Sequence record: OR769032.1
DNA length: 64,000 nt
Reading direction: 5' to 3' (one strand)
Source of the DNA: Escherichia phage JoYop
This document shows positions 1 through 64,000 of this stretch, piece by piece (positions within the stretch are counted from its first letter, which is position 1; each line of letters starts with the position of its first letter). The translations under genes were made by a program, and so were the position numbers. The notes under the pieces were generated by a model. That model saw only the letters and a program-made list of their open reading frames with translations, had not been told where the DNA came from and made no database searches.

Positions 1-650
1 ACATAATTCGCATGTTCACCTTCAAATTTAGCAGCACCTTGTTTACCTTTTGCCCAAAGCAGAAGTTTATAATTTCCTGGTTGCATTTTCATATTTGCCA
101 TATTGATAATGAAATTAAATGTATTTTCACCATCATAATCACCAAGAGTCAAAGAATATTTAACACGAGTCAAAGCAGAATCTTCTACTTTATTAAAACC
201 GTTAATTACGATTTTACCTTCTTTTACTGTGATAGCAATTGTATCAATCTGCAGACCACGAGATACACGCAACAGCTGTTGAAGGTCTTCAGCTTTAATT
301 TCAGTAACAACAGATGCTACCGGGAATGGAATTGGTTTATTAGGAGCAACTACTGTACTTGGATCGGCTGCTGGCCAAAAAATTGTTGAGCGGGCATCAG
401 CAATTTTAATATTTCCATCTTCTGACTGGGAAATTTCTGCATCATCATTAACTAAGGACAGAATACCAAGAAAACCGTTCAAATCGTAAATTGCTACATC
501 AAAATCAATAACGTCAGAAATATTTGCTTCCGCATAAGTTGTACCATTAACTGCGCGAGTCATAATAAATTGACCTGATTTAAGCATAATACCGGAGTTA
601 ATAGTAGCGAAATTTTTAAGCAGAGCAGTAGTATCTTTAGACAGTTTCAT
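1..650 (-). CDS. 45: DNA polymerase sliding clamp gp45 (partial; C-terminal end lies beyond window edge)
   Basis: Minus-strand translation from ATG at 648-650 reads MKLSKDTTALLKNFATINSGIMLKSGQFIMTRAV..., recognised as T4 gp45; ORF runs off position 1. Confidence 0.9.
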   Translation of the reverse strand, partial: MKLSKDTTALLKNFATINSGIMLKSGQFIMTRAVNGTTYAEANISDVIDFDVAIYDLNGFLGILSLVNDDAEISQSEDGNIKIADARSTIFWPAADPSTVVAPNKPIPFPVASVVTEIKAEDLQQLLRVSRGLQIDTIAITVKEGKIVINGFNKVEDSALTRVKYSLTLGDYDGENTFNFIINMANMKMQPGNYKLLLWAKGKQGAAKFEGEHANY

Positions 651-705
651 GTAATTTCCTTCAATTCAAATGAGATTTAATTTTATAACTAATTTAATAA
701 AGCAA

Positions 706-1095
706 TTAACGATTAAAATCAGAAGCAATTGTTTCTGCAACAATTTGAGCAGCAACAATTAGACGTTCATCTGCATTACCGCAATAATCATCTTCAAGGC
801 GTTCACCACATGAAGTCATAATAAATTTAGCACCAGCATTTAGGGATTCTGCAGTATGTTTACGCATTAGTTCAATCCATTTATCACTTACTTCACGATC
901 GATAGCTTCATAATACGCATGACGAGCTGGAGCAGATTTAATTTTATCCTGAATAATTTCCATTGCGTTTTCAGAAAGAGACAAAACCCATGCTCGACGA
1001 ATTTTATTTTGGTTTTGCGGATTTGAGTCAGAACGCACGTGTTTTGGCTGAATATCTTTTACATCAACGTTATAATTCACAGTAATTTTAGTCAT
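706..1095 (-). CDS. rpbA: RNA polymerase-binding protein RpbA-like
   Basis: 129-aa ORF with ATG start directly downstream of gene 45, matching size and position of T4 rpbA; assigned by synteny. Confidence 0.55.
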
Positions 1096-1104
1096 AATAC
1101 ACCT

Positions 1105-1293
1105 TTAGTCATAATAATCAGTAACAGTCCAAGCTTCATTTCTGTTGGACATTATTTTTGTATATTCTGATTTAAATGCATTCTTAAGCATAGATTCAGT
1201 AACTATATGCTCTTCATTAGAAAAATTATTTCTCAGAATATATCGTTTTATTTCAGGAAAAGTTAATAAATGCTGTCCAGTTGAATATTCCAT
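1105..1293 (-). CDS. hypothetical small protein (T4 45.2 position)
   Basis: 62-aa ORF, ATG start with GGAGG Shine-Dalgarno upstream. Confidence 0.45.
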   Translation of the reverse strand: MEYSTGQHLLTFPEIKRYILRNNFSNEEHIVTESMLKNAFKSEYTKIMSNRNEAWTVTDYYD

Positions 1294-1348
1294 GTTTTTC
1301 CTCCATAGAGATTATACTCTAATAAATTAAAGCATAATCTCTTGTAAA

Positions 1349-3031
1349 TTAAGCCATTACAGTAAATCGACCAACTTTCTTCATTTGAAGATGCTGACCA
1401 TATTCTTGTGGGTCATGGTCTTTATGCGAAATTATAAAAACATTAGTATTTTTCATTGAATTTATAATATTCGCTACACCTTTAATACCTTCGGCATCAA
1501 ATGACCCATCAAACACTTCATCGAGTATTAATGTACTAATACTAACACCAGATACAATAGAAGCAATATCACGCCAAGTAAATAAAAGAGCAATATCAAT
1601 TCTTGCCTTTTCACCTTCACTAAATGAAGCATAACTAAAATCTTCACGACCGCGGGATTTAATTGTCTCATTAAATTCTTCATCTAATGTAAACACATAA
1701 TCCGCTTCCATTATTTTAAGATAATGGTTAATCTGCTTATTGAATAATGGAATGTACTTTTTAATAATAGCACCTTTAATACCAGAATCTTTGAGCATAT
1801 CAGTCAAAATTCCTCGGTGGTATTTTTCCATTACTAAATTAGTTTTTGTCTTAACAATTTTATCAAGTTCTTCTTGAAGCAGTGCTATTTCATCAGCATG
1901 GTCAATAAACTCAGAAGATGCTTTTTCTATAGCCGCTTTAACCTTTTTAGCTTTATCTACCGTCGTGATTAAAGATTGCTTTTTATTGCGAATATCATTT
2001 GCCAACGACTGCTGGGTTTTAATATTATCTCGATATTCATCAACAAGAACTTTTAAATTATCACGATGTGTTGAAAGCTGTTCAAACGAATGCGTGCATT
2101 CAGAAACTTTATCTTTAATTTTAGAAACAACTTTGTCACCGGAACTTAATTGTGACAAACAGGTTGGACATAATCCACCTTCGTGATACATATTAATGAC
2201 TTTATTATACGAGTCAATTTTTGATTTAATTAAAAATGCTTCTTGACCGATTTTATTAAATGCATCAGTCGGGTCTTCATCTAAAACAATATTAACTAAT
2301 CTTTCATTAGCTTCTTCAATTTCTGATTTTAGCGTTCTAGCTTCTTTTGCTAAATCATCATACATATTCTGCAGACGAGTAAGGTTGTCACCAGTTAATT
2401 TTTTCTGGCGTTCAACGTTATCATTATATATTTTAATTTGTTGGATAATACTATCTTTTTTAACGTCAAGCACTTGGTTTTGTGAATTTAATTCACGTAT
2501 TAGTGCTTTATTAAGCTTATCCATTTCAGCTAATGTTCCTACCTCGAGCAGGTCTTCCACAAGCTTTCTTCGCGCAGGGGTCGACAAACCCATGAAAGGG
2601 GTATACCCTGCTGTACCAAGGACAACAATCTGCTTGAAACTGGCATATGACATTCCGATAAGCTGTTCAAATTCTGCTTGGAAATCTTTACTGCTGGCAG
2701 ATTCATTAAGACGTGTACCGTTAACGGTGATTTCGAAAACGTTTGGTTTTTGTCCTCTTTTGATATAGTACTTTTTCTCATCATATTCCATCCACAGTTC
2801 AACTAAAAGTTCTTTCTTATTTGTGCTGTTTATTAATTGGCCTTTCTTTACATCGCGAAATGGCTTGCCAAAAAGCCCAAATGTGATGGCTTCTAACATA
2901 GTAGACTTACCACCGCCATTTCGTCCAGTAATAAGAGTTTTTTGAACCTTATCTAATTGAATGTCAATAGGATTTTGTCCAACTGACATTATATTTTTAT
3001 ATTTTACTCTGTTAAGTTTAAAATTCTTCAC
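1349..3031 (-). CDS. 46: Recombination endonuclease subunit gp46 (Rad50/SbcC-like ATPase)
   Basis: 560 aa; Walker A GRNGGGKST, CPTC zinc-hook-like motif, long coiled-coil middle; first codon appears to be GTG. Confidence 0.9.
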   Translation of the reverse strand: MKNFKLNRVKYKNIMSVGQNPIDIQLDKVQKTLITGRNGGGKSTMLEAITFGLFGKPFRDVKKGQLINSTNKKELLVELWMEYDEKKYYIKRGQKPNVFEITVNGTRLNESASSKDFQAEFEQLIGMSYASFKQIVVLGTAGYTPFMGLSTPARRKLVEDLLEVGTLAEMDKLNKALIRELNSQNQVLDVKKDSIIQQIKIYNDNVERQKKLTGDNLTRLQNMYDDLAKEARTLKSEIEEANERLVNIVLDEDPTDAFNKIGQEAFLIKSKIDSYNKVINMYHEGGLCPTCLSQLSSGDKVVSKIKDKVSECTHSFEQLSTHRDNLKVLVDEYRDNIKTQQSLANDIRNKKQSLITTVDKAKKVKAAIEKASSEFIDHADEIALLQEELDKIVKTKTNLVMEKYHRGILTDMLKDSGIKGAIIKKYIPLFNKQINHYLKIMEADYVFTLDEEFNETIKSRGREDFSYASFSEGEKARIDIALLFTWRDIASIVSGVSISTLILDEVFDGSFDAEGIKGVANIINSMKNTNVFIISHKDHDPQEYGQHLQMKKVGRFTVMA

Positions 3032-3291
3032 AAAAGATTCCTTTTAATGTATCTTTTAGACCATTCTATCATATCATCATAATCTAAAAAGTATTCATCA
3101 AATTCAGCCATACAAACAACGCCTTGTGCTGCTTTTGATGTGATATAAATTATTCCAACATATCTAGAATCTTCTTCGGTGTAATCAATATTTGCTATGA
3201 ATTCATCATTAATGTCAAATGTCGAAAACTTCACAGTATGCATCCTTAATACAAGATACAGCCATATCTTGTAATGATTTAGGTGTATCAT
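3028..3291 (-). CDS. hypothetical protein (46.1 position); start uncertain, possibly internal ATG at 3243
   Basis: ORF between genes 46 and 47; overlaps the upstream ORF in another frame. Confidence 0.35.
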   Translation of the reverse strand: MIHLNHYKIWLYLVLRMHTVKFSTFDINDEFIANIDYTEEDSRYVGIIYITSKAAQGVVCMAEFDEYFLDYDDMIEWSKRYIKRNLL

Positions 3292-3478
3292 TATCTAAAA
3301 TGTTGAAGTTAAAAGATACAGCCCAGTCAGTGCAGACTGTAACCTTTTTAATACAATTATCTTCAACCTCTAGCGGTTCAAACCAGTATTCAATAATATC
3401 TTTATGACCAATATCATCTTTTACTTCGCATTCAAAATGCTGACTCATCATAACATTTTTAAATTCATCAAAAGTCAT
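3215..3478 (-). CDS. hypothetical protein (46.2 position)
   Basis: 87-aa ORF immediately downstream of gene 47. Confidence 0.4.
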   Translation of the reverse strand: MTFDEFKNVMMSQHFECEVKDDIGHKDIIEYWFEPLEVEDNCIKKVTVCTDWAVSFNFNILDNDTPKSLQDMAVSCIKDAYCEVFDI

Positions 3479-4494
3479 TGTGTTGCCTCTACATATAACT
3501 GATTTGCATATTGAATAAGTGCTTCACGGTCAGAATCAGTGATGTCTGGAATTGCATTAATATACTCTTCCATCAACGTCTGAAGCGATTGAACTTCAAC
3601 TTCTTCACTATCATCTGACTCGACAGAGTTATCAATCTTTGACACAACTCGTAATGAATGCACAACTTTTTCTAGCTCAGATTCGAACTTCGTCAGATTT
3701 TTGTCTACCTCAGTTACTATAACACGTACTGATAGATTTGTAAAATCTTTATAATCAATTTTTCCCTTAAATGGATATTGAATTCGACGATGCCAAGTAG
3801 TATTGTTTGGAATAAATTCCATTCGTTCTGTTTCTGTGTCAAACATCCAGAACCCACGAGGGTCATTCTCGTCACCTGCAGTTAGTGTCCATGGTGTCCC
3901 AATATATTTGACGTTTGCAGCCTCAGAAATAGTATGGAAGTGACCAGACCACACTTCTTTATAAGTCTTAAGGAAATCAGGTTCAAGACCGTGAGATTTC
4001 ATTCCTTTATAAAAATAAAATCCATTCAGTTCCCAGTGACCGACACAAAAAGAAGCAGATGAAGTTTTGATATGCTCAAGAATTTCACCAGTATTTTCTT
4101 CGCACATCCAAGGAATCAAATCAATCAAACATCCGTCAAAATCTACTGTAGTAGGCTTATCATATACTTTAACATTAGGATATTTAGCCAAAAGCTCAGT
4201 AGAGGCATTTGGAGTTAAAGTATTTTTGAAGTGCATATCATGGTTTCCTACAATAGTATGTAGGGTAATACCAGCATCATCAAGCATTTGAACTATTTCA
4301 CGAGCGAACTCCATAGTTTTATGCGTGATTGCTTTTCGCACATCAAAAATATCGCCGTATTGAATCCAGGTAGTAATTCCATTTTTCTTAGAATATTCTA
4401 TAGCTTGCTTAATTCCATCCAGCTGAATGGATTGAACCCACTCATCATCGGCTTTAACGCCTAAATGCCAATCACCTAAATTTAAAATTTTCAT
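3475..4494 (-). CDS. 47: Recombination endonuclease subunit gp47 (Mre11/SbcD-like phosphoesterase)
   Basis: 339 aa; calcineurin-like phosphoesterase motifs GDWHLG, GDIFD, GNHD; ATG start. Confidence 0.9.
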   Translation of the reverse strand: MKILNLGDWHLGVKADDEWVQSIQLDGIKQAIEYSKKNGITTWIQYGDIFDVRKAITHKTMEFAREIVQMLDDAGITLHTIVGNHDMHFKNTLTPNASTELLAKYPNVKVYDKPTTVDFDGCLIDLIPWMCEENTGEILEHIKTSSASFCVGHWELNGFYFYKGMKSHGLEPDFLKTYKEVWSGHFHTISEAANVKYIGTPWTLTAGDENDPRGFWMFDTETERMEFIPNNTTWHRRIQYPFKGKIDYKDFTNLSVRVIVTEVDKNLTKFESELEKVVHSLRVVSKIDNSVESDDSEEVEVQSLQTLMEEYINAIPDITDSDREALIQYANQLYVEATQ

Positions 4495-4629
4495 ATATCA
4501 AGAACCGTCATTGAAATGCAAAATAAAATTATTGAAATAAATCCATCTGGAGTGTTAAAAAACCCAATCCAACATGCTCTAGCGAATAGATAAAATGCAA
4601 GAAAAAGTATCACATATCCAAGAAATATC

Positions 4630-4654
4630 ATTATATCAAACTCCGTATAAAGCT
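4630..4654 (-). promoter_or_regulatory. candidate MotA-dependent middle promoter upstream of genes 47/46
   Basis: Minus strand reads AGCTTTA (MotA-box-like) then 12 nt then TATAAT. Confidence 0.35.
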
Positions 4655-4672
4655 AAAGGGCCGAAGCCCTTT
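4653..4672 (-). terminator. intrinsic terminator hairpin after a-gt
   Basis: AAGGGC-TTCG-GCCCTT stem-loop right after the a-gt stop, followed by U-rich tract. Confidence 0.5.
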
Positions 4673-5873
4673 ATTTTGTAATAATGTCAAACTGTTCTTT
4701 AAAACAGAAGCTTGAATCTTGGTGCTGATACAAAAATTCATAAGCTTTTTCACGTTCACGATCATAAAGAGCTCGGTCAGATGACAGTTCTTTAATTCGT
4801 TCAAATGTTGATTCCATGTCATTTTCATCAAACCAAACGATACCGCTATCATGCGAAATTAACGGAGTATTATCAACACGGAATTTTAAATTTTCGCCAG
4901 TAGATTTCCAAAATACCGGAATTGTTCCGCACGCACCAAGCTCGAGATGAGTATATTCTAAAGAACGTTGTAGATATTTTTTGTCCAACTTACTCAGCTG
5001 ATAACCAAATCCGGATTTACTCATGCGTTCAAGCATTTCGCTATTTACATAACGGTCAAGAATTTGCGTTGGCAAATTAGGAGCAATTTTAATTTGGTCT
5101 ACTTGATGAAGACGATAATACTCGTATGGAATTCCTTTTTCTTTAATAGGAATGAATGCCGGAGAACGTTCCAGACCTTCCATAATAGTACTTAGTCCTG
5201 CAGGTTTAAGATGTTTTTCGTGAAAATCAAACATCTGATAAAAACCTTTCCACGTAGTTGTACGACCAATCCAACGGTTGATATTCATGTTAATTTCAGA
5301 AACATCTTTCCAGTAAGTTGATCGAACCTTCGCAATATCCATAGGAGGCTGAAAGTTATATACGGTCGGTGCTTCTTCAATATCATCAAACAAAGAAACT
5401 GTTTCTGGATACCATTCTTTCATCAAAACTTTATTAAAGTCACCATTATCAGAATGACTAAAAATAACATCAGCTCGACGAACAGTTTCTTCTAATCCCA
5501 AATTTCGGCGTAAAGAAAGAGAAGAATGGTCATGTTGATAAACTACAACACGAACAGAAGGTTTAATGTTATCAATAATTTTTTTATAGTTATTAATTGT
5601 GTCTTCTTCAACTGAAGTAGCAGGAACTGAATTGATAACTAGAATATCACAATCATTTACCAGCTTAAGTGTTTTATCGTATTCTTTTGCCAATAAAACT
5701 GGAATTGAAAATGACTTATAATCATGCGCGCAATTACGAGTAAATGATTTATCTTTAGCATAAACCAAAGTTACTTCATGACCATTTTTAATAAACCAAT
5801 CACGCTGCTCAAGAGAAAATTTAGTTACGCCACAACCTTCAAGACCTCGAGCCATAAAAATGCATACTTTCAT
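4671..5873 (-). CDS. a-gt: DNA alpha-glucosyltransferase
   Basis: 400-aa ORF MKVCIFMARGLEGCGVTKFSLEQRDWFIKNGHEVTLVYAKDK... recognised as T4 alpha-glucosyltransferase; located after gene 47. Confidence 0.8.
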   Translation of the reverse strand: MKVCIFMARGLEGCGVTKFSLEQRDWFIKNGHEVTLVYAKDKSFTRNCAHDYKSFSIPVLLAKEYDKTLKLVNDCDILVINSVPATSVEEDTINNYKKIIDNIKPSVRVVVYQHDHSSLSLRRNLGLEETVRRADVIFSHSDNGDFNKVLMKEWYPETVSLFDDIEEAPTVYNFQPPMDIAKVRSTYWKDVSEINMNINRWIGRTTTWKGFYQMFDFHEKHLKPAGLSTIMEGLERSPAFIPIKEKGIPYEYYRLHQVDQIKIAPNLPTQILDRYVNSEMLERMSKSGFGYQLSKLDKKYLQRSLEYTHLELGACGTIPVFWKSTGENLKFRVDNTPLISHDSGIVWFDENDMESTFERIKELSSDRALYDREREKAYEFLYQHQDSSFCFKEQFDIITK

Positions 5874-5925
5874 TTAATATCCTCATTGTTTTGGTTTATT
5901 TTACCAAAAATTTATAAAGCAATAT

Positions 5926-5939
5926 AGGAGCCGAAGCTC
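5926..5939 (-). terminator. GC-rich hairpin (GGAGC-TTCG-GCTCC) upstream of a-gt; terminator or RNA processing structure
   Basis: Perfect inverted repeat with tetraloop in a 240-bp intergenic region. Confidence 0.3.
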
Positions 5940-6116
5940 CTATCCGCATAATACGCCATACAGAGGCTCATTAGAACTTCTAAATTTTATACGCTTATAT
6001 TTTATAGTTCCTTCTGCTTTAGCTTTATCATGAGACTCTTTAAAGCGTCTCATCATTTCTTCTTTAGAGGAACGAATTTTATTATAATCTATTTCAGAGG
6101 TCTGGGCGTTCATCTT

Positions 6117-6320
6117 TCACAGTTGCCACCATTTTTTGACTTGATAAGAATCAACCCACACTTTCATATTAGGGTCTGCTCTTACAATAGGAGGATTAAC
6201 TTCTTTAATTGAACTATCATGGTATTCTTTTTCAGAAATTTTCACACAAAGATGACCATTCAAAGATTCAGTAAATCCTGCATTAATTTTAAGACGCTTG
6301 AATTTTACGTGTGTAAGCAT
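6117..6320 (-). CDS. hypothetical small protein; weak call
   Basis: ORF track start is TTG; nearest ATG at 6320; overlaps next ORF by about 30 nt. Confidence 0.3.
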   Translation of the reverse strand: MLTHVKFKRLKINAGFTESLNGHLCVKISEKEYHDSSIKEVNPPIVRADPNMKVWVDSYQVKKWWQL

Positions 6321-6606
6321 CAATCATATCCTCAATCTGTGATCTAGTAGTCTTCCAAAGAATACTAATGAGTTCATCGTTATATGGCTGTTTAAGAATA
6401 TCCCGACTTTTCTTGATAGCATATTCGTACTGAGCAAAATTATTATTTTCAGCTGCAATCTGAGCGTGCTTGTAAAGACGGTTCAGTTCGCGTTTGTTTT
6501 TAGACAATAACTTGTTTGCTTTTCTTTCTGCTTCAAGACGGTTCTTTTCTTCAATAGAAGAAATAAGCTTTTCCACTTCATCATTAATTTCGGGTTTATC
6601 AGTCAT
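6289..6606 (-). CDS. hypothetical protein, coiled-coil rich
   Basis: 105-aa ORF, ATG start. Confidence 0.5.
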   Translation of the reverse strand: MTDKPEINDEVEKLISSIEEKNRLEAERKANKLLSKNKRELNRLYKHAQIAAENNNFAQYEYAIKKSRDILKQPYNDELISILWKTTRSQIEDMIDAYTRKIQAS

Positions 6607-6607
6607 A

Positions 6608-6826
6608 TTATTTCTCTAATATAAAATAAAAATCATCATCTGTTAAATGATACCGATAGTTTAATTCTACACCATTAGATTTAAAAGCGGTATCATACGG
6701 ATTTTCTGGGTCAATATCAATGTCAAGAGCTAAAACTTCCCTGAGATACATTTTAAGTAAATAGGGAATAGCTTCAACTTCAGGTATTTCTTCCAAGAAT
6801 CCGGAGAGGTTAATCGTTAGCCTCAT
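6608..6826 (-). CDS. hypothetical protein
   Basis: 72-aa ORF, ATG start, immediately downstream of gene 55. Confidence 0.5.
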
Positions 6827-7367
6827 ATAAAAAATCCAAACTAGGAGAATCGTCTACAACACTTTTCTTTTCAGCCCCCGGTGTTCTATAGGTTGATTCT
6901 TCGTAATGCGTCATTTTATCGTAGATATCTTGAATAAAAGTTTCATCTACTAACGCAACCATATCGTCGTCACGACTGTCATAGACATTGTGAACGAAGT
7001 AACTATATTTCTTTGCAACTTCCTTACGCTCTTTTTTAATACGTTGGACGAATGCATTAAAACAAGCTTGAGTTATATATGCATGTGGGTTTTTATATTT
7101 CGTTTCATCAAAATTATGAAGCCCCTTAATAGAAGCTTCTATACCATCTGCAATCATTTCTTGTTTCCAAGACTGGGTGTATCCTGAAAAGTTGAAACGT
7201 TTAGATAAGCCTTCTGCAATAAGCATAATGGCTAATCCGATAGTATCATTCTGACGAACTACTTTATTTGGGTCTTTATTATTTGCTAATTCTGTTTTCC
7301 AATCAATAATAGCTTGTAAAAGCTCTTTATTGTTTACGTAATTATATTTAGGCTTAGTTTCTGACAT
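6810..7367 (-). CDS. 55: Late-transcription sigma factor gp55
   Basis: Protein [33 protein letters not shown]... recognised as T4 gp55 (185 aa); track start at 7373 is GTG, true start taken as ATG at 7367 with SD. Confidence 0.9.
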
Positions 7368-7404
7368 TTTCACCTCTTAGCTCAATTCATAGATCTATTA
7401 TATC

Positions 7405-7433
7405 ATAATATTTGAAGACCTATCTTAAAGCAT
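7405..7433 (-). promoter_or_regulatory. candidate middle promoter upstream of gene 55
   Basis: Minus strand TATGCTTTA (MotA box) about 15 nt upstream of TATTAT. Confidence 0.3.
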
Positions 7434-7445
7434 AGAGGATATCAG

Positions 7446-7715
7446 TTATCTAAGTAAGCAGTATGCTTGGAACACTTTCTCCATCATCTTTTTAAATTCA
7501 TGAATATCTATATAATGACTAGTTAAATCAGCATGATATAAAAAGTCTAAAAACTTTTCATGTGTGCTAACATATTCACTTTCATTTAATTCAGAAACAT
7601 GACTTTCCCAATATCCAACACCAGTCTTATTTGGGAAAAATGAAATTTTCATGTATTGGTCAACATAGAAAATTCCATAATTTTCAATAGTAATAGAAAT
7701 ATTAATTAATTTCAT
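7446..7715 (-). CDS. hypothetical protein (55.x cluster)
   Basis: 89-aa ORF, ATG start. Confidence 0.45.
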   Translation of the reverse strand: MKLINISITIENYGIFYVDQYMKISFFPNKTGVGYWESHVSELNESEYVSTHEKFLDFLYHADLTSHYIDIHEFKKMMEKVFQAYCLLR

Positions 7716-7927
7716 GCATTCATCAACTTAGCCGCTCCAAGAGCTGCATCTAGTGAATCAAATTGGTCAACATATTCAATCAATTCGCCGTAATTGGCGT
7801 ATAACCACCATTGATTGAATTCATACTCAAGGATGAATCCATTTCCTTCAATTTGAGTTAAACCAATGCCATTTGTATTTACTTCATATCCAGCAAGGCG
7901 TAAATCGTTAATAAGAGCTTCGTTCAT
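7712..7927 (-). CDS. hypothetical protein (55.x cluster)
   Basis: 71-aa ORF, ATG start, 4-nt overlap with neighbour. Confidence 0.45.
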   Translation of the reverse strand: MNEALINDLRLAGYEVNTNGIGLTQIEGNGFILEYEFNQWWLYANYGELIEYVDQFDSLDAALGAAKLMNA

Positions 7928-7929
7928 AA

Positions 7930-8256
7930 TTATGCCTTAGTAATTTTCAGGTCTGCAAATTTTTTCTTGCGTTGATTTTTCATGCGACGAATAGTTTTAT
8001 CAGAAATTTCATGCTTTTGATAAGCTTTCGATTCTACACCAAAGGCTTTAACATCAAATTCTGACAAGATATATTGAACCAGCAATTCACGGACAGTATT
8101 GCGTCCAATCTTCTGATCATTCTGTTTCATCGTCTGATGAAGCTCTTTTTCCCAGTTATCCAAAATTTGAGGAGTTACAATATCGCCTTTTTCTAGCAAA
8201 GAAACTACTTTATCATATGCATAAGAATTAATGGCGTTTTTAATTTGAATAGTCAT
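7930..8256 (-). CDS. hypothetical protein (55.x cluster)
   Basis: 108-aa ORF, ATG start. Confidence 0.45.
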   Translation of the reverse strand: MTIQIKNAINSYAYDKVVSLLEKGDIVTPQILDNWEKELHQTMKQNDQKIGRNTVRELLVQYILSEFDVKAFGVESKAYQKHEISDKTIRRMKNQRKKKFADLKITKA

Positions 8257-8294
8257 ACATTATCCTCAATTGCGTTAAAATTTTATTATCCAAA

Positions 8295-8310
8295 AAGGGC
8301 CGAAGCCCTT
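8295..8310 (-). terminator. intrinsic terminator hairpin
   Basis: AAGGGC-TTCG-GCCCTT followed by TTTTTGG on minus strand. Confidence 0.5.
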
Positions 8311-8509
8311 AGCTAAACTGTTTGGCGCCCTTCCAGCCTTCGTACATCATTGCAGCTGATATTAATATTGCTCCTGCGCATTTTGAATATTTGTGATTCC
8401 AAAACCAGTTCAGAAAAACTTCGTCATCAATACCTTGGGCTATCATATTTTCAAAGAACTGACGACGAGCTTCGGCAATTCGTTGTGATAATTTAGATTC
8501 AGGATTCAT
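8309..8509 (-). CDS. hypothetical protein
   Basis: 66-aa ORF, ATG start. Confidence 0.45.
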   Translation of the reverse strand: MNPESKLSQRIAEARRQFFENMIAQGIDDEVFLNWFWNHKYSKCAGAILISAAMMYEGWKGAKQFS

Positions 8510-8644
8510 TTAAATTTTCCAGTTACCATTTTCATCAATAAATTTAATCCAGTCATTTACTGACCACTTAGTTGTATCACCTTTTGGAGTAACATTTAAA
8601 GTGTATAACCCCTGCTTAAAAAGCATTCGTTTGATATTCATATT
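8510..8644 (-). CDS. hypothetical small protein (44 aa)
   Basis: Track ORF 8510-8725 starts at TTG and overlaps upstream gene; first ATG with GAGGAAAAT SD is at 8644. Confidence 0.35.
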   Translation of the reverse strand, partial: NMNIKRMLFKQGLYTLNVTPKGDTTKWSVNDWIKFIDENGNWKI

Positions 8645-8648
8645 TTCC

Positions 8649-8942
8649 TCAGCTGTAACGATAACACTCGTTTGATTTACGTTTAGCAACTCGTTGAGAA
8701 GTATTATAATCAAAATCATCATCAATGTAAATTGATTTTTTCAACTTTCTTACTTCACCACGTAATTGGCGATTTAGCTCATCTTTAACTTCTGAATCAA
8801 TGCCTTTCATTCTACGCCATTTATCTGAGCGAAAAATGTTTTCAACCATATCTTTATGACTTACACCATCAGGAGCTTTACGCTTTCCGAAATAGTCATA
8901 ATCACGAACTTTCAAGTCTTTACGACGATACGTTTTACCCAT
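8649..8942 (-). CDS. hypothetical basic protein
   Basis: Track start is GTG; ATG at 8942 preceded by AAGGAAA SD. Confidence 0.4.
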   Translation of the reverse strand: MGKTYRRKDLKVRDYDYFGKRKAPDGVSHKDMVENIFRSDKWRRMKGIDSEVKDELNRQLRGEVRKLKKSIYIDDDFDYNTSQRVAKRKSNECYRYS

Positions 8943-9117
8943 GGAGTTTAATTTCCTTAGCAACTGAACTAAATACAGCACGGTCACAAATCATCTGTTT
9001 ATTTAACTTAAGTATAAGATAATAAACTTCAAAACCGTTTACATAAGTAACACGAACAACATTACCATTAATAAGATAATATTGTCCCTTTTTAATTTCT
9101 TTATCAACCACAACCAT
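8935..9117 (-). CDS. hypothetical small protein
   Basis: 60-aa ORF, ATG start, first gene downstream of an early promoter. Confidence 0.4.
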   Translation of the reverse strand: MVVVDKEIKKGQYYLINGNVVRVTYVNGFEVYYLILKLNKQMICDRAVFSSVAKEIKLHG

Positions 9118-9147
9118 ATCAATTCCTCAAAGGCAATTCATATGTTA

Positions 9148-9177
9148 ATAATACCACGGTTTGAACTCGTTGTAAAC
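9148..9177 (-). promoter_or_regulatory. T4-type early promoter
   Basis: Minus strand GTTTACA-(18 nt)-TGG-TATTAT. Confidence 0.55.
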
Positions 9178-9256
9178 AACTTTGTGAAAATTTTTAGGGA
9201 ATGATAAGAAGGGAACGATAGCTTAGAATGGTAATATACAGAATGTGAGAAAGAAA

Positions 9257-9270
9257 GGCCCAGAGGGCCC
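9257..9270 (-). terminator. intrinsic terminator after nrdH
   Basis: GGGCC-TCTG-GGCC hairpin followed by TTTCTTTCT on minus strand. Confidence 0.45.
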
Positions 9271-9273
9271 GTC

Positions 9274-9582
9274 TTAGTCTTCTATGATATCTCTATCATA
9301 TCCAAGTGAAATGAGAGTTTCTTTGAAGTGTTTAATGTTCTTTTGTCTAGAATCATTAATGAAAATGACTGGATAACGAATGTTAAGAGATGTGAATCCA
9401 GCGCGTTTAGCAAGAGATACAATCAGCGGACGATCATACTCAATCTTACCGTTATTTGTAAGAACTTTATAGAAAGTAAAAGGAGCATTAAGCTCCTTTA
9501 GAAGTTTTGTAACTGATTGACATCCAGGACAACGACCTACTTCTTCAGGGATACCATAAATCTCAATTAAGTTTTGACCCAC
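9274..9582 (-). CDS. nrdH: Glutaredoxin-like protein NrdH
   Basis: 102 aa with CPGC redox motif near N-terminus; lies next to nrdG/nrdD; start codon appears to be GTG. Confidence 0.6.
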   Translation of the reverse strand: MGQNLIEIYGIPEEVGRCPGCQSVTKLLKELNAPFTFYKVLTNNGKIEYDRPLIVSLAKRAGFTSLNIRYPVIFINDSRQKNIKHFKETLISLGYDRDIIED

Positions 9583-9874
9583 AGGAAATTACCCCCTGAT
9601 AGTTCCAGGTTTTTAGAACTTCTTCGCAAACAGCTTCTTCATCAACGGTTTCATAAGGAACATAAACCTGGATAAGGAATCCGGTATCGTCGAAGCTGAA
9701 ATAAACTGTAGGCTTAATACCATGAATCTCAGACAATGCATAGATGTCTTTAAGGTCGTCTTCTTTACCCACAAAGAACTCTGGATTCAGGTCACAATCA
9801 TGGAAATACCATTCATCACCGAACTTGTCCCATGCATTCCAGTTTGTTACAACATATTCTTCAAATCTAATCAT
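9563..9874 (-). CDS. hypothetical protein
   Basis: 103-aa ORF, ATG start. Confidence 0.45.
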   Translation of the reverse strand: MIRFEEYVVTNWNAWDKFGDEWYFHDCDLNPEFFVGKEDDLKDIYALSEIHGIKPTVYFSFDDTGFLIQVYVPYETVDEEAVCEEVLKTWNYQGVISCGSKLN

Positions 9875-9876
9875 AA

Positions 9877-10092
9877 TTAAGCCTTTTTATCAAGAACAGA
9901 ATTCAGCTTATTAGTAATTTTATCCAGACGCGCATTGAACTCGCTAGAAGACAGTCCTTTTTCTGGAGAAATCAAACTAATCACGAAAAATATAACAATA
10001 AAAGGAATAAGGAAAATAGCTCCAACTGCCATAAACAGAAAGAATGTTACAGTTGTAAGAAAATCAGCTAAACCTTTACGAAATTTATACAT
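9877..10092 (-). CDS. small hydrophobic membrane protein
   Basis: Track start is TTG; ATG at 10092 with AAGGG SD; strongly hydrophobic segment FLFMAVGAIFLIPFIVIFFVISLI. Confidence 0.4.
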   Translation of the reverse strand: MYKFRKGLADFLTTVTFFLFMAVGAIFLIPFIVIFFVISLISPEKGLSSSEFNARLDKITNKLNSVLDKKA

Positions 10093-10206
10093 ATTTACCC
10101 TTAATTGATTAACCAAGCATTGATAAGCACTAAACTATATTGTGAATAAAATTCTGGACCAAAATGAAAAATCATATCATTTATAGTATCCATAATATAA
10201 TTCAAT

Positions 10207-10677
10207 TTAATCATGTTTCCACACCCCATCGGTATTTGACCAAAGTCGCTGATTATCTGATCCTCGCCACAGCTTTTTGGTAGGAAGATTTTTCTCATAC
10301 TTCCCATCAATAATAACATCAACATATTTAAGCATTTCTAGTTGTTTAATATCTTCAAACTTATACCCTGTCCACAACCAAATGCTTTTATTGGGATAAA
10401 GATTTTTAATAGTTTGTACCACAGAGTGAATCACGTCTCTGTTATCAGGATAGAGAGGGTCTCCTCCAGTTATAGTTAATCCTTCTATATAATCATTATT
10501 CAAACATTCAATTAATTGTTCTAGTGTTTCACCAGTGAATGGAATACCGTTTCTAGCATTCCATGTTGATTTATTATAACACCCTTCGCATTTATGCAAA
10601 CATCCAGTAACAAAAAGAACGGTCCTGCACCCAGGACCATTAACAAAATCACAAGGATAAATTCTATCGTAATTCAT
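10207..10677 (-). CDS. nrdG: Anaerobic ribonucleotide reductase activating protein NrdG (radical SAM)
   Basis: 156 aa; cysteine cluster CDFVNGPGCRTVLFVTGCLHKCEGC; directly downstream of nrdD. Confidence 0.85.
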   Translation of the reverse strand: MNYDRIYPCDFVNGPGCRTVLFVTGCLHKCEGCYNKSTWNARNGIPFTGETLEQLIECLNNDYIEGLTITGGDPLYPDNRDVIHSVVQTIKNLYPNKSIWLWTGYKFEDIKQLEMLKYVDVIIDGKYEKNLPTKKLWRGSDNQRLWSNTDGVWKHD

Positions 10678-12491
10678 TGATGCTTAACCCTATGCATGAT
10701 TTCTTTATTTTTGCCGAGATTAAATCCGCGTTCATTCGGATTTCCCAAATAGCCGCATGTTCTTCTTATGGTATTCATCTTTTTAGGATCAGTTTCTCCA
10801 CAAATAGAACAAACAAATCCATTTTCAGTCGGAGTCATTTCATGGGTACTTCCGCATGTAAAACACTTATCTACTGGCATGTTAACACCAAAATAATCTA
10901 AATGCTGTGCAGCATAATCCCATACAGCCTCAAGACCTTTTAGGTTGTTTTTCATATCAGGAAGTTCAACATAAGAAATGTGACCACCTGTCGCAATGAA
11001 ATGATATGGTGCTTCACGAGAAATCTTTTCAAACGGAGTAATATTTTCTTCTACTGAAACATGGAAACTGTTAGTGTACCATCCTTTATCAGTAACATCC
11101 TTTACACTTCCATATTTTTCGGTATCGAGTTTACAGAAGCGATAACAAAGGTTTTCAGCAGGAGTAGAATACAAGCTAAAAGCAAATCCGGTTCTTTCTG
11201 TCCACTGCTTAAGACGAGCATTCATTTTAGTTAAAATTTCTTGTCCAATATCACGACCAACAAGAATATTCAATTCGTGAATACCAATGTATCCTAGGGA
11301 CACTGAACTTCTACCGTTTTTAAATAACTCAATTATATCGTCATCAGGTTTAAGACGAACCCCGAATGCACCTTCTTGGTAAAGAATAGGAGCAACAGTC
11401 GCTTTAACTCCTTTTAAGGAACTAATTCTACACATCAATGCTTCAAAACACAAATCCATTCGCTCATTGAATAATTCGGCAAATTTCTGTTCATTGAACT
11501 GTGTTCCAATATAAGAATCTAGCGCAATGCGAGGAAGATTCAGTGTTACAACACCAAGATTATTACGTCCATCAAGAATTTCATTACCAGTCGAATCTTT
11601 CCATACACTCAAGAAACTGCGGCAACCCATCGGAGAAACAGGAATAGATGAACCGGTGATAGCTTTATTATTCTTAGCTGAAATAATATCAGGATACATC
11701 CTTTTGCTTGCGCACTCTAGAGCAAGCTGCTTAATATCATAGTTCGGATCGTCTTTGTAAAGATTAACGCCTTCTTCGACGAACATAACAAGCTTAGGAA
11801 AAATAGGAGTTATCCCATCACGACCAAGACCTTTAATACGATTTTTCAGAATTGCTTTCTGAATCATTCGTTCAGTCCAGTCAGTTCCCGTACCAAATGT
11901 AATTGTTACAAAAGGCGTTTGCCCGTTTGAACTAAAGAGAGTATTTACTTCATATTCATAAGCTTGGAATGCATCGTATACGTCTTTTTCTGTTTTAGAT
12001 TGAGCATAATTCAACGCATCAGCGATTTGCCATTTTTCTGCATCCTCGATATGTTTTGCATAGGTGCGTTTAACATAAGGAGAAAGTACTTTATCTACAT
12101 TCGCAAAAGTCGTTCCGCCATATTGATGAGAAGCAACTTGTGCAGTAATTTGTGCCATAATTGCAGTAGCAACGCCAATTGATTTAGGAGTTTCAATCTG
12201 CGCATTACCAAGCTTAAATCCATTCTCAAGCATTCCTTTTAAATCTACTAAACAGCAATTAGTAAATGGAAGAGCAGGTGAATAATCAATATCATGAAAA
12301 TGGATAATTCCGCTTTCATGCGCTTTCATAATAAAAGACGGGACCATATTTTTGGCAATGTGTTTAGACACAATACCAGCCATAAGGTCCCGTTGAGTTG
12401 GAAAAACACGAGAATCTTTATTAGCATTCTCGTTTAAAAGGTCTTTATTAGTTTTATGAATTAATCCTTCAATTTCTTTTTCAATTGTCAT
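10674..12491 (-). CDS. nrdD: Anaerobic ribonucleoside-triphosphate reductase NrdD
   Basis: 605 aa; C-terminal glycyl-radical motif RRTCGYLG and Cys-rich zinc site CFTCGS...CSIC; single uninterrupted ORF. Confidence 0.9.
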   Translation of the reverse strand: MTIEKEIEGLIHKTNKDLLNENANKDSRVFPTQRDLMAGIVSKHIAKNMVPSFIMKAHESGIIHFHDIDYSPALPFTNCCLVDLKGMLENGFKLGNAQIETPKSIGVATAIMAQITAQVASHQYGGTTFANVDKVLSPYVKRTYAKHIEDAEKWQIADALNYAQSKTEKDVYDAFQAYEYEVNTLFSSNGQTPFVTITFGTGTDWTERMIQKAILKNRIKGLGRDGITPIFPKLVMFVEEGVNLYKDDPNYDIKQLALECASKRMYPDIISAKNNKAITGSSIPVSPMGCRSFLSVWKDSTGNEILDGRNNLGVVTLNLPRIALDSYIGTQFNEQKFAELFNERMDLCFEALMCRISSLKGVKATVAPILYQEGAFGVRLKPDDDIIELFKNGRSSVSLGYIGIHELNILVGRDIGQEILTKMNARLKQWTERTGFAFSLYSTPAENLCYRFCKLDTEKYGSVKDVTDKGWYTNSFHVSVEENITPFEKISREAPYHFIATGGHISYVELPDMKNNLKGLEAVWDYAAQHLDYFGVNMPVDKCFTCGSTHEMTPTENGFVCSICGETDPKKMNTIRRTCGYLGNPNERGFNLGKNKEIMHRVKHQ

Positions 12492-12961
12492 TTTAAACTC
12501 TTTCTAAGCTGCTTCTTAAATGAAGCTATTAATTGTGTTTTAGTGTCAGATTCATTATATTCAAATCCTCTTTGAAGCATCTCGGCCATCATTTCCTCTT
12601 TTCCTAAACGAGAAAATTCCTTTGATTTATCTCCAACAAAGTTAGGGTGAATATTATTTTGGGTGTAATCGGATTTTAAATAAGTGAGTAAATTTTCTAA
12701 CCATTCAAGATAATCAACGCCTTGTCCCTTTAAACCAGAACGATTAAATTTGTGCTTCATTTGACCTTCTGCAGCATTACACAGATTACATAACAATCCA
12801 CGTACCTTTCCTGCTTTCGGTCCATTTAATTCATGGTCATGATCGAGGTGATTAGCTTGAACATCAGGATTTAATTCTCGTTGGCAAATTAAGCATTTAC
12901 CATTTTGTGCATTATAAAATTTTTGTTTTTCTTCTTTGTATAATTTGCCAGTCAATAACAT
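12488..12961 (-). CDS. 49: Endonuclease VII (Holliday junction resolvase) gp49
   Basis: 157 aa MLLTGKLYKEEKQKFYNAQNGKCLICQREL... recognised as T4 endo VII. Confidence 0.9.
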   Translation of the reverse strand: MLLTGKLYKEEKQKFYNAQNGKCLICQRELNPDVQANHLDHDHELNGPKAGKVRGLLCNLCNAAEGQMKHKFNRSGLKGQGVDYLEWLENLLTYLKSDYTQNNIHPNFVGDKSKEFSRLGKEEMMAEMLQRGFEYNESDTKTQLIASFKKQLRKSLK

Positions 12962-13010
12962 AATAAAACCCTTACCTTAAATAGATAAGGGTATTTATTA
13001 TTTTCAAGTA

Positions 13011-13457
13011 TTAAAACGCTCGGTCAGAAAAAGAAATTTGAGTTTCAAGCCATTCAATGTACTCTGCAGCAGCTTGCATCAAATTTCCTTCATAGCCATC
13101 GTTATTTTCTTGTGAAGCTAATTTAGCTAATGCATATGAAATACGTTCACCTTGAAAAGCGGCTTTAGGCTTCTGGGCAGCTTGATCAATTCGTTCTACA
13201 ACTTCTTCAATTTCGCCATTTTCTGCGGATTCAGTATTCCACAAGCACCAATACGTAATTGGCTTATCATAGATGTTAATAATCTTTCCATCAGAAAGTT
13301 CAATTTCAATAATTCCAGTATCAGGTTCTATATCATCTTCACATTCTTTTGCAAGTTCACGAACTTTAAAGACAGTACCTGCACTAAGTTCCGGCCAATA
13401 ATTACACAGCCCTTTATCAGCACGATTAATTCTAAACCACTTATCTACTGCAATCAT
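13011..13457 (-). CDS. hypothetical protein; possibly Pin (Lon protease inhibitor) by position
   Basis: Track start is TTG; ATG at 13457; sits between 49 and nrdC where T4 has pin; identity not verified. Confidence 0.4.
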   Translation of the reverse strand: MIAVDKWFRINRADKGLCNYWPELSAGTVFKVRELAKECEDDIEPDTGIIEIELSDGKIINIYDKPITYWCLWNTESAENGEIEEVVERIDQAAQKPKAAFQGERISYALAKLASQENNDGYEGNLMQAAAEYIEWLETQISFSDRAF

Positions 13458-13580
13458 GTCCCATCTCCATATCAATTAAGTCATTTATTGTTGGTTCATT
13501 ATATACTGTTTCTTCATCAGTGTAAACCGGTTCTTCCGGCTCTGGCTCTACAGTTTCCCATCTAGCCGCCCACCAAGGTT

Positions 13581-13901
13581 TTATAGCGTAATCCATTCTC
13601 GTACTGTCTGAGTTACTACACGTTCACGGGGCTCGACTAATTCAACAGTCGGAACTGCATAATACCAGTCAGAATGATAAGAACCTGATCGAGATTCATT
13701 TACCGCTACATGTACATTATGTTTTGGACTAAAGTAAACACACTGACGATATTGGCATTTACCATCTTGCACCCAATCTTCTATTTCGACAGGTTTAAGA
13801 TAATCCGAAAAATCGAAATCATAATTTTCTGAAAATGCATCGTGGTCTTCAATAATTTCACTCAGAACTGCATCAACATCTAATTTATTTTCAATAGTCA
13901 T
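13581..13901 (-). CDS. hypothetical protein
   Basis: 106-aa ORF, ATG start. Confidence 0.45.
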   Translation of the reverse strand: MTIENKLDVDAVLSEIIEDHDAFSENYDFDFSDYLKPVEIEDWVQDGKCQYRQCVYFSPKHNVHVAVNESRSGSYHSDWYYAVPTVELVEPRERVVTQTVREWITL

Positions 13902-13911
13902 TTGTCACCAC

Positions 13912-14082
13912 TTAATTTCGCAATTTATTAAGTTCTTCATAATCAATCCAGGATTCTAATCCTGATGGCAAATCAGATTCAATTTCCCAAAGAAGTTCTT
14001 CAATTTTCTGAAGACGATCCAATTCTTCAGCTGGAATAGTAACCATTGCCGGAGCTCTTGCTGCACTAATATCGTAAATCAT
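13912..14082 (-). CDS. hypothetical small acidic protein
   Basis: Track start GTG; ATG at 14082 with GGGG SD. Confidence 0.35.
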   Translation of the reverse strand: MIYDISAARAPAMVTIPAEELDRLQKIEELLWEIESDLPSGLESWIDYEELNKLRN

Positions 14083-14299
14083 ATTTACCCCAGTTTGACC
14101 ATGCAATCGCCATATTTCCACTTAGAAATAGACTTTTCGTCATTAGAATAATAAACTTCGAGTTTAGCACGGTTATTTTAATTTGAATAACCTTAGCTGT
14201 CATTAAAGTTCCATACCCATAGTAAACTGCAACTTCATCACCTACATATACCGCGCTTCCGCGGTAGTCATGGATATAATCAGTTCCTTCGAGCATCAT
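14066..14299 (-). CDS. hypothetical protein
   Basis: 77-aa ORF with ATG start; ATGA-type overlap with nrdC stop. Confidence 0.35.
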   Translation of the reverse strand: MMLEGTDYIHDYRGSAVYVGDEVAVYYGYGTLMTAKVIQIKITVLNSKFIILMTKSLFLSGNMAIAWSNWGKYDLRY

Positions 14300-14559
14300 T
14301 TAAAGTATTCCCGCAATTGGTCAAATCCACCAATATGACTTCCATCAGGAGCAAATACTTGAGGCATCGTCAAGCCGATTTGAGTATCACGACCTAGTTT
14401 CGTCAGAAGCTCAGCAATTTTCTCATCATCAAAAACACCTTTTTCCGGCATAATGTTGATAAATTCAAACGGCTGCTTCTTCACGGTCAAAAGACGTTTT
14501 GCATTATCGCAATACACACATTTATGGATGTTGCTATCATAACCGTATACTTTAAACAT
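14296..14559 (-). CDS. nrdC: Thioredoxin/glutaredoxin NrdC
   Basis: 87 aa MFKVYGYDSNIHKCVYCDNAKRLL... with CVYC active site; recognised as T4 thioredoxin. Confidence 0.9.
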   Translation of the reverse strand: MFKVYGYDSNIHKCVYCDNAKRLLTVKKQPFEFINIMPEKGVFDDEKIAELLTKLGRDTQIGLTMPQVFAPDGSHIGGFDQLREYFK

Positions 14560-14560
14560 A

Positions 14561-14803
14561 TTATTCCTTAATTCCTAGTACTTGTTTAAAAGTCTCATCG
14601 TAATCAAGACTTTGGCCCGTTTGTTCTTTATGTTTGTATATAATATCACTTACTTCTGATAGCATATTTTTATATGAACGAGTTAAAGCAGATTTAAGAA
14701 CGCTGTATCTATCAGGAAATTTACCATGTTCATTATAATAAGCTATTGCTAATTCACGGACTGCCTTTTCAGCAGCCTCCATATATTCTTTACGCTTGGT
14801 CAT
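14561..14803 (-). CDS. hypothetical protein
   Basis: Track start TTG; ATG at 14803. Confidence 0.4.
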
Positions 14804-15107
14804 TTTCTTCTCGGTCAAATCGGTGTTTACAATGGCGACATTTATAACGAAGATTACTATTCTGCCAATGAACTAATTGTACCTGTTCAGTGCCGCACTT
14901 TGGGCAATTAGGAATATTCTTAGAAGCTCTTTCACGTCGTTCAACCATGGCCATAATAGCATCCCATGCTGGAGGTTTAAAATCTAAATCGTCGCAACCA
15001 TGAATCTTTCCACGCATTTCCATATCATCTTCCTCACCAGCCATAATAATTTTAATTAAACTGGAATTACTTGAAGCTGCGATGTCTTCTAATAAACGCT
15101 TTTTCAT
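14790..15107 (-). CDS. hypothetical zinc-ribbon protein
   Basis: 105 aa with CPKCG...CRHCKH four-cysteine motif. Confidence 0.45.
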
Positions 15108-16033
15108 TTCAATACCTCGATGGCATTACGTAAACCATTTGCTTTGGCGGTTAAAGCCTTAAGAACTTTAGTATGCTCTTCAATTTGTTTTTCAACTTCA
15201 GCCAAACGTATATTGAGATATTCACGTTCTTCGCTCAGATTATCAACCTTTTCTACTTTAGGTTCTTTTATAACTGACTTATATGTATTAGGGTTCTTCA
15301 GTTTAATTAGAATGCGTGAACTATATAACATTGAACCATTATCTTCGGTTTCGTCATACATTTCTACTACGTCCATGATTTTTAACATCATGCGGAGTTT
15401 ATAAGACAACGAACGAATAGTTTTGTTGTGCTTATTAATTTCTCTAGAGTTCATGGTGCCGAGATTACGTGAGTAATAATAAGGAACCTGGATATTAATT
15501 AATACTGATGAACCACCTGGCTTGTGTGTTACTTCATCAGCAATAACCCAGTCCTTAACATGAACTGTATTTGTACGATCATCGCCCGCGGTGAACAGTT
15601 TGCGAGCATGCTTAAAAAGCATATTCACTTGGTCATTGAATTGGCAAGCAAATTTATCAGCAAATTTGGTTTCAGGAATGGTAGAAAACCAATCAGCCAA
15701 ATGAGTCTTTTTAACATCATTAACAATAGTAAATTCAACCAAATCGGTTATAGATGTCTCAGATTTAATGAAGCTCGGCTTCATAAAGTTTTTAATGTTC
15801 TCATGAGCTACAGTAGAAGATAACATACGAGAACGTTTAAACCATTCAAGCAAATTGCCTAACGAATGAGAATAAGCGTTTTGAGTATCTTTACAGATAT
15901 GATTTTCCTGTCCAACATATTGAAGGAAATCACGAAGAATATTATTAACTACTGCTCTGTGTCCTATCTGATAATTGCGATGTTTAGTAATAAGACTGTC
16001 AAAATAATCAATATAATGTTTACGAGTTTTCAT
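15104..16033 (-). CDS. coiled-coil-tailed protein, member A of a four-gene tandem family
   Basis: 309 aa; N-terminus MKTRKHYIDYF; C-terminal approx 50-aa heptad-rich segment ending LRNAIEVLK. Confidence 0.55.
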   Translation of the reverse strand: MKTRKHYIDYFDSLITKHRNYQIGHRAVVNNILRDFLQYVGQENHICKDTQNAYSHSLGNLLEWFKRSRMLSSTVAHENIKNFMKPSFIKSETSITDLVEFTIVNDVKKTHLADWFSTIPETKFADKFACQFNDQVNMLFKHARKLFTAGDDRTNTVHVKDWVIADEVTHKPGGSSVLINIQVPYYYSRNLGTMNSREINKHNKTIRSLSYKLRMMLKIMDVVEMYDETEDNGSMLYSSRILIKLKNPNTYKSVIKEPKVEKVDNLSEEREYLNIRLAEVEKQIEEHTKVLKALTAKANGLRNAIEVLK

Positions 16034-16087
16034 ATTCTTCTCACTTAGTTAATGATTTATGCTCCAAGCCATCCTTGGCTTTAAATT

Positions 16088-17089
16088 TTACTTAATTAAC
16101 TGTAAAGCTTGTTCAAGACGATCAAGACGATTAACAGATTCTTCCCAAATCCTTTTAGCCTGTTCATATTCTTTCTGTGCTTTATTAGAAATTTCTAGAA
16201 CTTCTTTATAAGCTTTTTCTAGTGCAATAACTTCTGGACGAATTTCTACCGGTTCAGGTGAATCATCAAGACATTCTATTAGTTCCTCAAGAGTAGTTTC
16301 TTCTTTAGGAGTATTCACAATTTCCTCGCATTTTTGTTGATAAATTTCTTTATCAGTCGGTGAGTACGCGCATTTCACTTCACGAAGGCTAATTATAATT
16401 TTATATCCTTCCCAACCACATATATTTTTGAAAGGATACGTATGAATACTTTTTACAGTTTCCATACAGCCCAAAGCCGCCTCTAACTGATGGGTTATAG
16501 TACTAGCAATTGAGAAAAATTTATTAATATTCTTTTGGTTAACTTCCGGTGTAAAAAATCCATAATTCACAAAAATAGCTACTTTATTTTTATCAAGCTC
16601 ATATTCTTTTACGATAATCATATCAGAAGCTAAAGGATGAATTTGACGATAATCACCATAACATAATTTAGAAGCTGATTTTAAAATTTGTCCTTTAAAA
16701 AGTCTGAAATTACTAATCCAACGACGAGTAAAAATATTCTCAGGGTCTTCTTTATTATTAAGATGATAAGAATTAACATCACCGAACCAATTATATCCTA
16801 CTACATCTTTGGTTCGTTTAATTTCTTTCCCAAATTTACCAAAAATATCCCGATTAACCAAATATGAAAGAAGACGAGACCCTTTAAAGGTTTCCTTAAT
16901 ATCATCTTTATCTACACGGCTAGAAATTTTACAAACTTCATGAATAAATTTACTTGAAGAAACTATACTTGCATCAATACTATTGAGCCATTGATTGATA
17001 ATAGAAAGAACACCGTGATGACTAGACATGGGTTTAACTTTATCATCAATAACGCTATTGAATGATTTGATATATTCGTTACGAGTCAT
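16088..17089 (-). CDS. coiled-coil-tailed protein, member B
   Basis: Track start TTG lies inside the promoter; ATG at 17089 (MTRNEYIKSF) with GGAGA SD; C-terminal coiled coil ending LEQALQLIK. Confidence 0.55.
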   Translation of the reverse strand: MTRNEYIKSFNSVIDDKVKPMSSHHGVLSIINQWLNSIDASIVSSSKFIHEVCKISSRVDKDDIKETFKGSRLLSYLVNRDIFGKFGKEIKRTKDVVGYNWFGDVNSYHLNNKEDPENIFTRRWISNFRLFKGQILKSASKLCYGDYRQIHPLASDMIIVKEYELDKNKVAIFVNYGFFTPEVNQKNINKFFSIASTITHQLEAALGCMETVKSIHTYPFKNICGWEGYKIIISLREVKCAYSPTDKEIYQQKCEEIVNTPKEETTLEELIECLDDSPEPVEIRPEVIALEKAYKEVLEISNKAQKEYEQAKRIWEESVNRLDRLEQALQLIK

Positions 17090-17117
17090 AATAATCTCCT
17101 CAGTAGAAAGTAAGAAC

Positions 17118-17147
17118 ATTATACCACATTCTTGTGGCAAAGTAAAC
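17118..17147 (-). promoter_or_regulatory. T4-type early promoter between family members C and B
   Basis: Minus strand GTTTAC-(18 nt)-TGG-TATAAT, overlapping the stop codon region of the upstream gene. Confidence 0.55.
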
Positions 17148-18154
17148 TAGTTCAGTGCATTTAGTGCATTGTTCAGTTTAGAACGTTGTTTTGTCAGATT
17201 TTGAACCCTTGACTGTGCTTGTTCTAACACCTTTTCAGCTTCTAACATTTCATTAGTTGCTTTAACAAGTTCATCATCTACTGCTTTAAGAGACTTCTCA
17301 ATCGCATCGGCGTGCCATTTTTCTACAGGTTTAAAATTTGAATTTTCAGTAGGAAGAAAACTCACTTTATTAAGTTTCCATGCATCTGTACTACTTGAAC
17401 TGTACATCCAACATTTAGGATCGTTGGATGAGCGATTAGTTTGAGGTTCAGGTTTTTTCTCTTGCGTAACTTCATCCTTTCTCAAATAATCATATTTAAA
17501 TGAAACGACCATATCAAGTTCATATGTTGTCGTATCTAATTTAAATCGTTCGAAATGCTGCGAAATCTTAGACTGAACAGCGGAAACAACATCCATATAC
17601 TTAAATGCTTCTGTCAATTGTGATTTAAGGCATTCACAGATTGAAAGAGAATTTTTTGTATTAGGTTTAAAGCTAATTCGTGCAGTTCTGTTATTTTCTT
17701 TTAATGGTCTTACTTCCATCTGAAGAGTATAACCATCAAATTTCAGATTCTTTAAGTTAATGTCAGAGCCTTTTAATCGACTAGCTGTGGACAAAATTTG
17801 CTTTAGTTGTTTACGAAATAGAGCAATAAATCTCCATTCAATACGATAATGATTTGGATTGAAAAATCCAGATGATAAATCGACCTTACTTTGACCAACG
17901 CCTTGAACAAATAGAGGATTTTTATAATCAATAGTTTTACAGAAATCAACGAGTTGTTCACGAGCAGTCATTTGTGTAATATACCCCGCTTTACTAAAAT
18001 GACGTAACCATTCACTGCTATTCAGATGCTTAAAGGCATGAATGGAACAATTAACTTTACCAAGGTCTAAATTATTTTCGCACAAAAATGTCATAACATC
18101 ACGAGTATAACTGGCATTACGAACAATATCTTCAATTTGAGAACGAGTTTTCAT
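17147..18154 (-). CDS. coiled-coil-tailed protein, member C
   Basis: 335 aa; N-terminus MKTRSQIEDIV; C-terminal coiled coil ending LNNALNALN. Confidence 0.55.
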   Translation of the reverse strand: MKTRSQIEDIVRNASYTRDVMTFLCENNLDLGKVNCSIHAFKHLNSSEWLRHFSKAGYITQMTAREQLVDFCKTIDYKNPLFVQGVGQSKVDLSSGFFNPNHYRIEWRFIALFRKQLKQILSTASRLKGSDINLKNLKFDGYTLQMEVRPLKENNRTARISFKPNTKNSLSICECLKSQLTEAFKYMDVVSAVQSKISQHFERFKLDTTTYELDMVVSFKYDYLRKDEVTQEKKPEPQTNRSSNDPKCWMYSSSSTDAWKLNKVSFLPTENSNFKPVEKWHADAIEKSLKAVDDELVKATNEMLEAEKVLEQAQSRVQNLTKQRSKLNNALNALN

Positions 18155-18162
18155 AGTATTCC

Positions 18163-19053
18163 TTAAGATTTAAGTAAATCAACAATTTTAATTAACTTTT
18201 CACGCTCAGATTTAGCTTTACTACTCAATCCAGATAGTCTAAAAATTTCATCATCATATTGTTGAATAGAAATATTCAGTTCTTCAATCTGTTTATTAAA
18301 ATAATCAATTTGTTCAGAATGTTTTTCGTTACTACGAACTGGTACAGGTTTTGTAGGCAATTCAATTGAACTGGATTCATCCGGGCGATAAATTAAAATA
18401 CAACTTGAACCAATTGGGCATTTTGCACCAGATGAATATTCTAATGTTCCAGCTTCTTTTAAAACTTCAAAAGCTAAGCAGAGATGATGCCCCATATTAA
18501 CATAATCTGTAGAGCGAGCTCTAATGTAATAATCAATTCCACGAGTACTAAATTTAAAGCATTTAAGGTCTTCTGTATTATTAGTCTTAAAAATCATTTG
18601 TTTATCTAGACCTTTAGCCAATCGAGCGCCTAATGCTAATAATCGTCGTTGATTTTCCCACAAATCTGTAATCATTTGATCGAATGATAATTTCGGCATT
18701 AGTCGACCATAAAGGTCATATCCTTTATTATAATTGCGAAGGATTTCACTCGCGTTAATACGAGACAATGCTCCAATTTTATTAAGGGCTTTCATAATGC
18801 GATTAGATAAACTCATTCCAGACCCATTTGTTCGCTGTAAATGTTTTTCTAATCCAAATCCAATATCAATTTTAAATTTATCTAAAATTTCAGCATGAAC
18901 ATCTCTGTCAATAACATTCAAATCCAAAGTTGGGTTAAATCTATGAAAAAATTTATCTGGCTCTCCACGACGAAATACAGTCCATTCATTCATCATTTTT
19001 TTATTAACTAAAGATTTAATTACTGCATTGACATTATTAATTACTACTGACAT
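18163..19053 (-). CDS. coiled-coil-tailed protein, member D
   Basis: Track start GTG; ATG at 19053 with GAGGAAAAT SD; C-terminal coiled coil ending LIKIVDLLKS. Confidence 0.5.
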   Translation of the reverse strand: MSVVINNVNAVIKSLVNKKMMNEWTVFRRGEPDKFFHRFNPTLDLNVIDRDVHAEILDKFKIDIGFGLEKHLQRTNGSGMSLSNRIMKALNKIGALSRINASEILRNYNKGYDLYGRLMPKLSFDQMITDLWENQRRLLALGARLAKGLDKQMIFKTNNTEDLKCFKFSTRGIDYYIRARSTDYVNMGHHLCLAFEVLKEAGTLEYSSGAKCPIGSSCILIYRPDESSSIELPTKPVPVRSNEKHSEQIDYFNKQIEELNISIQQYDDEIFRLSGLSSKAKSEREKLIKIVDLLKS

Positions 19054-19060
19054 ATTTTCC

Positions 19061-19468
19061 TCACTCAATTTCAATTTTACTAAATACACAGAATATGATT
19101 GAACAGACTACATAAGCACCACACACAGATTGAACTAATACCATCCCAAAGAACCAAACAATATTATCAAACAGTGTCTGTTTTACGTCGAAAGGACGTA
19201 AACTTACAGTAATATTATCACCTTTTTCTATTGAAGAATACATCTCTGGGGAAATATATTCACTAAATCTATAACCGTCTTTGAGTTCATATACGGCAAT
19301 AAACGATAAACTAGACCCTTTTCCTTGTGTTCCTGTAATAGTATTAACTACAGTAACATCATAATCTTTATAATGCATATAATCATTAATAGCATAATAA
19401 CCATATGCAACTACTATACATAAACAACATATCAATAAATTCAATCTTTTAATTATCAACTGTTTCAT
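19061..19468 (-). CDS. membrane protein (N- and C-terminal hydrophobic helices)
   Basis: 135 aa; hydrophobic segments LLICCLCIVVAYGYYAI and VWFFGMVLVQSVCGAYVVCSIIF. Confidence 0.45.
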   Translation of the reverse strand: MKQLIIKRLNLLICCLCIVVAYGYYAINDYMHYKDYDVTVVNTITGTQGKGSSLSFIAVYELKDGYRFSEYISPEMYSSIEKGDNITVSLRPFDVKQTLFDNIVWFFGMVLVQSVCGAYVVCSIIFCVFSKIEIE

Positions 19469-19497
19469 AATAATCTCAATTAAAAGGGCTTAGAACC

Positions 19498-19518
19498 ATT
19501 ATACCATCCTTGGTATAA
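19498..19518 (-). promoter_or_regulatory. early-promoter-like element
   Basis: Minus strand TTTATAC-(spacer)-GATGGTATAAT. Confidence 0.4.
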
Positions 19519-19523
19519 AGCGG

Positions 19524-20051
19524 TTATGCGAGTACCGTCTTTAACCGTTCTTCAAACTTCCGAAGAGTATTTTGGCGTTCAGCTCTTTGCTTTTTGTAAG
19601 TTTCAATACGCTCTGAAATGAGAGTGTATCGTTCATTCACTGATTCTTTCATAAAATCAGGAATTTCACGAGAAGCTTTAATCTCGTCAAATTTATCAAT
19701 AACAGCTTGCTCTTCAGCAATTAAGTTATCATACATTAAAATATCTTTCTTGATGAACTCAATATCTTCTTGAGTTACACGAGATAATTTAGATGCTTTA
19801 TCCTTTTTGTACTGTTCGTTAGTATCACGAGACCAGTGTAATGTACGATTTTTATTCGTATTTTTGTAAATTTCTACAATACCAATCTCATCAATAATAA
19901 CGATCCAATTCCAACGGGATTTGTAAATCTGTCCTCCATCAACCGTAATTTCACCTCCGATTGAGATGTCATTAAAGAACTTGCTTTGTGCTTCTGACTT
20001 AAATTTACCATCGTTGTAATTTACCAGGTTGAAAATATCTTTAGCATTCAT
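19524..20051 (-). CDS. hypothetical protein with C-terminal coiled coil
   Basis: Track start at 20111 lies inside the promoter; ATG at 20051 (MNAKDIFNLV) with GGAGG SD. Confidence 0.45.
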   Translation of the reverse strand: MNAKDIFNLVNYNDGKFKSEAQSKFFNDISIGGEITVDGGQIYKSRWNWIVIIDEIGIVEIYKNTNKNRTLHWSRDTNEQYKKDKASKLSRVTQEDIEFIKKDILMYDNLIAEEQAVIDKFDEIKASREIPDFMKESVNERYTLISERIETYKKQRAERQNTLRKFEERLKTVLA

Positions 20052-20079
20052 TTTCTGTTCCTCCGTAGTTGATAGTTGT

Positions 20080-20109
20080 ATAGTACCACAGAGGAACAGT
20101 CTTGTAAAC
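20080..20109 (-). promoter_or_regulatory. T4-type early promoter
   Basis: Minus strand GTTTACA-(18 nt)-TGG-TACTAT followed by the conserved ACAACTATCAAC initial transcribed region. Confidence 0.55.
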
Positions 20110-20111
20110 AA

Positions 20112-20414
20112 CTAAAAGAAACTTCTTTCACAATTTTTTCCACTGAACCAGGCGCTCACTGCTTTCTTAGTCTCGGGAGCAGTGTTATCCATAAACCATT
20201 CAAAGGCAGCCTTTTTATGATTCTGGAGGGCTTCTCGGGCTTTAATCTGCTCACGGTCTATTAACACTAACATATGAGCCTTTCTTGTCACCATGGGCTT
20301 CTTATGATTTTTTGAATACTCCCAATCATTTGTCCATCGCATTGTCGTTGCGAATTGAAGTACAGCTTCTTTAATTTTAGTTTCGTAAATTTCACGAGCC
20401 TTTGAGTATAACAT
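20112..20414 (-). CDS. hypothetical protein
   Basis: ATG at 20414 preceded by GGAGGTAATA SD. Confidence 0.45.
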   Translation of the reverse strand: MLYSKAREIYETKIKEAVLQFATTMRWTNDWEYSKNHKKPMVTRKAHMLVLIDREQIKAREALQNHKKAAFEWFMDNTAPETKKAVSAWFSGKNCERSFF

Positions 20415-20496
20415 TATTACCTCCATTCACCAGTTTAATTCTAGTCATCTTTTCGATGGCAGTCCATATAATCTATTTCTGAACTGCCTTTTTGTC

Positions 20497-21216
20497 TTAC
20501 GATTCTTCTAAATGTCTTTTCTGAAAAGTTGATACCATACTACGATATGGTTCATTTGGATACCCGTGTTTTATAGCTTCCTTTGTAAATTTTCTCCATC
20601 CATATTTGGTTTCTTTCCAAAGCTCGAATAATTCATCTTCATATTGCCATATAGTTAAATGAGAACGCTTTGCAGCTTTAATTCCATTAATGTGCTTTTC
20701 TTTTACTGTAGGATTGCTTAGTGTCTTTTTAATAATATTACTAACTTTTCTAACAAAAGCTGGGTCCTTATATCGTTGTGAAGTTTTTATTGAAGTGTTT
20801 AATTTAGCTTCCGGCGTGGATGTGACCTCTTTCATCTTTTTCTTCATATGCTGTATATGATTAGGATTTTTCCATAAATTTATAGAATGCTTTTTACATT
20901 TTATCCTAGTTTCATCTGCAACCTTTCCTCCTTCACCCCCATATGACAGGTTAACACAGTTTTTTCCATATTTCAATTTACCTGCCATGATATATAATAT
21001 TTCAGCTTGTACCATTTTATCATAATTATCAAAAACTTCTAAAACCGTTTTTGATAATATGTGGTCATTTGACACTTTTACACGTTCTATATAATTTCCA
21101 CTACCAACATATGAATCATTGATGTTATTAGTTATATGTCGACCATAATAGTATTTCTTAATACCTGTCTTTAAATTTAATATTTCAGTTTTATAGATAG
21201 TAAAATATTTTTTCAT
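20497..21216 (-). CDS. GIY-YIG family homing endonuclease (Seg-like), free-standing
   Basis: 239 aa; N-terminal FTIYKTEILNLKTGIKKYYYG resembles the GIY...YIG motif pair; basic C-terminal half typical of Seg/Tev DNA-binding regions. Confidence 0.55.
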   Translation of the reverse strand: MKKYFTIYKTEILNLKTGIKKYYYGRHITNNINDSYVGSGNYIERVKVSNDHILSKTVLEVFDNYDKMVQAEILYIMAGKLKYGKNCVNLSYGGEGGKVADETRIKCKKHSINLWKNPNHIQHMKKKMKEVTSTPEAKLNTSIKTSQRYKDPAFVRKVSNIIKKTLSNPTVKEKHINGIKAAKRSHLTIWQYEDELFELWKETKYGWRKFTKEAIKHGYPNEPYRSMVSTFQKRHLEES

Positions 21217-22181
21217 TTTAATAATACCGTTTCAGCAATTTCTTCCCAATGGTTTTTGTCGGTCATAATAAAGTCAGCAAGATAAAGAGCAGTACGCAGT
21301 GAAACATTGCGTAAACGATTAACATTAACTTTCATCCATGATAATGCTTTATAAGTTTCTTCATCAGAAAGACCACGTTTTTGCATCATGTCAGTTGAAA
21401 GAATAACATCTTCAACCCTGACCATAATTTCTTCATTAGTGTGAACACCTAAATCTAAATAAACTGAGCGGGACACTAATGCTTGTAAATGTGGAGCAAG
21501 TTTAGTTCCACGGTCTAATTCACGGTCAATGTCAACGTTTGTGATAAAAACAATCGTTCCTTTAAATTCAAACTCACGCTCAATGCCTTTTTCTTCTAAG
21601 TAAGAAGATGCAGTGCTCCAGCAGACTTTACGGGTCTCTCCAGTGTCCAGAGCAGCTTTTAGAAGATTAAGAATGTCCATATCAGAGAAAACATCCACAT
21701 CATCAATTAAAAGGACAGAATTCTCTTCACGATTATTCCAGAGCTGCTCATAAAGACCGATACCAGAGATTTTACCATTAATGCTTTTATATTCAATGTA
21801 TCCAACATCATTTGCTTTATTTAAAGCTTTATCTAAAGAATACGTTTTACCAATACCTGCCGCACCAGAGATAATTAATGAACGAATGTTTCCGTTAATA
21901 ATACCATTCGTCATCATTCCCATAACATTAAATCTTTTATTAATGCGGGTTTTCATATCTTCATATGATTCTTTAACTTCTTCAACTTTTACACCATCAT
22001 ATGAAATATCTGATTTGTAAACCCAAACACCGCGACGCTTACCGTCAATTTCAACAAAAACTTTACCATCTCCTTGTGCATCTACCGGAGCATTATCTGG
22101 GAACCATTCACCTAAGAGCTCAAAAGTTCCAGAGATTTCTTTACCGAAGTAGATACCCTTATTGATAGTTACAGTTTTCAT
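21213..22181 (-). CDS. P-loop NTPase of unknown function
   Basis: Walker A SGAAGIGKT and Walker B VLLIDDVD; track start is TTG, ATG at 22181 with GGAGAA SD. Confidence 0.55.
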   Translation of the reverse strand: MKTVTINKGIYFGKEISGTFELLGEWFPDNAPVDAQGDGKVFVEIDGKRRGVWVYKSDISYDGVKVEEVKESYEDMKTRINKRFNVMGMMTNGIINGNIRSLIISGAAGIGKTYSLDKALNKANDVGYIEYKSINGKISGIGLYEQLWNNREENSVLLIDDVDVFSDMDILNLLKAALDTGETRKVCWSTASSYLEEKGIEREFEFKGTIVFITNVDIDRELDRGTKLAPHLQALVSRSVYLDLGVHTNEEIMVRVEDVILSTDMMQKRGLSDEETYKALSWMKVNVNRLRNVSLRTALYLADFIMTDKNHWEEIAETVLLK

Positions 22182-22215
22182 TTTGTTCTCCAAATCCGTA
22201 TCAGTTGATAGTTGT

Positions 22216-22245
22216 ATAGTACCATAAAGCTTTATGCTTGTAAAC
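22216..22245 (-). promoter_or_regulatory. T4-type early promoter
   Basis: Minus strand GTTTACA-(18 nt)-TGG-TACTAT-ACAACTATCAAC. Confidence 0.55.
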
Positions 22246-22276
22246 TGTTTTGTGAAAAATTTTTAAAAATAAAAAA

Positions 22277-22294
22277 GGGAGCCCGAAGGCTCCC
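22277..22294 (-). terminator. intrinsic terminator
   Basis: GGGAGCC-TTCG-GGCTCCC followed by TTTTTTATTTTT on minus strand. Confidence 0.6.
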
Positions 22295-22296
22295 TA

Positions 22297-23310
22297 TCAT
22301 TTATAATAACTTCGGTGGTTTTCAAGATAAACCTTCTCAAGGAAGTCATCCCAGAAACTCATGTCTACTTTTTGCTGCATACCGTTCTTAGAAGCTTCAG
22401 TAGATGCTGCTTCTACTTGATCGACCACATCTTCCAAAAACTCTTGAACCGTTTTAAACGGATGCTTACCCAACTTCACGTCGAGAATAAATGGAGCATC
22501 TTTGAGTGGATAGACCAAGTCACCAGTTTTGTAAATTTCCAATAGTTGGAGTCCACCACGACAAGCATGACTTAGTGCTTTCCAGTCAATACCTTCATTG
22601 GCTTCAGCCTTACGAGCACGTTCACCGTATTCAGCATCTAATTTGTTCAGTGACTGCTTAAGCTCAATAAGAGAAAGCGTTGTCTGATATTTACGACCCA
22701 ACACAGTGTAGAACGTTTGAGGGCCTGTTTTCTCATGATTATGGAATACCCATTCACAGAATTCGTTTTCTGGAAGACGATGCTTAATATCTTCAACCTT
22801 GGTACGACGCTGCTTAATATAACCATCTTCTTGATAGTCAACCCACTGATCAGGGATTTGATTAACTACTTTCAATACATCACGTAATGCAGCCAAACGA
22901 GAACCCTTAACGCCATATTTAGAAGCTTGCTTACGAACATATCCTAAATAGGATTTCATGTTAGTCGTATAAAAACGAGAACGGTTGTCTTGAATAAACT
23001 TCCATACGTCAGGCAAATCAGATTTAACCACTAGTTCAGGTGGAGTGTGAAGCATATCTAATGCTACAGTTTCACCATCTGCTGCTAATTTAAAGAAATA
23101 CTTAAGACTATACAATTCGTGGTCAATATCATCTTTAGTGTTTTTAGATGATGTGTTGTTAGTGTTTTTACTCATGTGCTCTTTAACGTTTCCGATAAGA
23201 ATATCACGAGCAGGAGGAACAAAAATTTCTTTAAAATCTACATCAGATTCTGGAGTAGAAGTTCCATAAAGATGACTACCAAAATAGCTTTTCATTACTG
23301 TTTTCATCAT
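22297..23310 (-). CDS. nucleotidyltransferase-fold protein of unknown function
   Basis: 337 aa; N-terminal FGSHLYGTSTPESDVDF matches the G-S...D-x-D polymerase-beta-type NTase signature. Confidence 0.5.
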   Translation of the reverse strand: MMKTVMKSYFGSHLYGTSTPESDVDFKEIFVPPARDILIGNVKEHMSKNTNNTSSKNTKDDIDHELYSLKYFFKLAADGETVALDMLHTPPELVVKSDLPDVWKFIQDNRSRFYTTNMKSYLGYVRKQASKYGVKGSRLAALRDVLKVVNQIPDQWVDYQEDGYIKQRRTKVEDIKHRLPENEFCEWVFHNHEKTGPQTFYTVLGRKYQTTLSLIELKQSLNKLDAEYGERARKAEANEGIDWKALSHACRGGLQLLEIYKTGDLVYPLKDAPFILDVKLGKHPFKTVQEFLEDVVDQVEAASTEASKNGMQQKVDMSFWDDFLEKVYLENHRSYYK

Positions 23311-23768
23311 TCAGCCTTATATTCAATAACAGGACATACTTTAGCTTTACGCGCTTTTAAAAATTCGATAATAAGAGATTTCTTGGGTTGAATAGGAGGT
23401 AAATCTTTATACGCTCTATTAATATTTTCTACGTGTAAAGCATAATCCTTTTTCCATTTATAATTTTTATATTTTTCACGCAAATGCGCAGGAATAACAA
23501 ATGAACCGATAATAAGTAAAACAACCAAAAGAGCAAGTATAAATGCCGATGGAAGAAGAGTCCATAAACTACCGAAAATAAGCCAACGTTGTAGACTTTC
23601 TGCACAAATAATTGTTAGCCCTACGAGTATAGCACACCCAAAAATAGAAACGAAAAATGTAGGGATAGCAATAGACCAAAAGTATGCACATAGTGTCTTA
23701 GGTCGTTGCCATTCGTCGTTAAACAATTTGAACAATTTATAGTGCCAGGAGTTTTCATTAATAATCAT
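23307..23768 (-). CDS. integral membrane protein (about 3 TM helices)
   Basis: 153 aa; long hydrophobic stretches (IAIPTFFVSIFGCAILVGLTIICA; LLALLVVLLIIGSFVIPA). Confidence 0.45.
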   Translation of the reverse strand: MIINENSWHYKLFKLFNDEWQRPKTLCAYFWSIAIPTFFVSIFGCAILVGLTIICAESLQRWLIFGSLWTLLPSAFILALLVVLLIIGSFVIPAHLREKYKNYKWKKDYALHVENINRAYKDLPPIQPKKSLIIEFLKARKAKVCPVIEYKAE

Positions 23769-23770
23769 AA

Positions 23771-24292
23771 TTATCCTTTCATTGAAGGTGTAACAGTTGT
23801 TAAATACTTAATCATAGCTTCAGCTTCTGATTTTGATAATGAAATTTCTCCATTGTTTTGACGAATAGAAATAAAATCCGGATGACGGTCACCACCAGCT
23901 TTTAAAACACACATATAAGTATCAGTTTCATCTTCAATATCTGAAATGATTGAAGCAGTTCCGCATGAATGCGGTTTTTGATAAATCAATACAGCTTTTC
24001 TTCCACCGTTTGACTGTTCATAAACTTTTAATACATCAAACAAATCAGTTCTTTTATCAATAGCTAAAATGTTATTTTCATCTTCAATGTTAAATCCTTC
24101 GGATACTTCATAAAGCGTTACCCATAAATCGCCAATATCAATAACAGCATTTACGTTTCCACGACTTTCAAGAGTATGACAAATTTTCTTGATTTCATCA
24201 TAACTCATTTTAATAATATCATCTCCTTGAATAAGGAAAATATCATTTTTAAATTCAACACGAATTAAACCACTTTCACTTGAAATATACAT
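23771..24292 (-). CDS. hypothetical protein, paralog 1 of a tandem pair
   Basis: 173 aa; shares GFNIE(D/S)E and C-terminal (A/E)(M/L)(I/K)(K/T)YL..V.P(S/T)M motifs with next ORF. Confidence 0.45.
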   Translation of the reverse strand: MYISSESGLIRVEFKNDIFLIQGDDIIKMSYDEIKKICHTLESRGNVNAVIDIGDLWVTLYEVSEGFNIEDENNILAIDKRTDLFDVLKVYEQSNGGRKAVLIYQKPHSCGTASIISDIEDETDTYMCVLKAGGDRHPDFISIRQNNGEISLSKSEAEAMIKYLTTVTPSMKG

Positions 24293-24298
24293 ATTTCC

Positions 24299-24844
24299 TC
24301 ACTTTGAAATCATAGTTGGAATGACAGAATCAAGATAAGTCTTTAGCGCAATAGCTTCGTCTTTGTTTAATGTAATGATATGTGATCGAAAATCGTCAAT
24401 TTGACGAATAGATACTACATCTCCCTCTTCATAGCATTTTGACACATTTAAAATAGTTTCATCATTCTGATTACAGGAGTTAGTAATAATAGCATTACAT
24501 TTTTTAAACCATTTTAAATTATGTTTTCTTTTAGTAGAATCATAAAAATATTTAATCTTAGTTATAAAATTATCCCAATTATTAATTGATAAGCATATTG
24601 ACTCGCTTTCAATGTTAAATCCTGGGCATAAAGAATAAAAATGAATTTTATGCTCATCATTAATGCTTACAATTTTATCAGTATAAGGATTTTCAATTTG
24701 GGTTAAATGAATGATTTCACTAGGCGTAAAATATAGCATATCGTCTTCTTGCGTCAAACGATACATATTATTTACTTTTTCTATAGCCAATTCACCAAAA
24801 AGTGAACTAACTTCTAATACTAATCGTTTCGCCTCTCCCATCAT
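24299..24844 (-). CDS. hypothetical protein, paralog 2 of a tandem pair
   Basis: 181 aa; motif sharing with 23771-24292. Confidence 0.45.
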   Translation of the reverse strand: MMGEAKRLVLEVSSLFGELAIEKVNNMYRLTQEDDMLYFTPSEIIHLTQIENPYTDKIVSINDEHKIHFYSLCPGFNIESESICLSINNWDNFITKIKYFYDSTKRKHNLKWFKKCNAIITNSCNQNDETILNVSKCYEEGDVVSIRQIDDFRSHIITLNKDEAIALKTYLDSVIPTMISK

Positions 24845-24976
24845 TACATACTCCTCTGAATCATATCAATAATGTTGTTCACCAAATTATAAGTAAACAT
24901 TGGGTAATTATATTGAATCATCACATACACAACAAGCAAAACTTTCATTCTCTTCTCCTTGGCAGTTGACAAGATT

Positions 24977-25006
24977 ACTATACCATAACCTTGCCAACTT
25001 GTAAAC
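24977..25006 (-). promoter_or_regulatory. T4-type early promoter
   Basis: Minus strand GTTTACA-(18 nt)-TGG-TATAGT. Confidence 0.5.
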
Positions 25007-25008
25007 CA

Positions 25009-25182
25009 TTAAATGACGTTTTCGATAAAATTCTGAAGCTTTGTGTGAGCATCAACCATGATTTTCATTTCTTCTTTGGCGAAAGCTGTACCTCTTTCCC
25101 GAGAAGAATATTCATAGTCAGAAACTGCATTAGCATATTCTTCAATTAGCTTCATTAAAAACATCTGCTTTTCAGTTTTCAT
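25009..25182 (-). CDS. hypothetical small protein (57 aa), not in ORF track
   Basis: Hand-translated MKTEKQMFLMKLIEEYANAVSDYEYSSRERGTAFAKEEMKIMVDAHTKLQNFIENVI; ATG with GGTGGAATA SD; fills an otherwise empty 330-bp gap. Confidence 0.35.
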   Translation of the reverse strand: MKTEKQMFLMKLIEEYANAVSDYEYSSRERGTAFAKEEMKIMVDAHTKLQNFIENVI

Positions 25183-25366
25183 TATTCCACCTAATCATTT
25201 CAAGATATTGAACTAACTTAGCTTTGGATTTATCCAAATCCTTTTTAGCTGCTTCTATACCGTCGTATGAATATCCTTCACAATGCTCAACTGCTAATTG
25301 GTATGAATCTATTTCAATATCACGTGCTAATTTAATGATTTTTTCAAACTGTTCACGTGTCAGCAT
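25172..25366 (-). CDS. hypothetical small protein
   Basis: 64-aa ORF, ATG start. Confidence 0.4.
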   Translation of the reverse strand: MLTREQFEKIIKLARDIEIDSYQLAVEHCEGYSYDGIEAAKKDLDKSKAKLVQYLEMIRWNNEN

Positions 25367-25368
25367 AC

Positions 25369-25572
25369 TTAAACTCTCGTATTATGATCGATAATTTCAT
25401 CAAGAAACATATCTAAAGCTTCTACAGCATTATCAACTTTAGCTTCAAATTCATCAATACCTTTATTTGCAATACCAGATGAAGCCCAAGCAAAGTCGCT
25501 AAGTTCCTCATCTGCTTTACGAATTAAAGCTACTAATTCTTTAATCTTATCCGCTTGTTCGATACTAATCAT
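25369..25572 (-). CDS. hypothetical small acidic protein
   Basis: Track start GTG; ATG at 25572 with GGTGGAATA SD. Confidence 0.4.
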   Translation of the reverse strand: MISIEQADKIKELVALIRKADEELSDFAWASSGIANKGIDEFEAKVDNAVEALDMFLDEIIDHNTRV

Positions 25573-25760
25573 TATTCCACCACATATGAAAGAGAGAATA
25601 TTGCACACGCCATGTGAGTTGCAACTTCATCACACATATTATAGCGTTTCTTAAGAAGTTCTACAAGTTCTTCACTAGTAACTTCATCCATGTCGACGAA
25701 AAAATCACCATTAATGATGACGTAGATATTTCCTTCTTGATTGAGTGCTTCAATTTTCAT
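25572..25760 (-). CDS. hypothetical small protein
   Basis: Track start lies inside promoter; ATG at 25760 with AGAGGAGAA SD. Confidence 0.4.
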
Positions 25761-25789
25761 GATGTTCTCCTCTTTATCTGATAGTTGTA

Positions 25790-25819
25790 TAGTACCACAG
25801 CTCAAACGGAAAGTAAACC
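25790..25819 (-). promoter_or_regulatory. T4-type early promoter
   Basis: Minus strand GTTTACT-(18 nt)-TGG-TACTAT-ACAACTATCAGAT. Confidence 0.55.
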
Positions 25820-25835
25820 GGTAAAATGAAAAAAG

Positions 25836-25851
25836 TCTCCCGAAGGAGACT
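25836..25851 (-). terminator. intrinsic terminator
   Basis: GTCTCC-TTCG-GGAGAC followed by TTTTTTCATTTT. Confidence 0.55.
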
Positions 25852-25855
25852 AATG

Positions 25856-26242
25856 TTATTCGAGGGAAAGAAGATATTTACTTTGATAAAACATTCCAGT
25901 AATATCATCTATCGTGCTTTGAATGGCTGGAGGCATTTCTTTATAAATGCTGTTAGATTGGTCTAGTATGTGATCAATCATTTTAATTGTATCGGTAGGA
26001 AGTTTACTAGCATCTGGAATTGAAGGAGTGTATTTTCTACCAGAATACCCCAAATACTGCTCACCAAATTTGTCAATCAAATCTGGTAACTCAGAAAAAA
26101 TAAAATCGTATGCTTTGTGTCTAGCATAGCTTTTAGTTTCAAAATGTGCAGAATGAAAATAAGCTTGTGCAGCCATTAATAAACCTAAGTATTCATCTGC
26201 CTTTGAAGGTTTTCCACTTTGTGAAAAGTCGCTGAATTTCAT
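25856..26242 (-). CDS. hypothetical protein (T4 rI.-1 position)
   Basis: 128-aa ORF immediately downstream of rI. Confidence 0.45.
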
Positions 26243-26532
26243 TCAGTCTCCAATTTAATGTTCATAATTCTAGCGTATGATTGTGCCATCTCCGCGCCTC
26301 GTTCTATACATTCAAAATCAGAAGAGCACGGGTCATTTTTATAGGTCGTTCTCATAAAACTATAGAATTGTTCAGACGATTCTACGCTTTTGTTTTCAAA
26401 AAGTGTATAAACATGTCTAATACCAGATTCCATAAATTTATCAAAATGAGGATCGACATTCGCTTCAATAGATGGAGATAAAACAAATGACAATCCTAGC
26501 ATGGCAAATAGTGCCGTTGCTTTTAAGGCCAT
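26239..26532 (-). CDS. rI: Lysis inhibition regulator rI (periplasmic, signal peptide)
   Basis: 97 aa MALKATALFAMLGLSFVLSPSIEANVDPHFDKFMESGIRHVY... recognised as T4 rI. Confidence 0.85.
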   Translation of the reverse strand: MALKATALFAMLGLSFVLSPSIEANVDPHFDKFMESGIRHVYTLFENKSVESSEQFYSFMRTTYKNDPCSSDFECIERGAEMAQSYARIMNIKLETE

Positions 26533-26544
26533 AAAGGCCTCCTA

Positions 26545-26757
26545 TCATTTTTGTCCTGTATTTACTTTATGCCGATGCACGGCCTTAACTTTATCAAGGT
26601 ATTTTTCAAAATTTCGCAATCTGGTATAGTCTGCCGGAGATTGGTTGATTGATACTTCTCGACGCAAAGCTGAAATAACATTTCCAACTTCTCTACGAAT
26701 TTCATCTAATTGAAGCACAGTAAGATTGCGAAGTTGCTTTTCAGTTAATTGTAGCAT
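26545..26757 (-). CDS. hypothetical protein (rI.1 position)
   Basis: 70-aa ORF, ATG start. Confidence 0.45.
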
Positions 26758-26799
26758 ATATACCCCTTTAGTTAGATAAACCTATTTATAACTTTTGCG

Positions 26800-27381
26800 C
26801 TAATCTAGCTTTTTAGTTAATTCGTTCCAATGTTTTCTACATAAAGATACGTAAATTTCATCACCAATACAAATTTGATCGCCTTCTTTAACTGGGGTTC
26901 CATCTTCCATTAATCGAGCGGTCATAATAGCTTTTTTACCACAGTGACAAACCGCTTTAAGCTCAATAAGTTTATCAGCAATCGCCAAAAGTTCTTTAGA
27001 ACCTTCAAATAACTTTCCTGCGAAATCAGTTCTTAATCCATAAGCCATAACAGGAACATTATATGTATCAACAATTCGGCTTAATTGGTGTACTTGTTCA
27101 GTTTTTAAAAACTGAGCTTCATCTACAAATACGCAATGAATATCTTTTTGTGCTTCAGCCCATTTATAGAACTCGAAAATATCCATATCATCCGTAATAA
27201 TATTCGCTTCCTGTTTAATTCCAATGCGAGAAACAACTTCACAAACAGAATCGCGAGTATCAATAGCAGGTTTAAGAACTAATACACCCATTCCACGTTC
27301 TTTATAATTATGCGCAGCAGTCAAAAGAGAAGCAGATTTTCCAGCATTCATTGCTGCATAAGTAAAAATTAAACTCGCCAT
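26800..27381 (-). CDS. tk: Thymidine kinase
   Basis: 193 aa; P-loop AAMNAGKS and C-terminal zinc-ribbon cysteines CHCGK...C; recognised as T4 Tk. Confidence 0.9.
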   Translation of the reverse strand: MASLIFTYAAMNAGKSASLLTAAHNYKERGMGVLVLKPAIDTRDSVCEVVSRIGIKQEANIITDDMDIFEFYKWAEAQKDIHCVFVDEAQFLKTEQVHQLSRIVDTYNVPVMAYGLRTDFAGKLFEGSKELLAIADKLIELKAVCHCGKKAIMTARLMEDGTPVKEGDQICIGDEIYVSLCRKHWNELTKKLD

Positions 27382-27390
27382 ATCACCTTC

Positions 27391-27576
27391 TTAAAGCGTA
27401 TTCACATAAGCTATTAATTCATTTTCTTTCTTATCAAACCGATCAGCAAATTCTTCCTGCTGTTCGGGAGATAGCGGGCCGTATTCATCATAAAAGGTGT
27501 TTGCTTCTGTATGCTCATCTAGAAGTTCATGGATAAGCTCAAACAATTTATCTTTTTGTTCTTTACTTAGGCTCAT
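27391..27576 (-). CDS. hypothetical small acidic protein
   Basis: 61-aa ORF, ATG start. Confidence 0.4.
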   Translation of the reverse strand: MSLSKEQKDKLFELIHELLDEHTEANTFYDEYGPLSPEQQEEFADRFDKKENELIAYVNTL

Positions 27577-27742
27577 ATATTAATTTCCAAAAGTTTTAAA
27601 ATAATTCGCTTTTGCTTAAATATTTCCATAGTTAAATGATCAGTATCTTTTTGACCAATTCCAATAGCAAAACCTTTATTAACAGCGAGTTCAATCAAAT
27701 TATCAATTTCACGCAACACTTCATATTGCATCTCAGAATTAT

Positions 27743-27949
27743 TCATTTCGGTTTGCCTTCTTTAACGAAATCTGGATAAGGATAAAACCCCGAATAAAAT
27801 CCTTCACCTTTATGATTGATGCATCCTTTATTAGAACAATAGCACCAATAATCAAAATCACAAGCCATTTCATCATTACATAAAGCAAAGACAACTGGCC
27901 ATTTACACTTTCCACAATGGGCATTTTTAAGAATACTAGTTTGGCTCAT
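27743..27949 (-). CDS. small cysteine-rich protein (possible zinc binding)
   Basis: ATG at 27949 in ATGA overlap with upstream stop; 9 Cys in 68 aa. Confidence 0.4.
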   Translation of the reverse strand: MSQTSILKNAHCGKCKWPVVFALCNDEMACDFDYWCYCSNKGCINHKGEGFYSGFYPYPDFVKEGKPK

Positions 27950-28158
27950 AACCATGTAACCTTTAAGCAATATTCTTCTACGTGTTGTTTACGACCTTTC
28001 TTATCAATAAAAGTATATTCAACGAATGTTCCAATATAGTCTTTATCTACATCATGTGGACTATTAATTGGGCATTTAGTACGGCAAATGCGTTCCCATT
28101 GACGAATAATTTCCACTTTGTTTTTAGGGTCAAATGGATGCGGGTAATGTGCTTTCAT
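27946..28158 (-). CDS. hypothetical protein
   Basis: 70-aa ORF, ATG start. Confidence 0.4.
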   Translation of the reverse strand: MKAHYPHPFDPKNKVEIIRQWERICRTKCPINSPHDVDKDYIGTFVEYTFIDKKGRKQHVEEYCLKVTWL

Positions 28159-28609
28159 AATCTACCACTATTAAATCAATATCAGGAGTAAACATGTCGA
28201 TTAATTTAGAAACCTTATCCCAATCACCGCCAGCAATACCACAACCTATACGTGGAATGTAAATTACCGGTTTAAACAAAAGGGTTTCTGCCTGCAGATT
28301 TAATTCTATCATACAGTTTACTAAAGCACCATAATCAAGATTAGGACCTGGTTCATATTGCGTATACAGGTTGTAACATATGCCAAAACCATTAGGTTTA
28401 TGTTTAAAAACTATAGACATATCACCGAGTTTTTCACGCGAACCATATTCAGTTGTAGTCTTATCTATTTCTAAAATTTTAGGATAAGCCCTTGCTAATT
28501 GACCAGCTACACCACTGCCCATCGTATGAAAACAGTTGCACCCGTGCGCAATAATATTACCTTCAAGAAAGAGGGCGACAATATCGCCCTTGATATATTT
28601 TACAATCAT
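28130..28609 (-). CDS. macro-domain-like protein (possible ADP-ribose binding or hydrolysis)
   Basis: 159 aa; GDIV...IIAHGCNC...MGSGVAG...IGCGIAGG mirrors the macro-domain GDIT / NAAN / GGGV / G-I-Y-G layout. Confidence 0.45.
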   Translation of the reverse strand: MIVKYIKGDIVALFLEGNIIAHGCNCFHTMGSGVAGQLARAYPKILEIDKTTTEYGSREKLGDMSIVFKHKPNGFGICYNLYTQYEPGPNLDYGALVNCMIELNLQAETLLFKPVIYIPRIGCGIAGGDWDKVSKLIDMFTPDIDLIVVDYESTLPASI

Positions 28610-28953
28610 CTAGTACTCAATCCTCGATTATAAGAATCTACTAAACGGTCAACCATTGAACGACAAGCGGCTTTGTCTTTTTCCTCCGCAACTGAACATT
28701 CTAAGGTATTCCACTTTTTAGCATATCGTTTTAATAATGTATCGTTTTTGTATCTACTTGTTTTATCTCTTTCTCCGTCTTTATATGCATATATTAATTT
28801 CTGCGCAAACTCAGATTGACATGCTTTATTTTTCCCACAATAATCTGCCGCAGTGCGGTTCACATACTCCCTAATTTCAGTATATGATGTATCTGCTGAC
28901 GCATAAGCAGAAAATGAAATTAATCCTATACATAAAACCAAAATTTTAGTCAT
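28606..28953 (-). CDS. secreted or periplasmic small protein
   Basis: 115 aa; N-terminal signal peptide MTKILVLCIGLISFSAYASA; 4 Cys in mature part. Confidence 0.45.
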   Translation of the reverse strand: MTKILVLCIGLISFSAYASADTSYTEIREYVNRTAADYCGKNKACQSEFAQKLIYAYKDGERDKTSRYKNDTLLKRYAKKWNTLECSVAEEKDKAACRSMVDRLVDSYNRGLSTR

Positions 28954-29491
28954 TTACTATTTCCAAAAGTTTATTATTTTTAAGGTAATTAGCCTTTTCT
29001 AGGACTTCAGAAGCATATTTAGAACCTGCTTTAACATTCCATCCCGAATTATAAGAGGATATTGCTTTTCTTATATCGCCCTTATGTATATTTAACCAAT
29101 AAGAAAGTTCAATGTACGCCCATGAAGCTGAATTGGATCGTTTATTCAACATTCTTTTTATTTCAGCATCGGTCATATTATAACCAAGTTCCTTAACTCT
29201 TGCTCTCATAGTAGGCAAATAATTTTGGAACATTCCATAAGCGTGATGCTTTGGTTTAGATTTTAAATTAACTCCGCCAGAGCTTTCTTGCCATAAAATG
29301 GCTGCCATTATATGACCTAATCCACTCTTATGAACATTTTGGTGTGTTTTATATTTTCCATCCTTAGAAAACTGTTCCCCGAATTGATACGCGTAACGCA
29401 TGTTATCGAGTTGGACATTACTGAAAGTATGCTCGGAGCTATGTGCCATCATTGAAATGGCCAATAGACCAGCGAGTAGTGCTTTTCTCAT
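28946..29491 (-). CDS. secreted lytic transglycosylase-like protein (SLT/GH23-like)
   Basis: 181 aa; signal peptide MRKALLAGLLAISMMAHS; SLT-type motifs WQESSGG and AYGMFQ, later SYNSG. Confidence 0.55.
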   Translation of the reverse strand: MRKALLAGLLAISMMAHSSEHTFSNVQLDNMRYAYQFGEQFSKDGKYKTHQNVHKSGLGHIMAAILWQESSGGVNLKSKPKHHAYGMFQNYLPTMRARVKELGYNMTDAEIKRMLNKRSNSASWAYIELSYWLNIHKGDIRKAISSYNSGWNVKAGSKYASEVLEKANYLKNNKLLEIVND

Positions 29492-29498
29492 GTTTGCC

Positions 29499-29960
29499 TC
29501 ATTGAGTTTTAATTACTGCTTTAGAAGCCTTTCCTGGTAAACGACGACTGTTGATAATTGCCATCCTGCATTGAAGTGACGGGTCTTTGAACTTCTCATT
29601 AGGTTTACAAACCGTAAATCCAAGCCAAAGATTTCCATCAGTGATTTCTAAACGTCCAGGGCGATATTCAATTCCATCGATAAAATCTTCATCAATATCA
29701 GGACGCGGAGGCATACTCAGGAATTCATTAACTTCTAAAACATGGTCTTTTATTTTATGGAATAATTCAAAAACATATGTCTCATCAATCTCCCGTTGAA
29801 TTGCACGATCAAGAAGATGCTGAGAATATTTTAGATGAAACGATGAGACCCCTGCTGCTTTTGATGCCTCACGAATCTCATTGTTAATTTGACGAAACTC
29901 CGACTCAAAGTGACGACGAAGCTTATTTCGACGGATAAAAACTTCTGTGTTGATAGTCAT
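29499..29960 (-). CDS. regB: Site-specific endoribonuclease RegB
   Basis: 153 aa MTINTEVFIRRNKLRRHFESEFRQ... recognised as T4 RegB. Confidence 0.85.
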   Translation of the reverse strand: MTINTEVFIRRNKLRRHFESEFRQINNEIREASKAAGVSSFHLKYSQHLLDRAIQREIDETYVFELFHKIKDHVLEVNEFLSMPPRPDIDEDFIDGIEYRPGRLEITDGNLWLGFTVCKPNEKFKDPSLQCRMAIINSRRLPGKASKAVIKTQ

Positions 29961-29987
29961 GTTATTCTCCTCTTAACTGATAGAAAA

Positions 29988-30017
29988 ATTATACCACAGT
30001 CAAGAGGAAAAGTAAAC
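29988..30017 (-). promoter_or_regulatory. T4-type early promoter
   Basis: Minus strand GTTTACT-(18 nt)-TGG-TATAAT. Confidence 0.55.
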
Positions 30018-30019
30018 AG

Positions 30020-30298
30020 TTATTCTTTAAATCTGATCAATTTATTCATAGACTTTGAAACTTCTGCACGAACCTCATGCAGATTTTTGAGCTGTTCAAG
30101 ACGCTGCGTATAGTAAGCAATTTCATCTTCTTCAAGACAGTCCTGCGAATCTTCTTTAAGATAGCGTGCATAATCCTGGAAAGCATTACGAATTACTTCT
30201 TGGAAGTCATCAAGACTTTGAATTTTCTTAGGAGCGGCAGATACACGACGAGGTGCAGTATAATACTCATAACCAAACCCTGCGCTTAATTGAGCCAT
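30020..30298 (-). CDS. hypothetical protein
   Basis: Track start GTG; ATG at 30298 in TAATG overlap with upstream gene. Confidence 0.4.
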
Positions 30299-30564
30299 TA
30301 GTATTTTTCCTCTGGTTGGAACACAGCACGGCAAGCCCACATACTTGCTTCTTTGAGTTTCGTTTTAGCAATAGTTAACTGATCGAGGCTTTCGGCGTAA
30401 TTCTTCGCGAGTTCATCATCTTCACAGCTATCAAATGCTTCCCAAAATTCATCGTATAAAGCATCAAAGATAAGTCCTAAACGAACTTCAGCGTCTTTGA
30501 TAGCATTTACTTTACCGATTTTTTCGTCGGTATGTGGCTTATAACCTTTAATATCTTCAATCAT
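30298..30564 (-). CDS. hypothetical acidic protein
   Basis: Track start TTG; ATG at 30564 with GAGGAAG SD. Confidence 0.4.
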
Positions 30565-30778
30565 ATTTGACTTCCTCACCAGTGCATAAATCGTATTCAA
30601 CTAAACGAATAGGTTCATGAATGCCATATCCTTGAACAGATATTTCTGTCGTAGGATAAATTCCATCAATATCACCCATATTCCACGCTTCATTAAATTG
30701 CTGTTCGCCTGAATTACTAAACCACTCGGCGAAAGCATTTAGCACATCTTTAGAACCTTCAATAATTATCTTTGCCAT
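30557..30778 (-). CDS. hypothetical protein
   Basis: 73-aa ORF, ATG start. Confidence 0.4.
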   Translation of the reverse strand: MAKIIIEGSKDVLNAFAEWFSNSGEQQFNEAWNMGDIDGIYPTTEISVQGYGIHEPIRLVEYDLCTGEEVKYD

Positions 30779-31140
30779 TACAGACTCTCGGTAAAGGTAC
30801 GAGCGATAACGTCGCGCTGCTGTTCCGGAGTCAGAGAGTTAAAGCGAACTGCATAACCTGATACACGGATGGTCAGCTGCGGATATTTTTCCGGATGCTT
30901 AACTGCATCTTCCAGAGTTTCACGACGCAGAACGTTAACGTTCAGGTGCTGACCACCTTCAATTTTAACTGTAGGCTGTGGCTCAATTTCAATTTCACGG
31001 GCATGCAAACCATAGAAAATTTCTGGGTCTACAAAAGAGTCCTCTTTAAAGGTTTTAGAAACGATAATTCGTGCTTGAATACCATCTTCAAAATAAATAG
31101 TACCTTTGTGCGTGCCTTCAAGAATTTGATATGCTTTCAT
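30778..31140 (-). CDS. Autonomous glycyl radical cofactor GrcA/YfiD-like protein
   Basis: 120 aa; C-terminal half [61 protein letters not shown] is the pyruvate formate-lyase glycyl-radical domain signature (RVSGY). Confidence 0.8.
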
Positions 31141-31147
31141 ATAAACC

Positions 31148-31477
31148 TCAATTAGAAAATAAATTTATCCAAGATTGTTCTTTAATTAAAAATGGCTCAG
31201 AATCATATGCCATTAAACTCTGGGTAATTAATCCTTTAAATGGTCCATCAATAAATTCCATTGTAAAATATGGAATTTTATTCATTAACCGTGCATTAGG
31301 AGCAGTGCACAAAACTCTGCATCCTTTGAATACGCCTTTCTGCAATTTATACTGCTTAGGATAAAATTCGCTCAAAATGTTGTTATTTGCCAAAATTTCA
31401 AAATGATTCACCAATTTATTTTTAATAGTTTTTGGCGAAAAATAAAGATATTCGAAAAGCTGTGCATCTGTCATCAT
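31148..31477 (-). CDS. hypothetical protein
   Basis: ATG at 31477 in overlapping ATGATGA junction. Confidence 0.4.
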
Positions 31478-32061
31478 TGCATTCCGATTACGAAAAACTG
31501 TGGACGAGTAATACCACCAATGCAGCATTTACTTTTACAGCAATGTTGCACAGTGTCAATATGAATGTCGTAAATCTTATCCATATCAGGAGATTTAACG
31601 GGCTCATCAATTATATACAAAATTCGTGAAAGCGATAAACCTCTGAACTTGCTTCCTTTATTACCAATAAAACTGCGCACAGAATCAGTAAATAAACGAA
31701 AACGTATATCATCGTTAGAATAACGCGAAAATTCCTTTTTAATGTTATTTGCAGAAATTTTAGCGTAAGCTGAAGTATTAGAAAGAACAATAACTGTTCC
31801 GCCATCATACAACCAATTGGCAGCAAAATTAGTCACAGCAATTGATTTACCGGATTGACGTCCACCGTCAAGTCGAAGTGTGCAGTACTGTTTAAGTAAG
31901 TCTTCAAATGGCGGGATATATTCGTTTTTACAAATTTCTTCTACTCTAGCATCAGAATGGTGTGTAAAAGCATTCATCAGGGATAGATAAGGACCAGTCA
32001 AAAATGTTCTCATTTTGTTCTCTCTAGATTTGGGCCATTCCATGGCGCATGAATTGTCCAT
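31474..32061 (-). CDS. hypothetical protein with P-loop-like motif
   Basis: 195 aa; GGRQSGKS resembles a Walker A; ATG start. Confidence 0.45.
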   Translation of the reverse strand: MDNSCAMEWPKSRENKMRTFLTGPYLSLMNAFTHHSDARVEEICKNEYIPPFEDLLKQYCTLRLDGGRQSGKSIAVTNFAANWLYDGGTVIVLSNTSAYAKISANNIKKEFSRYSNDDIRFRLFTDSVRSFIGNKGSKFRGLSLSRILYIIDEPVKSPDMDKIYDIHIDTVQHCCKSKCCIGGITRPQFFVIGMQ

Positions 32062-32093
32062 TCCTGTATTTACCCCTCCAAGTAATTATGAAT

Positions 32094-32123
32094 ATACTAT
32101 CACAATTCTAGGAGAAAGTAAAC
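32094..32123 (-). promoter_or_regulatory. T4-type early promoter
   Basis: Minus strand GTTTACT-(18 nt)-TGA-TAGTAT. Confidence 0.45.
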
Positions 32124-32125
32124 TG

Positions 32126-32428
32126 TTATTTACCTTTAATTACTTTAGCTGCTTCGATAGCCGCTTGCTGAAGGTCATCCATAGACATACCGAATTTAGA
32201 AGCAAAGTTATCAATTTTCTTTTCGACAGCATTCAAAGGCTTGGCCTGTTTACCTTCATTAGCGCCAGGAAGAGCGAGAATACGCTCTTTGTCAATATAA
32301 AGGCTTACAAGTTTCTTACGGTCTTTATCGGACAAATCATGAAATGAATGGGCCTTTTTATTTATAGCGGCTTCTAATTTACCTGCACTCACTCGCGCTT
32401 CAGTAATAAATTCTTGATAGGTTTTCAT
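32126..32428 (-). CDS. ipII: Internal protein II (capsid-targeted)
   Basis: 100 aa starting MKTYQEFITEARVSAGKLEAA, the capsid targeting sequence shared by T4 internal proteins. Confidence 0.7.
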   Translation of the reverse strand: MKTYQEFITEARVSAGKLEAAINKKAHSFHDLSDKDRKKLVSLYIDKERILALPGANEGKQAKPLNAVEKKIDNFASKFGMSMDDLQQAAIEAAKVIKGK

Positions 32429-32468
32429 ATGTTTCCTTTAATGTAAATAGATTTGAGTATTCGTTTTA

Positions 32469-33047
32469 TTAGGAATTACGGGCTGCATTAGCAACGGCGT
32501 AAGCGTACTGAATATTGACGTCTTTAAACGTACCTTTGGAGGTATCTATTTCTGCCTTAAAGCCGCCTTTAGTCATAACATCGGCAAATTCTTTACGGAA
32601 AGCCATTGCATCAAGACCTTTCCATGATGATTTATGCTTAGCAAATTCAAGACCAGCGTAGTTGACAGCCTTAGCTAATTTATTATCAATAACCCATTTA
32701 CCGGCTTTAGGTACAAACACTGGGCCTTTCTGTTTAGAGAATAGTTTTAAATTCCAACGACGAAGGTCACCGTCAGCTTTAACAAAAGCTGCGTCCAAGT
32801 TACTAGCAACAACATCTTGAATATGGCCAAATTTAAGCCCATCAACTTCAATATTTAGATCAGTACGCCAGCGAAGTCCTTCCCAAGCGAAAGCTTTAAA
32901 GTCAGAAGCTTTTGTAGCTAAGTACCGTTCAATAGGAGCCGTTTTAGGGTCAAAGCCGTTTCCCGATCGATAGGTCCACTCATCTTTATTAATGCCTTTG
33001 GCCTTTTCCACAGAAGCTTCAGCGATAAATTCTTTATACGTTTTCAT
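32469..33047 (-). CDS. ipIII: Internal protein III (capsid-targeted)
   Basis: 192 aa starting MKTYKEFIAEASVEKAK; size matches T4 IPIII. Confidence 0.65.
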   Translation of the reverse strand: MKTYKEFIAEASVEKAKGINKDEWTYRSGNGFDPKTAPIERYLATKASDFKAFAWEGLRWRTDLNIEVDGLKFGHIQDVVASNLDAAFVKADGDLRRWNLKLFSKQKGPVFVPKAGKWVIDNKLAKAVNYAGLEFAKHKSSWKGLDAMAFRKEFADVMTKGGFKAEIDTSKGTFKDVNIQYAYAVANAARNS

Positions 33048-33075
33048 GTGTTTCCTTGTTTGTTTTGATAGAGTA

Positions 33076-33105
33076 ATTATACCATATTAATACTTAAGCG
33101 TAAAC
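33076..33105 (-). promoter_or_regulatory. T4-type early promoter
   Basis: Minus strand GTTTAC-(18 nt)-TGG-TATAAT. Confidence 0.55.
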
Positions 33106-33108
33106 TGT

Positions 33109-33369
33109 TTAAGCTTTACCGCCAGAAATAATTCCGAAGTTGTTAAAATCGTATCCAATATCGTCAACATCTACTTTAGGGCTTGCTACAACATAAGCAA
33201 TTTCACTACGTTTTGCATAGGTGTTTATTTCTTTACCATCACCGCCTAGGAAAGAATACCCATTACGTTTTAATGAGCCAAAGTCTTCCGCATCACCAAT
33301 GAAAGCTTTAACTTTAAATTTAGGACCTTTGGCATCTGCTTCAGTGATAAATTCTTGATACATTTTCAT
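33109..33369 (-). CDS. additional internal-protein-like gene with CTS
   Basis: 86 aa starting MKMYQEFITEADAKG. Confidence 0.5.
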   Translation of the reverse strand: MKMYQEFITEADAKGPKFKVKAFIGDAEDFGSLKRNGYSFLGGDGKEINTYAKRSEIAYVVASPKVDVDDIGYDFNNFGIISGGKA

Positions 33370-33375
33370 TTTTCC

Positions 33376-33789
33376 TTAGTAAATTGATTTACCATAGTAT
33401 TTGTACCAAGTAGGACGTTGAGCAATTTTTTCGTCTAAGCGTGCTTGACTTATCGCAATGGACGCTTCGGACGGGACATAATTATTACGAAATTCGGCAG
33501 GGATGTCAGAAATATCCTGGACAGATGTGTCCTTGATTTTGAAACCACGTTTCAAGCATTCGGCGATTAGCTCGATTTGACGTAAACGTAAAAATTCAAG
33601 TTTGTCGTAAAAGAATGTTACATGACCTGTGCCTAAGATAAATGTTGGAGAGATTTTAAAATCCTTTACACGTTTACCGTTTTGAACATGTTTACGGACT
33701 GCACCAAATACGCGTGGTAATTCACGATACTCAGCCATAAGATGTTGGTCGGTCAGTTCAGAAACAAGTGTTAAATTGATACGAGTCAT
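33376..33789 (-). CDS. denV: Endonuclease V (pyrimidine dimer DNA glycosylase) DenV
   Basis: Track start is TTG; from ATG at 33789 the protein reads [35 protein letters not shown]..., recognised as T4 endo V. Confidence 0.9.
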
Positions 33790-33816
33790 AATTTCCTCCA
33801 AGTAGTTGATGAATGT

Positions 33817-33846
33817 ATAGTATCAAAGTCCTTGGAGGAAGTAAAC
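33817..33846 (-). promoter_or_regulatory. T4-type early promoter
   Basis: Minus strand GTTTACT-(18 nt)-TGA-TACTAT. Confidence 0.5.
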
Positions 33847-33847
33847 A

Positions 33848-34129
33848 CTATTTTTCTGAAGCGCCTGAAATATATTTTTCAAGACGTTGTTTCATCAGCG
33901 AGCCGTTCTTAGCGATTTCTTCCGGTTTATCGCACATACGCAACAAAGCTTCAAGCTTAACGATATCACTGGTACGTTCAAATTTGCGAGTATCTATCTT
34001 ACTAGCAAGTTCAGAAATACGTGCTAATAGACTTTCGGCTTCAACCAAAGCTGCACCTAGCTTAGTTGCAAATGTGTCAGTAGCTTCGTTAAGAATAGAT
34101 TCTGATAAAAATTCACTATATGTTTTCAT
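33848..34129 (-). CDS. additional internal-protein-like gene with CTS
   Basis: Track start TTG; ATG at 34129 in ATGA overlap with lysozyme stop; protein starts [16 protein letters not shown]. Confidence 0.5.
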
Positions 34130-34614
34130 ATATACGCTTTCCAAGTTCCTGTTTTAAATGTTGAGATTACGCGTTTCGCGCGATTAGGTGTCTGACGGTA
34201 CCATTTAGATTGGGCTAGATTTACTGCCGCTTCATCCCAACGTTTCTGTTGAAGCATACGAAGAGAATTAGTAAAACCAGCGACGCCTGCTACACCCATT
34301 TGGAAGACCATATTGACCAACGCACATCGACGAACTGCATCTAAAGAATCATATACCGGTTTAAGTTTAGCATTACCCAAGATTCCGCGAACGGCTTTAT
34401 CAACGTCTTCATTAAATAGCTTTTCAGCCTCATCAAGGGTAATTGTACCGTTGCATTTACGTCCGATCATTCTGTCAAGTTCAGCTTTAGCTACGGCTAA
34501 AGACGGGTTCTTTGTTACTAAATGGCCTATGCCAATCGTCCAAAAGCCTTCAGTGTCTTTGTATAAAGTCAGTCTAAGACCTTCATCTATACGTAACATT
34601 TCAAATATATTCAT
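34126..34614 (-). CDS. e: Endolysin (T4 lysozyme family)
   Basis: 162 aa [32 protein letters not shown]...; catalytic E11/D20/T26 context conserved; about 85 percent identical to recalled T4 lysozyme. Confidence 0.95.
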
Positions 34615-34627
34615 AATACCTCCTAAG

Positions 34628-34648
34628 TATTTATAGAAGGTATTTATA
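34628..34648 (-). promoter_or_regulatory. two tandem late promoters (TATAAATA) upstream of e
   Basis: Minus strand contains TATAAATA twice (plus-strand TATTTATA at about 34628-34635 and 34641-34648). Confidence 0.5.
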
Positions 34649-34650
34649 AA

Positions 34651-35091
34651 TTAAAAGAGGCTGTTCATTATTCGGTAAAGTGAAGGACCCATCACATATT
34701 GCCACTGAGTACGAGGAATAAGAGCAAAAGCGTCCATCTCTGGAATCATAACGCCATCTTTATTTTCAAAATAAGACTCACAATGGCAATTTCTGAACAT
34801 CTCATGCTCTACTGGAATCATATAATAAAATAGCTGTAAGTCTTTATTACTAGAATATTTAAATACACCTAGGTCTTCTAGAAGGTCTGGATTATAATTA
34901 CTAAAACCAGTCTCTTCTAAGCATTCTCTTCGTGCTGCATCTAGTGCGTTTAAATCAGAATTTTCTACACGGCCCTTTGGAATATCCCAACGATGTGCCA
35001 TCATTCCAGGCTTACGAGAACCAGTAACCCGACCCATAAATAAATCTTTATCTTCTGTCATAAAGATAATACCAGCTGATAATGTTTTCAT
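34651..35091 (-). CDS. nudE: Nudix hydrolase NudE-like
   Basis: Nudix box ...GRVENSDLNALDAARRECLEETGF; ATG at 35091 in ATGA overlap with upstream stop. Confidence 0.7.
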   Translation of the reverse strand: MKTLSAGIIFMTEDKDLFMGRVTGSRKPGMMAHRWDIPKGRVENSDLNALDAARRECLEETGFSNYNPDLLEDLGVFKYSSNKDLQLFYYMIPVEHEMFRNCHCESYFENKDGVMIPEMDAFALIPRTQWQYVMGPSLYRIMNSLF

Positions 35092-35576
35092 TTTAATTTC
35101 CTGCATTCAGTGATAAAGTTATTTAAATTTTGAGTATATTTCTTTTCATCAAAAATCTTTTGCTGCCTACGTAAACGCCATGGCATTTCAATGAACACGC
35201 ACCATATTCCTGATAATATTGCTGCAGTAAAAATATTAACAAATATAGTACAAAGAGCCCAATCTCCTATTCTGTCCATTGGATTTTTTCCAAAGAAGTA
35301 AAATACGAATGATGACACAGGAAGACTGATAATATACCACAGAAGCATATTCTTGTCTGTAAACCAATCAGCGTTCGTTAACTTAGCGCGACCATTATGA
35401 ATACACACGAATTTATCATCTGTTACAGTAGATGGCTTAACTGGTTGATATCCCATTCTAAACTCCCTAATTAAACAGTTTTTCATATCTTCGGAACAGC
35501 CATTCCAGTCAACTCTATCAACTGAAATGCCATCATCCCCATCATCTAAATCATACCAACGAGTTTTTAAAATCAT
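35088..35576 (-). CDS. membrane protein with soluble N-terminal domain (member of tandem C-motif family)
   Basis: Track start is ATT; ATG at 35576; hydrophobic helices then C-terminus NFITECRKLK. Confidence 0.45.
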   Translation of the reverse strand: MILKTRWYDLDDGDDGISVDRVDWNGCSEDMKNCLIREFRMGYQPVKPSTVTDDKFVCIHNGRAKLTNADWFTDKNMLLWYIISLPVSSFVFYFFGKNPMDRIGDWALCTIFVNIFTAAILSGIWCVFIEMPWRLRRQQKIFDEKKYTQNLNNFITECRKLK

Positions 35577-35935
35577 CTGATTTTCCTGCAATCACTCACA
35601 AACTCTTTCATTGATTCATTTTCAATATAAGACATGTAGCTGTTATATTCTTTTAATTGTATTTTGTAATCCTTTTTTCTTTGCCAATTTATTTTAAAAT
35701 TATCATAATGAAAATATAACATGATACCAAAGAATGAAAATGATGAAATCGCTATAGTATAATGAAGTTCACTCCAAACTTCTGTTATAATTACTGTGCC
35801 ATCGATGTTTAAAATAAAACAGTCAATTAACAATCCAATAAGACTACCCGCAAGAGCTGCAGCCAACGCCACAGCAAAAATTAAAAATGACTCAGGAAAC
35901 GAATATTTGACTTTATTTAGTTTTGGCTTTTGCAT
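35573..35935 (-). CDS. two-TM membrane protein (tandem C-motif family)
   Basis: 120 aa; hydrophobic helices; C-terminus KEFVSDCRKIR; ATG start. Confidence 0.45.
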   Translation of the reverse strand: MQKPKLNKVKYSFPESFLIFAVALAAALAGSLIGLLIDCFILNIDGTVIITEVWSELHYTIAISSFSFFGIMLYFHYDNFKINWQRKKDYKIQLKEYNSYMSYIENESMKEFVSDCRKIR

Positions 35936-36309
35936 CGTGATTCCTTAACAAATTTCATAATTTCATCAAATTCATACGCAGCAAGTTTAAGCTGGTGTTC
36001 CTTTTTAATCTTTTTACACTGTGCTTTCCAATCGCGTATGCGTTTACGATAATGTCTTCCTTGATACCAGTATCCTACCCAATTTACAGGTACTAATAAA
36101 AATGGAACTATCATTGGAAGAATTAATGTTGACGCAAATATTATATTAGATTCAATATCAGTCATAACATCTATAACTATTCCAACCCCCAGTAGAATTA
36201 CAAATGATACAGCTATTACAGGACCTATTAATACATCAGTAGAAATTAGCTGGCGCTTTAATTCATACTTCAACGGTTTACTTGGAAGATACATTGATGG
36301 CTTTGACAT
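35917..36309 (-). CDS. two-TM membrane protein (tandem C-motif family)
   Basis: Track start TTG; ATG at 36309; C-terminus KFVKESRCKSQN. Confidence 0.45.
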   Translation of the reverse strand: MSKPSMYLPSKPLKYELKRQLISTDVLIGPVIAVSFVILLGVGIVIDVMTDIESNIIFASTLILPMIVPFLLVPVNWVGYWYQGRHYRKRIRDWKAQCKKIKKEHQLKLAAYEFDEIMKFVKESRCKSQN

Positions 36310-36886
36310 ATTCTCTACATTCCTTAACAAATTTTTCTAATAATAAATCGCTTTCAAAATTAGGATTTTCCACGAATTTATCAAAAAGATCATCAACAAT
36401 GGTTAAAATATTCTTTTTGCTAAGAATACGTTTATTTTCATGCTTCGTTTCAGAATCAACTATAAGAGTAAAGAAATATTTCTTGCCACGAAATTTTACA
36501 GTAGTATCAATATAAAATAAATTTGACTTTTGTAAATTACGTTTAAACCATGCGTCACTTAAACTATAAATGCCAAGATAATCATAATCGTCATTTAAAT
36601 AACAAACTGTCCATTCAGGAGAAATGAAATCAGTAAATTCAACATCAAAATCGCATGTCAATGAATGAATTGATTCAATACTTTTAATGAGTATTCCAGG
36701 ACGTATTAAAGACTTTTTACCTCTACAAAATCTTCCAGAAAGGCTTTCATCAGTTTCATATGAAGACCCCCAATAGTAATTACGTCCTTCTGCCATGCGT
36801 TTAAGAGCATTTAGTAATTGGTCTGGAACATCAACCTGTCTTTGGAACTCTTCAAACATTGAATTGAAATCACTTTGCATTTTCAT
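36278..36886 (-). CDS. hypothetical soluble protein sharing C-terminal motif with the downstream membrane proteins
   Basis: 202 aa; C-terminal LEKFVKECREYVKAIN. Confidence 0.45.
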   Translation of the reverse strand: MKMQSDFNSMFEEFQRQVDVPDQLLNALKRMAEGRNYYWGSSYETDESLSGRFCRGKKSLIRPGILIKSIESIHSLTCDFDVEFTDFISPEWTVCYLNDDYDYLGIYSLSDAWFKRNLQKSNLFYIDTTVKFRGKKYFFTLIVDSETKHENKRILSKKNILTIVDDLFDKFVENPNFESDLLLEKFVKECREYVKAINVSSK

Positions 36887-36906
36887 TCCTATTTACTCCA
36901 AGTAAT

Positions 36907-36922
36907 AGGGGCCGAAGCCCCT
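36907..36922 (-). terminator. GC hairpin (AGGGGC-TTCG-GCCCCT), terminator or RNA structure
   Basis: Perfect inverted repeat in short intergenic gap; no clear U-tract. Confidence 0.3.
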
Positions 36923-36927
36923 TATCA

Positions 36928-37521
36928 TTATTTCAGAGAATTAATGTATTCCTGAACATCGGCAGAGGTGGTTTCAACCCCAGAAATATTACCGTTAAAG
37001 GTTTCAACTCGAGCAAGAGTATCTTCAATATCAACCTTAGTCAGTGCTGCAATTTCAACTACATCATCAGCAGTACTAATTCCAAGGGCATTCGCTGCAC
37101 GAGTTTCACGGATATATTCCAATTTAACTGCAAGTTCTTGGCGAGCATCATCTAACTCAACTACTTTCTTGGCGATTTCAATTCGCATTTCAGCATAACC
37201 ATCAGCTTTAGTAGTTAACTGTTCAGCTGTTCGACGATATAACAAGCCGAGTTTAGCATGCATTGTTACATCTTGACCTTCGGAAAGAAGCTTACGAATT
37301 TCACGCTCTTTTGATTCGGCCTGCTTATTCTTTTCGACAATAAGTTCACGAATACGTTTTTCTTCATTAATAGATTTAACAGAAGCAGTTTTTAGGTCTT
37401 TAATTTTATCAAGTAGTTTTGCTGCTGCAGCAGTATACTGTTCTTCAACAGATAGATTTTTAGCCATAGCAGAACCAAGTTTAGTGCGAATAAACTCAAC
37501 AATTTTCTTCAGTGTGTTCAT
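36928..37521 (-). CDS. PspA/IM30-like coiled-coil protein (tentative)
   Basis: 197 aa, almost entirely heptad-like with A/E/K/R-rich segments reminiscent of phage-shock protein A. Confidence 0.4.
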
Positions 37522-37564
37522 AGTATTTCCTTAGGTTAATTAAGATTTAAAATCCATGAGAGTA

Positions 37565-37741
37565 TTATACTCCGGATAGTTTGTAAACTATTTTAACATC
37601 GCCTTTTGCTGCTTTATAACCTTCAGCCCAAGATACAACCGAGTTTTTATCTGAAGATTCAAATTCTGGCATTGGGCTTTCACCAATGTTCACACAATAT
37701 GTTTCTTCATTTTCGTCGAACCAAATAGTTAAAGTAGTCAT
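37565..37741 (-). CDS. hypothetical small protein (58 aa), not in ORF track
   Basis: Hand-translated MTTLTIWFDENEETYCVNIGESPMPEFESSDKNSVVSWAEGYKAAKGDVKIVYKLSGV; ATG with GGAG SD. Confidence 0.35.
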   Translation of the reverse strand: MTTLTIWFDENEETYCVNIGESPMPEFESSDKNSVVSWAEGYKAAKGDVKIVYKLSGV

Positions 37742-37777
37742 TTATTTCTCCGTTTCTATATTTGTTTTGATAAGTCT

Positions 37778-37807
37778 ATAATAACACCGTCCTTGGTGTT
37801 TGTACAC
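37778..37807 (-). promoter_or_regulatory. early-promoter-like element
   Basis: Minus strand GTGTAC-(18 nt)-TATTAT. Confidence 0.35.
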
Positions 37808-37809
37808 AA

Positions 37810-38073
37810 TTATTTCATATTATTGAAATATTCTTCTGCGATTTCGTCGTTATCATGGTAAACTTTAGAAGACAGCTTAACATAACCTTCAGCAGTGAAC
37901 ATGTTAATCACAACCTTTACAGTATACCACTGACCGTCTTCATTACCCATTACTGCATAGGTTTCAAACATCGGATGGTCAGGACCGATAACTTTAATAT
38001 CATTCACCGTACGACCAAAATCTTCTGAAACACATTTCATAAAGAAGTTGAACAGTTCACCGTAATTATCCAT
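37810..38073 (-). CDS. hypothetical protein
   Basis: Track start TTG; ATG at 38073 (MDNYGELFNFF...). Confidence 0.45.
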   Translation of the reverse strand: MDNYGELFNFFMKCVSEDFGRTVNDIKVIGPDHPMFETYAVMGNEDGQWYTVKVVINMFTAEGYVKLSSKVYHDNDEIAEEYFNNMK

Positions 38074-38116
38074 TTCGTTCTCCAAGTTGTTTTCTGTATC
38101 AGTAGTTGATAGTTGT

Positions 38117-38146
38117 ATAGTACCACAGAAGAACAGGGATGTAAAC
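38117..38146 (-). promoter_or_regulatory. T4-type early promoter
   Basis: Minus strand GTTTACA-(18 nt)-TGG-TACTAT-ACAACTATCAAC with A/T-rich upstream element. Confidence 0.55.
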
Positions 38147-38284
38147 AGTTTTGTGAAAAAATTTTTAAAAAGTTTTGGGGAATTCTAGGGCAGGGAGGGG
38201 CAATTAAAGGATAGGATAATATATTATAAAGGGTAGAAACTAAATGATGCCTAGAGAGGCCCGGAAAGGCCTAGATATCAAAAA

Positions 38285-38304
38285 CCCCAACCTTTCGGCT
38301 GAGG
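38285..38304 (-). terminator. intrinsic terminator after internal-protein-like gene
   Basis: CCTCAGCC-GAAA-GGTTGGGG hairpin then TTTTTG on minus strand; a second GGCC...GGCC hairpin follows. Confidence 0.5.
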
Positions 38305-38313
38305 CTAAGAATG

Positions 38314-38787
38314 TTATTTGATTTGTTTAGCAGACCAAATGCGGTCTTTAATAATTTTTTGGATGTCTTCAACATACTCAAGAGAGTGAACATGCGGGTT
38401 ATCTTTGAAACTATAAGCACGAGCTAGCTTTTGGCCTTCAGTTTTGATTACTAAAAGCTCTTTAAGGATAGCTTCATATTTGGAAATAATTCCTTTAACA
38501 ATATTTTTCTCTTGTGCGACTTTAGGATCTGCTTTAGGAGCAGGTTTACCTGAAGCTTTTGCAAAAGCAGCTCCAGTAGCAACTAAACTTTTCCAAGCCA
38601 TACTAACTGCATTTCCCGTAAATCCTTCTGCTTTCATATCGCGAGCAAATTGGAATCGCGATTCATCAGAAGCATCTTTATAGGAATATTTACCCGCGGC
38701 AATGGCAGCTTTTGCGACAGCTTGAATTTCGGTGCTAGATGCTTCATTTAACACCGCTTCATTTAAAAATTGAGCATATGATTTCAT
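38314..38787 (-). CDS. additional internal-protein-like gene with CTS
   Basis: 157 aa starting MKSYAQFLNEAVLNEA; Ala/Lys-rich. Confidence 0.5.
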   Translation of the reverse strand: MKSYAQFLNEAVLNEASSTEIQAVAKAAIAAGKYSYKDASDESRFQFARDMKAEGFTGNAVSMAWKSLVATGAAFAKASGKPAPKADPKVAQEKNIVKGIISKYEAILKELLVIKTEGQKLARAYSFKDNPHVHSLEYVEDIQKIIKDRIWSAKQIK

Positions 38788-38838
38788 CTTATTTCCTGTT
38801 TTAATTCGGGGTTTTAATATACTTATTTATACTAAAAA

Positions 38839-38860
38839 GCCCCAACCTTTCGGTTGGGGC
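38839..38860 (-). terminator. intrinsic terminator closing the tRNA/stable RNA transcription unit
   Basis: GCCCCAACC-GAAA-GGTTGGGGC followed by TTTTTAG on minus strand. Confidence 0.6.
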
Positions 38861-38864
38861 TAAG

Positions 38865-39190
38865 CCTTGCGGCAACCTTGTCGGGGTTCCACCTGCTAAG
38901 GCAAGTGTTTGTACGAAACGCCGGGATTCGAACCCGGTTATCAAGCAGTTGACGCTACTCAATATTTTTAAAAGGCCATATCTCGACCATATCCGAACGT
39001 TCCGTCAAAAACGCTACTCGGCTTACGGCAAAGATATTTCCTCGAATCGATAATTCGGTGCGCCGTTTCTGCTGTGATATAAGGGAACATTAACAGATCG
39101 TAAAGATTTGTTAATGCCGGTCCTTAAACAGGGAGCATCAGTCCGACGACTTACCGGTAGCGACCCGGTTTCTTAATATTCTTTTAAAGC
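38865..39190 (-). ncRNA. candidate structured stable RNA(s), tRNA-like (cf. T4 rnaC/rnaD position)
   Basis: 326-bp ORF-free region downstream of tRNA-Arg; contains a tRNA T-arm-like CCGGG-TTCGAAT-CCCGG element and a distant complementary acceptor-like segment about 150 nt apart. Confidence 0.3.
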
Positions 39191-39196
39191 ATCAAT

Positions 39197-39523
39197 TTAT
39201 TCACAGCGTTTACGCCATAAATCAATTGCTTCATAAGCGGATTCAGCATTTCGAATTAGCCGGCATTTATGTAAAGACTTATGATTTTGATATTGTGTAG
39301 ATAATGGAATTGTATCTAAAAGGTCTTTACGATCAAAGTATTCGTAACCATCTAAACCAAATGAACGATTTTTGAGAAATTGCCAATGGCCAAATTCATT
39401 TTCAACATAAACATAATCTGCATGCTGATAAAGCAAATTAATTACGCGTTCAGAAATAACAGTATCATTATGATTAAAATAAAATGTTAAATCATGAACT
39501 ACTAAATAAACATTACCTTTCAT
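39197..39523 (-). CDS. hypothetical protein between tRNA-Arg and the stable-RNA region
   Basis: ATG at 39523 with GAGGAAAAT SD; the longer track ORF overlaps tRNA-Arg. Confidence 0.4.
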   Translation of the reverse strand: MKGNVYLVVHDLTFYFNHNDTVISERVINLLYQHADYVYVENEFGHWQFLKNRSFGLDGYEYFDRKDLLDTIPLSTQYQNHKSLHKCRLIRNAESAYEAIDLWRKRCE

Positions 39524-39541
39524 ATTTTCCTCACTTATAAT

Positions 39542-39618
<77 letters not shown>

Positions 39619-39622
39619 TATT

Positions 39623-39697
39623 TGGCGGACATGCATGGATTCGAACCATGGACCAATTGATTAACAGTCAACTGCTCTACCACTGAGCTACACATCC
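39623..39697 (-). tRNA. tRNA-Asn (anticodon GUU)
   Basis: Hand-folded: GGATGTG acceptor, D-arm GCTCAGTGGTAGAGC, anticodon loop CUGUUAA, T-loop TTCGAAT, CCA encoded. Confidence 0.65.
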
Positions 39698-39701
39698 AAA
39701 T

Positions 39702-39788
39702 TGGTGGGGAGTGATGGAGTCGAACCACCCGAGTCGCAATGACAATGGATTTACAGTCCACACCGCTACCTCTACGGGATAACTCCCC
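39702..39788 (-). tRNA. tRNA-Tyr (anticodon GUA), long variable arm
   Basis: 87 nt; anticodon stem-loop GTGGA-CUGUAAA-TCCAT; variable arm resembles bacterial tRNA-Tyr; D-arm fold less clean. Confidence 0.55.
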
Positions 39789-39801
39789 TTAATTCTTAAT
39801 T

Positions 39802-39876
39802 TGGTGGCCCTGGGTGGAATTGAACCACCATCTGGCGATTATGAGTCGCTTGCTTGAACCTTCCAGCTACAGGGCC
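39802..39876 (-). tRNA. tRNA with CAU anticodon (Ile2/lysidine-type or Met)
   Basis: Hand-folded: acceptor GGCCCTG, anticodon loop CUCAUAA; T4 has a CAU tRNA read as Ile. Confidence 0.6.
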
Positions 39877-39877
39877 T

Positions 39878-39953
39878 TGGTGCTGATTGACGGAATCGAA
39901 CCGCCGACCTTCTCATTACAAGTGAGTTGCTCTACCTACTGAGCTAAATCAGC
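39878..39953 (-). tRNA. tRNA-Thr (anticodon UGU)
   Basis: Hand-folded: D-arm GCTCAGTAGGTAGAGC, anticodon loop CUUGUAA. Confidence 0.65.
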
Positions 39954-39958
39954 AAAAC

Positions 39959-40048
39959 TGGCGGAGGCGATAGGATTTGAACCTATGAGTCGCCGGAGCG
40001 ACTGCCGGTTTTCAAGACCGGTGCATTAAACCACTCTGCCACGCCTCC
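39959..40048 (-). tRNA. tRNA-Ser (anticodon UGA), long variable arm
   Basis: 90 nt; anticodon stem-loop CCGGT-CUUGAAA-ACCGG. Confidence 0.65.
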
Positions 40049-40050
40049 AG

Positions 40051-40124
40051 TCTCCATACAAGGATTTGAACCTTGGACCTCCTGATCCCAAATCAGGCGC
40101 TCTACCAAACTGAGCTACACGGAG
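40051..40124 (-). tRNA. tRNA-Pro (anticodon UGG)
   Basis: Hand-folded: anticodon stem-loop CCTGA-UUUGGGA-TCAGG; CCA not encoded. Confidence 0.65.
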
Positions 40125-40134
40125 TAAATTAAAT

Positions 40135-40208
<74 letters not shown>

Positions 40209-40213
40209 AAATT

Positions 40214-40300
40214 TGGTGCGAGAAGTGGGACTCGAACCCACAAGGAAATCATTCCGCAGCATTTTAAGTGCTGTGCCTTTACCAATTTGACCATTCTCGC
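40214..40300 (-). tRNA. tRNA-Leu (anticodon UAA), long variable arm
   Basis: 87 nt; anticodon stem-loop CAGCA-CUUAAAA-TGCTG; T-arm GTGGG-TTCGAGT-CCCAC. Confidence 0.65.
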
Positions 40301-40306
40301 GCTATA

Positions 40307-40915
40307 TTATTTATTACGTGAAAAAGACTGTTCTATCAATTCTGGACACTTTCGTTCTATCCATTTTCTAGCTTTTTGTGGGCTTATACCTATTATTTTA
40401 GCAGCTTTACTAACCCATCCAAATTTAGAATAATCGATTTTAACTAATTCTTCGTAAATTTCATCAGTTAAAATCTTTTCATTAATATTTACCAGTAAAT
40501 GATATAATTTATTATCATTAGCAATTTTAATGAATCTTTTATAGTTTCCGCCTTTACTTAAACCTAATGAAGTAATTGCAGATGATATAGTAGCCGAATT
40601 TAATAGTGCGTTTAAAATTTCTTCATCACTAACATTATAACGCTTTTTATTATTTTTAATATTTTTACCAGCAAAAGTATCAGTTTGCGAATGGCAATTT
40701 GGACATAATAATCTTAAATTTGATTTAAGATGATTTTTGTTATTTCCATCAATATGATCTAATTGCAGAACAATATGCTTATTTTGCCATTTTGAAATTT
40801 TACAAATTGCACACTCATATGGAAAAATATTTTCTTTTATTATTTTGTCTTTCAGCTTTCCTGTACTAAAATTTGGATGTTTTCCTTCAAAAATTTCAGC
40901 TAATTTAGTATCCAT
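40307..40915 (-). CDS. HNH family homing endonuclease, free-standing, abutting the tRNA cluster
   Basis: HNH core CAICK...LQLDHIDGNNKNHLKSNLRLLCPNCHSQTD; C-terminal helix-turn-helix-like region; track start TTG, ATG at 40915. Confidence 0.65.
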   Translation of the reverse strand: MDTKLAEIFEGKHPNFSTGKLKDKIIKENIFPYECAICKISKWQNKHIVLQLDHIDGNNKNHLKSNLRLLCPNCHSQTDTFAGKNIKNNKKRYNVSDEEILNALLNSATISSAITSLGLSKGGNYKRFIKIANDNKLYHLLVNINEKILTDEIYEELVKIDYSKFGWVSKAAKIIGISPQKARKWIERKCPELIEQSFSRNK

Positions 40916-41025
40916 AATATAATTCCCAATTATTAACAAAGGCTCTCAAGCAAGAACCCTTGATGATAGAGGGTATTAATCAGTGCGATATGAGTTAATA
41001 ATAACAAATAATTCTTAAAGCATAT

Positions 41026-41313
41026 TTACCATTTATGCCGATACGTATTTACGATACATTCAAGACCCAAAGGATTCTTGAAAACATCATATTCAAGAGG
41101 ACCTTTTTCTGTTTCAATAAAGAAATCAAAATTTACTATATTAAATTTACGGTCTTCCTTTACTAATTTAACTTGAGAAGATGAACGGTCAATGTAAACC
41201 TTTTCAACTTCAAAACATGTTAAAATGCCATAATCATCAATCAAGGCTTTAGCTGCTTCTTGATCATATTTATATCCATTTTCAACGGATGATACTTTCG
41301 CATAAAGAATCAT
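41026..41313 (-). CDS. hypothetical protein
   Basis: 95-aa ORF, ATG start. Confidence 0.45.
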   Translation of the reverse strand: MILYAKVSSVENGYKYDQEAAKALIDDYGILTCFEVEKVYIDRSSSQVKLVKEDRKFNIVNFDFFIETEKGPLEYDVFKNPLGLECIVNTYRHKW

Positions 41314-41315
41314 TA

Positions 41316-41696
41316 TCAGCCTTCATCAACAATAGTGTGCGTATTGGCATTTACAATTTGCCACCAATCAAAGCGATTAGAACCATACATTGGTTTGTTC
41401 TCATTTTCTTTAATGATATCACGGAGTTCATCTTCGGTAGCAGCTTTCGCGATTAAATCGGCATATCCACCACGAGGATAATAATTATCACCTGCAAAAA
41501 GTAAAAAATTTGGTGTAATATTATTAAACTCTTCAAGAGTAATAACTGTTCCACCAGGTTGAACAATTTCTACATATTTATATCCTAATTTTTGAGCAGC
41601 ATCTACTGCTTCAAGCAGGGTATCATGGGCCCATCCAATTTGGCAATCTGGCTTTTCAGATGGATTAGCCTGATAATCCGCGTACACTTTATACAT
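41316..41696 (-). CDS. hypothetical protein
   Basis: Track start TTG; ATG at 41696 with AAGGTGAA SD. Confidence 0.45.
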   Translation of the reverse strand: MYKVYADYQANPSEKPDCQIGWAHDTLLEAVDAAQKLGYKYVEIVQPGGTVITLEEFNNITPNFLLFAGDNYYPRGGYADLIAKAATEDELRDIIKENENKPMYGSNRFDWWQIVNANTHTIVDEG

Positions 41697-41697
41697 T

Positions 41698-41883
41698 CTA
41701 TTCACCTTTAGAAATTTTATCCATAACAATAGCGATTAAACCAATTAAAAATGCTACTACAAGTGAAAAAACATTTTCTGCTGTAGTTAATAATCCGCAT
41801 ATAAATCCAACAAACATTGAAAAACTAAAAGCAGAAGCAGAAATTGCAATAGCAACATTTCGAATTAATTCACAACGTTTCAT
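41698..41883 (-). CDS. small membrane protein
   Basis: 61 aa, largely hydrophobic (AIAISASAFSFSMFVGFICGLL...VVAFLIGLIAIV). Confidence 0.4.
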   Translation of the reverse strand: MKRCELIRNVAIAISASAFSFSMFVGFICGLLTTAENVFSLVVAFLIGLIAIVMDKISKGE

Positions 41884-41911
41884 TTTATTCTCCTCGGTAG
41901 TTGATAGGGTA

Positions 41912-41941
41912 ATAGTATCACTACCCCATCTAAAAGTAAAC
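41912..41941 (-). promoter_or_regulatory. T4-type early promoter
   Basis: Minus strand GTTTACT-(18 nt)-TGA-TACTAT. Confidence 0.5.
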
Positions 41942-41951
41942 AGTTTATAAA

Positions 41952-42260
41952 CTATTTTATTCCGCGTGATGCAATTGTATTCTGTCGTTTAACACTAGTT
42001 TGTTTAAAGTCATGATTGTCGATTTGATCGGTACGAGCAACCCCGAATGATGATTTAATCTTAGCTTTAGATCCTTTAGTTATAGAAATAAACATCTCGG
42101 AAGCCCCTTTCTTAAAGTCAGAAGCGATTACTTCAACACCGTTCTTAGCAAGTGACCCCAGAATTGCCTCCGCATACTCATCGTCAAGACTAGCCTGAGT
42201 ATTAATAACGAATGTCTTTGGTGCAACTGCTTCATTGATAAATTCTTTGAAAGTTTTCAT
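41952..42260 (-). CDS. ipI: Internal protein I-like (capsid-targeted)
   Basis: 102 aa starting MKTFKEFINEAVAPK; located just upstream of 57B as T4 ipI. Confidence 0.6.
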   Translation of the reverse strand: MKTFKEFINEAVAPKTFVINTQASLDDEYAEAILGSLAKNGVEVIASDFKKGASEMFISITKGSKAKIKSSFGVARTDQIDNHDFKQTSVKRQNTIASRGIK

Positions 42261-42290
42261 TTTATTTTCCTAATTAATTTTGATGAGATA

Positions 42291-42320
42291 ATAGTATCAC
42301 TACCTCATCAGTATGTAAAC
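42291..42320 (-). promoter_or_regulatory. T4-type early promoter
   Basis: Minus strand GTTTACA-(18 nt)-TGA-TACTAT. Confidence 0.5.
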
Positions 42321-42332
42321 AACTTTGTGAAA

Positions 42333-43029
<697 letters not shown>

Positions 43030-43030
<1 letters not shown>

Positions 43031-43743
43031 TATAGTACCTTTAGTGTATTTTTAATTTTAGAAAAAAGTTCTTCAAGAGAACCATCGTTTGTAATTACTA
43101 AATCGCCATCACGAATTGGCAATCCAGCTTCTGTAATATGTGTATCATTGGATTTTTGACCAGGACGAACTACATGAATTACTGTAGCACCCATCGCCCT
43201 AGCCGCATCCATTTCATGATCTTGACGAGTATCAGGAACGATATAATAATCATAACCTGAGTTAAATTTATCAAGATAATCTAAAGCAAATAATTTTACC
43301 CAATACATGCGATCGAAGTTATTAACAATCAAATCCGTACCTAGGGCTTGCATCAGACGACGGACTGACCATTGATCTTCAATAGTATTTATAACGTCAG
43401 CAATCTTGTTAAATGCTACGAAATTAACTGCGTCATCAAAAACAAACACACCTTTAATCGGGCTTTTACTATTAAGATAGCAAAATGCTTGTTCCATAAT
43501 CGTGATTACTTCTAATTTAGTCAGATTTAAATTAGTCTCACGATCATAGTCAATTCCTTCAAACTCTTTACGAGTTAAGCAAGGATAGCCAGTGTTTGCT
43601 GCAAATACACCCCATGCATAAGCTAATGCGTCCTTAATAGGACCAGCAAGTTGGTATTTAACTGCAGAATAATTGCTCATTATAAAATCAGCAGTAGTAT
43701 CTTTTCCACTGCGCTTTACACCGCTTAAAAAGATTAGTTTCAT
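43030..43743 (-). CDS. 1: Deoxynucleoside monophosphate kinase gp1
   Basis: From ATG at 43743: MKLIFLSGVKRSGKDTTADFIMSNYS... with P-loop GVKRSGKDT; recognised as T4 gp1. Confidence 0.9.
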
Positions 43744-43792
43744 GTGTTTCTCCTCAAATTTAATTAAGATTATAACACACAAAACTGAAGCA

Positions 43793-44323
43793 TTAAACTT
43801 CTGCTATAATTTTACCATCTTTTTCTACTTGAAAATAGGTGTAAGGAATCGTTGCAGTACATACTAAAGCCGGGTCTGAATCTTCTGTGTAGCTAAATTC
43901 TACTTCAGATAGGTCAGAAACCCAAGGCTTATAAAAATTTATTGACATCACGATTTCGGTTTTGCTATTATCTAAGATGTAAAGCGTAATGTACTCAGGA
44001 CCAGTTTTTTGAGCAGTATTTTCACCTGTAAGATAGTTGCTAGTTCCTAGCATCCATTCATACATTCCTATCCATGACTTAAGTTCTTCATCAACTATAA
44101 ATCTCACGATGAGTGGATCGTATTCAAATGTAACACCTGGACGTTGTGCTCGGCCTAGTCCAAACGGCCCAGTCACGGTATCAGTAACAGGTATTCTAAT
44201 TCCTGGAATAGGAACTGACTGAGCATTTAAAGTAAAAGCAGATGTAGTATTACTATGTGGTATTGATATTACAAAGTTAGTTGTATTTGCTTGGTTAAAA
44301 ATTTGTTGCAGAGCTTGCGACAT
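43793..44323 (-). CDS. 3: Tail completion / sheath stabilizer gp3
   Basis: ATG at 44323 with GAGGAATAT SD gives 176 aa, matching T4 gp3 size and position. Confidence 0.75.
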   Translation of the reverse strand: MSQALQQIFNQANTTNFVISIPHSNTTSAFTLNAQSVPIPGIRIPVTDTVTGPFGLGRAQRPGVTFEYDPLIVRFIVDEELKSWIGMYEWMLGTSNYLTGENTAQKTGPEYITLYILDNSKTEIVMSINFYKPWVSDLSEVEFSYTEDSDPALVCTATIPYTYFQVEKDGKIIAEV

Positions 44324-44429
44324 ATATTCCTCATAATGCTTTATAACTGTTGGTGGTATAATGGGTCTAAGTCCCTTCCATTCAATTCCATTTAGAACAA
44401 ACAACAGAAAAGAATGGAAGATAATAGAA

Positions 44430-45254
44430 TTAAATATTTGACCAGACTTTGTTTGCAGAGAAACGTTTTCCTTTTGAAACGAACTGCTGAAGTGGCATCA
44501 ACACAACGTTCGCCCAGTCTTTCGGGGCGATTTCAACAAGGCTACCCATAATATTACCAGGTATATATGCCTTAATCATTTGGTCTGCACCCCTAAATCC
44601 TTTCACTTGACTCCAATCAATTTTTAATCTTGTTTTGTTAGTAATAGTAGGTGTATTTGAATATTGCTTTAAAAGCTCTTCTAGAAACTGTTGACGAGCT
44701 TTAGGTGGAATATAGTGCAAGTTCAATCCATACATTAAATTATGTTTACCTAAACCAAGGTAAATTATCAAAGGAAATTTATCCCAGTAAGGAAGAGTTT
44801 CCTTGTGTTTAGCATCATAAGCAAAAGCATATATTCGTCCCGGCTGCGGGCGAACAACTTTATGTCCTTTTACTTGCTTAATAGTTTCAGCAAACCACTT
44901 TCTGGTTTTATTATTAATTGCTGCGCCTTCATTACGAATTTTATCGCGTAATGATTGTCTGAATGAATTTATCATAAGCAGTTGTCTTTCTTGCTTATTG
45001 AGTTTATTCATTGGTTTTGATTCAAGCTTTTGAATCTTTTCGGCAGTTTTAATTCCTGAAGCATATTTTGACATTGCTGAAGTAAATGTAGAGTATTTGA
45101 TTCCTCTTTCTTCGGCAAATTGCTTTCCTGTCATTCCTTTTGCTTTGGCCTTTTTATATTCAAGACCTATCTGAATCCATTTCTTTTCGTTTAATGATTG
45201 CTTAACCTTTGGAACTTGGGGAGTGCTTTCATTAATTATCTGAAAAATAGCCAT
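44430..45254 (-). CDS. 2: DNA end protector gp2
   Basis: 274-aa basic protein [19 protein letters not shown]...; size and position match T4 gp2. Confidence 0.8.
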
Positions 45255-45706
45255 TATGCCCCCTTAAAGCCAAGAGCTCGTAATCCATCTTCTGTTAGAA
45301 TTCTAAATTTTATTCCACGCTTTTCAGCTAACGATTGTGCTGCTTTCCATTTGTCAGTGTTAACAGAATATGTATAAATTTCATTCATAAATCTTTTCTT
45401 CGCTGCGGTTGTTAGATGTGCTGGTTTAACTGGTGGTTGTGTTTCTTTTTTAGGTTTTATTTCAATAAAAAATTCTTGTCCAGAAGAATCTTTCATCCAA
45501 ATATCCATGAAGTATCTACGTTTTTTCCCTTCTGCATTACAAAAATAAGGAATTACTGCTGTTTCACTACCCCACGCAATAATTTCTGGATTTTTATCTA
45601 ACCATTCAAAAAAGAATTTTTCCCAATTTGATCTATACGTAATTTTTTTAGGGTCACCTCTATATTTTGATATATTTTTAGGAACCCATTTTCCAGAATA
45701 TGCCAT
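45254..45706 (-). CDS. 4: Head completion protein gp4
   Basis: 150 aa; size and position match T4 gp4; overlapping stop/start with gene 2. Confidence 0.8.
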
Positions 45707-45717
45707 TGGATTCTCCT

Positions 45718-45725
45718 TATAAATA
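45718..45725 (+). promoter_or_regulatory. late promoter (TATAAATA) for gene 53 and downstream baseplate genes
   Basis: TATAAATA about 29 nt upstream of gene 53 ATG. Confidence 0.55.
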
Positions 45726-45732
45726 GATAATA

Positions 45733-45740
45733 TATTTATA
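45733..45740 (-). promoter_or_regulatory. late promoter (TATAAATA) for gene 4, divergent from the gene 53 promoter
   Basis: Plus-strand TATTTATA = minus-strand TATAAATA, about 27 nt upstream of gene 4 start. Confidence 0.5.
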
Positions 45741-45753
45741 AACAGGAGGGCCC

Positions 45754-46344
45754 ATGCTCTTTACATTTTTTGACCCGATTGAATATGCGGCCAAAACGGT
45801 GAATAAAAACGCGCCGACTATTCCTATGACAGATATTTTTAGAAACTATAAAGACTATTTTAAGCGTGCTCTTGCGGGATATCGCTTACGTACTTATTAC
45901 ATTAAAGGTTCACCACGCCCGGAAGAATTAGCAAATGCTATATATGGAAATCCACAACTGTATTGGGTTTTATTGATGTGTAATGATAATTATGACCCGT
46001 ATTATGGATGGATTACTTCACAAGAAGCTGCTTATCAAGCATCTATACAAAAATACAAAAATGTAGGTGGAGACCAAATAGTATACCATGTGAATGAGAA
46101 TGGTGAAAAATTTTATAATTTAGTATCATACGATGATAATCCATATGTTTGGTATGATAAAGGTGATAAAGCAAGAAAATATCCTCAATATGAAGGAGTG
46201 CTTGCTGCGGTCGATACGTATGAAGCTGCTGTTCTTGAAAATGAAAAACTTCGTCAAATAAAAATAATAGCAAAATCAGACATCAATTCATTTATGAACG
46301 ACCTTATACGTATAATGGAGAAATCTTATGGAAATGATAAGTAA
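45754..46344 (+). CDS. 53: Baseplate wedge protein gp53
   Basis: 196 aa; position and size as T4 gp53; GGAGG SD. Confidence 0.8.
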   Translation: MLFTFFDPIEYAAKTVNKNAPTIPMTDIFRNYKDYFKRALAGYRLRTYYIKGSPRPEELANAIYGNPQLYWVLLMCNDNYDPYYGWITSQEAAYQASIQKYKNVGGDQIVYHVNENGEKFYNLVSYDDNPYVWYDKGDKARKYPQYEGVLAAVDTYEAAVLENEKLRQIKIIAKSDINSFMNDLIRIMEKSYGNDK

Positions 46345-48055
46345 TAACCTTAATTGGTTTGTTGGTGTTGTTGAAGATAGAATGGACCCATTAAAATTAG
46401 GCCGTGTTCGTGTTCGTGTAGTTGGTTTGCATCCACCTCAACGAGCGCAAGGTGATGTAATGGGTATTCCAACCGATAAATTACCATGGATGTCAGTTAT
46501 TCAACCTATAACTTCGGCAGCTATGTCTGGAATTGGAGGTTCTGTTACTGGACCAGTAGAAGGAACTAGAGTTTATGGTCATTTTTTAGACAAATGGAAA
46601 ACTAACGGAATTGTCCTTGGCACGTATGGTGGAATAGTTCGTGAGAAACCTAATAAACTTGAAGGATTTTCTGATCCAACTGGGCAATATCCTAGACGTT
46701 TAGGAAATGATACGAACGTATTAAACCAAGGCGGAGAAGTAGGATATGATTCCTCTTCTAACATTATCCAAGATAGCAACTTAGACACTGCAATAAATCC
46801 AGATGATAGACCACTATCAGAGATTCCAACTGATGATAATCCAAATATGTCAATGGCTGAAATGCTTCGCCGTGATGAAGGATTAAGACTAAAAGTTTAC
46901 TGGGATACTGAAGGATATCCAACAATTGGTATTGGTCATCTTATCATGAAGCAACCAGTTCGTGATATGACTCAAATTAATAAAGTTTTATCAAAACAAG
47001 TTGGTCGTGAAATTACTGGAAATCCTGGTTCCATTACAATGGAAGAAGCGGTAGCTTTATTTGAACGTGATTTGGCTGATATGCAACGCGACATTAAATC
47101 ACATTCTAAAGTAGGACCGGTTTGGAAAGCTGTCAACCGTTCTCGCCAAATGGCATTAGAAAATATGGCATTTCAAATGGGTGTTGGCGGTGTAGCTAAA
47201 TTTAACACAATGCTAACTGCCATGTTAGCAGGGGATTGGGAAAAAGCATATAAAGCCGGTCGTGATTCATTGTGGTATCAACAAACAAAGGGTCGTGCAT
47301 CCCGTGTTACTATGATTATTCTTACGGGAAATTTGGAATCATACGGTATTGAAGTTAAAACTCCAGCTAGGTCTTTGTCGGCAATGGCTGCTACTGTGGC
47401 GAAGTCTTCTGATCCAGCTGACCCTCCTATTCCAAATGACTCGAGAATTTTATTCAAAGAACCAGTTTCTTCGTATAAAGGCGAATATCCTTATGTGCAT
47501 ACAATGGAAACTGAGAGCGGTCATATCCAAGAATTTGATGATACTCCCGGGCAAGAACGATATAGATTAGTTCATCCTACGGGAACTTATGAAGAAGTAT
47601 CACCGTCAGGAAGAAGAACAAGAAAAACTGTCGATAATTTGTATGACATAACAAATGCTGATGGTAACTTTTTGGTAGCCGGTGATAAAAAGACTAACGT
47701 CGGTGGTTCAGAAATTTATTACAACATGGATAATCGTCTTCACCAAATAGATGGAAGCAATACAATATTTGTGCGTGGCGATGAAACTAAGACGGTTGAA
47801 GGTAATGGAACTATCCTAGTTAAAGGTAATGTTACTATTGTAGTTGAAGGTAATGCTGACATTACAGTTAAAGGAGATGCTACCACTTTAGTTGAAGGAA
47901 ATCAAACTAATACAGTAAATGGAAATCTTTCTTGGAAAGTTGCTGGGACAGTTGATTGGGATGTTGGTGGCGATTGGACAGAAAAAATGGCATCTATGAG
48001 TTCTATTTCATCTGGTCAATACACAATTGATGGATCGAGGATTGACATTGGCTAA
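46328..48055 (+). CDS. 5: Baseplate central spike / tail lysozyme gp5
   Basis: 575 aa; MEMISNNLNWFVGVVEDRMDPLKLGRVRVRVVGLHPPQRAQG N-terminus, central lysozyme domain (EGLRLKVYWDTEGYPTIGIGHL), C-terminal VxGxxxxx beta-helix repeats. Confidence 0.95.
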   Translation: MEMISNNLNWFVGVVEDRMDPLKLGRVRVRVVGLHPPQRAQGDVMGIPTDKLPWMSVIQPITSAAMSGIGGSVTGPVEGTRVYGHFLDKWKTNGIVLGTYGGIVREKPNKLEGFSDPTGQYPRRLGNDTNVLNQGGEVGYDSSSNIIQDSNLDTAINPDDRPLSEIPTDDNPNMSMAEMLRRDEGLRLKVYWDTEGYPTIGIGHLIMKQPVRDMTQINKVLSKQVGREITGNPGSITMEEAVALFERDLADMQRDIKSHSKVGPVWKAVNRSRQMALENMAFQMGVGGVAKFNTMLTAMLAGDWEKAYKAGRDSLWYQQTKGRASRVTMIILTGNLESYGIEVKTPARSLSAMAATVAKSSDPADPPIPNDSRILFKEPVSSYKGEYPYVHTMETESGHIQEFDDTPGQERYRLVHPTGTYEEVSPSGRRTRKTVDNLYDITNADGNFLVAGDKKTNVGGSEIYYNMDNRLHQIDGSNTIFVRGDETKTVEGNGTILVKGNVTIVVEGNADITVKGDATTLVEGNQTNTVNGNLSWKVAGTVDWDVGGDWTEKMASMSSISSGQYTIDGSRIDIG

Positions 48056-48065
48056 TATAATTCCA

Positions 48066-48584
48066 ATGAGCACTGATTTAGGGGAATCCATGGAAGGTTC
48101 TTCTATCGACGTCACCTTTACTGCTCAATTAGAAACAGGTGAAACGTTAGTATCTATAAATATAACTAGTTACGAAGAAACTCCGGGAGTTTCAGTAGAA
48201 GAAAACCGCTTATATGGAACGTATGAATCTGTATTTGGTTTTGGAAGTGACGCATTAAAATATCGTTTAGGCGATGAATTTAAAACTGCTTCTTCATGGG
48301 AAGAACTTCCAACTGATTCTAATACTCAGTTGTATTTATGGAAAGCTCCCCAAAACCTCCAGAAGACATTCACATATGAAGTAACATTAATATATGACTA
48401 TCAAGAACAAAGTGAATCTGGAGGTTCTGGCAGTAATTCTAGGTCATCTTCTGATACTACTGAACCGACAGACCCTCCTGCTCCAGTAAGAAAAACTCTT
48501 GTTAAAAATTATACTAAAACTATAGTTGGAAATTGGAGTCGTTGGGCTAATAAATTAAGAAGCTATGTGTATGAGAGGCCATAA
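48066..48584 (+). CDS. 5.1: hypothetical protein gp5.1-like
   Basis: ORF after gene 5; start moved to first ATG after gene 5 stop. Confidence 0.55.
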
Positions 48585-48878
48585 ATGTCAGGATTAAGTT
48601 ATGATAAATGTGTTACTGCTGGTCATGAAGCATGGCCTCCAACAGTTGTGAATGCTACACAGAGTAAAGTATTCACTGGAGGAATTGCTGTTCTCGTAGC
48701 AGGCGATCCAATTACAGAACATACAGAAATCAAAAAGCCATATGAAACACATGGCGGAGTGACACAACCTAGAACATCTAAGGTATATGTCACGGGAAAG
48801 AAAGCTGTTCAAATGGCTGATCCAATATCATGCGGCGATACTGTGGCTCAGGCATCATCTAAAGTATTCATTAAATAG
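48585..48878 (+). CDS. 5.4: PAAR-repeat spike tip protein gp5.4
   Basis: 97 aa, Gly/Val-rich with Cys/His pairs; size and position of T4 gp5.4. Confidence 0.75.
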
Positions 48879-48886
48879 GATTTAAA

Positions 48887-50869
48887 ATGGCAAATACCCC
48901 TGTAAATTATCAATTAACAAGAACAGCAAATGCTATTCCCGAGATATTCGTCGGGGGTACATTTGCTGAAATAAAACAAAACCTGATTGAATGGCTTAAT
49001 GGCCAAAATGAGTTTTTGGATTATGATTTTGAAGGCTCAAGATTAAACGTTCTGTGTGACCTTTTGGCTTATAATACATTATACATTCAGCAGTTTGGTA
49101 ATGCTGCTGTGTATGAAAGCTTCATGCGTACTGCTAACTTACGAAGTTCAGTTGTTCAGGCTGCACAAGATAACGGATATTTACCTACTTCAAAATCAGC
49201 TGCACAGACTGAAATTATGTTAACATGTACAGACGCATTGAATAGAAACTATATCACCATTCCACGTGGCACTCGTTTTTTAGCATATGCAAAAGACACT
49301 TCCGTTAATCCATATAACTTCGTTTCTACCGAAGACGTTATTGCTATTCGTGATAAAAATAACCAATATTTTCCACGTTTAAAACTTGCTCAGGGACGTA
49401 TAGTAAGAACCGAAATCATTTATGATAAATTGACACCTATTATCATTTATGATAAAAATATTGATAGAAACCAAGTTAAATTATATGTTGATGGAGCGGA
49501 ATGGATCAACTGGACAAGAAAATCAATGGTTCATGCTGGTTCTACATCAACAATTTACTACATGCGTGAAACTATTGATGGAAATACTGAATTTTATTTT
49601 GGTGAAGGTGAGATTTCCGTTAATGCGGCAGAAGGAGCTCTAACTGCTAACTATATTGGAGGTCTTAAACCTACTCAGAACTCAACTATCGTTATTGAAT
49701 ATATCAGTACTAATGGTGCAGATGCGAATGGCGCAGTCGGATTTTCATATGCAGATACATTGACAAATATAACTGTCATCAATATTAATGAAAATCCAAA
49801 TGATGACCCAGATTTTGTTGGTGCTGATGGCGGTGGTGATCCAGAAGATATTGAACGTATTCGTGAATTGGGTACTATTAAGCGTGAAACTCAGCAGCGA
49901 TGCGTAACTGCGACAGATTATGATACATTTGTCTCAGAAAGATTTGGTTCTATTATTCAAGCTGTCCAGACTTTCACTGATTCTACTAAACCTGGTTATG
50001 CATTTATTGCTGCTAAACCAAAATCAGGACTGTATTTGACTACTGTACAACGTGAAGATATTAAAAATTATCTCAAAGATTATAATTTAGCACCTATTAC
50101 ACCATCAATTATTTCTCCTAATTATCTTTTCATTAAGACTAATTTAAAAGTCACATATGCTTTAAATAAGCTGCAAGAATCTGAACAGTGGCTTGAAGGT
50201 CAAATAATTGATAAAATTGATCGCTATTATACTGAAGATGTAGAAATTTTTAACTCATCTTTCGCTAAGTCTAAGATGTTAACTTATGTAGATGATGCAG
50301 ATCATTCTATCATTGGTTCATCAGCGACTATTCAAATGGTTCGTGAAGTACAAAACTTCTATAAAACGCCTGAAGCTGGTATTAAATACAATAATCAAAT
50401 AAAAGACCGTTCTATGGAATCTAATACGTTTTCATTTAATTCTGGACGAAAAGTTGTAAATCCTGATACTGGTTTAGAAGAAGATGTATTATACGATGTT
50501 CGTATAGTATCAACAGACCGAGATTCTAAAGGAATTGGTAAAGTTATTATCGGTCCATTTGCTTCTGGCGATGTTACAGAAAATGAAAATATTCAGCCAT
50601 ACACAGGAAATGATTTTAACAAATTAGCAAACTCCACAGGACGCGACAAATACTATGTTATTGGTGAAATAAACTATCCAGCTGACACAATTTACTGGAA
50701 TATCGCTAAAATTAATTTAACATCTGAAAAATTTGAAGTTCAGACTATTGAATTATATTCTGACCCAACAGATGATGTTATCTTTACTCGCGATGGTTCA
50801 CTGATTGTATTTGAAAATGACTTACGTCCACAATACTTAACTATCGATTTGGAGCCTATATCACAATGA
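48887..50869 (+). CDS. 6: Baseplate wedge protein gp6
   Basis: 660 aa; size and order match T4 gp6. Confidence 0.85.
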   Translation: MANTPVNYQLTRTANAIPEIFVGGTFAEIKQNLIEWLNGQNEFLDYDFEGSRLNVLCDLLAYNTLYIQQFGNAAVYESFMRTANLRSSVVQAAQDNGYLPTSKSAAQTEIMLTCTDALNRNYITIPRGTRFLAYAKDTSVNPYNFVSTEDVIAIRDKNNQYFPRLKLAQGRIVRTEIIYDKLTPIIIYDKNIDRNQVKLYVDGAEWINWTRKSMVHAGSTSTIYYMRETIDGNTEFYFGEGEISVNAAEGALTANYIGGLKPTQNSTIVIEYISTNGADANGAVGFSYADTLTNITVININENPNDDPDFVGADGGGDPEDIERIRELGTIKRETQQRCVTATDYDTFVSERFGSIIQAVQTFTDSTKPGYAFIAAKPKSGLYLTTVQREDIKNYLKDYNLAPITPSIISPNYLFIKTNLKVTYALNKLQESEQWLEGQIIDKIDRYYTEDVEIFNSSFAKSKMLTYVDDADHSIIGSSATIQMVREVQNFYKTPEAGIKYNNQIKDRSMESNTFSFNSGRKVVNPDTGLEEDVLYDVRIVSTDRDSKGIGKVIIGPFASGDVTENENIQPYTGNDFNKLANSTGRDKYYVIGEINYPADTIYWNIAKINLTSEKFEVQTIELYSDPTDDVIFTRDGSLIVFENDLRPQYLTIDLEPISQ

Positions 50870-53800
50870 CAGTAAAAGCACCTTCAGTCACTAGTCTCAG
50901 AATTTCCAAGTTATCCGCAAATCAGGTGCAAGTACGCTGGGATGACGTTGGTGCTAATTTCTACTATTTTGTAGAAATCGCTGAGACAAAAACAGACTCG
51001 GGGGAAAATCTCCCGAGCGATCAATATCGTTGGATTAATTTAGGATATACAGCAAATAATAGTTTCTTTTTTGATGACGCTGATCCACTTACATCGTATG
51101 TTATTAGAGTAGCTACGGCGGCTCAAGATTTTGAGCAGTCTGACTGGATTTATACTGAAGAGTTTGAAACTTTTGCTACGAATGCTTACACATTTCAAAA
51201 TATGATTGAAATGCAATTAGCTAATAAATTCATTCAGGAAAAGTTCACTCTTAATAATTCTGATTATGTTAATTTTAATAATGACACCATAATGGCTGCA
51301 TTGATGAATGAATCGTTCCAATTCAGCCCATCGTATGTTGATGTCTCATCAATCAGTAATTTTATTATTGGCGAAAATGAGTATCATGAAATACAAGGTT
51401 CTATTCAGCAAGTATGTAAGGATATTAACCGAGTTTATTTGATGGAATCGGAAGGTATTCTATATCTTTTTGAGCGCTATCAACCCGTAGTTAAAGTATC
51501 TAATGATAAAGGACAAACCTGGAAAGCTGTAAAGCTCTTCAATGACCGTGTAGGGTATCCTTTATCTAAGACTGTATATTACCAATCTGCAAACACAACA
51601 TACGTTCTAGGATACGACAAGATTTTCTATGGCCGTAAATCGACTGACGTTAGATGGTCAGCAGATGATGTCAGATTCAGTTCACAGGATATAACATTTG
51701 CTAAATTAGGAGACCAACTTCATTTAGGATTCGATGTTGAAATCTTCGCTACTTATGCTACTTTACCAGCGAATGTATATCGTATAGCTGAGGCTATTAC
51801 TTGCACGGATGATTATATCTATGTTGTTGCCAGAGATAAAGTTAGATACATAAAAACGAGTAATGCACCCATAGATTCTGATCCATTATCTCCAACATAC
51901 TCGGAAAGACTTTTTGAACCTGACACAATGACTATAACCGGAAATCCTAAAGCAGTATGCTATAAAATGGATTCTGTCGGTGATAAAGTTTTTGCTCTTA
52001 TTATTGGTGAAGTTGAAACATTAAATGCCAATCCTAGAACATCAAAAATAATTGATTCCGCTGATAAAGGAATATATGTTTTAAACCATGATACGAAAAC
52101 ATGGAAAAGAGTTTTTGGTAATACCGAAGAAGAGAGAAGACGTATTCAACCTGGATATGCGAATATGTCAACTGATGGTAAATTAGTTTCTCTGTCTTCA
52201 AGTAATTTTAAATTTTTAAGTGATAACGTTGTTAATGACCCTGAAACTGCGGCAAAATATCAGTTAATTGGTGCTGTTAAATATGAATTTCCTCGCGAAT
52301 GGTTAGCTGATAAACATTATCACATGATGGCGTTTATAGCGGATGAAAAATCTGATTGGGAGACTTTTACTCCTCAGCCGATGAAATACTACGCAGAACC
52401 ATTCTTTAACTGGTCTAAAAAATCTAACACACGCTGTTGGATAAACAACTCTGATAGAGCTGTAGTAGTTTATGCGGATTTAAAATACACCAAAGTTATA
52501 GAAAATATTCCGGAAACATCACCAGATAGATTAGTACATGAATACTGGGATGATGGCGATTGCACTATAGTAATGCCAAATGTTAAATTCACTGGATTTA
52601 AAAAATATGCATCTGGGATGCTTTTCTATAAAGCCTCTGGCGAAATAATTTCTTATTATGATTTTAACTATCGTGTGAGAGATACAGTAGAAATTATTTG
52701 GAAGCCAACCGGGGTATTTTTAAAAGCGTTTTTACAAAATCAGGAGCATGAAACTCCTTGGTCACCGGAAGAAGAGCATGGATTAGCTGACCCTGATTTA
52801 AGACCATTAATTGGCACAATGATGCCTGATTCTTATTTGTTACAGGATTCGAATTTTGAGGCATTTTGCGAAGCATATATTCAATATCTTTCTGATGGAT
52901 ACGGAACTCAGTATAATAATTTGCGAAATTTAATTCGTAATCAGTATCCACGAGAAGAGCATGCATGGGAATATTTGTGGTCAGAGATATATAAAAGAAA
53001 CATTTATTTAAATGCTGACAAACGCGATGCTGTTGCAAGATTCTTTGAATCACGTAGTTATGATTTTTATTCTACTAAAGGAATTGAAGCATCATACAAA
53101 TTTCTTTTTAAAGTTCTTTATAATGAAGAAGTTGAAATTGAAATTGAATCGGGAGCAGGTACTGAATATGATGTAATCATTCAATCTGATTCTCTTACAG
53201 AAGATTTAGTAGGACAGACTATCTATACTGCAACCGGAAGATGCAATGTTACTTATATAGAAAGAAGTTATTCTAATGGTAAATTGCAATGGACTGTGAC
53301 TATACATAATCTTTTGGGGCGTTTAATAGCAGGACAAGAAGTTAAAGCAGAAAGACTTCCGGGATTTGAAGGCGAAATTATTCGTGGTGTTAAAGGAAAG
53401 GATTTGCTTCAAAATAATATAGACTATATTAATAGAAGTCGGTCATACTACGTAATGAAAATTAAATCCAATTTACCTTCTTCCCGCTGGAAATCTGACG
53501 TTATTCGTTTTGTTCACCCAGTAGGATTTGGATTTATAGCAATTACACTTTTAACTATGTTTATTAATGTCGGTTTAACTCTTAAACATACAGAGACAAT
53601 AATTAATAAATATAAAAACTACAAATGGGATTCTGGATTGCCTACTGAATATGCTGATAGAGTAGCTAAATTAACTCCTACCGGTGAAATTGAACACGAT
53701 TCAGTAACAGGCGAAGCAATTTATGAACCTGGTCCAATGGCTGGTGTAAAATATCCTCTTCCTGATGACTATAATGCTGAAAATAATAATTCAATGTTTC

Positions 53801-53964
53801 AAGGTCAATTGCCGTCTGAACGACGTAAATTAATGAGTCCTCTATTTGATGCATCTGGAACAACATTTGCGCAATTTAGAGATTTAGTTAATAAACGTCT
53901 AAAAGATAATATAGGAAATCCAAGAGACCCTGAAAATCCAACACAGGTTAAAATAGATGAATGA
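50866..53964 (+). CDS. 7: Baseplate wedge protein gp7
   Basis: 1032 aa; size and order match T4 gp7. Confidence 0.85.
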   Translation: MTVKAPSVTSLRISKLSANQVQVRWDDVGANFYYFVEIAETKTDSGENLPSDQYRWINLGYTANNSFFFDDADPLTSYVIRVATAAQDFEQSDWIYTEEFETFATNAYTFQNMIEMQLANKFIQEKFTLNNSDYVNFNNDTIMAALMNESFQFSPSYVDVSSISNFIIGENEYHEIQGSIQQVCKDINRVYLMESEGILYLFERYQPVVKVSNDKGQTWKAVKLFNDRVGYPLSKTVYYQSANTTYVLGYDKIFYGRKSTDVRWSADDVRFSSQDITFAKLGDQLHLGFDVEIFATYATLPANVYRIAEAITCTDDYIYVVARDKVRYIKTSNAPIDSDPLSPTYSERLFEPDTMTITGNPKAVCYKMDSVGDKVFALIIGEVETLNANPRTSKIIDSADKGIYVLNHDTKTWKRVFGNTEEERRRIQPGYANMSTDGKLVSLSSSNFKFLSDNVVNDPETAAKYQLIGAVKYEFPREWLADKHYHMMAFIADEKSDWETFTPQPMKYYAEPFFNWSKKSNTRCWINNSDRAVVVYADLKYTKVIENIPETSPDRLVHEYWDDGDCTIVMPNVKFTGFKKYASGMLFYKASGEIISYYDFNYRVRDTVEIIWKPTGVFLKAFLQNQEHETPWSPEEEHGLADPDLRPLIGTMMPDSYLLQDSNFEAFCEAYIQYLSDGYGTQYNNLRNLIRNQYPREEHAWEYLWSEIYKRNIYLNADKRDAVARFFESRSYDFYSTKGIEASYKFLFKVLYNEEVEIEIESGAGTEYDVIIQSDSLTEDLVGQTIYTATGRCNVTYIERSYSNGKLQWTVTIHNLLGRLIAGQEVKAERLPGFEGEIIRGVKGKDLLQNNIDYINRSRSYYVMKIKSNLPSSRWKSDVIRFVHPVGFGFIAITLLTMFINVGLTLKHTETIINKYKNYKWDSGLPTEYADRVAKLTPTGEIEHDSVTGEAIYEPGPMAGVKYPLPDDYNAENNNSMFQGQLPSERRKLMSPLFDASGTTFAQFRDLVNKRLKDNIGNPRDPENPTQVKIDE

Positions 53965-54961
53965 TTCAAGTGTTATCTATCGTGCGATAGTTACTTCAAA
54001 ATTTAGAACAGAAAAAATGTTGAATTTTTATAATTCAATTGGAAGTGGTCCGGATAAAAACACTATCTTTATCACATTTGGAAGATCAGAACCGTGGTCA
54101 TCAAATGAAAATGAGGCGGGCTTTGCCCCGCCTTATCCCACTGATTCTGTATTAGGTGTAACTGATATGTGGACGCATATGATGGGAACTGTAAAGGTTC
54201 TTCCATCGATGCTCGATGCAGTTATTCCTCGTCGAGATTGGGGAGATACTAGATATCCGGATCCATACACGTTTAGAATTAATGATATTGTAGTGTGTAA
54301 CTCAGCTCCTTACAATGCTACTGAATCAGGCGCGGGTTGGTTAGTGTATCGCTGTTTAGATGTTCCTGATACTGGAATGTGCTCAATAGCATCTTTAACT
54401 AATAAGGATGAATGTCTTAAATTAGGTGGAAAATGGACACCTTCTGTTAGGTCAATGACTCCTCCTGAAGGTCGAGGAGATGCTGAAGGAACAATTGAAC
54501 CCGGAGACGGATATGTGTGGGAATATCTTTTTGAGATTCCGCCTGATGTATCTATAAATAGATGCACGAATGAATATATCGTGGTTCCTTGGCCTGAGGA
54601 ATTAAAAGAAAACCCGACTAGATGGGGATATGAAGATAATCTCACTTGGCAACAAGACGATTTTGGATTAATTTATCGTGTTAAAGCTAATACAATTCGC
54701 TTTAAAGCATATTTAGACTCAGTTTATTTTCCTGAAGCTGCACTGCCAGGAAATAAAGGGTTTAGACAAATATCGATAATTACAAATCCTCTTGAAGCCA
54801 AAGCTCATCCAAATGATCCAAACGTTAAAGCTGAAAAGGACTATTATGATCCGGAAGATTTAATGAGGCATTCCGGCGAAATGATTTATATGGAAAATAG
54901 GCCACCTATTATTATGGCAATGGATCAAACAGAAGAAATCAATATTCTGTTTACATTTTAA
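53957..54961 (+). CDS. 8: Baseplate wedge protein gp8
   Basis: 334 aa MNDSSVIYRAIVTSKFRTEKMLNFYNSIGSG... recognised as T4 gp8. Confidence 0.9.
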   Translation: MNDSSVIYRAIVTSKFRTEKMLNFYNSIGSGPDKNTIFITFGRSEPWSSNENEAGFAPPYPTDSVLGVTDMWTHMMGTVKVLPSMLDAVIPRRDWGDTRYPDPYTFRINDIVVCNSAPYNATESGAGWLVYRCLDVPDTGMCSIASLTNKDECLKLGGKWTPSVRSMTPPEGRGDAEGTIEPGDGYVWEYLFEIPPDVSINRCTNEYIVVPWPEELKENPTRWGYEDNLTWQQDDFGLIYRVKANTIRFKAYLDSVYFPEAALPGNKGFRQISIITNPLEAKAHPNDPNVKAEKDYYDPEDLMRHSGEMIYMENRPPIIMAMDQTEEINILFTF

Positions 54962-54966
54962 ATTGA

Positions 54967-54984
54967 GGGAGCCCATGGGCTCCC
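54967..54984 (+). terminator. intrinsic terminator after gene 8
   Basis: GGGAGCCC-ATGGGCTCCC hairpin followed by TTTTTC. Confidence 0.55.
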
Positions 54985-54992
54985 TTTTTCTT

Positions 54993-55000
54993 TATAAATA
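54993..55000 (+). promoter_or_regulatory. late promoter (TATAAATA) for gene 9
   Basis: TATAAATA about 25 nt upstream of gene 9 ATG. Confidence 0.55.
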
Positions 55001-55024
55001 CTATAAACTCATAAGGAAACCGCT

Positions 55025-55891
55025 ATGTTCATTCAAGAACCAAAGAAATTGATTGATACCGGCGAAATTGGTAACGCTTCTACTGGTGATATCTTATTCG
55101 ACGGTGGTAATAAAATTAATAGTGATTTTAACGCAATTTATAATGCGTTTGGCGATCAACGCAAAATGGCAGTAGCAAACGGTACTGGCGCTGATGGCCA
55201 AATTATCCATGCTACTGGATATTATCAAAAACACACTATCGCAGAGTATGCAACTCCTGTAAAAGTTGGTACTAGGCATGATATTGATACTTCTACCGTA
55301 GGCGTAAAAGTTATTATTGAAAGAGGAGAACTTGGTGATTGTGTTGAATTTATTAACTCTAATGGATCAATATCAGTTACTAATCCTTTAACTATTCAAG
55401 CCATTGATTCAATTAAAGGCGTTTCAGGTAATTTAGTAGTAACTAGTCCATATAGTAAAGTTACTTTGCGTTGTATTTCATCTGATAATTCAACTTCAGT
55501 TTGGAATTATTCTATTGAAAGCATGTTTGGTCAAAAGGAATCACCAGCTGAAGGTACATGGAATATTTCTACATCTGGATCAGTTGACATTCCATTATTT
55601 CACCGTACTGAATACAATATGGCTAAATTGTTAGTTACGTGCCAATCAGTAGATGGAAGAAAAATTAAAACGGCAGAAATAAATATTCTTGTGGATACTG
55701 TTAATTCAGAAGTTATTTCTTCTGAGTATGCTGTCATGCGGGTTGGGAATGAAACAGAAGAAGACGAAATCGCTAATATTGCATTTAGTATTAAAGAAAA
55801 TTATGTAACGGCGACTATAAGTTCTTCAACTGTCGGTATGAGAGCAGCAGTTAAAGTTATCGCTACGCAGAAAATCGGGGTGGCTCAATAA
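55025..55891 (+). CDS. 9: Baseplate long-tail-fiber attachment protein gp9
   Basis: 288 aa; size and order match T4 gp9. Confidence 0.85.
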   Translation: MFIQEPKKLIDTGEIGNASTGDILFDGGNKINSDFNAIYNAFGDQRKMAVANGTGADGQIIHATGYYQKHTIAEYATPVKVGTRHDIDTSTVGVKVIIERGELGDCVEFINSNGSISVTNPLTIQAIDSIKGVSGNLVVTSPYSKVTLRCISSDNSTSVWNYSIESMFGQKESPAEGTWNISTSGSVDIPLFHRTEYNMAKLLVTCQSVDGRKIKTAEINILVDTVNSEVISSEYAVMRVGNETEEDEIANIAFSIKENYVTATISSSTVGMRAAVKVIATQKIGVAQ

Positions 55892-57699
55892 TGAAACAAA
55901 ATATTAATATCGGTAATGTTGTAGATGATGGTACCGGTGACTACCTGCGTAAAGGTGGTATAAAAATAAATGAAAACTTTGATGAGCTTTATTACGAGCT
56001 CGGTGATGGAGATGTTCCATATTCAGCTGGTGCCTGGAAAACTTATGATGCTTCATCTGGGCAAACACTAAAAGCTGAATGGGGAAAATCATACGCTATT
56101 AATACCTCTTCTGGAAGAGTGACTATAAATCTTCCAAAAGGAACAGTTAATGATTACAACAAGGTAATTAGAGCTAGAGACGTATTTGCTACATGGAACA
56201 TCAACCCAGTTACTTTAGTAGCTGCTTCCGGTGATACGATTAAAGGGTCTGCAGTACCAGTTGAAATTAATGTTCAATTTAGTGATTTAGAACTGGTGTA
56301 TTGTGCTCCAGGTCGTTGGGAATATGTCAAAAATAAGCAAATTGATAAAATTACTAGTTCAGACATTAGTAATGTAGCTCGTAAAGAATTTTTAGTCGAA
56401 GTTCAAGGACAAACAGACTTTTTAGATGTTTTCCGTGGAACTAGCTATAATGTAAATAACATCAGAGTAAAACATCGTGGTAACGAATTGTATTACGGCG
56501 ATGTATTTAGTGAAAATAGTGATTTTGGCTCTCCTGGCGAAAATGAAGGCGAATTAGTTCCTCTCGATGGATTTAATATTCGATTAAGACAGCCTTGTAA
56601 TATTGGTGACACCGTTCAAATTGAAACATTTATGGATGGTGTATCGCAGTGGAGAAGTTCATATACAAGACGTCAAATTAGATTGTTAGATTCAAAATTG
56701 ACGTCAAAAACTTCTTTAGAAGGAAGTATTTACGTTACTGATTTATCAACAATGAAATCAATTCCATTTTCAGCTTTTGGACTAATTCCAGGTGAACCTA
56801 TTAATCCTAACTCTCTTGAGGTTCGTTTTAATGGAATTTTACAAGAATTGGCTGGAACAGTTGGAATGCCGTTATTTCATTGTGTTGGTGCCGATTCAGA
56901 CGATGAAGTAGAATGTTCTGTTTTAGGTGGAACTTGGGAACAATCTCATACCGATTATTCAATTGAAACTGATGAAAACGGCATACCAGAAACATTGCAC
57001 TTCGATAGAGTATTTGAGCATGGTGACATTATCAATATCACCTGGTTTAATAATGATTTAGGTACATTATTAACAAAAGACGAGATTATTGATGAAACTG
57101 ATAATCTTTATGTATCTCAAGGACCGGGAGTAGACATTTCTGGTGACGTAAATTTAACGGACTTCGATAAAATTGGTTGGCCAAATGTAGAAGCAGTTCA
57201 ATCTTATCAACGTGAATTTAATGCTGTTTCAAATATTTTCGATACGATTTATCCTATCGGAACTATATATGAAAATGCTGTTAATCCAAATAACCCTGTT
57301 ACATATATGGGATTCGGCTCGTGGAAATTATTTGGGCAAGGAAAAGTTTTAGTTGGATGGAATGAAGATATTTCGGATCCTAACTTTGCTTTAAATAACA
57401 ATGATTTAGATTCGGGTGGAAATCCTTCGCATACTGCAGGCGGAACAGGCGGTTCTACTTCTGTTACATTGGAAAATGCTAATCTTCCTGCAACTGAGAC
57501 AGATGAAGAAGTTCTAATAGTTGATGAAAATGGATCAGTCATTGTTGGTGGATGTCAATACGATCCAGATGAGTCTGGTCCAGTTTACACGAAATATCGT
57601 GAAGCTAAAGCATCTACTAACTCTACTCACACTCCGCCAACATCAATAACTAACATTCAACCATATATTACAGTTTATCGTTGGATAAGGATTGCATAA
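55891..57699 (+). CDS. 10: Baseplate wedge / short tail fiber attachment protein gp10
   Basis: 602 aa; size and order match T4 gp10. Confidence 0.85.
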
Positions 57700-58358
57700 T
57701 GAGTTTACTTAATAACAAAGCGGGAGTTATTTCCCGCTTAGCCGATTTTCTTGGTTTTAGACCTAAAACTGGTGATATTGATGTAATGAATCGTCAATCA
57801 GTTGGGTCAGTGACAATTTCTCAATTAGCGAAAGGATTCTATGAACCGAACGTAGAATCAGCTATTAATGATGTTCATAATTTTTCTATAAAAGACGTTG
57901 GTACAATTATTACTAATAAAACCGGTGTTTCGCCTGAGGGTGTTTCTCAAACTGATTATTGGGCATTTTCGGGAACGGTAACAGACGATTCGCTTCCTCC
58001 TGGTTCTCCTGTTACTGTATTAGTATTTGGACTTCCAGTTTCAGCTACAACCGGAATGACAGCAATTGAGTTTGTTGCTAAAGTCCGTGTTGCATTACAA
58101 GAAGCTATTGCGTCATTTACTGCTATCAATTCATATAAAGACCATCCAACAGATGGTAGTAAATTAGAAGTTACTTATTTAGATAATCAAAAACATGTAT
58201 TAAGCACATATTCTACATATGGAATAACTATTTCGCAGGAAATTATTTCTGAGTCTAAGCCTGGATATGGCACGTGGAATTTGCTTGGTGCGCAAACTGT
58301 AACTTTAGATAATCAGCAGACTCCTACAGTATTTTATCATTTTGAGAGAACAGCATGA
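57699..58358 (+). CDS. 11: Baseplate wedge protein gp11
   Basis: From ATG at 57699: [29 protein letters not shown]... recognised as T4 gp11. Confidence 0.9.
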
Positions 58359-59938
58359 GTAATAATACATATCAACACGTTTCTAATGAATCTCGTTATG
58401 TAAAATTTGATCCAACCGGTACAAATTTTCCAGAAGAGATTACTAATGTTCAGGCTGCTATAGCAGCCATTTCTCCTGCTGGTGTAAATGGAGTTCCTGA
58501 TGCATCGTCAACAACAAAGGGAATTTTATTTCTTGCCACTGAACAGGAAGTTATCGATGGAACCGATAATACCAAAGCAGTTACACCAGCAACGCTGGCA
58601 ACAAGATTATCTTATCCAAACGCAACTGAAACTGTTTATGGATTAACACGATATTCAACTGACGAAGAAGCAATTGCTGGAGCTAATAATGAATCTTCTA
58701 TAACTCCTGCTAAATTTACCGTCGCCCTTAATAATGCCTTTGAAACTCGTGTTTCAACTGAATCATCAAATGGAGTTATTAAAATTTCATCTTTACCGCA
58801 AGCATTAGCTGGCGCAGATGATACGACTGCAATGACTCCATTAAAAACTCAACAGTTAGCTATTAAACTAATTGCGCAAATTGCTCCTTCTGAAACTGCA
58901 GCTACCGAATCGGCCCAAGGCGTTGTTCAATTAGCAACAGTAGCGCAAGTTCGTCAAGGAACTTTAAGAGAAGGCTATGCGATTTCTCCTTATACGTTTA
59001 TGAATTCTACTGCTACTGAAGAGTATAAAGGTGTAATTAAATTAGGAACACAGTCAGAAGTTAACTCGAATAATGCTTCAGTTGCAGTTACTGGCGCAAC
59101 TCTTAATGGCCGTGGTTCTACAACGTCAATGAGAGGCGTAGTTAAATTAACTACAACTGCCGGTTCACAAAGCGGAGGTGATGCTTCATCAGCACTAGCT
59201 TGGAATGCTGACGTTATTCACCAAAGAGGTGGTCAAACGATTAATGGAACACTCCGCATTAATAATACGCTCACAATAGCTTCAGGTGGAGCAAATATTA
59301 CCGGCACAGTTAATATGACTGGTGGTTATATTCAAGGTAAGCGTGTTGTAACGCAAAATGAAATTGATAGAACTATTCCTGTCGGAGCTATTATGATGTG
59401 GGCGGCCGATAGCCTTCCTAGTGATGCTTGGCGATTCTGTCATGGTGGAACTGTTTCAGCTTCAGATTGTCCATTATATGCTTCTAGAATTGGAACAAGA
59501 TATGGCGGAAGTTCATCAAATCCCGGATTGCCTGACATGCGTGGTCTTTTTGTTCGTGGCTCTGGTCGTGGCTCTCACTTAACGAATCCAAATGTTAATG
59601 GTAATGACCAATTTGGTAAGCCTAGATTAGGTGTAGGTTGTACCGGTGGATATGTCGGTGAAGTACAAAAACAGCAGATGTCTTATCATAAACATGCGGG
59701 CGGGTTTGGCGAGCATGATGATGCAGGAGCATTCGGTAATACTCGTAGATCAAATTTTGTTGGTACACGTAAAGGACTTGACTGGGATAACCGTTCATAC
59801 TTCACCAATGATGGATATGAAATTGACCCAGCATCACAACGAAATTCCAAATATACATTAAATCGTCCCGAATTAATTGGAAATGAAACACGTCCATGGA
59901 ACATTTCTTTAAACTACATTATTAAGGTAAAAGAATGA
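58355..59938 (+). CDS. 12: Short tail fiber protein gp12
   Basis: 527 aa; size and order match T4 gp12. Confidence 0.85.
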
Positions 59939-61398
59939 CAGATATTGTACTGAATGACTTACCATTCGTTGACGGCCCTCCTGCAGAGGGCCAGAGCCGC
60001 ATTTCCTGGATTAAAAACGGCGAAGAAATTTTAGGAGCTGACACACAGTATGGAAGTGAAGGTTCAATGAATAGACCTACAGTTTCCGTACTAAGAAATG
60101 TTGAAGTTCTCGATAAAAACATTGGAATACTTAAAACATCTTTAGAAACCGCAAATAGTGATATTAAAACAATTCAGGGCGTCTTAGATGTATCTGGTGA
60201 TATTGAAGCTTTGGCTCAAATAAGTATCAATAAAAAGGATATTTCTGACCTTAAAACGCTAACCAGTGAACATACGGAAATATTAAATGGAACTAATAGT
60301 ACGGTTGACAGCATTCTTGCTGATATTGGTCCATTTAACTCCGAAGCCAACTCTGTATATAGAACGATCAGAAATGATTTATTGTGGATTAAACGTGAAT
60401 TAGGTCAATATACAGGTCAAGATATTAATGGTCTTCCTGTTGTAGGAAATCCTAGCACAGGAATGAAGCATCGCATTATTAATAATACCGATGTCATTAC
60501 TTCACAGGGAATACGTTTAAGCGAATTAGAAACAAAATTTATTGAATCTGATGTAGGTTCTTTAACTATTGAAGTCGGTAATCTTCGCGAAGAACTTGGA
60601 CCTAGACCTCCATCATTTTCCCAAACTGTTTATAGTCGTTTAAATGAAATTGACACTAAACAGACAACAGTTGAGTCTGACATTAGTGCTATTAAGACCT
60701 CAATAGGATATCCAGGAAATAATTCGATTATCACAAGCGTTAATACAAACACTGATAATATTGCATCTATTAATTTAGAGTTAAATCAAAGTGGAGGTAT
60801 TAAACAACGTTTAACCGCTATTGAAACATCTATTGGTTCAGATGATATTCCTTCGAGTATTAAAGGCCAAATCAAAGATAATACAACTTCAATCGAAGCT
60901 CTAAACGGAATTGTAGGTGAAAACACTTCATCTGGTTTAAGAGCGAATGTTTCATGGTTAAACCAAATTGTTGGAACTGATTCTAGTGGTGGACAACCGT
61001 CTCCTCCTGGGTCTCTTTTAAACCGAGTTTCTACAATTGAAACTTCTGTTTCAAGCTTGAATAACGATGTTCAAAACCTACAGGTAGAAATTGGTAATAA
61101 TAGCACAGGAATTAAAGGGCAAGTTGTAGCGTTAAATACTTTAGTAAATGGAACTAACCCAAATGGTTCAACTGTCGAAGAACGCGGATTAACCAATTCA
61201 ATAAAAGCTAATGAAACCAACATTGCATCAGTTACACAAGAAGTGAATACCGCTAAAGGTAGTATATCTTCTCTGCAAGGTGATGTTCAAGCTCTCCAAG
61301 AAGCAGGTTATATTCCTGAAGCTCCAAAAGATGGTCAAGCTTACGTTCGTAAAGACGGCGAATGGGTATTACTTTCTACCTTTTTATCACCAGCATAA
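59935..61398 (+). CDS. wac: Fibritin (whisker antigen control)
   Basis: 487 aa coiled-coil protein ending in the foldon [30 protein letters not shown]. Confidence 0.95.
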
Positions 61399-61401
61399 CA
61401 T

Positions 61402-61417
61402 GGGGCCGCAAGGCCCC
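61402..61417 (+). terminator. terminator-like hairpin after wac
   Basis: GGGGCC-GCAA-GGCCCC immediately after wac stop. Confidence 0.45.
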
Positions 61418-61430
61418 AAAGGATTTTTAA

Positions 61431-63132
<1,702 letters not shown>

Positions 63133-63173
63133 TAAATATTATAAACTAATTAAAGCCCAGATTAGGAGAAATC

Positions 63174-63992
63174 ATGTTTGGTTATTTTTATAATTCGTCT
63201 TTTAGACGATATGCTACCTTGATGGGCGATTTGTTTTCAAATATCCAAATCAAGCGTCAGTTAGAATCTGGTGATAAGTTTATACGTGTTCCTATTACAT
63301 ATGCATCAAAGGAACACTTTATGATGAAATTAAATAAATGGACATCAATAAACTCGCAAGAAGACGTAGCCAAGGTTGAAACTATTCTACCTCGTATAAA
63401 TTTGCATTTAGTTGATTTTAGCTATAACGCTCCATTTAAAACTAACATTTTAAATCAGAATTTACTGCAAAAAGGCGCAACTTCTGTAGTATCACAGTAT
63501 AATCCATCTCCTATTAAAATGATTTATGAATTGAGTATTTTTACTCGCTATGAAGATGATATGTTTCAAATAGTTGAACAGATTCTTCCATATTTTCAAC
63601 CTCATTTTAATACGACAATGTATGAACAATTTGGAAATGATATTCCATTTAAAAGGGATATCAAAATTGTACTGATGTCTGCTGCTATAGATGAAACTAT
63701 AGATGGGGACAATTTATCTCGTCGTCGAATTGAATGGTCATTAACATTTGAAGTAAATGGCTGGATGTATCCTCCAGTAGATGATGCAGAAGGATTAATT
63801 CGTACTACTTATACAGATTTTCATGCTAACACCAGAGATTTACCCAATGGTGAAGGTGTTTTTGAATCTGTTGATAATGAAGTTGTTCCTCGAGATATTG
63901 ACCCAGAAGACTGGGATGGAACAGTAAAACAAACTTTCACTAGTAATGTAAATAGACCAACACCGCCAGAACCTCCTGGCCCAAGAACATAG
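63174..63992 (+). CDS. 15: Tail sheath stabilizer / tail terminator gp15
   Basis: 272 aa; size and order match T4 gp15. Confidence 0.85.
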   Translation: MFGYFYNSSFRRYATLMGDLFSNIQIKRQLESGDKFIRVPITYASKEHFMMKLNKWTSINSQEDVAKVETILPRINLHLVDFSYNAPFKTNILNQNLLQKGATSVVSQYNPSPIKMIYELSIFTRYEDDMFQIVEQILPYFQPHFNTTMYEQFGNDIPFKRDIKIVLMSAAIDETIDGDNLSRRRIEWSLTFEVNGWMYPPVDDAEGLIRTTYTDFHANTRDLPNGEGVFESVDNEVVPRDIDPEDWDGTVKQTFTSNVNRPTPPEPPGPRT

Positions 63993-64000
63993 AGGTTATT

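What the first reader, a model, noticed from the sequence alone, without database searches (positions are those of the whole stretch)
40307..40915. HNH homing endonuclease gene abutting tRNA-Leu at the head of the tRNA cluster
The ORF has a textbook HNH core (DHIDGNNKNHLKSNLRLLCPNCH) and a basic helix-turn-helix-like C-terminal half, and its stop lies about 7 nt from tRNA-Leu. T4 carries a GIY-YIG endonuclease (segB) within its tRNA region; here an HNH enzyme of a different family occupies the cluster edge where a tRNA-Gln would be expected. That is consistent with endonuclease-driven remodelling of the tRNA locus.
Basis: partly seen in the sequence, partly recalled or inferred. Interest (0 to 1): 0.45.

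Follow-up and report, generated by a model that had tools for sequence, protein, structure and literature searches.

The report
HNH endonuclease gene replacing phage tRNA-Gln
In this T4-like phage a selfish-looking HNH nuclease gene sits exactly where related phages carry their glutamine tRNA gene; it is an ordinary kind of mobile element, but its relatives sit beside tRNA genes in many phages and bacteria.

Summary
Window 40307-40915 (minus strand) is an intact 202-aa ORF. It has a zinc-bound HNH core and a helical, HTH-like C-terminal half. Its stop codon lies 6 nt before tRNA-Leu.

The window is a Tequatrovirus. In T4 and about 460 other database records, tRNA-Gln occupies this spot. In 63 of about 525 records the HNH cassette replaces nt 10-71 of tRNA-Gln. 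The junctions were identical in all 9 carriers compared directly, which span several different tRNA-cluster backgrounds.

The gene is under strong purifying selection (pN/pS 0.06). It is the most AT-rich 600-nt stretch of the window. It shows no similarity to T4 MobA-E. Its closest characterised relative is T5 F-TflIV (35% identity), which also lies in a tRNA cluster.

Diverged homologues (58-68% identity) have replaced tRNA-Gln or tRNA-Asn in two other T4-like lineages. Among the 80 best relatives in viral contigs, 72 lie within 2 kb of tRNA genes. Among the 80 best in bacterial genomes, 69 do. The tRNA often starts flush with the stop codon and is mostly tRNA-Leu or tRNA-Gln.

Best reading: an uncharacterised free-standing homing endonuclease. 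It is a new member of a known kind. Cleavage activity and homing are inferred, not shown.

The parts
40307..40915 (-). HNH endonuclease gene, 202 aa, free-standing and F-TflIV-like
   Evidence: ORF. PHROG 14736, E = 5e-124. 100% identical protein in many Tequatrovirus records. pN/pS 0.06 among 9 carriers. GC 25.8%, the lowest of all 600-nt windows in the 64-kb window.
40685..40819 (-). HNH catalytic core with zinc ligands, residues 33-77 (C35, C38, D53-H54, N66, C71, C74, H75)
40331..40627 (-). Helical C-terminal half with two HTH-like modules, residues 97-195; presumed DNA-binding domain
   Evidence: Helices H97-195 at high pLDDT. Weak Pfam HTH_29, P22_Cro and HTH_17 hits at 164-192. Conserved across full-length homologues. 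The last module aligns with the C-terminus of T5 F-TflIV and with the SegB-like GIY-YIG protein of CM8/AR1.
40920..40928 (-). Remnant of the first 9 nt of tRNA-Gln (TGGGAATTA). Its GGGA lies 8-9 nt before the ATG and may serve as the Shine-Dalgarno sequence.
   Evidence: Alignment with T4. Position 8 of the remnant is T or C among carriers but invariant T in all 10 genomes with tRNA-Gln. The Shine-Dalgarno role is inferred from spacing only.
40301..40303 (-). Right junction: AGC shared with T4 (last 2 nt of tRNA-Gln plus the 1-nt spacer before tRNA-Leu)
   Evidence: It varies (AAC, AGA) in some carriers and never in non-carriers.
40998..41022 (-). T4 middle-promoter-like site (MotA box TGCTTTA, 12 nt, TATTAT), just after the trna.2 stop and 83 nt before the HNH ATG
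   Evidence: Pattern search gave 18 matches in the window against 2.5 expected, 13 of 18 on the minus strand. The sequence is conserved upstream of tRNA-Gln in T4. Function is inferred.
40214..40300 (-). tRNA-Leu(UAA), directly downstream of the HNH stop
   Evidence: ARAGORN and Rfam. 98-100% identical in carriers and non-carriers.
39542..40208 (-). Rest of the tRNA cluster: Gly, Pro, Ser, Thr, CAU (Met/Ile2), Tyr, Asn, Arg. This is the T2-type arrangement without segB.
   Evidence: compare T2 and RB3.
41026..41313 (-). trna.2 homologue, the upstream neighbour (left homology arm)
   Evidence: ORF. 92-98% nucleotide identity to T4 and other Tequatroviruses. T4 annotation.

Best explanation
The ORF is a free-standing homing endonuclease gene of the F-TflIV-like HNH lineage. 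It entered the tRNA cluster of an ancestral Tequatrovirus once, and that event destroyed tRNA-Gln.

Proposed mechanism:
1. The gene is transcribed from the MotA-dependent middle promoter of the tRNA cluster, as the first cistron of the tRNA precursor.
2. RNase P cleavage at the 5' end of tRNA-Leu would end the mRNA 6 nt after the stop codon.
3. The protein binds DNA through its C-terminal HTH modules. Its zinc-stabilised HNH domain nicks or cuts the allele that lacks the gene, most likely at or near the tRNA-Gln / tRNA-Leu junction. That site no longer exists in its own genome.
4. During mixed infection the break is repaired from the HNH-bearing genome, using the nearly identical flanks (the trna.2 intergenic region and tRNA-Leu/Gly) as homology arms. 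The recipient converts from tRNA-Gln to HNH.

Shown: the gene, its intact catalytic residues, purifying selection, the precise replacement, the polymorphism, the multiple backgrounds, and relatives at tRNA sites elsewhere.

Inferred: nuclease activity, the target site, the expression route, and super-Mendelian inheritance.
For: - The replacement of tRNA-Gln nt 10-71 is precise and leaves remnants, which fixes the direction of the event.
- 63 of about 525 records carry the gene. All sampled non-carriers have the 290-318-nt short allele, annotated as tRNA-Gln wherever the record is annotated.
- All 9 carriers compared have the same 619-nt interval, yet they differ in tRNA-cluster architecture (T2-type, +His, segB-type, SegB-like in place of tRNA-Pro) and in upstream gene.
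- Selection: 15 synonymous against 6 nonsynonymous segregating sites as scored by the script (about 14 and 5 after excluding two sites caused only by N bases in phiD1). All changes in residues 1-88 are synonymous. pN/pS is 0.06. pS is 0.044, against 0.07-0.10 in flanking genes.
- Composition: GC 25.8% against 35.0 +/- 3.1% for the window.
- T5 F-TflIV, cited in the literature as a site-specific endonuclease encoded in the T5 tRNA region, is 35% identical across both the HNH domain and the C-terminal module (PMC2330249, PMC10644984).
- Homologues of 58-68% identity replace tRNA-Gln in Roskildevirus-like contigs and tRNA-Asn in a Marfavirus-like contig.
- Relatives are strongly associated with tRNA genes.
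- SegB sets the precedent for homing in this very cluster (PMC2330249). [quoted passage not shown]
Against: - No cleavage or inheritance data exist for this protein.
- No co-conversion tract or carrier-specific SNP is detectable in the flanks. The flanks are too conserved to give the test any power.
- The gene is at only about 12% frequency. Its synonymous diversity is only about half that of its neighbours, so a sweep is not obvious.
- T4-like phages recombine so freely that a neutral insertion could also end up on many backgrounds.
- If the target lay in tRNA-Leu itself, the carrier would cut itself, so the target proposal is only a guess.
Confidence: 0.65

Rival explanations
1. Passive passenger. 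The gene arrived once by illegitimate recombination. It has since spread only by ordinary homologous recombination and hitch-hiking. The endonuclease is no longer (or never was) able to drive its own inheritance in Tequatroviruses.
For: No co-conversion signal. Modest frequency of 12%. pS only about two-fold lower than the flanks. Internal SNP patterns show that the gene itself recombines like any other (ACG-C40 shares variants with two groups).
Against: pN/pS is 0.06, with every change in the catalytic half synonymous. A useless ORF should decay, and no truncated or frameshifted copy was seen among the 63 records. The same lineage has independently taken tRNA sites in two other genera.
Confidence: 0.17
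2. A domesticated or phage-beneficial function rather than selfish homing. Possibilities include exclusion of competing phages by cutting their tRNA clusters without gene conversion, a DNA-binding regulatory role at tRNA genes, or an activity on tRNA precursors.
For: Strong purifying selection. Relatives sit immediately 5' of single chromosomal tRNA-Leu or tRNA-Gln genes in bacteria, between housekeeping genes, where classical homing is less obvious. The gene is co-transcribed with tRNAs (inferred).
Against: The gene is absent from 88% of close relatives, so it is not needed. Acquiring it cost a tRNA gene. The HTH-plus-HNH architecture is that of DNA endonucleases. No RNA-binding or RNase signature was found.
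Confidence: 0.13
3. Not a functional gene: a chance ORF or a decaying pseudogene in an AT-rich intergenic insert.
For: Pfam HNH is below its cut-off. There is no canonical Shine-Dalgarno sequence (sequence reading).
Against: Full-length PHROG match at 5e-124. More than 5,500 relatives with invariant catalytic and zinc residues. A confident fold. Synonymous-biased variation.
Confidence: 0.03

Closest known systems
F-TflIV (hegA, T5.075) of phage T5, an H-N-H site-specific endonuclease encoded in the T5 tRNA gene region
   Same: 35% identity over 170 residues (E about 1e-21), covering the HNH/zinc core and the C-terminal HTH module. Both genes lie inside a tRNA cluster; hegA starts 24 nt after tRNA-Ile2. 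Both are free-standing.
   Different: F-TflIV has an extra N-terminal LuxR/GerE-type HTH and lacks the middle HTH module. It is in a siphovirus of another family. It is followed by ORFs, not by a tRNA. Its biochemistry could not be read here because Akulenko et al. 2004 is not in the library.
SegB of phage T4, a GIY-YIG homing endonuclease in the same tRNA cluster
   Same: Same locus and same apparent life-style. It is a free-standing endonuclease gene whose presence alternates with tRNA genes. Its ORF abuts a tRNA, so tRNA processing cuts the mRNA. Homing and marker exclusion are demonstrated for SegB (PMC2330249).
   Different: A different catalytic family with no sequence similarity. [quoted passage not shown] SegB is experimentally characterised; this protein is not.
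T4 MobA-MobE, free-standing HNH endonucleases
   Same: The same superfamily in the published His-Me finger classification (PMC5714182), and the same category of free-standing HNH genes in T-even phages (PMC2988022).
   Different: No detectable pairwise similarity: BLASTP E is about 0.1 or higher, and phmmer E values run from 0.05 (MobE) to 0.83 against a 12-sequence set. The motif style differs (HHIIPR..GG.DD..NLV in the Mob proteins) and so do the loci.
HNH endonucleases reported in mycobacteriophage tRNA clusters
   Same: The general idea that HNH genes inside phage tRNA arrays generate diversity in the tRNA repertoire is already in the literature (PMC6409571, discussion).
   Different: No sequence comparison with those proteins was made here. 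That literature does not describe this Tequatrovirus gene or the tRNA-Gln replacement.

Membership tests
HNH / His-Me finger (beta-beta-alpha-metal) nuclease superfamily | Catalytic His on the first strand (DH), conserved Asn, and a terminal His/Asn metal ligand | tested here: met
   D53-H54, N66 and H75 are present. H54, N66 and H75 are invariant and D53 is nearly invariant in 40 homologues.
HNH / His-Me finger (beta-beta-alpha-metal) nuclease superfamily | Two CxxC pairs forming the structural zinc site | tested here: met
   C35, C38, C71 and C74 are invariant.
HNH / His-Me finger (beta-beta-alpha-metal) nuclease superfamily | beta-beta-alpha fold resembling solved HNH domains | tested here: met
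HNH / His-Me finger (beta-beta-alpha-metal) nuclease superfamily | Score above the Pfam PF01844 gathering threshold | tested here: not met
   17.3 bits against 21.4. Homologues P0003 and P0004 and the bacterial relatives do carry PF01844 hits.
F-TflIV-like HNH endonucleases (T5 hegA lineage) | Significant sequence similarity extending beyond the HNH core | tested here: met
   35% identity over residues 16-184, E 1e-21 to 2e-22. GenBank annotators reached the same conclusion.
F-TflIV-like HNH endonucleases (T5 hegA lineage) | Site-specific endonuclease activity | not testable with these tools
   Needs purified protein and substrate mapping.
Free-standing homing endonuclease genes (functional class) | Presence/absence polymorphism at one identical site among close relatives | tested here: met
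   63 of about 525 records. Junctions identical in 9 of 9 carriers, against 10 of 10 non-carriers with the short allele.
Free-standing homing endonuclease genes (functional class) | Own ORF in an intergenic position, with a composition foreign to the host genome | tested here: met
   GC 25.8%, the lowest 600-nt window of the 64 kb.
Free-standing homing endonuclease genes (functional class) | Co-conversion of flanking markers with the endonuclease gene | tested here: inconclusive
   There are no carrier-specific SNPs in 130 nt upstream or 183 nt downstream, but the flanks are 98-100% identical in all genomes, so the test has no power.
Free-standing homing endonuclease genes (functional class) | Cleavage of the allele lacking the gene, and endonuclease-dependent super-Mendelian inheritance | not testable with these tools
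   Requires in vitro cleavage assays and mixed-infection crosses.
T4 Mob family (MobA-E) | Sequence similarity to MobA-E | tested here: not met
   BLASTP E is about 0.1 or higher. phmmer E values run from 0.05 (MobE) to 0.83 against a 12-sequence set.
Seg family (GIY-YIG) | GIY-YIG catalytic domain | tested here: not met
   No similarity to SegB. Only a 24-residue C-terminal HTH motif is shared with the SegB-like protein of CM8/AR1.

The most novel reading that the evidence does not exclude
The window gene may be one visible member of a large, unnamed clade of HTH-plus-HNH endonuclease genes whose specific niche is the 5' flank of tRNA genes, above all tRNA-Leu and tRNA-Gln. The clade is found in diverse phages and also in bacterial chromosomes.

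On this reading the enzymes recognise tRNA-gene DNA, insert flush against the tRNA 5' end, use the tRNA promoter, and are separated from the tRNA by RNase P. They would drive gain, loss and exchange of tRNA genes, and so be a general engine of tRNA-array evolution.

The association itself is observed here. The target specificity and mobility are not.
Probability: 0.35. Interest if true: 0.65.

Novelty: new member of a known kind. Interest (0 to 1): 0.42.

Why it matters
Free-standing homing endonucleases are a main source of mosaicism and marker exclusion in T4-like phages. SegB already showed that they reshape the tRNA cluster. This gene adds a second, unrelated endonuclease to that locus, with a clean natural experiment: tRNA-Gln or HNH, never both.

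Phage tRNAs are now known to help phages escape tRNA-targeting host defences. A selfish element that deletes or swaps tRNA genes could therefore change host range and fitness.

The carriers (ACG-C40, Ozark, CM8 and others) and non-carriers (T4, T2) are cultured phages, so cleavage mapping and mixed-infection crosses are immediately feasible.

Relatives abut tRNA-Leu and tRNA-Gln genes across phages and bacteria. If that reflects target specificity, it would define a new and widespread homing niche.

Tried and rejected
- IMG/VR search with the single protein found no close relative, and the trna.2 search gave only 6 loci. The comparative set was therefore taken from GenBank phages instead.
- The sigma-70 promoter/terminator scan was uninformative for a T4 middle promoter and found no terminator.
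- An RNA fold pairs the GGGA/AUG region with upstream leader sequence, but it is no better than shuffled sequences (z = -1.3). RBS sequestration is not claimed.
- I tested whether the tRNA-Gln next to the Marfavirus-like HNH (L022) carries immunity substitutions. The same allele (98.7% identical) occurs in Klebsiella phage PhiKpNIH-6, where the alignment stops at the 3' end of tRNA-Gln and the P0002 search found no Klebsiella hit, so that phage appears to lack the HNH. The idea is unsupported.
- Carrier-specific SNPs or co-conversion tracts: none found, and there was no power to find them.
- Comparison with MobA-E was negative.
- NCBIfam has no family for this protein; it gives only sub-threshold matches to the HNH modules of IscB and ZorE.
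- Rfam found no RNA family other than tRNAs in 38000-42000, or in the conserved 400-nt spacer of L022.
- The original F-Tfl paper (PubMed 15456135) is not held.
- Literature searches found no description of this Tequatrovirus gene or of the tRNA-flank pattern.

Full report
**1. What is there**

The window is part of a Tequatrovirus (T4-like) genome. A 3.5-kb query around the finding matches 1,154 phage records, mostly Escherichia and Shigella T4-like phages. The records that cover most of it are 93-97% identical.

On the minus strand the gene order is gene 1 (dNMP kinase), 57A, 57B, an internal-protein gene, trna.4, trna.3, trna.2, the ORF in question, and then nine tRNA genes. The ORF runs 40915 to 40307 and encodes 202 aa. 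Its TAA stop is at 40307-40309, and tRNA-Leu(UAA) begins at 40300, so 6 nt lie between them.

The protein matches PHROG 14736 'HNH endonuclease' over its whole length (E = 5e-124). Pfam HNH is below its threshold (17.3 against 21.4 bits).

In an alignment of 40 homologues C35, C38, H54, N66, C71, C74 and H75 are invariant and D53 is nearly invariant. These are the catalytic His, the Asn, the metal-binding His and two CxxC zinc pairs.

**2. The gene has replaced tRNA-Gln**

In T4 the order is trna.2, a 97-nt spacer, tRNA-Gln, 1 nt, tRNA-Leu.

Aligned with T4, the window is identical through the spacer and through the first 9 nt of tRNA-Gln (TGGGAATTA, window 40928-40920). After that come TATT, the 609-nt ORF and TAT. 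Identity resumes at AGC (the last 2 nt of tRNA-Gln plus the spacer base) and continues into tRNA-Leu. So 616 nt stand in place of tRNA-Gln nt 10-71.

The remnants show the direction of the event: a tRNA-Gln gene was there first and was destroyed. Neither ARAGORN (whole window) nor Rfam (38000-42000) finds a tRNA-Gln. The RefSeq annotation of the carrier Ozark lists ten tRNAs, all in this cluster and none of them Gln.

**3. It is an insertion polymorphism**

An 871-nt query spanning the gene and both junctions finds 525 records. Of these, 63 cover it fully at 98-99% identity. The other records match only the two flanks, over a 290-318-nt interval. That interval is annotated tRNA-Gln in every sampled record that carries annotation. 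The reciprocal T4 query gives the same picture. tblastn finds 58 records with a protein at least 99% identical and 5 at 95-99%. These counts are database records and include some GenBank/RefSeq duplicates.

I fetched 8 carriers and 10 non-carriers. The interval between the conserved anchor and tRNA-Leu is 619 nt in all 9 carriers (counting the window) and 65-66 nt in all non-carriers. A single ancestral insertion therefore explains all carriers.

The carriers nevertheless differ in their surroundings:
- The window has the T2-type cluster (Met/Ile2, Tyr, Asn, Arg).
- Ozark and ACG-C40 add tRNA-His.
- Killian and BYEP01 have segB, as T4 does.
- CM8 has a SegB-like gene in place of tRNA-Pro.
- The upstream neighbour is either trna.2 or an extra 516-nt ORF.

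Non-carriers show the same range of backgrounds.

**4. The gene is maintained by selection and looks foreign**

Among the 9 carriers the script scored 15 segregating sites as synonymous and 6 as nonsynonymous. Two of these sites are caused only by N bases in phiD1; excluding them leaves about 14 and 5. All changes in residues 1-88 are synonymous.

Mean pN/pS is 0.06. Mean pS is 0.044, against 0.07-0.10 for 57A, 57B, trna.4 and trna.2 in the same genomes. Nucleotide identity to the window is 98.7-99.7% for the HNH gene. For the protein-coding neighbours it is mostly about 92-98% (gene 1 94.9-97.4%; 57A, 57B and trna.4 up to 98-99%).

GC is 25.8% and GC3 is 13%. No other 600-nt window of the 64 kb is as low; the window mean is 35.0% with SD 3.1%.

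The flanks (the 130-nt spacer and tRNA-Leu/Gly) are 98-100% identical in carriers and non-carriers. No co-conversion signature can be seen, but none could be expected with so little variation.

The junction remnants do vary among carriers (TGGGAATTA or TGGGAATCA; AGC, AAC or AGA) and never among tRNA-Gln genomes. This fits loss of tRNA constraint.

**5. Relatives**

T4 MobA-E show no similarity to this protein.

The nearest characterised protein is T5 F-TflIV (hegA). It is 35% identical over 170 residues, including the last HTH module. Its gene lies 24 nt after tRNA-Ile2 in the T5 tRNA region. The literature held here cites it as one of three site-specific HNH endonucleases encoded in the T5 tRNA region (PMC2330249, PMC10644984). 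The original paper could not be read.

The protein database holds more than 5,500 relatives. The closest full-length ones come from other T4-like lineages, at the syntenic place after gene 1, 57A and 57B:
- **P0002 (68% identity), on a Marfavirus-like contig.** The order is tRNA-Met, tRNA-Gln, HNH. Klebsiella phage PWKp18 has tRNA-Met, tRNA-Gln, tRNA-Asn at that place. Here the cassette has replaced tRNA-Asn, with the right junction at the stop codon.
- **P0003 and P0004 (58% identity), on contigs related to Erwinia phage Cronus (Roskildevirus).** A 692-nt segment with the HNH gene replaces a 222-nt Cronus segment that contains tRNA-Gln. The last 20 nt of the ORF are flank sequence also present in Cronus.

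No cultured Klebsiella phage in the collection carries the gene.

**6. A family-wide link to tRNA genes (beyond the finding)**

A profile search of IMG/VR returned 570 relatives. Of the best 80 loci (gene plus or minus 2 kb), 72 contain tRNA genes, 474 in all. In 62 of those 72 loci every tRNA is on the same strand as the HNH gene. In 26 loci a tRNA starts within 30 nt of the stop codon or overlaps it. In 14 of those 26 it is tRNA-Leu. tRNA-Leu makes up 13.7% of all tRNAs in these loci, which gives a binomial p of 1.6e-6; this is not corrected for relatedness.

The same search of one genome per bacterial species returned 592 relatives. Of the best 80 loci, 69 have a tRNA within 2 kb. In 38 the tRNA lies within 30 nt of the stop, mostly tRNA-Leu (19) and tRNA-Gln (12).

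Two bacterial loci were inspected:
- In Microtetraspora fusca a 159-aa HTH-plus-HNH ORF lies between ABC-transporter permease genes and tRNA-Leu(UAG), and overlaps the tRNA by 9 nt.
- In an Eremiobacterota chromosome a 197-aa homologue precedes tRNA-Gln and tRNA-Glu.

NCBIfam has no model for these proteins.

The window case, in which tRNA-Gln is replaced and tRNA-Leu is abutted, fits this pattern closely. The literature held here mentions HNH genes in mycobacteriophage and T5 tRNA clusters and cites SegB as the model (PMC6409571). I found no description of this clade or of its tRNA-flank position.

**7. How it most likely works**

The spacer after trna.2 carries TGCTTTA, 12 nt, then TATTAT (40998-41022, minus strand). 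This matches the T4 middle-promoter pattern. The pattern occurs 18 times in the window against 2.5 expected, with 13 of the 18 on the minus strand. It is conserved upstream of tRNA-Gln in T4.

The HNH gene would therefore be the first cistron of the middle-mode tRNA transcript. The GGGA of the tRNA-Gln remnant lies 8-9 nt before the ATG and may act as the ribosome-binding site (sequence reading). RNase P cleavage at tRNA-Leu would leave a 6-nt 3' tail. The SegB paper proposed tRNA processing as a brake on segB expression (PMC2330249).

By analogy with SegB and with the nicking HNH enzymes MobA and MobE (PMC2988022), the protein would cut the tRNA-Gln allele of a co-infecting phage. Repair from the carrier genome would then copy the gene in. 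The target is most simply placed at the tRNA-Gln / tRNA-Leu junction, which the insertion destroyed.

All of this step is inference.

**8. Verdict**

This is a free-standing, F-TflIV-like HNH endonuclease gene that replaced tRNA-Gln and segregates in about 12% of Tequatrovirus records.

It is annotated in GenBank ('HNH endonuclease', 'similar to T5 TflIV') but uncharacterised. It is a new member of a known kind, and moderately interesting. The broader tRNA-flank pattern of its relatives is the part most worth following up.

Noticed in passing
L028-L107 (IMG/VR) and L111-L190 (bacterial genomes): Relatives of the HNH module lie beside tRNA genes in 72 of 80 viral loci and 69 of 80 bacterial loci. 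The tRNA often starts within 30 nt of the stop codon or overlaps it. It is mostly tRNA-Leu and, in bacteria, also tRNA-Gln. Some cases are in complete chromosomes, between housekeeping genes and a single tRNA.
   Followed up: partly
L009 4447-5055 (Shigella phage CM8) and L020 3851-4501 (phage AR1): A GIY-YIG 'SegB-like' gene replaces tRNA-Pro between tRNA-Gly and tRNA-Ser. Its first 117 residues are 83% identical to T4 SegB, but its C-terminus is different. A 24-residue HTH motif in that C-terminus is 50% identical to the C-terminus of the window HNH protein, which suggests that DNA-binding modules are shuffled among endonucleases resident in the tRNA cluster.
   Followed up: partly
L022 3911-4610 against L026 4204-4380: In a Marfavirus-like metagenomic contig a 68%-identical HNH gene replaces tRNA-Asn directly after tRNA-Gln. 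The adjacent tRNA-Gln allele differs from most Klebsiella phages by compensatory changes in the anticodon stem and T stem, but it also occurs in PhiKpNIH-6, which appears to lack the HNH gene.
   Followed up: yes
L022 4604-5010 and L026 4367-4781: A spacer of about 400 nt between the HNH gene (or tRNA-Asn) and the next tRNA-Met is highly conserved between the two phages over the stretch aligned (about 115 nt) and GC-rich for a phage. No ORF was called there in L022. It matches no Rfam family and may be an undescribed structured RNA.
   Followed up: partly
L023 3896-4830 against L027 2499-3033 (Erwinia phage Cronus): In Cronus-like contigs the HNH cassette replaces the segment holding tRNA-Gln, and tRNA-His is also missing. 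The last 20 nt of the HNH ORF (TKPM-stop) are flank sequence present in Cronus. The sequence just upstream of the ATG (TAATTGGAA) resembles the Tequatrovirus junction (TAATTGGGAA), a possible microhomology for the original insertion.
   Followed up: partly
L027 5485-5928 (Cronus): Cronus itself carries a shorter member of the family (147 aa, N-terminal HTH plus C-terminal HNH, 43% identical in the HNH module) wedged between tRNA-Leu(UAG) and tRNA-Tyr, 3 nt from each.
   Followed up: no
window, whole (for example 43265-43288, 43767-43792, 39410-39435, minus strand): The MotA-box plus -10 pattern TGCTTYA-N11-13-TANNNT occurs 18 times against 2.5 expected, with 13 of the 18 on the minus strand. 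This gives a quick map of likely middle promoters in the window.
   Followed up: no
window 39802-39876: ARAGORN calls the CAU-anticodon tRNA 'Met'. The RefSeq annotation of the Ozark homologue and the T4 annotation treat it as tRNA-Ile2 (lysidine-modified).
   Followed up: no
window 39197-39571: The longest ORF listed downstream of tRNA-Arg starts inside the tRNA (TTG at 39571). The real gene is probably the 351-nt T2-type ORF starting near 39523 (88-98% identical in CM8, ACG-C40, ES26, T2, AR1 and two IMG/VR loci). T4 lacks it.
   Followed up: no
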